IMG/VR virus record: IMGVR_UViG_3300020045_009535
Coordinates: 1-31,286 of that record
From: a virus
Lineage: Duplodnaviria; Caudoviricetes
DNA: 31,286 nucleotides
Strand: one strand, 5' to 3'
Shown here: one piece after another, positions 1 through 31,286 of the stretch
Layout: each line of letters opens with the position of its first letter
Numbering within the stretch: position 1 is the first letter of the stretch
Made by a program: the position numbers and the translations under genes
Notes under the pieces: model-generated
Told to the model about the DNA's origin: nothing
Seen by the model: the letters and a program-made list of their open reading frames with translations, nothing else
Databases searched by the model: none

Positions 1-121
1 ATTCCTTTTTCTTCGTCAAGTGAAATAAAATTAACTTTCGCTTTAAACCACTTTTCAGCATTTTCATTGAAGAAAATTTCATTAACTTTTTGAGGTGTAA
101 TATTTGACACTTCAAATTCAC
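1..121 (+). repeat. 121-bp exact terminal direct repeat (copy 1; copy 2 at 31166-31286), probably assembly circularisation overlap
   Basis: attcctttttcttcg...ttcaaattcac is identical at both ends and lies inside a coding sequence. Confidence 0.95.
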
Positions 122-272
122 AAGAAATGAATGGTTTCATTTCCTCAAATATTCGCGCTTCCGCTTCCGTGAATGATAGCGCGTCAATTAATCGAAGTTC
201 TGACACTTTTTTTATTTTGCCCTCTTCGGCTGTTTTTTCGTACTTGATTTTTACTAAAAAATAACGTTTCAT
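1..272 (-). CDS. DUF4494-like protein, 5' part (continues across the junction to 31009; 142 aa in total)
   Basis: ATG at 272 reads MKRYFLVKIKYEKTAEEGKIKKVSELRLIDALSFTEAEARIFEEMKPFISCEFEVSNI. DALSFTEAEAR is the signature of Bacteroidota DUF4494. Confidence 0.85.
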   Translation of the reverse strand, partial: MKRYFLVKIKYEKTAEEGKIKKVSELRLIDALSFTEAEARIFEEMKPFISCEFEVSNITPQKVNEIFFNENAEKWFKAKVNFISLDEEKG

Positions 273-278
273 AATAAT

Positions 279-446
279 TTAATTTTTAAATTTGTTTAAA
301 TACTGTTTATTGAAGTTCGTTAAAACATCTTCTGGCGTTCTATTAAAATCTATAATTTTGCTTTTGGATTCATTTTCGTAATCAAAAATTGAGTCAACAA
401 GAGCCAAAAGCAATTTTTGAACTTCTTTGTTTTTAATTAATTCCAT
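279..446 (-). CDS. Hypothetical protein (55 aa)
   Basis: The ATG at 446 (MELIKNKEV...) lies just after the stop of the MBL gene, so it is a better start than 500. Confidence 0.65.
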   Translation of the reverse strand: MELIKNKEVQKLLLALVDSIFDYENESKSKIIDFNRTPEDVLTNFNKQYLNKFKN

Positions 447-450
447 AATT

Positions 451-1134
451 TTAAATAATAAAAAGATTTTTAACACTATTTTGTGCACCAACTGCAACAA
501 AAACAGTTGATTTGATTATTTTGCCGCTGATATATTTTTTCGTGTAAGCGTCGTTTGCCATGCGATTGCTTCCATGTATCAAAATGATTTTCGGGTTTTT
601 CGGCTTAACTATTTTCATAAAGTTAACAACATCGTTATCCGAAAAGTGGCGAATACAACCGATACGCTGCTCGGGCGTCGCGAGGTGAAATAAAAAGTCA
701 TTGTAATTGCATTCGATTAGAAAATTTTCAACCTGATACTCAATTAACATATTATAAAGAGCATCGTAATTTTTAGAAAATTCCATATCGGTTCCAAAAA
801 ATAAAAATTTATTTTCGACAAGCGATTTGATGATAAACGCGGTTGAATGACCTTCCCCGTGCTTCAATGCAAATCCGAAAGCCTTAAAATTTTCAGATGT
901 GTTTCGCTCCTGACTTAGAAAAGTCGGCATCATTGCTCGGTACTCATTGATACAATGCGCGTGGTCCATGTGTGAATGCGAAACTATGCACATTTCAGGC
1001 ATTTTTTGTGAAATTTTGTGCTTCATGTACTCGCTTCGCGGCTTACCCGCTTCGATTATTATCGAATTTCCTGGCGCGTCAACAATTTCGTAAAGATTTC
1101 CGGAACTACCTGTCGCTATTACGTTTATTTTCAT
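451..1134 (-). CDS. Metallo-beta-lactamase-fold hydrolase (probable nuclease)
   Basis: N-terminal ATGSSGN, HxHxDH motif (SHSHMDH), TD, IECNY and a late H (LIHGS); lies in a RecT operon. Confidence 0.88.
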   Translation of the reverse strand: MKINVIATGSSGNLYEIVDAPGNSIIIEAGKPRSEYMKHKISQKMPEMCIVSHSHMDHAHCINEYRAMMPTFLSQERNTSENFKAFGFALKHGEGHSTAFIIKSLVENKFLFFGTDMEFSKNYDALYNMLIEYQVENFLIECNYNDFLFHLATPEQRIGCIRHFSDNDVVNFMKIVKPKNPKIILIHGSNRMANDAYTKKYISGKIIKSTVFVAVGAQNSVKNLFII

Positions 1135-1343
1135 TATTTTTTAACCCTTTCCGAAACAATCAACTGCTTTTTTTCAATTAAGTGATTTTTAATCTCAAAT
1201 TCGGACTTTTTCAGCGTGCTGAACTGATAGTATAGACTGTTGATGTTAGTGTCTGTGTGAGTTGCCACGGTAGCGAGTGAGCCAATTGGCTCGGCTTTGT
1301 TGGTTTGTTTATCTGTGACTATGTAAATATTTTGTTTTCTCAT
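1134..1343 (-). CDS. Hypothetical protein, possibly a small HTH-like DNA binder
   Basis: 69-aa ORF whose stop overlaps the MBL start; GSLATVATHTDTNINSLYYQFS is HTH-like. Confidence 0.6.
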   Translation of the reverse strand: MRKQNIYIVTDKQTNKAEPIGSLATVATHTDTNINSLYYQFSTLKKSEFEIKNHLIEKKQLIVSERVKK

Positions 1344-1351
1344 GATTTTAA

Positions 1352-1591
1352 TTATTTTAATTTAGATATTTTATTGATTGATTCTGCTGCATTAATAACG
1401 CAATCTGCTATTTGTAAGGATCTAGCAGATTTTGAAAATTCGTCAAAACAAGGTCTTGCATTTATCATTGCTACTTGACAAGCTGCAATCGCAGTAGTTA
1501 ATGCAATTAAAAAAGCTTTTTTATTCGGCTTTTTATATTTACCTGCAAGTATTAACTTTACTTTCTCAGTGCTTAACTTTGGCTTTTTCAT
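1352..1591 (-). CDS. Hypothetical protein with a hydrophobic segment
   Basis: 79-aa ORF with its own upstream promoter motif at 1611-1618. Confidence 0.7.
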   Translation of the reverse strand: MKKPKLSTEKVKLILAGKYKKPNKKAFLIALTTAIAACQVAMINARPCFDEFSKSARSLQIADCVINAAESINKISKLK

Positions 1592-1610
1592 TTACTTTGG
1601 AATCGATTTA

Positions 1611-1645
1611 CAAATATAGTGTTTTATTTTGAAATACCAGACAAA
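1611..1645 (-). promoter_or_regulatory. Early promoter (Bacteroidota -7 box TATATTTG) with adjacent TTATTTTG half-site
   Basis: caaatatagtgttttattttg is identical to 3236-3256 and similar to 7400-7420. Its reverse complement contains the TAnnTTTG consensus. Confidence 0.75.
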
Positions 1646-1688
1646 TAAGGAGTTTTTTTTTTTTGCTCCTTATTTGTTTTTTTTTTTT
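1641..1688. terminator. Hairpin ACAAATAAGGAG / CTCCTTATTTGT with poly-T loop and T-tract
   Basis: 12-bp perfect stem directly after the recT stop. The long T-tract is on the + strand, so its direction is ambiguous. Confidence 0.55.
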
Positions 1689-1689
1689 A

Positions 1690-2643
1690 TTAGAAAAATT
1701 TTGGAGTTGTTTGTGGTGCTGCTTGCTGGATTGCTCCCACTTTTTCGGGTTGAATTTCTTCAAATGCTTTCATGGTCTCAGTTGCCGCGCTAACTACATT
1801 TTCAGCTATTTCGATAGCTTTTTTTTGTCTTTCTGAAAGCTCTTTTTTCGCCTCTTCCAACACGTTCGTTTTTTTATCGGTCACATCCTCCGATGGTGTG
1901 ATTTCATAAATTTCATCCCATGCAAGTACGCTTGAAAGCTCTTTCTTAACGATTGGAATACATTTCAGTAAATTACGAACTACAATTTTTTCATAATGAA
2001 TTGACTTTGATGTGTTTTTGTAATTATCAGGTTTAAATCCAACTTTATTCATTTTAGCGCGGTCGACAATTTCAGCGCATGACATAAAAATGTCGTAAAC
2101 CTGCCCACTTGTTGCAGCAAATCGCGAATAATACCCTATAGTTGGTTTTGTTACGTCGTTTTTTCCTTCAAATTCGCAATTACCAGTTGTCAAATTGTGG
2201 CAAACTTGAACACCTTCGTGAACTTCAGCAGTGAAAAATTGTAAACAGTTATCCATTTTCAAAATCATTTGCTTTTGAAAGTTAATATCTACCACAATTG
2301 TGAGGTCATTTTCTCCGGTTGCTTTTTTGGTCACAACATCACCATCTGTTGTAGTAGTTTTTGCGGCGAACGGCAAAACGCTAATTTCTTTTTTCGCGAA
2401 ACTTGCTCCAATTTCGGCAGCAACGAAAACGGCGTTGAATAATGAGAGTGGACGGGCTTTTTTGATGGCTTCCAGTCCATCAACCGTTTGCGAATAAATC
2501 ATATCCGATGCCACTTTTTCAAATGCTAATTTGAACTCTGGGCTATTCGATTTTCGCGACTCTAAATAAATATCTACCTGTGATAAAAAGTCGTTTTGAA
2601 AATCGCTTTGCAATTGAATTGCAGTTGTTTGTTCTTTTGACAT
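1690..2643 (-). CDS. recT: RecT-family single-strand annealing protein
   Basis: SLFNAVFVAAEIGASF..ISVLPF, IGYYSRF, FMSCAEI and EKIVVRNLLK follow the RecT motif order; lies between the ATPase and MBL genes. Confidence 0.8.
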   Translation of the reverse strand: MSKEQTTAIQLQSDFQNDFLSQVDIYLESRKSNSPEFKLAFEKVASDMIYSQTVDGLEAIKKARPLSLFNAVFVAAEIGASFAKKEISVLPFAAKTTTTDGDVVTKKATGENDLTIVVDINFQKQMILKMDNCLQFFTAEVHEGVQVCHNLTTGNCEFEGKNDVTKPTIGYYSRFAATSGQVYDIFMSCAEIVDRAKMNKVGFKPDNYKNTSKSIHYEKIVVRNLLKCIPIVKKELSSVLAWDEIYEITPSEDVTDKKTNVLEEAKKELSERQKKAIEIAENVVSAATETMKAFEEIQPEKVGAIQQAAPQTTPKFF

Positions 2644-2652
2644 ATTTTTTTT

Positions 2653-3207
2653 TTATTTGTTATTAAATTCTTTTAGTCGTTGTTTTAAAAATTTAGCGGC
2701 ATTAGTTGAAATTTCCTCTGTTTCAAAATAATTGAAATTTAGATAATTTAAAGCATCCGATTTATCGTTAAATTCTTGTAATTTCATCGGGTTAAAATAG
2801 CTGTCTAATTTGAAATAATAATCACCTACTTTTGCTCGCCACCTACTTTTGCTCGCCGTATTCGTTTCAAAATCATAAACGTATCCTAGTTTTTCAAATT
2901 CGGATTGGAATTGTTCGGGTGTAATTTTTTCGATTGAATCGTAAGCAAAAAAATTAGAATCTTCAAATAAAACAACGTTAAAATCATTTTTAGCTTTTAT
3001 CCATGCGTTTTTTGCAAATATTCTACCATTTTCCGTTTCGTTAATAAAACAAAATGTAGGAACACTTATGTCATTGTATTGCATTTTCACACAATCTCCT
3101 TTTTTAGGAATATATTTTTCAGGTTCAAAAGTAGTGATTAGCTGGTTTCCGACTTGTTCGACGGTTACTGTGCTGCAACCATCAGGAATGTTAAATGTTT
3201 GTTTCAT
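2653..3207 (-). CDS. Hypothetical phage protein
   Basis: 184-aa ORF with an RWRAKVGDYYF...NYFETEE C-terminal motif that recurs in phage hypotheticals; own promoter upstream. Confidence 0.8.
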   Translation of the reverse strand: MKQTFNIPDGCSTVTVEQVGNQLITTFEPEKYIPKKGDCVKMQYNDISVPTFCFINETENGRIFAKNAWIKAKNDFNVVLFEDSNFFAYDSIEKITPEQFQSEFEKLGYVYDFETNTASKSRWRAKVGDYYFKLDSYFNPMKLQEFNDKSDALNYLNFNYFETEEISTNAAKFLKQRLKEFNNK

Positions 3208-3235
3208 AATTTTTATGTATAAATTGTTTGTTTTG

Positions 3236-3256
3236 CAAATATAGTGTTTTATTTTG
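3236..3256 (-). promoter_or_regulatory. Early promoter copy 2
   Basis: 21-bp exact repeat of 1611-1631, containing TATATTTG on the minus strand. Confidence 0.75.
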
Positions 3257-3278
3257 TAAAAATACTATATTTTTGGGT

Positions 3279-5240
3279 TTATTTTATTATTAATTCTTTA
3301 TCAGTTGTCGCAAAAGCCAAAACGCAATTCATTCCGCAAGTATTTATTGGATCGGTTGTGTTAGACTCGCAATTGTCCATCAATGTAATGCCTTTGTAAC
3401 CTTTCAGGCGTTGAAAAGTGCTCAAAACTTGCAATTTCAAATTATTTTGCAAAGCTCCGTTGCATTCATACGGGAAAACTTTCCCGTTAGCAGTGATTTT
3501 GAAACAATCTTTATACTCTCCGGTTGTAATTACAAGCTCCAATAACTGTACATCAATTTCAATGGCTCCCGAAAATTCAGATTTTACGACACCGTTCAAA
3601 TTACTGAAATAGTTTGATATTTTAGTGGTTAAAAATGCAATTTGTTCGCCAATTGTGAATAAATCTCCTTGCAACGCTTTGATTTCCTTTTCGTACTGAT
3701 CGCGAAGTTTGACGTTATTTTCGTTAACTCCGATTGCCTTGTTAACATCTACTTTGGCGAGTTTAAAAGTGGCGTGCGCTTCCTTTATTTCGTCTGAAAT
3801 TTCCAACGCTTCTGGAAGTTTTTGTATTTCAGGTTCGGCCAGTTCGGCCAGTTCGCTTTTTTTTGCCTCAACTTGCTTTTCAAACTCAATTTTCCGCGCT
3901 TCCAACTCATTTAAATCACATTTAAGTGTATCAATTTCAGTATTTTTCGTCGATTCAAAAGCATTTTTCAAGAACTCGTTATCTTTAACGGTTTTTAAAT
4001 TTGCTTCTTGCAAGTCGTTATACTCTTTTTCGGCTTTTTCAAGTTCTGATTTAGCAGCCAAATATTTCGTGTTGCATTCGTTCATTTCCTTTGTGAGAAT
4101 TGAGCGATTTTCAGACTTTAACGCTTCGATTTTTGTGTTAATTTCAGCATCAAACTTTATCATTTGCGATTTTTCAGCATGTAATTTTGATGTTTCGCAA
4201 AAAACACCAGACAACGGACAATTACTTGAATTATTATCATCAATAAAAACAAATGAAGTTTCCATTAATGATTTTATTTTTTTTGAATTTTCAACAAGCA
4301 CCGGATTAGCTGCAAAACGTTTTGCTGCGTATGATTCAATTGTTTCAAAATATTCAAGTTTTTTGAACTCATTTTCTTTTTTAGCAATGTTGTTGTTTTC
4401 TTCGTCAATATTAACTATTTCTTTAGGTATAAATTGCGAATTTTCAACGGTCGAAAGCTCTGTTTGAAGTTCAGAGATTTGATTATCTATTTTTGAAATC
4501 GATAACTCAATTTTTTGCAGCTCCTCGTTTAGCTGTTTTTTCGCGTCTAGATACTTTTGTGACGCTTCGTTATTTGCTTTGTTAATTTCAGCTACTTGTT
4601 TTGAATTGTCAACCTCTGAAAGTTTTAAAAATTCATCATTAAGTCGTGAAATTTCGGGGTCAATCGTTAATACCTCAACATCTTTAACGCCTTTTAGCTG
4701 TTCCGATTTACTTTTAACGCCGTCAATTGCATTTTTTTGAGCTTTCTTTAGTTCTTTCAATTTAAGTGATGAACTTTTAACGTCATAATCTGGCATTTTT
4801 GATTTTAACAAGTCAATAAACATAGCGCGTTGAGCGTCTTCTTTTTGATTAAAAAAATAATCAGTACCCAATTTTAGAAAATCGTTAAATTCGTCTGCAA
4901 AATCGTTACACTCGATTGTGTTTTTAAAACATTGAGTTGAGCGTTTAATTTTTAACTCTTCAATGCCCGCCCGAGAAACCGAATAGGTCGGAGTTACAAC
5001 CCGTTGAAATAAATTTCCGTAATTGTCAAAAAAAGTAACGTCCGCAATGGCTTGGTGCAAGTCTACGCGGTTGTCATATACTTGCTTAAATTCATTTCCT
5101 TGTAAATCTTTGCCTGTTAAGCAAAAACTAAACGCTTCTAAAATGGTAGTTTTGCCGATTCCGTTACCGCCTTTAATTTCGGCTGGTACTTCGATTGTTT
5201 TATTCTCAATCGTTTTATATTTGTTAATTTGTAATTTCAT
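3279..5240 (-). CDS. Rad50/SbcC/SMC-like coiled-coil ATPase
   Basis: N-terminal Walker A GGNGIGKTT, long coiled coils, central CPLSGVFC (zinc-hook-like) and C-terminal Walker B ITLMDNCES. Confidence 0.88.
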   Translation of the reverse strand: MKLQINKYKTIENKTIEVPAEIKGGNGIGKTTILEAFSFCLTGKDLQGNEFKQVYDNRVDLHQAIADVTFFDNYGNLFQRVVTPTYSVSRAGIEELKIKRSTQCFKNTIECNDFADEFNDFLKLGTDYFFNQKEDAQRAMFIDLLKSKMPDYDVKSSSLKLKELKKAQKNAIDGVKSKSEQLKGVKDVEVLTIDPEISRLNDEFLKLSEVDNSKQVAEINKANNEASQKYLDAKKQLNEELQKIELSISKIDNQISELQTELSTVENSQFIPKEIVNIDEENNNIAKKENEFKKLEYFETIESYAAKRFAANPVLVENSKKIKSLMETSFVFIDDNNSSNCPLSGVFCETSKLHAEKSQMIKFDAEINTKIEALKSENRSILTKEMNECNTKYLAAKSELEKAEKEYNDLQEANLKTVKDNEFLKNAFESTKNTEIDTLKCDLNELEARKIEFEKQVEAKKSELAELAEPEIQKLPEALEISDEIKEAHATFKLAKVDVNKAIGVNENNVKLRDQYEKEIKALQGDLFTIGEQIAFLTTKISNYFSNLNGVVKSEFSGAIEIDVQLLELVITTGEYKDCFKITANGKVFPYECNGALQNNLKLQVLSTFQRLKGYKGITLMDNCESNTTDPINTCGMNCVLAFATTDKELIIK

Positions 5241-5245
5241 GGCTT

Positions 5246-5560
5246 TTATAGTTTTTGAGTTATTTGTAATTTTATGTTTGTTATCAAAATAAAGTGCGGA
5301 ACTTTCTCTCTATAAGTGTTCTGGTCGTATTGCCGATGATATGTGAATGTTTGTTTTTCTGTTAATTTATTAGCAAGTTCAATGTCAATTAAACTACAAC
5401 CGTCTATTATAATCCATTCGGGGGCATCCTCCCAATTGATGAATCGTTTTGTAAATGAGGCCATATTCGGCAGCTCTTTAAAATTCTTGCCTTTCACAAT
5501 TTCTTTTGAAAGAGTAGTCTTTCCACTCATTTGCTGCTGATCGTTAATTATAATTACCAT
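5246..5560 (-). CDS. Small P-loop NTPase-like protein
   Basis: MSGKTT, WIIIDG and FILITN motifs within 104 aa. Confidence 0.65.
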   Translation of the reverse strand: MVIIINDQQQMSGKTTLSKEIVKGKNFKELPNMASFTKRFINWEDAPEWIIIDGCSLIDIELANKLTEKQTFTYHRQYDQNTYREKVPHFILITNIKLQITQKL

Positions 5561-5565
5561 GGCTT

Positions 5566-6105
5566 TTATTTTAGTGAATTGATGATTTGGGATTTTACTT
5601 TATTTATAGAATAGTAGCAATATCTTTCATGTTTTTGCAAAAATACGTCAGTACTGGCTTTTACTTTTTCTGTCCAATAATGTTTTGGATGGTTGCACGC
5701 GCAGATAATTATGTTATCAGAATATCCGCAAATAATAGCTGGCACATCATCATGATATTTAATTGAAAAACCTAAATATTTAGTTGCCAATTGTTTTGCA
5801 CTCATCTTTTTAATTCGCGCAATTTTAGATTTTAAAGCTTGTCTTTGTAGCTCAGTGTCCCATTTTTCGGCTTTGGGTTTGAGCGACAAAACTTCTAATT
5901 CAAGTTTAGAAATAATTTCGGCCATCTGATTTTTAGATGCAATAGTTTCTTTTAAACTTTTATCTGAATTTTCAAGATAAAAAGTTAAAGCTTCGTTTTT
6001 TTTCGACAATTCAAAAGACAATATCCTCCGGTCGTCAAAATTGCATTCTAACACCTCAATGCGATTATGCATTGCTTCGTAAGTAGATTTTTTTAATAGT
6101 TTCAT
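5566..6105 (-). CDS. Hypothetical protein (N-terminal coiled coil)
   Basis: 179-aa ORF tightly packed in the operon. Confidence 0.8.
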   Translation of the reverse strand: MKLLKKSTYEAMHNRIEVLECNFDDRRILSFELSKKNEALTFYLENSDKSLKETIASKNQMAEIISKLELEVLSLKPKAEKWDTELQRQALKSKIARIKKMSAKQLATKYLGFSIKYHDDVPAIICGYSDNIIICACNHPKHYWTEKVKASTDVFLQKHERYCYYSINKVKSQIINSLK

Positions 6106-6116
6106 AAAATTAGTTT

Positions 6117-6347
6117 TTAAATTGTAAATAAAATGATGAATAATATCGCGAAAATTGCAATTATTGACAATGCAATTTTGTTTTCGGTGCTGAATGTTTT
6201 TACAGTGTTATTTATACCATTTGAGGTGAATACAAATTCTGATTTACTGAGCCGTTCAATGTGTTCTTTAGTAGCTTTTCTAATTTTAACATCGCTAGGC
6301 GTTGAAGTTAAAATTTCTCTGTACTGTTGCATCTGCTGAGGTGTCAT
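6117..6347 (-). CDS. Hypothetical protein with a C-terminal transmembrane helix
   Basis: Ends IALSIIAIFAILFIILFTI. Confidence 0.7.
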   Translation of the reverse strand: MTPQQMQQYREILTSTPSDVKIRKATKEHIERLSKSEFVFTSNGINNTVKTFSTENKIALSIIAIFAILFIILFTI

Positions 6348-6351
6348 AAAT

Positions 6352-6642
6352 TTATTTTTTAATTAAATTTGATTGAAAAATCCATCTGCTTTCTCCGTTC
6401 TTGAACGGTTTCAAATCTCTCCTTAATGATTTACAATAATAGCTGCATTCTGGGAGTTGGTAGCCGTATGCGTGACTCCATGAAATTTTTTCAACAAGTC
6501 CAAATCCGATATAATCCTCAATCACATCTCCAACACTTATAGTATTATTTGACAATGTAAATTCAGATTTTAGAGCTTTAATTTTTAACTCTTTTTCTTT
6601 ATCAATTGCAATTAAAGCAATTCTATATTCTTGCTCAGTCAT
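6352..6642 (-). CDS. Hypothetical protein
   Basis: 96-aa ORF in the operon. Confidence 0.75.
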   Translation of the reverse strand: MTEQEYRIALIAIDKEKELKIKALKSEFTLSNNTISVGDVIEDYIGFGLVEKISWSHAYGYQLPECSYYCKSLRRDLKPFKNGESRWIFQSNLIKK

Positions 6643-6730
6643 AAATCTTTGTTGTTCTTTAAATTGTTAATTATAACTAGGATTAAAAAAAAAGTAAACG
6701 GATAAAAAAGCAAGTAGTATTAGCATAACT

Positions 6731-6829
6731 TTAAATGTTAATAATTAGTATTCTGATTAAGTGATAACCGAAGTAGATAATGCACGCGATTAGAATTGCC
6801 TTTTCAAATTTGGTTGTGTCTTTTAACAT
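6731..6829 (-). CDS. Small membrane peptide (32 aa; not in the ORF track)
   Basis: MLKDTTKFEKAILIACIIYFGYHLIRILIINI; fills the gap between neighbouring genes. Confidence 0.55.
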   Translation of the reverse strand: MLKDTTKFEKAILIACIIYFGYHLIRILIINI

Positions 6830-6838
6830 GTTGATAGA

Positions 6839-7027
6839 TTAAAGTAATGTTACATTAACTGCTAATCCTGTACGTTCTGGAGTCTTACAAGTTGAACCGT
6901 TTTCCCCTTTAAATTCACAAAATCCTTTGTATATCCTGTTAAAAATATAATTCCCTTTTTCAGGATTATTTGTCATAAAAAATTTAGTTCCGGTTGCAAG
7001 GTCTGATAATTTTGCTGTTGTTTTCAT
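6839..7027 (-). CDS. Hypothetical protein
   Basis: 62-aa ORF with an A-rich leader. Confidence 0.7.
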   Translation of the reverse strand: MKTTAKLSDLATGTKFFMTNNPEKGNYIFNRIYKGFCEFKGENGSTCKTPERTGLAVNVTLL

Positions 7028-7095
7028 AATATTAACTTTTTAGTTTGTTTTAGTTATTTTTTTTGCCCGTCAACTCGATAGCACATGTATTTTAT

Positions 7096-7374
7096 TTAAA
7101 TTGAAAAAGCATTTAAAAAAATTGCTGGTGAAGTATGGTATAATCCAAGTTTTTCATTCCAAAAAGACAGATTTGATTTAATATAGTCTTGTAGTTCTGT
7201 TAATTCTATTTGGTAATTATGATACATATTTCTATATTCTTTTGCTTCCCATGCTTGCATTTCTGACAGATGATTTAATACATTTTCTTTTAAATATTTT
7301 ATTTGATTAAAAGTTGAAATTATTTGTCCAATAACTCCGTCGTGATCTGCTGGTTTTAATTGTTCAATTGTCAT
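7096..7374 (-). CDS. Hypothetical protein, first gene after an early promoter
   Basis: 92-aa ORF downstream of TATATTTG at 7400-7407. Confidence 0.75.
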   Translation of the reverse strand: MTIEQLKPADHDGVIGQIISTFNQIKYLKENVLNHLSEMQAWEAKEYRNMYHNYQIELTELQDYIKSNLSFWNEKLGLYHTSPAIFLNAFSI

Positions 7375-7399
7375 AATACTTTTCGTTTTAAATGATATG

Positions 7400-7461
7400 C
7401 AAATATACAGCTTTATTTTGTAATACCAAACAATTTTACAAAATAAGTGCTTTATTTTGTA
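7400..7461 (-). promoter_or_regulatory. Early promoter copy 3 plus palindromic operator TACAAAATAA-N5-TTATTTTGTA (7437-7461)
   Basis: caaatatacagctttattttgtaataccaaacaa aligns with 1611-1644. The same palindrome occurs at 25915 and 30239. Confidence 0.75.
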
Positions 7462-7471
7462 TTAATTTTAG

Positions 7472-8398
7472 TTAAAAAAGCAAGTTTTTGACGAAAATGT
7501 ATGTTTGCCGCGCAATTTCCTCCCCGCATTCCAATAAATAATCGGCTAAGTCTGCACCATCCTTGCGATATTTATTAAATTGCACAGTGTTCACTACCTC
7601 ACACCTACCAATTGACTTGACTTTTTCGTGCCAAAAAATAACTGAATCGGTGTCAGGAAATAAAATAATTCGGCTTCCAGTCGGTAATTCTGAAATCGCA
7701 ACGGCTTGTAATTGCGTTCGCCCTCCAGTAGCCAACCAAACAGCCTGAGGAAAAAGTCCGGCACAAATTAACGCTGTCTTTTCGCTCTCGACAATGCAAA
7801 TTATATTTTTTTCGTGGGCTAAGTGCAACCCGAAAAAACACTGTTTAATTTGTTGTTTGCTTTCATCGAAATCTTTGACAAGTTTGTGAATCCAACGCAC
7901 AGGTACTGTGTCTGATTTATCGCGGTGCCCATTTGGCATATAGTTGATTATTTTACCAGTTCTGTAGGTTATCCCGTCGAATTGAAAAAACACAGTAGAA
8001 CCTGCCCTATTAGCTCCCACCTTATATAGTTTGAAAACTTCGGAATAATCAATGCCAGTTCTATTAAAAAAATCTAAAAGCGTTGAGTTCGCGAAGTTAT
8101 CGCTTAATTTTTCACACATCTCTTTGTTAAGAAGATATGTTTCTTTTGGAATCGGTTTTGTAAAAGTGGTTTCGTTGAAAAATTTCTCTCCGCGATCCTT
8201 AAAATAGTCCGACGGCTTCAAATGGTAACCGCAATTGCTTTCTCGTTGGCAGCGTCCTAGTATTTCATTCTCAATCCTTCCATCCTCATACGCGTAAGGC
8301 TTGAGCCTTTTTTTACCGCAATTTGGGCAAGTCAAATAGTTCGATCCTTTAAAATTCGATAGACTGAGTTTTCGGTGTGTGTCGTAAATTTGTATCAT
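7472..8398 (-). CDS. Primase-like protein (Zn-binding plus Toprim; DUF6371-like)
   Basis: CPNCGKK...GRCQRESNCGYH zinc motif, Toprim IVESEKTA and LFPDTD, and a terminal DLADY. Confidence 0.85.
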   Translation of the reverse strand: MIQIYDTHRKLSLSNFKGSNYLTCPNCGKKRLKPYAYEDGRIENEILGRCQRESNCGYHLKPSDYFKDRGEKFFNETTFTKPIPKETYLLNKEMCEKLSDNFANSTLLDFFNRTGIDYSEVFKLYKVGANRAGSTVFFQFDGITYRTGKIINYMPNGHRDKSDTVPVRWIHKLVKDFDESKQQIKQCFFGLHLAHEKNIICIVESEKTALICAGLFPQAVWLATGGRTQLQAVAISELPTGSRIILFPDTDSVIFWHEKVKSIGRCEVVNTVQFNKYRKDGADLADYLLECGEEIARQTYIFVKNLLF

Positions 8399-8588
8399 TT
8401 CTTAAAAATATTACTTGTTGATTTTCTTCGAACTGTATTATTGATTTTTCAAAAGTGTTATTGCCTTCGACTTTATATGTTAATTTTGAATACTTTTCTA
8501 AAACGGTAAATGCTTCACGGCCGATTACTTTTAGCTCGTATGTGAAAACATCGCGAATAATTAACTCGCTTGCTTCAATTATTTTCAT
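8349..8588 (-). CDS. Hypothetical protein
   Basis: 79-aa ORF; ATGA-type overlap with the upstream gene and a 50-nt overlap with the primase gene. Confidence 0.6.
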   Translation of the reverse strand: MKIIEASELIIRDVFTYELKVIGREAFTVLEKYSKLTYKVEGNNTFEKSIIQFEENQQVIFLRNDTNLRHTPKTQSIEF

Positions 8589-9004
8589 GTTAAAAAGGTG
8601 TGTCGTCGTGGTAAATTATTTTTTTCGGGAACACTTGAAATAGTTGTAAATTCACATTTGCCATTTTGATCGCGCGAAACCCATTTTGCATATTTTCGTA
8701 CATTTTCGCTATTTGTTAAAACTTGAATGTTGTCAATTGAATAGCCTTTAGTTTCGTCGACCCTATCGATGTGAAAATTATTTTTACTAATTCCAGATTC
8801 TAGAATGTATTCTGATTTAACACAAAATAAAATAAAATCTTCTTTAGTTAAATTAAATTCTTTGCCTCGTTGTTTTGCGTGAGCTTTCAACCTGCGAAAC
8901 GCTAAGCCAATTGGGTCGCGTTCCTTTTCGGTTAAATATCTGCATTGGTTGCAAACACAACCGCGCAATTTCGGTTTATCTTTTTTACAAATTTTACAGT
9001 ACAT
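8585..9004 (-). CDS. HNH/His-Me finger endonuclease-like protein
   Basis: N-terminal CxxC...CxxC and HIDRVDETKGYSIDNIQVL..SEN.RK motif. Confidence 0.75.
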   Translation of the reverse strand: MYCKICKKDKPKLRGCVCNQCRYLTEKERDPIGLAFRRLKAHAKQRGKEFNLTKEDFILFCVKSEYILESGISKNNFHIDRVDETKGYSIDNIQVLTNSENVRKYAKWVSRDQNGKCEFTTISSVPEKNNLPRRHTFLT

Positions 9005-9023
9005 AATTTAGTTTGTTATAATT

Positions 9024-10433
9024 TTAATCAAATGGCAGCCTTAAATCAACTTCAGGCGGAACCAAACTGGCAAACGGTGCATCTTCTCTGACTTCTATAA
9101 CTTCTTCCTCGGTATATGGCTTTCGATTTAACTTGTAAAATCGCTGCCCTTTATCGGGCTGTCCATATAATTTTATCAAAACTCTTTTAACAACCTCTCT
9201 GCTCATTTTTTTATCATTTTTTGAAATCTCGTTGAAAGCCATAACGTTTGTAATGTTAAAACTTGAAGTTGAAGTACACGCATCAATTCTTTGTCGTGAA
9301 AAAATATCCCGCAACTCTAACATTATATTATTAATTTCTCCTACCTGTGAATTTGGACGTATCACTTCGCGATAAATTTCACTTAATTTTAAAGCTGATA
9401 AATTGCACTCCAACACGAACTCATGCCACATCGATTGTATTTCTGGGAATCCTAAGTCTTCTGGTACTGTGAAATGTATTGCCAAAATTCGCCTTTCAGT
9501 TTCATCTTGCACAAAATAAATCGGGTCGACGTTCGAAGTCATTATATAATTTCGGAAACATCGCCTGGTCCGGTCACCAGTCTTATACTTAAACTCAACT
9601 TCGCAGCTATTCGACGTAATTAACTGTTTGAAATCGTCATAAACTTTTTGCATATCGAAAAATCCGCCCTCGTCAATCAATGTACATCGCGATGAAGTAG
9701 CTTTCGGAATGTCAAAGTTTTTCATCTGCATCTCCTTTTTTAACTTCGATTTATGTTGTGTCGCATCTCCGTTCGTTTCACCGTTCAAAAAACTACAGAT
9801 ATATGACGCTACAGTCGTTTTTCCTGTGAACTGTTCTTTTGACCACAAATATAAAAAAGTGTTAAGCGAAGGGTCTAAATCATCTAATTTTGTTTGGCTA
9901 CAAAAATACTGAAGGTACATTATATCGCGATCCGAAAAATTATAAGTCTTTTTAATCCTTACTGAAATTTTGCGTAGCTTATCAAGTTCCAACTCCTTTT
10001 TTATCTTAACAAATTGTGCCTGTCTTCGTTTTGGCAAAATAAGACTAAACCAAATATAAGTGCCTTTGCTTTGCGCCCAATCATTGCAACGGTCGGGGTG
10101 TTTGAAAAGTGATATATGCTGGCCGTACAATAATTTATAATCTACATCTACCTGTTTTAATAAATCATTGTTTGACAAAACCTTATCGCGAACAATTGAC
10201 CTACATATGTCAGAGAAAAAAACTTGAATATCTTCCTCACTGCTCGGCTCTACGTATTTTTCAATAAACTCAACGACATTGTTTTCGGACTCCCATGCCC
10301 TATCTCCAAAAATAATCACCTCTGGGTTCTGAGGATATTTTTTTAGATGAAAATCAATCAAAGCGTTGTCTGCCGGAAAAACCATTTTGATTGCCTCAAT
10401 TCTATCTAATTCCTTTAACTGTTCATAGTTCAT
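9024..10433 (-). CDS. VapE/VirE-like P-loop NTPase (probable replicative helicase)
   Basis: LYLWSKEQFTGKTT (Walker A), TLIDEGG (Walker B), YIMTSN and DETERRIL, as in VapE/SF3-like helicases; paired with the primase. Confidence 0.8.
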   Translation of the reverse strand: MNYEQLKELDRIEAIKMVFPADNALIDFHLKKYPQNPEVIIFGDRAWESENNVVEFIEKYVEPSSEEDIQVFFSDICRSIVRDKVLSNNDLLKQVDVDYKLLYGQHISLFKHPDRCNDWAQSKGTYIWFSLILPKRRQAQFVKIKKELELDKLRKISVRIKKTYNFSDRDIMYLQYFCSQTKLDDLDPSLNTFLYLWSKEQFTGKTTVASYICSFLNGETNGDATQHKSKLKKEMQMKNFDIPKATSSRCTLIDEGGFFDMQKVYDDFKQLITSNSCEVEFKYKTGDRTRRCFRNYIMTSNVDPIYFVQDETERRILAIHFTVPEDLGFPEIQSMWHEFVLECNLSALKLSEIYREVIRPNSQVGEINNIMLELRDIFSRQRIDACTSTSSFNITNVMAFNEISKNDKKMSREVVKRVLIKLYGQPDKGQRFYKLNRKPYTEEEVIEVREDAPFASLVPPEVDLRLPFD

Positions 10434-10434
10434 A

Positions 10435-10587
10435 CTAATCTACTTTATTGAATCCGTTAATAAAATAGGCGTATAAACCCGAATAGTTTGACGTTCCGAA
10501 AATCTCAATACTTATTTTCCGCGCCTTCTCTTTTTCTTCGCGAGTTAATGTTACTAGCGTTTTAGTTTCTTTTTTGTTATTTTTCAT
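10435..10587 (-). CDS. Ribbon-helix-helix (CopG/Arc-like) DNA-binding protein, 50 aa (not in the ORF track)
   Basis: MKNNKKETKTLVTLTREEKEKARKISIEIFGTSNYSGLYAYFINGFNKVD has an alternating beta-strand, helix, G-turn-S, helix pattern. Its stop is 1 nt before the VapE ATG. Confidence 0.65.
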   Translation of the reverse strand: MKNNKKETKTLVTLTREEKEKARKISIEIFGTSNYSGLYAYFINGFNKVD

Positions 10588-10682
10588 TTTACTCGTTGTC
10601 GATTATAAATTTTTGAATATTTTATCTATTAACTCACTGGTTTTCATAGGTTCAAAATTTTGAACTTGTACATATTATATTG

Positions 10683-11388
10683 TTAGGGTTCACTGTAAAG
10701 AAATGACCCTTGTTTGCAAATCGAGAATTTTCTCATTTATCATAGCATTGTGTTCTTCTATGTTTATAGGAATTAAAGATAAATCACGACAGCCTTTTGC
10801 GGTCGCCACAGCTTCTTTAACTGTGTAAACTCCTGCATAAGCCAAATATTCGGTATATCCGTTTGAATTTGGTCTGTAGTAATAGCCTTTTTTAATGTAG
10901 CAGTATTTTATTTTTTCGTCAGACAACATTAAATCAAGTGCTGCAATTCGTTTGCGTTCTTCTTTAATTTCGTGAATCTTCCACATTGGAAGCAATTCAT
11001 TCTCAAATTCAAACTTATCTGATTCCACAGCTCTAACTACTGGAATATTCAAATATGTAACAGGTTCGAGTGTATGCCTAATTTTATAATCATCATACTT
11101 TATATCTGATAAAATAAGTTGTTTTGCTTTTCCTAAAGAATCAGCATATACGACCTTATCTGAAAGGAAATGACCTTCGTCAATTCTGTGCGCTTCTAAT
11201 TTGAACGCTTTTTTTGCTAATTTTAATTTTTCCATAATAAAAAAAAAGATACAGCGAAACCCTAACACTACAGTATGTTTAGTAGCCCGCTTTTGTTGTT
11301 AATTGAAAGTTATTTGCCGCATTAGCGGAATTTATTTGTCGTCAGTGCGTAGCCCGCAAATGGGCTACATAATCATACTGTCTCTTCG
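10683..11388. mobile_element. Putative integron-like gene cassette (706 bp): one ORF plus attC-like site
   Basis: Starts G|TTAGGGT at 10682, complementary to ACCCTAAC at 11259, which opens an attC-like hairpin closing at G|TTATGC (11388). Confidence 0.65.
10690..11235 (-). CDS. Hypothetical protein carried on the putative cassette (181 aa)
   Basis: The ATG at 11235 is preferred because the 11268 start lies within the attC-like arm. YYRPNSNGYT..LAYAGVY..EA motif. Confidence 0.8.
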   Translation of the reverse strand: MEKLKLAKKAFKLEAHRIDEGHFLSDKVVYADSLGKAKQLILSDIKYDDYKIRHTLEPVTYLNIPVVRAVESDKFEFENELLPMWKIHEIKEERKRIAALDLMLSDEKIKYCYIKKGYYYRPNSNGYTEYLAYAGVYTVKEAVATAKGCRDLSLIPINIEEHNAMINEKILDLQTRVISLQ

Positions 11389-11394
11389 TTATGC
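11259..11394. other. attC-like imperfect palindrome (136 bp)
   Basis: ACCCTAAC-acta-CAGTATG-ttta-GTAGCCC ... GGGCTAC-ataat-CATACTG-tctcttc-GTTATGC: AAC/GTT ends, unpaired central spacer, second stem with a bulged base. Confidence 0.7.
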
Positions 11395-11493
11395 TCCCGA
11401 AGTAAAACTAATAAATGTCGCTCGCTGTCCATCATTTGTGAAAGTTCCTAAATCATGATAATAGCGACCGTTATGGTTATATTTAAAAACCAC
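11389..11493 (-). CDS. Small leaderless ORF (34 aa, GTG start)
   Basis: (M)VFKYNHNGRYYHDLGTFTNDGQRATFISFTSGA; GTG is 4 nt after TATATTTG, and the TAA stop lies within the GCATAAC attC-like box. Confidence 0.45.
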   Translation of the reverse strand: MVFKYNHNGRYYHDLGTFTNDGQRATFISFTSGA

Positions 11494-11497
11494 TCTG

Positions 11498-11505
11498 CAA
11501 ATATA
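11498..11505 (-). promoter_or_regulatory. Leftward promoter -7 box (TATATTTG) heading the replication arm
   Basis: caaatata at the edge of the divergent intergenic region. Confidence 0.65.
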
Positions 11506-11701
11506 TACTATATACTTTATATATATAAATAAATCGCGAAAAATATGTGTTAAAGTTGATTTAATTTTATAAGTAGCTATAATTCAGTTACCTACTTGCA
11601 ATTTAGCATTTGTTAACTTGAAATATAGTTAAAAGCTATAGTATTTGTAAATTGCATAAAGTTTCATACAAAATTATGGTATTTTTACCATGAATTTACT
11701 C

Positions 11702-12031
11702 ATTTCTTTCATAGTAAGTGTTAATCCCATAGTAAAATCCGAAAAATAGCTTTTATAACTAATTGATAAACATATGAGTTAACATAAATTAACTGGACAC
11801 TATGGGATTATGGGATTCTTTTTAAAAAACTTTTATATATAGGGGTCTTTTTTCTCTGGTCTTTATCTATACTCTTTCATTTTAGTTAATAAAATAAGTA
11901 TATAAAATGGTAAATAATTACATATCAATAAATTAAGTCATTAACATTTATTAAGTTTTAATGAAAAACTGAATTTTACTATGAAAGAAATAGGGGCTAT
12001 TTCTATGGGATTGTTTACTTCGGCTATGGGA
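11702..12031. repeat. Symmetric repeat region: candidate replication origin or packaging site
   Basis: 16-bp perfect inverted repeat (11702-11717 / 11976-11991), two WATCAANNNNTTR boxes (11756-11768 minus, 11923-11935 plus), and (C)TATGGGA repeats at 11800, 11809, 12003, 12024 and inverted at 11724-11732. Confidence 0.7.
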
Positions 12032-12182
12032 AAGTGCTGTTATTTAACTTTATTAATAAATTTCTTTCATACTTTTGTTAAAGAAAATAGTTAAATTAAT
12101 GTTTATTCACAATTAACATAACTTAACAACTGTATTTTTACTGCATTTTTAACTCAATTTATCGCGATTAGAAAATAATCAC

Positions 12183-12190
12183 TATCTTTG
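12183..12190 (+). promoter_or_regulatory. Rightward promoter -7 box TATCTTTG
   Basis: Matches TAnnTTTG, 5 nt before the terminase ATG. Confidence 0.7.
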
Positions 12191-12195
12191 CAAAC

Positions 12196-13539
12196 ATGAA
12201 CGCACAGGACAGCCACATAGAAATACTTACAGGTATCGCCACAGGTTATGGCGAGGGCTACACGGCTGTCAATGGTGCGCTAGTAAAGGTTGGTGCTCGT
12301 GATATAATTGAAGCTGGTAGGAGGCTTGAGGAGCTTAGTGTGTTCAACTTTAACAACAACGATACAGAGAAGCGTTCATCGTTGGTATTATCCGTTCGAG
12401 ATTCAATTATTGACAAATACTATCGTTTTTTCAGAAGTAAAGAAAATATTTTAATACTTGAGGGTGGTTCTAGGTCAGGAAAAACAAACAACAAGTGTCG
12501 CGACCTAGTACTGGATTGTGATTTAAACGGAGCGATTTGGAATATAATTGCTCCATCGTTCAAAATGTTAAATCTAGGTTCGTTTATTGACATTAAAGAT
12601 TTTGTTGAGGAGCAAAATATTGACGTTAAATTACCAGTTAGTGCGTCAGGTCAAATTAGATTCGGGTCAGGCGGTTGTATTACTTTTGAAGTTGTAACGT
12701 CAGAAAACGAAGCGAAACGAAATAGGAAAAACGTTTATATTAACGAAGCTGACGGAATTAAAAAAGAAATTGCGCTGTTAATAATTGGTCGCGCGTCCGG
12801 ACAGATAGTAATTGACTACAACCCGACTAAAAAATTTTGGGTTGAAGACTATAAAAAGGCTGATAACGTTAACGTTCTTAGAACAACGTGGAAAGATAAC
12901 CCATTTTTATCAAAAAATCAACTCGAATGGTTCGCGAATCTTAAAAAAAATGGTGAACGCTCTGAAATTGGAAGCCCTGAACGTTATGTTTATGAGGTTT
13001 ATTATTTAGGAAAATATTCTTCGCTTGCTAAATCGGTATTTCGCGGTTCGGATTTTCAGTACTGGGATGAATTGCCGGATAGATTCGACACTATTTTTTC
13101 GTATTCCGATCCATCGCTTGGGGTTGGGGCTGACTTTTTCGCGGCCGGTCTATTCGGGATCAAAGATGGACAGGATTATTTATTAGACAGCGTTTTTTCA
13201 CAATACGAAACAGCAGAAACATATCTTAAAAAAATGCAAAGCTGGGATAAACTGCATGAATGTGAGCATTTTATTGAAACCAACGGACTTGGAAAGTTAA
13301 TTTATAACAAAATAAAGAATAATTATCAAGGCAATTTGCACTCGGTTTCAAATGCTGACAATAAAAATGGTGATATTATTCTTTATTCGCCAGAAGCAAA
13401 GCAAATTTTATATAATAAATCGGACACAACGGCAGAAATGATTAAGCAATGTGTTGCTTTTCCAGATGCAGATCACGACGATGCTCCGGACATGTTATGC
13501 CGTTCGCGAAAAATAAAAGAAAAATATTTCGCAATTTAA
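12196..13539 (+). CDS. terL: Terminase large subunit with N-terminal TerS-like extension
   Basis: LEGGSRSGKT (Walker A), VYINEA (Walker B), DYNPT, TTWKDNPFL, nuclease SDPS..GADF and FPDADHDDAPD. Confidence 0.93.
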   Translation: MNAQDSHIEILTGIATGYGEGYTAVNGALVKVGARDIIEAGRRLEELSVFNFNNNDTEKRSSLVLSVRDSIIDKYYRFFRSKENILILEGGSRSGKTNNKCRDLVLDCDLNGAIWNIIAPSFKMLNLGSFIDIKDFVEEQNIDVKLPVSASGQIRFGSGGCITFEVVTSENEAKRNRKNVYINEADGIKKEIALLIIGRASGQIVIDYNPTKKFWVEDYKKADNVNVLRTTWKDNPFLSKNQLEWFANLKKNGERSEIGSPERYVYEVYYLGKYSSLAKSVFRGSDFQYWDELPDRFDTIFSYSDPSLGVGADFFAAGLFGIKDGQDYLLDSVFSQYETAETYLKKMQSWDKLHECEHFIETNGLGKLIYNKIKNNYQGNLHSVSNADNKNGDIILYSPEAKQILYNKSDTTAEMIKQCVAFPDADHDDAPDMLCRSRKIKEKYFAI

Positions 13540-13549
13540 AAACTTTAAT

Positions 13550-13557
13550 TATCTTTG
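13550..13557 (+). promoter_or_regulatory. Promoter -7 box TATCTTTG
   Basis: 4 nt before the portal ATG. Confidence 0.6.
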
Positions 13558-13561
13558 TCGC

Positions 13562-14512
13562 ATGGGACTTTTTAACTTCAAAAATACAGTTAATCCGGCT
13601 ACTGAAACGCGAGAGTTTTGGAGTGGAGCGATTGCCAGTCTTGGACTCGGTGAGTACTCGGATGTTGTGTTAAAACTTTGCATTGCCCCAATCATTGACG
13701 AACTTAAAAAAGTTGAGTTTTATTGCACCAATCCGCAATACGACTTGAAAACTCGCGATACAATTAAATTTCTTAACACAAAATATTCAACTATTTACAA
13801 ATACTTTTTTAAGAAAGGCTTTTGTGCTGTTAAAATTGATGCAAGCGGGAATATAACATTTGACAATTTTTGCACTATTAAAAGTAAAAGCGAATTCGAA
13901 AAAGAGTTAAATAATCCAATTTCATCATTTAGCTTTGAATACGATTTTTTTAATAAATCACAATATGATTTACTCGAATCAATCTTTGAAAATGTGAATA
14001 CCGGATTGACTGCACAAAAAGCGGTTACTAAAATTCTCGGACAATTTACAATTTTCAGCAAAGAAAAAGAAGGAGCGAATGAGCGCGTAGTACCATTAAC
14101 TAATGACGAGCGCGATAAATACGTTAAAAAGTATGGTGATTTATTTTCAGGAAATAATGTAGGTACGTCAGTTGAATTCACAAATGCGAATTTGAAACGT
14201 GACACCATTTTATTTCCACTTGACAAACTTCAAATAGTTGACCAGATAACATTTAACATTTTACTAATTGCTGGAGTTCTCAATGTTCCTTACGACCTAA
14301 TACCTTTGACCGGTAAATCAACTTACGCAAATCAGGAATCAGCACGCGAATATCTAAGAACTAACACAGTTAATGGAATTGCTGAAAATATGCTCGAACT
14401 TGGTAGAAAAATATTAACTGCAAAAGAAAAGCTTGTACCAAAATCAGCAATTGATTTTCGCGTTATTGAAAGCGCGGTCAAACTTCAACAGACAAACACC
14501 ACAATAGTATGA
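13562..14512 (+). CDS. Portal protein (HK97-like, compact)
   Basis: Follows TerL; IAGVLNVPYDLI...KSTYANQESA matches the HK97-portal C-terminal motif. Confidence 0.85.
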   Translation: MGLFNFKNTVNPATETREFWSGAIASLGLGEYSDVVLKLCIAPIIDELKKVEFYCTNPQYDLKTRDTIKFLNTKYSTIYKYFFKKGFCAVKIDASGNITFDNFCTIKSKSEFEKELNNPISSFSFEYDFFNKSQYDLLESIFENVNTGLTAQKAVTKILGQFTIFSKEKEGANERVVPLTNDERDKYVKKYGDLFSGNNVGTSVEFTNANLKRDTILFPLDKLQIVDQITFNILLIAGVLNVPYDLIPLTGKSTYANQESAREYLRTNTVNGIAENMLELGRKILTAKEKLVPKSAIDFRVIESAVKLQQTNTTIV

Positions 14513-15066
14513 GAAAAGAATTTATTAACTATATGATTTTAGGTAAATCGAATGAAACGCCTTTAATCGAAATTATTAAAGCCGATCCGAAAGATGAAAA
14601 TTCCGAGGAAATTGGTTTCCGCATTTCAGGAGTTGCAACCACTTTTGAACAACGTAATGAAAATGGTGGAATTTTTAAATCGGGAGACTTTGACAAGTTT
14701 ATTCGCGAATATTTCAAACGCAATAAGCTAAACATGGTCTGCCCGATTGAACATAGTTATGAATTTGACAATCGCGGTGTTTTTTCAGTAATTGAAAATG
14801 AACTCGAAACGTTAAATGTTACAGTTGAATTTTATAAAGATTGTTGTAGCTTATACGAGGTTATCAAAAATCAAGTTAAGCGCGGAATACTTCAAGGCTT
14901 TTCGACTTACGGTTGGATAATGGACGACGGAAACGCAGAATTGTTAAATATTAGTTTGGTTTCAATGCCTGCTGATAAGGGTTCAAAATTATTTAAGAAT
15001 ACAAAATTTATCGGGTTTGAAGAAATAGAACACGAACAAGAAATAAAAAAATTCACTTTATTTTAA
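14509..15066 (+). CDS. HK97-type prohead protease
   Basis: ISGVATTF, IEHS, GILQGFSTYG and ELLNISLVSMPAD motifs. Confidence 0.9.
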   Translation: MRKEFINYMILGKSNETPLIEIIKADPKDENSEEIGFRISGVATTFEQRNENGGIFKSGDFDKFIREYFKRNKLNMVCPIEHSYEFDNRGVFSVIENELETLNVTVEFYKDCCSLYEVIKNQVKRGILQGFSTYGWIMDDGNAELLNISLVSMPADKGSKLFKNTKFIGFEEIEHEQEIKKFTLF

Positions 15067-15088
15067 AAACAATAAAAAAATTAAGAAA

Positions 15089-16315
15089 ATGAAAAAACCC
15101 TTATTAGAAGCGTTAAACATTTTTGCTAACAGCTATAAAAAAATGGCTAGCGAAAAGTTAACAAAGTTCAAAAATGAACTTACACCCGACCAAATTCAAA
15201 TGCTTGGTGATGAAATTACGAGTTTGGATGCCTTGTCTGCTAAGTTAGCAGAATTGGCAACTGCCGAACCTGACAACGAAGAAGTTGTAAAACTTCAAAC
15301 AATGGTTACTGATCTTCAAACTGCTTTGGGTGAAAACCAAACAGCATTTGAAAACAAAATCGCAAAAATGGTTGAAGGTAAAACCAAAAAACAATTTGCA
15401 AACTTTGTTAAAGAAGCAGTTGAAAACAAACTTTTCGACAAAGGCACAAAACAATCAATCGGGATTACTCGCTTTGAAAATGCAAACAACGCGAATTTAA
15501 ACGTTATCTATCAGGATTCTGAAATCGGTATTACGCCATCTTTAGTTCCAACTTTGATAGATTACGTTCGTCAAATTTCGCTGAATGGTCAAAATTCTGT
15601 TGCATGGAATGAGCACACAGCTGGAACAGATGCTTCTGCTATCGTTGCAATTGGTGGTGACAAACCAGTTAAAACAGCGTCGCACACTTCAACCACAACT
15701 GGAACTGAAACCCTCGCGGTTATTTCAAAATTGCCAAAACAGTACAAAGCTGCTATCTCAATGATTGCGGACATTTATGTTAACGACCTTAACAAAGATA
15801 TGTTGCGTAAATTAAACAGCACTTTAATTGCTATCGTTGCGGCCGGTTCTGACATTGCAGATTTTTATACAACTATTCCAACGGTTGACAAAGCTCACAT
15901 CATAGACGCAATTCGTTTGGTTGCCGCTGGTATCAAAAATTTGTTCCCTGAAAATCGCGTTGTAATCGGTTTATCACAAGCCGCTTTGTTCGAGTTGGAT
16001 TCCGTTAAAGATGAAAACGGCAACTATGTGACTTATGATTTTGCACAAAAAGGAATTATCTTAGTTTCTATTCCGGTTACCGCAACATTTACAGCTACTT
16101 CTATTTTAGGAATGAGCGAGAGCGTTGTAAGATGGTATTCAGATGGACTTGACAACCTGATCACTGACCAACGTTATTGGGACACAAACGAAATCGGTCT
16201 GATGATTGAAGTTCTTAACTCGTTGTTTGTTCTTCGCGGTTGTGATGCACTTGCAACTTGTTTCGATGATTATTCAACAATAATTACCGACATGGGCGGA
16301 GGCGTTCAAGGTTAA
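15089..16315 (+). CDS. Major capsid protein (HK97 fold, N-terminal coiled-coil delta domain)
   Basis: Follows the protease; coiled-coil N-terminus, VAIGGDKP and LDSVKDENGNY motifs. Confidence 0.88.
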   Translation: MKKPLLEALNIFANSYKKMASEKLTKFKNELTPDQIQMLGDEITSLDALSAKLAELATAEPDNEEVVKLQTMVTDLQTALGENQTAFENKIAKMVEGKTKKQFANFVKEAVENKLFDKGTKQSIGITRFENANNANLNVIYQDSEIGITPSLVPTLIDYVRQISLNGQNSVAWNEHTAGTDASAIVAIGGDKPVKTASHTSTTTGTETLAVISKLPKQYKAAISMIADIYVNDLNKDMLRKLNSTLIAIVAAGSDIADFYTTIPTVDKAHIIDAIRLVAAGIKNLFPENRVVIGLSQAALFELDSVKDENGNYVTYDFAQKGIILVSIPVTATFTATSILGMSESVVRWYSDGLDNLITDQRYWDTNEIGLMIEVLNSLFVLRGCDALATCFDDYSTIITDMGGGVQG

Positions 16316-16324
16316 ATTAAATAC

Positions 16325-16352
16325 AGTTGAGTAGTTTAAACGCTACTCAACT
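16325..16352 (+). terminator. Stem-loop after the capsid gene (partial terminator or mRNA stabiliser)
   Basis: AGTTGAGTAG / CTACTCAACT perfect 10-bp stem; no clear U-tract. Confidence 0.55.
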
Positions 16353-16382
16353 AATTATTAACAAATAAAAAAAAACACAAAA

Positions 16383-16820
16383 ATGAAAAAAATAATTTTA
16401 TTTTTAATTATCGCGATTGGATTTTTAGCCTCAACGGTTAAAGCTCAAACTATTTTACCGGTTGAGAAATATGTTTTCTCTTATGTCGGCGTCGCAACTG
16501 ATACAGTTGGCGTTGGTACTACTGTTTGGAATAAAGCCATTCAGTTAAATAAACTCGATGGTCTGTTTTACAACGCGAACATAAAAGTTTCAGACGTTAC
16601 AGCCGGAGCGACCGCAACGATTAAATTGAAAGGCAAGGTTTTTGGCTCTGATACTTACACGGACATAACTACTGTATTATGGAAGGGCGGAGGAACTGAC
16701 ACAACAATTGTTTTTACGTCGAATACAAATAAAGTTTATTGGCGTTATCTACAATTTGAAGTCACGCGAACAAACGCCAAATTAAAAGTCGATTATATTA
16801 ACTTATCATTAAAAAAGTAA
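16383..16820 (+). CDS. Predicted secreted beta-rich protein
   Basis: MKKIILFLIIAIGFLASTVKA|Q signal peptide followed by a beta-strand-rich mature part. Confidence 0.8.
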   Translation: MKKIILFLIIAIGFLASTVKAQTILPVEKYVFSYVGVATDTVGVGTTVWNKAIQLNKLDGLFYNANIKVSDVTAGATATIKLKGKVFGSDTYTDITTVLWKGGGTDTTIVFTSNTNKVYWRYLQFEVTRTNAKLKVDYINLSLKK

Positions 16821-16824
16821 AGCC

Positions 16825-16950
16825 ATGAGAATTGAAAAAGATGGAAAAGTAACTTTTGTCGCAATGACCTCAGACGAGGGCAAAAAAGAAATCGCAAACA
16901 GAAAAGCGAAAGCCGAAAAAGTGGAAAAAGCTAAATCGGATAAAAAATAA
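16825..16950 (+). CDS. Small Lys-rich protein (41 aa; not in the ORF track)
   Basis: MRIEKDGKVTFVAMTSDEGKKEIANRKAKAEKVEKAKSDKK; fills a gap in the head operon. Confidence 0.6.
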   Translation: MRIEKDGKVTFVAMTSDEGKKEIANRKAKAEKVEKAKSDKK

Positions 16951-16983
16951 ACAAAATAAAACACAGTTAAAACAAGTAAGGCA

Positions 16984-17340
16984 ATGACATACGCAGATTT
17001 CACAACATACCCGATTAACATTCTAGGAATTAACGAAAGCTACAACAATGAGTTAACAGCCATTGAGGAGCTCGTTTTATCCGAAATTGCATATACTGGG
17101 GATGTTGACGATATTTTAACAGTTATTCCTTACTTTGTTTATTTCAAATTTTGCGAAAATAGAGCGAGTGAAGTAACTGCCAATAATGGCGAACAGATGA
17201 GCACTGCCGAATTTACTTTCCCATCCGTATTTTCGCAAGTACGGGCGTGGAATTTAGGGGCTGCAAAGTTATTAGCTATTTGCACTGAAAAAGGGAAAAC
17301 AGCAAATGTTAACTATCAAAGTCAACGCGAAATTATATGA
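16984..17340 (+). CDS. Putative head-tail adaptor
   Basis: Size and position after the capsid gene; helical; call from synteny only. Confidence 0.5.
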   Translation: MTYADFTTYPINILGINESYNNELTAIEELVLSEIAYTGDVDDILTVIPYFVYFKFCENRASEVTANNGEQMSTAEFTFPSVFSQVRAWNLGAAKLLAICTEKGKTANVNYQSQREII

Positions 17341-17783
17341 TTGAAAAAGTATTAACAGATATCGGGTTAAAGTGTGGAACGGTTAAAAATCTAAACACTG
17401 TAATCAACGAAGCGTTGCGAAACAATGACTCTCAAAGTTGGTATTTTTTAACTCCCTTGAAAGTTAAAGACAATGGCTCGGGATTGAAGGAGGTTACTTT
17501 TAATTTAGCTTTTCCGATACTTGTAACGCCTGACGACATTTCAGAGCAAGCAGCGCTTTCGCGAATTTCTTTGTACGAATCAGGGCATGAGGAAGAGTTA
17601 ATAAAATTTTTAAGTAAATATTTTTTGATTCCAACTTTCACTTTCGCGGTTGTTCCGTTTTGGTCGAAAGATAGTAACGAGCGCGCCGAGCGCAAAGACT
17701 TTGCAAGTTCAAAAATTCATTTGATTAGCGGAAACATAACTCTTAGGTATCGCGAAAATTGGTTTAACTGTGAATGTAATTAA
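17337..17783 (+). CDS. Putative tail terminator or neck protein
   Basis: Immediately upstream of the major tail gene; call from synteny only. Confidence 0.45.
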   Translation: MIEKVLTDIGLKCGTVKNLNTVINEALRNNDSQSWYFLTPLKVKDNGSGLKEVTFNLAFPILVTPDDISEQAALSRISLYESGHEEELIKFLSKYFLIPTFTFAVVPFWSKDSNERAERKDFASSKIHLISGNITLRYRENWFNCECN

Positions 17784-17809
17784 CAATTTAAAAACACAAA
17801 TAAAATAAA

Positions 17810-18679
17810 ATGGGAAATTGTGGAAATTTTTTTGAGTTGGCACAAGCGAGTTGCGGTGCTGACGTTGGTTTTGGTAAAATGATTCTGTTATATAACGGTC
17901 GCCAAGATGTTTCATTAACAGAAATGACCGCTACGGCTATTAATTTAGCTATTGAAAGCGGTGATATTATCGGAGTTATTCAAGGATGGCATACAATCGC
18001 AGGTGCTCCAGTTGGTGAAATTTCAGTCGAGCGCACTGGCACTGCTGAAATGAAATTGATTCGTGCCGAAGTTTTGGCAGACACTTTGACTTTTGAAAGC
18101 AACATTCAAAATCGCGCGGTAATCGCTAGTTTGGTCGCAGCAGGAACACTTCAAGGTCTGTTAATTGACGATCAAGGTAATGTTGGCGGAAAAAAATCAA
18201 CAGCGGCCGATCTGATCAGCACCATGCCGTTGAATTTTAGCAGCAAAGTATCAAGTGCATTTCAGTCAGATAATGCAACTGAAAAAACAGTAGCCGTCAC
18301 AGTTCGCTATTTGGTAGCTGATGAAGATGTTGCAATGTTATTCGCGGGTGTTGAAACTGAGGACGTTGTTGTTAAAACGCAAGTCGATGGATTTTTTCAT
18401 ACAGTTTCGACGCTAACAGCTATTTTAGCGGAATTTACAATCCGATTGATTGATAAAAAAACTCAAAAGTATTACGCGGGCGAGCTAATCGAGGCGGAAG
18501 TTACCGCCAGAAATTCAGCAGGAGCGGTTACGGTTGGTGGTGTTACGCTAGCCGACGGAGTTGTAACTCTCGAACTGTCAGGGACTGGATTTAGCACTGT
18601 CTCGGAGGATTTTTATGTAACAATTTCGGGTGCCGAATGCTACATGAAAGAAACCAAATTTACGGTTGTAGCTCCTTAA
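17810..18679 (+). CDS. Major tail tube protein with probable C-terminal beta-sandwich appendage
   Basis: 289 aa, Ala/Thr/Gly/Val-rich, followed by a small ORF and a terminator, upstream of the tape measure gene. Confidence 0.7.
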   Translation: MGNCGNFFELAQASCGADVGFGKMILLYNGRQDVSLTEMTATAINLAIESGDIIGVIQGWHTIAGAPVGEISVERTGTAEMKLIRAEVLADTLTFESNIQNRAVIASLVAAGTLQGLLIDDQGNVGGKKSTAADLISTMPLNFSSKVSSAFQSDNATEKTVAVTVRYLVADEDVAMLFAGVETEDVVVKTQVDGFFHTVSTLTAILAEFTIRLIDKKTQKYYAGELIEAEVTARNSAGAVTVGGVTLADGVVTLELSGTGFSTVSEDFYVTISGAECYMKETKFTVVAP

Positions 18680-18690
18680 TAATTTCGAAC

Positions 18691-18900
18691 ATGAAACTAA
18701 GAGGGTTAAAAATTGATGGAGTTACCTATTTGGTTGGTCCGTCAGAAATTGAAAAACACGGCACGCTCGAAAAGGCTTGCAACTCTGCAAAGTTGGCACG
18801 TGATGAAAAAATAAACCCGAAGCCTGTAAAAGTCGCAAAGGTTAAAAAAGAAGTCGAACAAACCGCACCGGAGTCGGTTGTAGAGAACTCGGAACAATAA
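18691..18900 (+). CDS. Small hypothetical protein (69 aa)
   Basis: The ATG at 18691 (MKLRGLKIDG...) avoids overlap with the tail gene. Confidence 0.65.
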   Translation: MKLRGLKIDGVTYLVGPSEIEKHGTLEKACNSAKLARDEKINPKPVKVAKVKKEVEQTAPESVVENSEQ

Positions 18901-18904
18901 ATTT

Positions 18905-18936
18905 AAAGGTGCAATTATTTTGCACCTTTTTTTTTT
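18905..18936 (+). terminator. Rho-independent terminator
   Basis: AAAGGTGCAA-ttat-TTGCACCTTT followed by a T-run. Confidence 0.85.
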
Positions 18937-18937
18937 G

Positions 18938-18945
18938 TATATTTG
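18938..18945 (+). promoter_or_regulatory. Promoter -7 box TATATTTG
   Basis: Directly after the terminator, 4 nt before the ATG at 18950. Confidence 0.65.
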
Positions 18946-18949
18946 TGGC

Positions 18950-19411
18950 ATGAAACTACAAGATTACACCATTCACGAATATGCCGAGATGTTGAAAAAC
19001 AAAACGGACGTTAAAATAGTTGGAGAAATTGACAAAGAACTGAATGCGCAATTAAATGGTGTCGGCACCGGTCAAAACATCGGGCTGTTTTTACTTCAAA
19101 AAGATTTGCTTTTGCTGCAATGCAAAAGAATGATTGCCGTTTATGAATTTGACAAAGCAAAAGAACTATCGTTAACCAAACGAATTGACAAACTTCGCGA
19201 AGAAATCGAAAGCAAGCAAAAAAAAGTTGAAGTAATTGATCCGTATGCTGGTTTTTTGGATTGGATTTTGTCGGTTGAAAAATACTTATCCGTTCCGATT
19301 GATCGCGAAAATGATTTACTTTACTTAGCGAGAGCAACAAAGCAAATGTTAAGTTTCTACGAAAGTCAGAAAAAGCAACTAGAAGAACAAAAAGTTAAAA
19401 CAAAACGATAA
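18950..19411 (+). CDS. Putative tail assembly chaperone
   Basis: Helical protein between the major tail and tape measure genes. The 18950 start is chosen because 18920 lies in the terminator. Confidence 0.55.
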   Translation: MKLQDYTIHEYAEMLKNKTDVKIVGEIDKELNAQLNGVGTGQNIGLFLLQKDLLLLQCKRMIAVYEFDKAKELSLTKRIDKLREEIESKQKKVEVIDPYAGFLDWILSVEKYLSVPIDRENDLLYLARATKQMLSFYESQKKQLEEQKVKTKR

Positions 19412-19833
19412 TGAACACCTTCCAATTTTTAAGAGCATTTGAAACGCTGACACCCGAAAAAATAAAGGAGTTGGCTGTTCAATCCGTTCATGTGAATGAA
19501 AAACAAGTTGTGTTAGATTCGATATTAGCTAATCACCCAAACTATTTAACAAATAGAGAGACACCATCGGCCGGCAAAACATTTTTAGGCACTGATATTG
19601 TTGGGGTTAAAAACTTTAGCGACTGGGACGATTCATATAAATTTCATGACAATTTAAAATTTCATGAAGAAAACAACATTGAATTTACATCAAGCGGGAA
19701 AGGCTTTGACGCGATTAAAGCGAATTTTAACGAAGATGAATATATAGCTCCACATGCTAATACTTTGACCGCATCCACGATTTCAGCGATAAAAAATGAT
19801 TTTATTAACAGTATAAAAGAAGAAATAAAATGA
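19411..19833 (+). CDS. Hypothetical virion morphogenesis protein (possible neck/tail completion)
   Basis: 140 aa, coupled by a TAATG overlap, upstream of the tape measure gene. Confidence 0.55.
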   Translation: MNTFQFLRAFETLTPEKIKELAVQSVHVNEKQVVLDSILANHPNYLTNRETPSAGKTFLGTDIVGVKNFSDWDDSYKFHDNLKFHEENNIEFTSSGKGFDAIKANFNEDEYIAPHANTLTASTISAIKNDFINSIKEEIK

Positions 19834-19991
19834 GTGACTTAATTTCGAATGAAAAATGTGAGCATACAGATGTGTTGAATTACATTCATAGTAAAATAAA
19901 ATCAGAAAGAGACTACTGGCTTTTTACAGAATTATTTTGTATGCTTCACGGAGATAGTGATGTTTGTAATTGTAAAATAAAACAAAAATAA
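19830..19991 (+). CDS. Small Cys/His-containing protein (53 aa; not in the ORF track)
   Basis: MSDLISNEKCEHTDVLNYIHSKIKSERDYWLFTELFCMLHGDSDVCNCKIKQK fills the gap up to the tape measure gene. Confidence 0.55.
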   Translation: MSDLISNEKCEHTDVLNYIHSKIKSERDYWLFTELFCMLHGDSDVCNCKIKQK

Positions 19992-19998
19992 AAAAAAT

Positions 19999-22995
19999 AT
20001 GAGTGAATTAATTGATAGAATTTTCGACGTTGAGAGAATAACAAAAGATAAGGAGGCTATAGAGGCGCTCTTAAATTCTCTTACGGTAAATATTAAGAAC
20101 TATAAGGACACGGTTGATAGTATAGCGGGCTCGGTTCGAAAATCAAAATCGACTGATGATTTAGCTAAAAAAGCAGACGAGTTAAATAAAGTGTATTCTG
20201 ACGGAAAGAAAACAGTTGACTTATACGTCGAAACTCAAAAACAGCTAGAAAATCAAGAAAAATTATTGCTTCAGACAAAAGCGAAACTGGCCACAGCAAA
20301 TACTGACAATGCCAAAGATATAGATGTTAATAAAAAAGCATTAAAAGAACAAAACGACTTGCTCAAGGCGGAAAATATTTTAAACGATAAAAACGCGGGC
20401 ACGCTTGAAAAAGCAGCAGCCGCGAATTTAAAGCTATCTATTGAAAAAAAGAAGTTAAATTTAGCAACCGAAGAGGGCAAAAAAAGACTTCAAGAAATTA
20501 ACGACGAACAGGATAAAAATAACAAATTAATCGCGTCGTCAGGAAATGAACTTGAAAAGCAAAAAATAAACATTGGTAATTATAAAAGTGCTTTTTCTGG
20601 GTTATTTTCATCATTCAAATCGGGAGAGATTGGTGTAGGTGGGTTGACTAATGGCGTTATGGCTTTGGGAAAACAAATGATGATTGCCATAGTCACAAAC
20701 CCAATCTTATTAACCATTGGCGCAATTGTCGGGGCTTTCATGTTGCTAAAAAATGCACTTGTAAGGAGCGAAGAGGGTCAAGATAGACTAAATAAAGTTA
20801 CAGCTATTTTTAGCGCGATGCTTGACGCCGTAATGGACATTATTCACGATGTTAGCATTTTTTTATTTGATGCTTTTTCAAAACCGCAAGAATCAATCAA
20901 GGCTCTCGGGGCGTTAATAAAAGATAATATTATCAATAGGTTTGAGGCGATAGGCAAGATATTACCGTTAATCGGGGAATTATTCGAGGACTTAAAAAAT
21001 CGCGACTTCACTAAGTTGAAAAAAGATGCAATCGAATTAGGTCGTGCATACGGAACTATATTAACAGGGTTAGATAAAGAGCAGCAAGACGCTGTTTTTA
21101 ATGGTCTTGTTAAAATAGGTGATAAAATTATTGAAAATGCTGGCAAGGGGGAATATGCAGCTAAATTGCAAGCTCAATACAACAAGCTCGAAAGAAAATA
21201 CATTGTTGAAAATGCGAAATTGGCTTCTGATTCTGCAAAAAAACGAGCAGACGCCGAATTGCTAAAAAAAACGAATGCAAAAGCAGCACTTTTGCTTTTG
21301 GATCAGGCTGCCGATGCTGACGAAAAGATAGCAGCTAATGAGTTAAAATTGGCTAAGTTAAGAAAAGAGCTTGCAATTAAAAATTCAGACATTGCGATTG
21401 ATAACATCGCGGACAAAAAAGCAATTGCGCAAGCCGAGGCGGAAGTTTTCGAAAAGCAAACCGCTTATGACGAAAAACGACGGGAGCGACTTCGGAATGC
21501 AAATAAAATCGGTAAAGAAGCGCTGGCTCAACAGCTAGAAAACAATAGGTACATAATTGAAGCAATGAGAGGCGAGGCGGAAGCTTCTATCAAAAAGAAT
21601 GAAATAATTGCAAGTGATGAAAAGAAAACATTAACAGAAAGGTTGGAAGCTGCAAAAGCAAATAATTTAACAAGACTTTCGTTAATAAATGAAGAATATT
21701 CAATTGATAAAAAAACTCTTGACGATAATTTAGCGTTAAAATTTATATCAGAAGAGGACTATGCGAAAGCAGTTGAAGAGTTAAAGAAAAAACATGACTC
21801 TTCGTTACTATTGGAGGAAACGACAATTCAACAGGAAATTATCGCGATAAAAGATAATGCGTTAAAAGTTCAAATTGAACTTTTCCAAAAAGAGTTAAAA
21901 AATGAAGCTGAATTGCTTCAGCAGAATTATAAAACAAAAGAAAATGAGTTAAAAAAACAATATTCTGATGGCGAAATTAATAAAAAAGAGTATGAAGAGA
22001 AATTAGCAAAGTTACAGCTTGATTCACAGACGGAAGTAAATAGTAAATCTATAGAACTACTAAAAAAACAACTATCTGTTAATGAATTATCAGTAGACAA
22101 GCGCGCTGAATTGAGCAAGCAGCTTGCCGATTTGGAAATCCAAAACGAAACGTTAAAACTTGATGCCGTAATCGACGCTAACGAAAAGAAAACGGAATCT
22201 GATAAAAAAAGGTCGGATAAGGCTATTCAAATTGCTACGGATTTAACTAATGCGACTTTTGATTTATTTTCTTCAATAGCAGAATTTCAAACGCAAAAAT
22301 CTGAACAGCGGATGAGTGAACTTGAAAAAGAGTTAGAAGCAAGCAATACGACTTTTGACGAACAACAGACCCGATTAGATGGCGCAATAATGTCAGATGA
22401 AAGTCGAGCAGATAAAAAAATCGAGATTGAAAACCAACGAGCAGCAGCCGAAAAAGTGATACAAGCTAAAATAATGGCTGAAAAAGTTAAACAGGCTAAA
22501 TGGGAGAAAGCGCAATCAATAATTCAGGCGGTTATTTCTACGGCACAAGCGGTAATCGGAGCCATGGCAATGGTTCCATTCACTCCTGCTAACATAGCAT
22601 TTGCAGCACTTGCAGCAACCACGGGCGCCGTGAACATCGCAACCATTGCAGCTCAACCACTACCCGCGTATGAGCATGGTGGTGTAACAGGTCAAGGGCT
22701 TGTGTTGTGGGGTGAACGCAGGGCAGAGGTTGCAGTATCTCCATCGGGTGACACATTCATAGCCGATAGTCCGACAGTGTCGAATTTCGAAGCTGGTACG
22801 CGTATTTACAAGAGCGTAGCAGAATATGAAAATTTTATGTCAAGACAATCAGGTGAAAAATTTAGCTTTGATTATGATAAATTCGATAAAATGATGCCAA
22901 GACTAGATGTTAAAATAGACGCAAGAGGATTATTGGCAGTAAAAGATAAACAGGGTAATCGCAGGAAGGCAATTAATAGAACTTGCACACGTTAA
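19999..22995 (+). CDS. Tail tape measure protein
   Basis: 998-aa coiled coil, TNPILLTIGAIVGAF hydrophobic segment, C-terminal IATIAAQPLPAYEHGG..WGERRAE. Confidence 0.9.
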   Translation: MSELIDRIFDVERITKDKEAIEALLNSLTVNIKNYKDTVDSIAGSVRKSKSTDDLAKKADELNKVYSDGKKTVDLYVETQKQLENQEKLLLQTKAKLATANTDNAKDIDVNKKALKEQNDLLKAENILNDKNAGTLEKAAAANLKLSIEKKKLNLATEEGKKRLQEINDEQDKNNKLIASSGNELEKQKINIGNYKSAFSGLFSSFKSGEIGVGGLTNGVMALGKQMMIAIVTNPILLTIGAIVGAFMLLKNALVRSEEGQDRLNKVTAIFSAMLDAVMDIIHDVSIFLFDAFSKPQESIKALGALIKDNIINRFEAIGKILPLIGELFEDLKNRDFTKLKKDAIELGRAYGTILTGLDKEQQDAVFNGLVKIGDKIIENAGKGEYAAKLQAQYNKLERKYIVENAKLASDSAKKRADAELLKKTNAKAALLLLDQAADADEKIAANELKLAKLRKELAIKNSDIAIDNIADKKAIAQAEAEVFEKQTAYDEKRRERLRNANKIGKEALAQQLENNRYIIEAMRGEAEASIKKNEIIASDEKKTLTERLEAAKANNLTRLSLINEEYSIDKKTLDDNLALKFISEEDYAKAVEELKKKHDSSLLLEETTIQQEIIAIKDNALKVQIELFQKELKNEAELLQQNYKTKENELKKQYSDGEINKKEYEEKLAKLQLDSQTEVNSKSIELLKKQLSVNELSVDKRAELSKQLADLEIQNETLKLDAVIDANEKKTESDKKRSDKAIQIATDLTNATFDLFSSIAEFQTQKSEQRMSELEKELEASNTTFDEQQTRLDGAIMSDESRADKKIEIENQRAAAEKVIQAKIMAEKVKQAKWEKAQSIIQAVISTAQAVIGAMAMVPFTPANIAFAALAATTGAVNIATIAAQPLPAYEHGGVTGQGLVLWGERRAEVAVSPSGDTFIADSPTVSNFEAGTRIYKSVAEYENFMSRQSGEKFSFDYDKFDKMMPRLDVKIDARGLLAVKDKQGNRRKAINRTCTR

Positions 22996-23006
22996 ATTTA
23001 AACAAA

Positions 23007-23180
23007 ATGAAAAATAAAAAACCTTTAAAGTGGTATTTTTTTAAAAATGCTTGTGATATTTCATGGTATTTAAAAGCATATTTTCACATATTTTTTTTAT
23101 ATAATTATTTTTTAAATAAATGCAGGCAGACTGGATTTGATTTATACGGAGAGTCTTTATATACAAACGTAATTAACTAA
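23007..23180 (+). CDS. Small AT-rich aromatic protein (57 aa)
   Basis: The ATG at 23007 follows an A-rich leader; the ORF fills the gap between the tape measure and the next tail gene. Confidence 0.5.
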   Translation: MKNKKPLKWYFFKNACDISWYLKAYFHIFFLYNYFLNKCRQTGFDLYGESLYTNVIN

Positions 23181-23184
23181 CAAA

Positions 23185-25059
23185 ATGGAGCTATACAAAA
23201 TAATCGCGACGATAAACAACACCGCTCCGGCAACTACTTTTCAACTGGCGTGGATTCCTGAAAATTTCGATGGTATTAAAATCAGTCAATCATTTAGCTT
23301 TGTGCCCCCGATTGGATTTAACCCGAAATTTTCGGTTGATACAATGCGTATTTTAAATGAAGACAAATGGGCAATTGATGATGCATTTGATGAGTTTGGA
23401 CTTGAAACGTATTTGACTTTTTTGATTACAAAGTTAAATATTGACGGGTTTACTTATGATAATCTTGCAACTTTCGCGATTGATTTTACAACCTATGAAA
23501 AATTCGATTTTTATTCAGAGTTTGCGTTAAAATCGGTGTCAGTTATTGACAGTTATAGCGATAAAAAAAATACAGAATTTCAATTACTCCTAAGCGGGGA
23601 TTCAGTTAACATGCCAAACACATTGAAATATATTAACTATGTTTCTTTGAAGTCAAAAAGTAATTACGAAGCAGATAGAACGTATTTCAAATTCGAGCCG
23701 AACAACACGTCTAAAATTTACAATACAGACGCGTCACTATTTCACCCGACAAGTGCAGATTTCGAGGACGTTGTTTATTATCTCGGTGCTGGAACTGTAA
23801 CGGATAGATTATTTTTGAACATTTCATCGCGAATTAATTTGAAATTTACTGGAAGCAACAAAACGGGTGTTTCAATAAACTTGTATAAACTTTCGGGCAC
23901 AACGTTAACACTTATATATACTTTTGTCACCGGAAATATAGTGACGGCTGGTACTTCTTTTTCGGTTGACTTTAACACTGCTGAAATTGATTGTGGAATT
24001 TGTGCCGCTGATGATTTTTTTATCATTGCTACAAATATGATTACGAGCGCAACAATTACGGGTGACGTTTTTATTGATGTTAAGAGAAAAACAGAAGTCA
24101 AATTACTTAATAGTGAAGTTAACCCGTTCGGATTGCGTCGCGTAAACGAAATACTTAACCAAATTTTTGATTCCAATGTTGATTTTGATACTGCATTTAT
24201 GAATGAGATAGCAATAACAAGCGGTAACGAGCTAGCAAGAGCCAAAAGTTTTGCGACAATTAAGCCTACTGATTTTATGAGTGAGCTTTGTAAGGCTGCT
24301 GGTCTAATTTTCAACTTCAAAAATGATGGACGGGCTGAAATTTTGCCTATTTCAGAATATTTTAACACACTGTTAGATTCTGCAAACGCAATTGAAGTAA
24401 CTGACTTCAAAGACTTGTCAATAAAATACAGTTCTGATTTAACGGCTAGTAGCGTTTTAGTTGGGCAAGAAATAAAACAGTGTGAAGTTTATCCATATTC
24501 ATTAAATTGGCAGAAAAAATTAGTATTTTCGCAGAGCGGTAGGAGTGGAGATGATTTCGATTTGAGCATGAGCAAATACAGGCTTGATTTCGCTGGAATG
24601 GTTGATAGCTATTTGAAGCGGTCTGAACAGAGCGACGCAAATAATTCAGATATTTTTCTGTTTAAACCAGATTTTTCGCGTGGTGCAAATAATGAGGATG
24701 AATTAATTTATGATGGATTTACTCCTCGCGATATTTTGGTTAATAATAGCAAAATGTTGTCATTTGTATTTCAGAATTACGGAAAAAATTTATTGGAAAA
24801 TACTTCAAACGGTGGAACAACTGACGATTTATTAATGTCAACAATCGGGCAGTTAGACGATTTTGAACTTGACGAAACACCGAGACTATTGCCAATCGAA
24901 TACAATTTTACTTGTCTGATCAATGACGTGGATTTTTCGGAAAACATTCTTAAAATAAATCACGAAGGTGCAGATGTTTATTTATTCGTTATCAATGCCG
25001 AAACAACGGACAATTTAAGCGAGCAAGAAATTAGAGCCTTAAAAATACAATTAACTTAA
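23185..25059 (+). CDS. Tail tip or hub structural protein
   Basis: 624-aa beta-rich ORF after the tape measure gene; call from synteny. Confidence 0.65.
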   Translation: MELYKIIATINNTAPATTFQLAWIPENFDGIKISQSFSFVPPIGFNPKFSVDTMRILNEDKWAIDDAFDEFGLETYLTFLITKLNIDGFTYDNLATFAIDFTTYEKFDFYSEFALKSVSVIDSYSDKKNTEFQLLLSGDSVNMPNTLKYINYVSLKSKSNYEADRTYFKFEPNNTSKIYNTDASLFHPTSADFEDVVYYLGAGTVTDRLFLNISSRINLKFTGSNKTGVSINLYKLSGTTLTLIYTFVTGNIVTAGTSFSVDFNTAEIDCGICAADDFFIIATNMITSATITGDVFIDVKRKTEVKLLNSEVNPFGLRRVNEILNQIFDSNVDFDTAFMNEIAITSGNELARAKSFATIKPTDFMSELCKAAGLIFNFKNDGRAEILPISEYFNTLLDSANAIEVTDFKDLSIKYSSDLTASSVLVGQEIKQCEVYPYSLNWQKKLVFSQSGRSGDDFDLSMSKYRLDFAGMVDSYLKRSEQSDANNSDIFLFKPDFSRGANNEDELIYDGFTPRDILVNNSKMLSFVFQNYGKNLLENTSNGGTTDDLLMSTIGQLDDFELDETPRLLPIEYNFTCLINDVDFSENILKINHEGADVYLFVINAETTDNLSEQEIRALKIQLT

Positions 25060-25072
25060 CAAATTTAATAGC

Positions 25073-25882
25073 ATGATAGAATCAGTATTTTACAATGGAA
25101 TAGATTTTTCGGGTAATTTTGCGCGAAAAAATGAGCTTATTAATTTTGACGCTCAAAGGGTTAAAAATAAACTAAATCGGGGTATTGATATTCAATTTTT
25201 ATCATTTTTGTATTCAGGCGAAGAGCCTGAGCTAATTCAATTGGCGGCTTTCGGAGACTTAAGCCCTGTATATTACTATCCGTCAATTGTGCCTATTGAA
25301 GTCGAGGCTGGTAAATGGCTAATTCAATTAACCATTGATGAAGATACTCTCGGAAATGATGGAACGGATGTTTATTTTAAATTAACCGTTGACAATGATG
25401 TCATTTTCTCCGAAATTTACGAGGTGCAAAGCCCGGCTTATTTCGCGACTAATAACATTAAATTATTGACTGCAACAAATAACGATAATCGACACGGATT
25501 TTTAACCAATCAGGCATTTGGATTTTTTGAAACGGTTGGATTTAACGAAGACTTTTTTATTAACGAAAAAACGGAGTATAAATATAGCTATTCGCGAAGC
25601 CTTACGTTAAGCTCTGAAAATAATACCGCAAAAAGAATAACATTCAAAAATTTGAATATGTATAATCAAATTTTGTTAAAATGCTTATGCAATTGCAATA
25701 ATCTCTATATTGATGATATTAAATATGAATTGATTAGCGATTTTTCAGAGTTGTTAAATGATGAAAATACGGAGATACTAGATTTAAGAGCCGATTTCAT
25801 CAAGTCAGAACAATCATTTTTCGCGACTGGCTCGCAAATAGCACCAATAAACGTGTTTGCTCGTAATTTTTTCATGAAATAA
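25073..25882 (+). CDS. Tail structural protein (distal-tail-like)
   Basis: 269 aa, beta-rich, C-terminal NLYIDDIKY; call from synteny. Confidence 0.55.
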   Translation: MIESVFYNGIDFSGNFARKNELINFDAQRVKNKLNRGIDIQFLSFLYSGEEPELIQLAAFGDLSPVYYYPSIVPIEVEAGKWLIQLTIDEDTLGNDGTDVYFKLTVDNDVIFSEIYEVQSPAYFATNNIKLLTATNNDNRHGFLTNQAFGFFETVGFNEDFFINEKTEYKYSYSRSLTLSSENNTAKRITFKNLNMYNQILLKCLCNCNNLYIDDIKYELISDFSELLNDENTEILDLRADFIKSEQSFFATGSQIAPINVFARNFFMK

Positions 25883-25886
25883 ATGT

Positions 25887-26055
25887 ATTGATAATCAAGT
25901 AGTTAGCTAATCAATTACAAAATAATCACTTTATTTTGTAATTAGTATTGTAAAAGTTAACTATTTATACGTAACTGCTTGATTATCAATATAGATATTT
26001 GAAAATAAAACCGCTGACATTTCGATATTTAGAAAAAGGCTGCACAATTGTCCAT
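25887..26055 (+). promoter_or_regulatory. Multipartite element A (169 bp)
   Basis: ATTGATAATCA-17-TTACAAAATAA-N5-TTATTTTGTAA-38-TGATTATCAATATAG...CGCTGA...ATATTTA...GCACAATTGT.CAT; aligns without gaps to the reverse complement of 30125-30293. Confidence 0.75.
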
Positions 26056-26108
26056 TTATCGAAATTTCGCGGTACTCTAAGTAATTTGCACAATTAAAAA
26101 ATAAATAT

Positions 26109-26116
26109 TACTTTTG
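26109..26116 (+). promoter_or_regulatory. Possible promoter -7 box TACTTTTG
   Basis: Matches TAnnTTTG, 25 nt before the ATG at 26142. Confidence 0.45.
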
Positions 26117-26141
26117 AAATAATTAGTTAAAATATAAAATC

Positions 26142-26471
26142 ATGGCACAAAATACAAAATTAGGTTCGGGAACTACTTTAGATTTAACTATTCCGCTGCC
26201 TGTTCCTATTTCTGAAATACACAATGTTGAATGTGAATTTTACACCGACCCAAACAAGCCGTTTAAATTTTCATATCTCGAAAAATCTGGCTACCTGAAA
26301 TTAAACGAAGGTACTAATCCATCGCAATTGGTTGGCAAGCTGCTTTCAACAGACACCGCGAAAATGAAAGGTTGTTTATTTATGCGCCTTTCGTTAATAA
26401 AAGATGCTGAAACTGTAACCGAAGATATCGGGCGTTCAATTCCGACTTCAACAACTATAACATTTATTTAA
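26142..26471 (+). CDS. Putative fibre adaptor (BppU-like small beta protein)
   Basis: 109-aa beta-rich ORF directly upstream of the tail fibre gene. Confidence 0.5.
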   Translation: MAQNTKLGSGTTLDLTIPLPVPISEIHNVECEFYTDPNKPFKFSYLEKSGYLKLNEGTNPSQLVGKLLSTDTAKMKGCLFMRLSLIKDAETVTEDIGRSIPTSTTITFI

Positions 26472-26488
26472 CTACTAAATTTAAAATT

Positions 26489-28240
26489 ATGCAAATAAGT
26501 GTAGAAATTACAAATGTAATTGTAGACCCTGAATTTAACGCGGCTGAAATTATTATCACTCCGAATTTTTCTAGTGGCGACGCTCCGGTTGTTAATGTTC
26601 CAATTGAAACAATAAGTGTTAACGGAATGGATCGGCCGATAATCGACAAGAACGTCGATATAACCGTTCCAACAAAAACGAGCAATTTAGAAAAGGACGA
26701 CGTTTACACAAAAACAGAAGTTGACAATAAATTAACAGCAATTTATGAATTTAAAGGCTCTGTTCCGACTTATGACGAATTGCCTATCGACGCAGAAAAC
26801 GCGGACGTGTGGAACGTTGAGGAAAATGGCGTTAATTACGCGTGGGTAGATTCAACGAGTAATTGGGATTCGTTGGGCGGTGTTGTTGGACTTGCGACGT
26901 TAACAGAAAACGGACTTTTGAGTAAGGAAGATTTTGCGAAACTTCAAAATCTATCTGGCACTAATACAGGAGATGAAACGCAAACAACCATTGGCGCATT
27001 AATCGACGCAGCGGAGCTAACCGAAATCACAGACACTTCAAAAATAGCCGCAAGTAATGGCGGTGTGTTAAATTGGTTCAGCGGGTTGAGAATTAAAAAT
27101 TATTTGACTGGTTATTTTGCAAAAGTATCTGATTACTTTTCAAAAGTTGAAAGCAATCGACGTTTCGTTAGTCAAGATGGCGGTACTATCTATCATACAA
27201 CTAAATGGTTCACGCCTACAGCATCAAGTACTTTTTCAAGCGTTGAAACAATCGTAACACTTGCAGGATCAACACAGTTAACGGCGGCAATGATTGGCTC
27301 TAAAATTGGGCCAGGTACTCAACCAAATTGCGACCTTAGAATAATCATCGCTGTTGGAACAAACAACACCTGCACAATTAACGAGGCTTTTGACGTTAAT
27401 TATAGTGGTAGGAATGATTGGGGGGTGTATTCGATTAATCGGCAAAATGTAGGTGGGACTATTTTTTATATTGGAACAGGCGGACAGGCGTTATATAATA
27501 TAAGTAACGGTACAATAACTATAACAAGAAGCGTTGATGTTAGCGGTTTTGAATTTTTATTTAGAAATGGGTTAAGGGGAGCTTCTACGACTTATTTTGG
27601 GTATAGTGATGTCCAATTTATGCGCAATGCTGCTGGGGTTTTTGAGGTAAATAACGGTACAGCAGGTCAATATCGTGATTTAATTTTACAAAATCTGAAT
27701 AAAACTGGTTATGACTATTTTGCAGTAAGTGCAACGGCCGACACAATCAACGACCGTAGAACATCAAATGTTGCAGGGGTAAAAATTGAGGAACGGTGTA
27801 CGGCTGTTTTAGCTGGAGGTGCGAACGTAAAAGGCAGTGGAACATGGATTATTACTAAAATTTCAGCAGCTACAAAATCACTTACTAATAATGTTTTGTC
27901 TAATCTACTTGAAATTCAATGCGCTAACAATAAAATGCAATGCGGTTGGATTCATTATTCGTTGTCATTTATTGATACCGTTAATAATACAGTTCGGTCA
28001 CACGTAGGAATGATTAACTACAACGTTAGAAATCAGAATGGCGTTGTTACTTCTAATGTTGTTCACAGTACCGCGATGGAAAATGACTTAGGAATAATTA
28101 CTGATTCGTGGATTTTAACAAATGGAACTGCAAAAGCAACTCTTTCATTAACAGCTAATGCAGCAGGAATGACACCTACAAGCGCAACCATATTTTTCGA
28201 TATTAAAAACCAAGGCTCAAATAATATTTTACTATTATGA
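26489..28240 (+). CDS. Tail fibre / receptor-binding protein
   Basis: Modular fibre motifs VPTKTSNL, YEFKGSVPTYDELP, ATLTENGLLSKEDFAKL and LSGTNTGD, with a Gly/Thr/Asn-rich C-terminus; last structural gene. Confidence 0.8.
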   Translation: MQISVEITNVIVDPEFNAAEIIITPNFSSGDAPVVNVPIETISVNGMDRPIIDKNVDITVPTKTSNLEKDDVYTKTEVDNKLTAIYEFKGSVPTYDELPIDAENADVWNVEENGVNYAWVDSTSNWDSLGGVVGLATLTENGLLSKEDFAKLQNLSGTNTGDETQTTIGALIDAAELTEITDTSKIAASNGGVLNWFSGLRIKNYLTGYFAKVSDYFSKVESNRRFVSQDGGTIYHTTKWFTPTASSTFSSVETIVTLAGSTQLTAAMIGSKIGPGTQPNCDLRIIIAVGTNNTCTINEAFDVNYSGRNDWGVYSINRQNVGGTIFYIGTGGQALYNISNGTITITRSVDVSGFEFLFRNGLRGASTTYFGYSDVQFMRNAAGVFEVNNGTAGQYRDLILQNLNKTGYDYFAVSATADTINDRRTSNVAGVKIEERCTAVLAGGANVKGSGTWIITKISAATKSLTNNVLSNLLEIQCANNKMQCGWIHYSLSFIDTVNNTVRSHVGMINYNVRNQNGVVTSNVVHSTAMENDLGIITDSWILTNGTAKATLSLTANAAGMTPTSATIFFDIKNQGSNNILLL

Positions 28241-28461
28241 AAAAAATAACTAAACTTAAAAAATGGTGGAGGTCAGAAACCCCATTTTTCGCGAGAGTAT
28301 TGCAATCATTTTCGGCAGGCGTTGGAGCATTGCCACTTTATTATTCGTCATTGCCTGAACGATTTCAATTAGCGATGCCCGATAATTATGTGTTAATAAT
28401 TTCATTGACTGGATTTTTTACCACTTTTTTGTTGAACTTTTCGCACAAAGCCGAAAAATAA
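28237..28461 (+). CDS. Putative holin (two hydrophobic segments)
   Basis: Basic N-terminus, WWRSETPFFARV, two TM-like stretches. Confidence 0.6.
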   Translation: MKKITKLKKWWRSETPFFARVLQSFSAGVGALPLYYSSLPERFQLAMPDNYVLIISLTGFFTTFLLNFSHKAEK

Positions 28462-28479
28462 TATTATATTTGTAAAGAA

Positions 28480-28689
28480 ATGGAAGCGAAAATAAATACA
28501 GAAATACGACTTGCCAAAATGGAGGAGAAAATAGACAACCTAATTGAGGACGTTCGCGAAATTGGCAAAGATATTAAGCAGCTCGATACGAAATATTCTG
28601 GCAAATGGGTTGAGACTTTAACCCTTGTAATCGCTGGTGGTTTAGTAGTATCCATTGTAGGTGGCGTATTTTTCGTATTATTAAAATGA
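28480..28689 (+). CDS. Holin/XhlA-like membrane protein
   Basis: Short coiled coil plus a C-terminal TM helix; TATATTTG at 28465-28472 upstream. Confidence 0.6.
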   Translation: MEAKINTEIRLAKMEEKIDNLIEDVREIGKDIKQLDTKYSGKWVETLTLVIAGGLVVSIVGGVFFVLLK

Positions 28690-28742
28690 TCTTTAGTTTT
28701 GTCATAATTAGATATATTTTGGTTTGTAATTTAGTTTTTATT

Positions 28743-28777
28743 AAAAAAAAGCACCGCTTGTGAAAGTAGTGCTTTTT
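28743..28777. terminator. Bidirectional terminator at the convergence point
   Basis: A8-GCAC-cgcttgtgaaagta-GTGC-T5 between convergent genes. Confidence 0.8.
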
Positions 28778-28804
28778 GTTTTTAGATAATTTGTTGTTAA
28801 ATTA

Positions 28805-29443
28805 CTATTTTAGTCCTATTAAGGCAGCCACCCCCAAAACTGCAACACCAACAGCCTTTACATTGCCCCAAAAAATAGCTGATTTAGTTTGTTTTTTTGC
28901 ATTTGATGTGTTTTTATATTCTTCAATAAGCAAACTATCACATTGACGACTTAATGCCTTAGAGTCGTTTAAAATCAATTCATCAACTGCTCGTTGTTTT
29001 TCACAATTGTAAAGAGCATTTGAGTAGCTTTCGGCTTCAACTCCTAATTGCTCAATGACAACATTCATTGTATCAATTGTTTCAGTAGCTTTTGCTAAAA
29101 TAACAGGACATTCAACATTTGCCTTTTTCATTGAATCAATTTGAAATTGTTGATACTTAATAGTTTTTTTTAACGGTGCTGAAATATTTTTAGAATTAGC
29201 AGCAACACTTTTCAAGCTGTCAATGTTGCGTTGTAAACTAACTATAACACCATTTCGCCAAACATTGTTAACCGAATCAATAACTTTTTGCGTATTGTAG
29301 TCAGGTTTGTTTGGCGGATCAATGCGATTACACCCATTTGGCAGTAAAAATGCAGTAAGCGCAATCGCGACAAAAATAATAGCCGGAGCAATAAACTTGT
29401 TGATTTTATTTTCAAATTTGAAATACTTATCTGTATTTTTCAT
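28805..29443 (-). CDS. Spanin-like membrane protein
   Basis: N-terminal hydrophobic helix ending LLPNGC, coiled coil, C-terminal hydrophobic helix; directly downstream of the endolysin. Confidence 0.5.
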   Translation of the reverse strand: MKNTDKYFKFENKINKFIAPAIIFVAIALTAFLLPNGCNRIDPPNKPDYNTQKVIDSVNNVWRNGVIVSLQRNIDSLKSVAANSKNISAPLKKTIKYQQFQIDSMKKANVECPVILAKATETIDTMNVVIEQLGVEAESYSNALYNCEKQRAVDELILNDSKALSRQCDSLLIEEYKNTSNAKKQTKSAIFWGNVKAVGVAVLGVAALIGLK

Positions 29444-29454
29444 TTTATTTTAAA

Positions 29455-29871
29455 TTAAATTTGTTTATAAATTGTTTTTCCTTTCGATTTTACAGCGCGC
29501 AAAACTTGATTTCTGTTAAGAATTGACGAATAAGAAACGTGCACCCAGCCCGGTTGTTCATCATTTCCAAATTCGTAAATTAATTGGTCGAACTCCATAT
29601 CTTGCAAGATGCGAAAAAGCTTTCTATTATCAAAACAAACGAGGTCGGCAGCCTGTCCGCTCATGTGTTGACTTTTTGCAGCGCCTCCAATTGCTTTGTT
29701 AACAGCCAATGACCGAAACCCTGATGTTATTTTAATTGGCGCTCCCAGTTCTTCACGCGCTGGGTCGAGTACTTTTTCAACTAGTAGTTTTAACGCCTCA
29801 ATTTGCGCGTCATTCGGAACATTCGAGCCGTGCGAGGTTTGCATAAGCTCATTAATTGTGAAATATTTCAT
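29455..29871 (-). CDS. Endolysin, peptidase M15A family
   Basis: ITSGFRS..VNKAIGG..KSQHMSGQAAD and WVHVSY zinc motifs. Confidence 0.92.
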   Translation of the reverse strand: MKYFTINELMQTSHGSNVPNDAQIEALKLLVEKVLDPAREELGAPIKITSGFRSLAVNKAIGGAAKSQHMSGQAADLVCFDNRKLFRILQDMEFDQLIYEFGNDEQPGWVHVSYSSILNRNQVLRAVKSKGKTIYKQI

Positions 29872-30116
29872 TGTTTTTCTTTTTTAAAAATAGTTATTTC
29901 TTCGTTTTGTGAATTGTGAAAATATACTTCAAAAAAAGTGAGTGTATCAAATTTAACTTTGAAGTATTCAGCACACTTTTTTTTGAGGTTGTGAATTGCA
30001 AGGCTCGTTATCTTTACGCTCATTTCATTTACATGATTTTCAGGTAGACTAATTGTAAAATCGTTATGAAAGTCGAGTTCTTTTCCCTCGAACCTTGCAG
30101 TTGTGTGTATTGTCAT
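29868..30116 (-). CDS. Hypothetical protein
   Basis: 82 aa; ATGA overlap with the endolysin; ATG 8 nt from element B. Confidence 0.7.
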   Translation of the reverse strand: MTIHTTARFEGKELDFHNDFTISLPENHVNEMSVKITSLAIHNLKKKCAEYFKVKFDTLTFFEVYFHNSQNEEITIFKKEKQ

Positions 30117-30124
30117 TTGATTTT

Positions 30125-30293
30125 ATGCACAATTGTGCGTAATTGTTTTAAATATTCAATTCTCAGCGATTCTTTGAAATTCTAGCTATATTGATAATCA
30201 GTACTTTATACCGCTTTTGTTAATCTTAACTGTATTAATTACAAAATAAAAGACTTATTTTGTAACCTTATTTGTAAGTTGTTGATTATCAAT
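30125..30293 (-). promoter_or_regulatory. Multipartite element B (inverted copy of element A)
   Basis: Same motifs at identical spacing as 25887-26055. Confidence 0.75.
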
Positions 30294-30307
30294 GTGTTTA
30301 GTTTCGC

Positions 30308-30817
30308 TTAAAAAGGTAAATCATCCGGTTGTGCAGTCAAAATATTTTCAAAGTTAGTAACTGGTATCGGTTCACCTTGCAATGGTTTTTGCTCGGCATT
30401 TTGAATAGCTCCCGTAGGTGCTGGCACATTCCAACCACTTACAGCATCGTAATTTTCGAGTGCTTCGTAACCATTAACCTGTTCGATTTTATCAACTACC
30501 TGAATTTTAGCTTTGCAAAACTTGTTTTCATAAGAGAAAATTATTTTCGCGTCAAGAACTCCGAATTTTTCGACAATATCAAAAGTATAGTGCGAACAAT
30601 TCAGCCAAAAAGCATAAGAAATAACACCGTTATATTCATTCGGGCTGCAAAATTTAGTCCTTTTTTCTTCAGGAACTCCGATATTTGTTAAATGCGACAT
30701 TATACCCGTGTGAATTGCTGATTCTTCAAACGAAACATAAAGCGATTTGATACAGTAAGGTCGACCCGCAGCACTTACGCCCTCTTTTATTGACTTTTTT
30801 AAAATTTTTACTTTCAT
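30308..30817 (-). CDS. Putative single-stranded DNA-binding protein
   Basis: N-terminal EGVSAAGRPY, Pro/Gln linker and an acidic DDLPF C-terminal tail typical of SSBs. Confidence 0.6.
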   Translation of the reverse strand: MKVKILKKSIKEGVSAAGRPYCIKSLYVSFEESAIHTGIMSHLTNIGVPEEKRTKFCSPNEYNGVISYAFWLNCSHYTFDIVEKFGVLDAKIIFSYENKFCKAKIQVVDKIEQVNGYEALENYDAVSGWNVPAPTGAIQNAEQKPLQGEPIPVTNFENILTAQPDDLPF

Positions 30818-30830
30818 GATAATCTAATTT

Positions 30831-31004
30831 TTAACGTTTATATATGTCTGTTGGAATTAATGAAAATATTTTACTATTATCTCCAAATTCAGACAACATA
30901 TCTAAATCTTTTTCGGCTTGCTCAAAATCATTTTCTGTATATATGCGAATAGTTCCAAATCCGCTACCGTCATGGTATTTATACACTAATACTTTCGCTT
31001 TCAT
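30831..31004 (-). CDS. Hypothetical protein (57 aa; not in the ORF track)
   Basis: MKAKVLVYKYHDGSGFGTIRIYTENDFEQAEKDLDMLSEFGDNSKIFSLIPTDIYKR fits between the DUF4494 and SSB-like genes. Confidence 0.65.
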   Translation of the reverse strand: MKAKVLVYKYHDGSGFGTIRIYTENDFEQAEKDLDMLSEFGDNSKIFSLIPTDIYKR

Positions 31005-31008
31005 GGTG

Positions 31009-31286
31009 TTACGATTGATATGTTAATACTTCGATAACTTTTGTTTCGGAAATGCTTTCGATTTCGTAGTCGGCCAAAGTGCCTTTCATATTTTCTACAA
31101 TTGATTCGCGGGCTTCTTTGATTGCGTCAGCTTGCACCCACATAGTAACGGCTATTTTCTTTTCAATTCCTTTTTCTTCGTCAAGTGAAATAAAATTAAC
31201 TTTCGCTTTAAACCACTTTTCAGCATTTTCATTGAAGAAAATTTCATTAACTTTTTGAGGTGTAATATTTGACACTTCAAATTCAC
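31009..31286 (-). CDS. DUF4494-like protein, 3' part
   Basis: KWFKAKVNFISLDEEKGIEKK...MKGTLADYEIESISETKVIEV matches the DUF4494 C-terminal half and is in frame with 1-272 after circularisation. Confidence 0.85.
   Translation of the reverse strand, partial: EFEVSNITPQKVNEIFFNENAEKWFKAKVNFISLDEEKGIEKKIAVTMWVQADAIKEARESIVENMKGTLADYEIESISETKVIEVLTYQS
31166..31286 (+). repeat. 121-bp exact terminal direct repeat (copy 2)
   Basis: Identical to 1-121. Confidence 0.95.

Follow-up and report, generated by a model that had tools for sequence, protein, structure and literature searches.

The window, by which we mean the whole 31,286-bp stretch of DNA analyzed here (IMGVR_UViG_3300020045_009535), is a complete phage genome that carries direct terminal repeats. 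Genes for replication and recombination extend leftward from ~11.5 kb (a primase-like gene at 9024-10433, a RecT-family match in the ORF at 1690-2643, and an SbcC-like gene), and the virion genes run rightward starting at 12196. We infer a Bacteroidota host from two observations: the hairpin model described below matches mostly that phylum, and homologues of the cargo protein were found in Tenacibaculum phages. A first-pass annotation of the sequence had proposed that an integron-like cassette sits near 11 kb in a phage that encodes no integrase. None of the 41 ORFs scanned was a tyrosine recombinase, and a profile of the array-associated recombinase family did not match the genome in six frames at E values up to 1, so this part of the proposal held. 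No recombinase was found in five related phage records, four of which are incomplete. The locus contains the following features.

10596..10647, minus strand: stub of a 74-aa gene beside the dock, intact in the relative L002 and internally deleted here; the position is that of the recombinase in other phages
10667..10684, plus strand: attI-like docking site, with a TGTACATAT box, a 6-nt spacer, and a G|TT crossover between 10682 and 10683
10683..11388, plus strand: mobile cassette of 706 bp, with a TTAGGGT end, an inverted ORF, a ACCCTAAC box, and a hairpin
10690..11235, minus strand: cargo ORF of 181 aa, in the phage protein family PHROG 35347
11259..11394, plus strand (the putative top strand): attC-like hairpin, AAC-A ... 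C-GTT, whose 3' unpaired spacer is 3 nt longer
11389..11469, plus strand: putative remnant of a second hairpin (loop and 3' arm, 5' arm missing), read from X6/X3 and X2/X3 contigs
11470..11490, plus strand: distal G|TT and rejoining point with L002; blastn resumes at 11470, and X10 contigs match 11447-11489

The AT-rich gap between the divergent operons holds two inverted-repeat pairs, at 11702-11740 and 11976-12012 (16 nt perfect; 18 nt at 83%), which are candidates for an origin, a packaging signal, or a regulatory element. Two intergenic elements at 25886-25990 and 30190-30293, spaced 4.3 kb, are related to each other and contain nested inverted repeats; a short hairpin at ~7413-7460 resembles them. 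A promoter scan, which does not cover Bacteroidota promoters, returned 14 sites versus 10.7 +/- 3.0 expected.

The cargo ORF runs on the minus strand from 11235 to 10690, and its stop codon (TGA, 10692-10690) abuts the left box. As annotated at first pass, the gene is bracketed by a 10-bp inverted repeat (TGTTAGGGTT at 10681-10690 and AACCCTAACA at 11258-11267), and the repeats, ORF, and hairpin were all confirmed in the sequence. The repeat continues imperfectly to ~16 nt; by itself it is not above chance, perfect 10-mer inverted repeats being common in this AT-rich genome (266 start positions in the window, with the two copies at most 1.5 kb apart). When the unit was excised in silico, the outer boxes of the resulting circle paired fully and the stop codon touched the box, as had been described; the AAC/GTT R boxes are thus complementary in the circular cassette, as in classical attC sites. 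Neither the circle junction nor an empty site was seen in seven contig sets of public runs. The cargo protein had no Pfam match and no PDB sequence match, and its Atlas matches were unnamed viral clusters only; an early host-interaction role would be a guess from the position of the gene. The small upstream ORF that had been annotated as ending at 11389 has no in-frame ATG and overlies the hairpin remnant, and it is probably not a gene.

We next consider the structure of the hairpin. Its outer stem of 8 bp pairs 11270-11277 with 11374-11381 and leaves an unpaired spacer of 3 versus 6 nt, while the 3' arm has one bulged base followed by a GTAGCCC/GGGCTAC stem. The 136-bp hairpin of the first-pass annotation stands, and its spacer of 4 versus 7 nt applies when the stem is counted as 7 bp. 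Folding was more stable than in shuffled sequences on both strands (plus strand, z = -3.97, 0/200 shuffles; minus strand, z = -3.41, 1/200), and the combined pattern, YAACA...CGTTR ends of which 8 or all 9 positions pair at an offset of 3 to 4 nt, had a single occurrence in the window and appeared in 7/200 shuffled sequences. With its 136 nt and z value of -3.97, the element falls within the classical attC description of an imperfect hairpin of 57 to 142 nt with an unpaired central spacer. It departs from the classical description of extrahelical bases on the R''-L'' arm and a near-symmetric spacer, since the bulge lies on the 3' arm. An Rfam search of the hairpin returned nothing relevant, and blastn with the hairpin found no match in phages and matches in 0/4 and 0/301 genomes.

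A model trained on bacterial hairpins identified 11259-11394 as its best match in the window (24.4 bits, E = 0.004, plus strand only). The hairpin model of the family matched 43 of 121 Bacteroidota genomes versus 1 of 121 in a control phylum. Covariation in the family was 0.62 compared with 0.16 when shuffled, and mean column identity was 58%. Alignment A7 was fitted to the model, so that its pair counts lean toward the structure. RNAalifold gave no consensus for the top-strand alignment, and single folds were used to assign the structure manually. Pattern scans of genome contigs first returned none and then 19 matches, all of which resembled chance matches on inspection. Among the bacterial family sites, in an alignment fitted to the model, 83 of 85 have an A after AAC and a C before GTT, and in 79 of 85 the 3' spacer is longer by 3 to 4 nt.

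These marks bear on the polarity of the phage hairpin. Because it has the A after AAC and the C before GTT, and because the bacteria-trained model matched the plus strand only, the plus strand is, by its sequence, the top strand. In most attC sites, according to Bouvier et al. 2009 (PMC2727003), a G follows the AAC of R' on the bottom strand, and the C before GTT is the same mark. The bottom strand folded better in 14 of 18 hairpins (P = 0.0016), whereas the phage hairpin folded equally on both; its bottom strand is the phage coding strand (minus). With the plus strand as top, the cassette reads as linearized in the ordinary way (TT...AAC-hairpin-G), and the inversion lies with the ORF, which runs opposite to the hairpin. 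The earlier view that linearization is opposite to that of classical arrays thus gives way to one of ordinary polarity with an inverted gene. Such inversion was found throughout the phage members: ORFs were antisense in 16 of 16 phage cassette intervals from five records, with 10 of the 16 starting inside the hairpin, and neither these nor the cassette here has its ORF on the attC top strand. Of 54 bacterial intervals examined, 48 had an ORF of at least 50 aa, and in 44 of these 48 the cassette ORF was sense. Complementary cassette ends with G|TT junctions were present in 13 of 16 intervals from phages and 36 of 54 from bacteria. Across L008, L011, L014, and L029, many cassette ORFs begin within the hairpin and so have N termini of translated hairpin sequence, which may confound gene calling and homology searches.

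Next, we looked at where else the unit occurs. Copies of 10683-11388 with ~99% identity were present in public assemblies behind three other left flanks, and the left-flank breaks of these copies fell at, or at most 4 nt from, the G|TT at 10682. One contig of 1,557 nt in run X1 matches 10682-11394 with 5 substitutions and 2 gaps, with the phage absent; its left flank ends like the 3' arm of a hairpin, and its right flank is the start of another cassette. Both flanks in X5, a run from the same study, are as in X1. In X7 the break falls at 10682 and in X3 at 10678, and each adds a further left flank; the X7, X3, and X2 contigs come from two studies other than that of X1 and X5. The right-hand cassette end is supported by the one study that yielded X1 and X5, and the 7 bases shared there (GTTATGC) allow the right crossover to lie anywhere within 11388-11394. 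These contigs (X1, X5, X7, X3, and X2) show that the gene and the right-hand hairpin move together, while the sequence on the left stays with the phage.

Among homologues of the cargo gene, L007 and L008 have in common the homologous gene and its 5' hairpin (678 nt, 89%), and their neighbors differ; in L011 and L014, the common part is restricted to the stretch between GTT and AAC, and the 5' hairpin is not shared. Across 25 homologue loci (excluding L023, which is cut at its start, L027, which duplicates L009, and two partial matches), 6 are bracketed by complementary GTT and AAC ends, and the other 19 are ordinary phage genes that lack cassette ends. In L018, a homologue lies between two nearly identical ~55-nt hairpins (3910-3967 and 4549-4606) that were missed by the 135-position model. 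The first-pass annotation had placed the cassette ends at the two G|TT points and had assigned the hairpin 5' of the gene to the unit; it had also named two observations that would tell against it, namely breakpoints of relatives elsewhere than at GTT and homologues that never carry such a hairpin. The natural breakpoints were found at G|TT (the right end in one study), the hairpin travels with the gene in X1, X5, X2, and L007/L008, and brackets are present at the 6 loci just mentioned.

We then examined which enzyme accompanies the hairpin family. At seven of 20 bacterial array regions, a recombinase lies at the head of the array; an eighth motif match at these regions was XerC and was set aside. 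The seven enzymes have Phage_int_SAM_4 and Phage_integrase domains, and their best score was against NF040815. Against the IntI profiles, they scored 164 to 221 bits for TIGR02249 (cutoff, 265) and 95 to 141 bits for NF011946 (cutoff, 435), in two separated stretches. In the combined coordinates of L083 and L086, ~9 residues span 52 profile positions, and two phage enzymes, at 141 and 176 bits, did not pass the IntI cutoffs either. These recombinases therefore seem to lack the IntI insertion, and the "IntI-type" recombinase invoked by the first-pass annotation is replaced by a family that scores below the IntI cutoffs. Bacterial recombinases (L086, L089, L090, and L083 versus L092, L098, and L100) fall into two types: one is long (346 to 378 aa) and has the same orientation as the array, and the other is short and divergent and resembles the phage enzymes.

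The recombinase family was present in 40 of 121 genomes, and both it and the hairpin were present in 24 (Fisher P = 1e-4, with genome kinship ignored); 19 of the 43 hairpin-bearing genomes had no recombinase match, and 16 of the 40 recombinase-bearing genomes had no hairpin. Thirty of the 46 loci examined had the enzyme ORF and hairpins, and in all 30 the hairpins lay on one side and pointed away. A G|TT complementary to the first hairpin was found 33 to 236 nt from the enzyme gene at 17 of these 30 bacterial loci. For the phages, 553 recombinase loci were confirmed and 80 kept, of which 3 duplicates were dropped; 32 of the remaining 77 had hairpins, and all 77 hairpin matches were upstream of the enzyme gene on the opposite strand. 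At 24 of the 32, a G|TT complementary to the nearest hairpin was present, mostly 36 to 67 nt before the start codon and often preceded by TACATAT plus 4 nt. The recombinase presumably acts on these hairpins.

The G|TT at 10682 has such a box on its left. TACATAT occurs at most 16 nt before G|TT in 10 of the 24 recombinase-adjacent phage docks and at 1 of 740 GTT sites in the window, which is 10682. The spacer after the box is 6 nt here versus the usual 4 nt in phages, and the bacterial docks L090 and L161 share this longer spacing. Matrices of fixed spacing rank the site 113/740 and 184/741; the better ranks (2/740, with flexible spacing, and 3/741) arise from choices made after looking. The dock lies 35 nt from the ATG of the 74-aa stub, close to the distances to recombinase start codons given above. 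The dock-like boxes on both strands at 30835-30850 were among the best ranked in the window, and no hairpin was found near them.

Comparison with relatives, rather than motif score, carries the case for the dock. L002 (86% identity in the primase) is identical up to GTTAG at 10682-10686 and has different cassettes beyond; its insert is 1,266 bp of other cassettes, versus 788 bp here, and it rejoins the phage at the G|TT of 11470. In the L002 array, two cassettes have intact hairpins, and the third gene has none. In L255/L257, where the neighboring 74-aa gene is 64% identical, a third first cassette occupies the orthologous site. Five loci with this neighbor were found, of which one is L002, two are near-identical and have the dock, and two have no dock beside the gene. 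Searches with terminase and primase gave no further relatives, and L002 was the sole match of dock-pattern searches. By this comparison, the site on the left is an attI-like dock that is conserved and heads a small array; the "bare GTT site" of the first-pass annotation has a TACATAT box and, in two other lineages, receives other cassettes.

The 74-aa gene is intact in L002 (4621-4845), and 15 codons are left at 10596-10647 of the window. Eight longer homologues of it (alignment A9) have an Asn 12 to 13 codons before the shared Met and differ in sequence upstream, a pattern that would result if translation of each came out of a different cassette and crossed the same dock. A perfect 16-bp palindrome (GTTCAAAATTTTGAAC, 10650-10665) lies just left of the dock; it is kept in L002, absent in L255/L257, and a possible protein-binding site. 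The dock would be the remnant of a platform of recombinase plus dock whose enzyme gene was lost or replaced.

To the right of the cassette, the first-pass annotation had read an empty site. No such site is present in any relative found, and the sequence here belongs to another hairpin, of which it is the 3' part. In the X6 and X3 contigs, 11388-11426 lies inside another hairpin, and in the X2 and X3 contigs, 11423-11460 is present and in X3 is followed by a GTTA end; both matches were read from 30-letter loose ends. As read from these matches, 11389-11469 is a second hairpin minus its 5' arm rather than an empty target. The arm may have been lost by recombination at an internal GTT or by deletion across the 7-bp microhomology. 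The stretch 11470..11490 is likely the start of an old, fixed cassette. Compared with a CALIN (at least two attC sites and no integrase), the array here has one intact hairpin and one remnant; L002 has two intact hairpins.

Taken together, these results make it probable that the 706-bp unit is a cassette sitting at a conserved G|TT dock that heads a short, decayed array, likely inserted by an IntI-related recombinase acting in trans. Three other explanations were weighed. If the classical orientation were on the minus strand, the full hairpin would belong to the preceding cassette and the attC of the gene itself would have decayed. Indeed, GTTAGGGT and ACCCTAAC flank the gene whichever strand is read, the left site and the 5' arm of the hairpin are similar over 21 nt, and L011/L014 have the gene without the 5' hairpin. 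Yet the hairpin goes with the gene in X1, X5, X2, and L007/L008 as the left sequence remains with the phage, and X1 in particular largely refutes this orientation; the bases next to AAC and GTT (83/85) and the plus-only model match also mark the plus strand as top, and we consider a minus-strand orientation barely tenable.

A one-off capture at a secondary, attG-like GTT with no dedicated dock would account for the failure of fixed-spacing matrices to single out 10682 and for the right junction inside the loop of another hairpin, and IntI uses secondary sites at low frequency (PMC2426708). It is made unlikely by the finding that three lineages each have a different first cassette at the orthologous position, by a TACATAT box that is unique among 740 window sites, and by a start-codon distance that matches recombinase-adjacent docks. 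Modules might instead have been exchanged through recombination at homologous sequences or microhomologies, with the RecT-family protein as one possible agent, between the conserved flank and related hairpin repeats, leaving the dock as an inactive fossil. The phage has a RecT match and no recombinase of its own, the arrays here and in L002 end in broken hairpins, and there is a 7-bp microhomology at 11388; against such swapping, the hairpins have little common sequence (58% mean column identity), and their junctions lie at G|TT with complementary ends in 13/16 intervals from phages and 36/54 from bacteria. We regard it as very improbable for the cassette itself, although recombination of this kind could explain the movement of whole arrays between phages.

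Under the cassette-and-dock reading, the cassette would excise as a circle with crossover at G|TT, the minus (coding) strand of the hairpin would be the folded substrate, and new cassettes would enter at 10682. An IntI-related tyrosine recombinase of Bacteroidota or their phages would act in trans on the folded hairpin. The ORF, inverted against the hairpin, points toward the dock and lies just before the primase operon; transcription would come from the early promoter region past 11470, run leftward through the hairpin, and continue into that operon. The first-pass suggestion of a Bacteroidota cassette system that feeds genes into a phage early operon is supported. A wider proposal, which we consider evenly balanced, is that a second integron lineage, independent of IntI and with a hairpin geometry of its own, is common to Bacteroidota and their phages. 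In it, phages lacking a recombinase would keep live docks, borrow the enzyme of the host or of a co-infecting phage, and sample phage-specific cassettes, whose genes, often starting inside the hairpin (10/16), would be inverted so as to be read from the phage early promoter.

Surveys report almost no integrons in Bacteroidetes (PMC9024848, as far as the available text goes) and none in Elizabethkingia (PMC11523902, likewise in part), yet the hairpin family is in 43 of 121 genomes, beside a recombinase without the IntI hallmark. Should the enzyme recombine folded single strands, this chemistry would not depend on the IntI insertion, and one route of gene uptake in the Flavobacteriaceae would gain a candidate mechanism. 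The locus supplies a substrate pair, namely, a short dock plus a cassette with both ends defined by breakpoints found in nature. In the literature searched, which lay outside subscription papers and bioRxiv supplements, we found no account of a recombinase-dock-hairpin system.

Judged by its sequence features, the system is one that works like an integron cassette and differs from the classical type in attC geometry, IntI membership, and ORF orientation. The likenesses are the AAC/GTT ends, the G|TT crossover, the complementary cassette ends, the unpaired spacer, the C before the top-strand GTT, a length within 57 to 142 nt (PMC2727003), and a dock at the array head beside a tyrosine recombinase with Phage_int_SAM_4 and Phage_integrase domains. 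An integron in the complete sense has intI beside attI, which is not the arrangement in this recombinase-less phage genome. The spacers of attC aadA7 differ by ~1 nt (5 versus 6 nt; Table S3 of PMC9892861), compared with 3 to 4 nt in 79 of 85 family sites; the extra base is on the 3' arm here and on the R''-L'' arm in integron attC sites. Unlike in integrons, the ORFs of phage cassettes are inverted against the hairpin, and the recombinases score below the IntI cutoffs and seem to be without the IntI insertion. The dock here is reused by different cassettes and has a conserved box, unlike attG secondary sites. Insertion at such sites, as reportedly described by Loot et al. in 2024, can leave a cassette in a replicon without integrase.

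The closest phage precedent is in Qi et al. 2023, who describe phage CALINs, with attC-like sites in virulent phages that have no integrase (PMC9892861). In the portion of that paper available, the sites are treated as IntI substrates and no separate enzyme or dock is named, whereas the locus here has a conserved dock with alternative cassettes. Their P12002L attC1 (30004-30060 of NC_028924) belongs to our hairpin family and has genes on the opposite strand; of the six sites assayed, it was the only one for which recombination by IntI1 was not verified, while attC2 of the same phage was verified. In our analysis, P12002L (L172, 30004-39249) has at least 6 family hairpins among a methyltransferase and neighboring genes, versus the two tested in PMC9892861, and its cassettes show the same ORF inversion as other phage cassettes. 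In Riemerella anatipestifer, also of the Bacteroidota, a gene with 27 bp on its 5' side and a 140-bp hairpin on its 3' side integrates without flanking homology (PMC13148043). Compared by description, the two systems are alike in that a gene and an attC-like hairpin of ~140 bp integrate as a unit; they differ in that the Riemerella unit is chromosomal, with its hairpin 3' of the gene, and in that the available part of PMC13148043 does not identify the enzyme.
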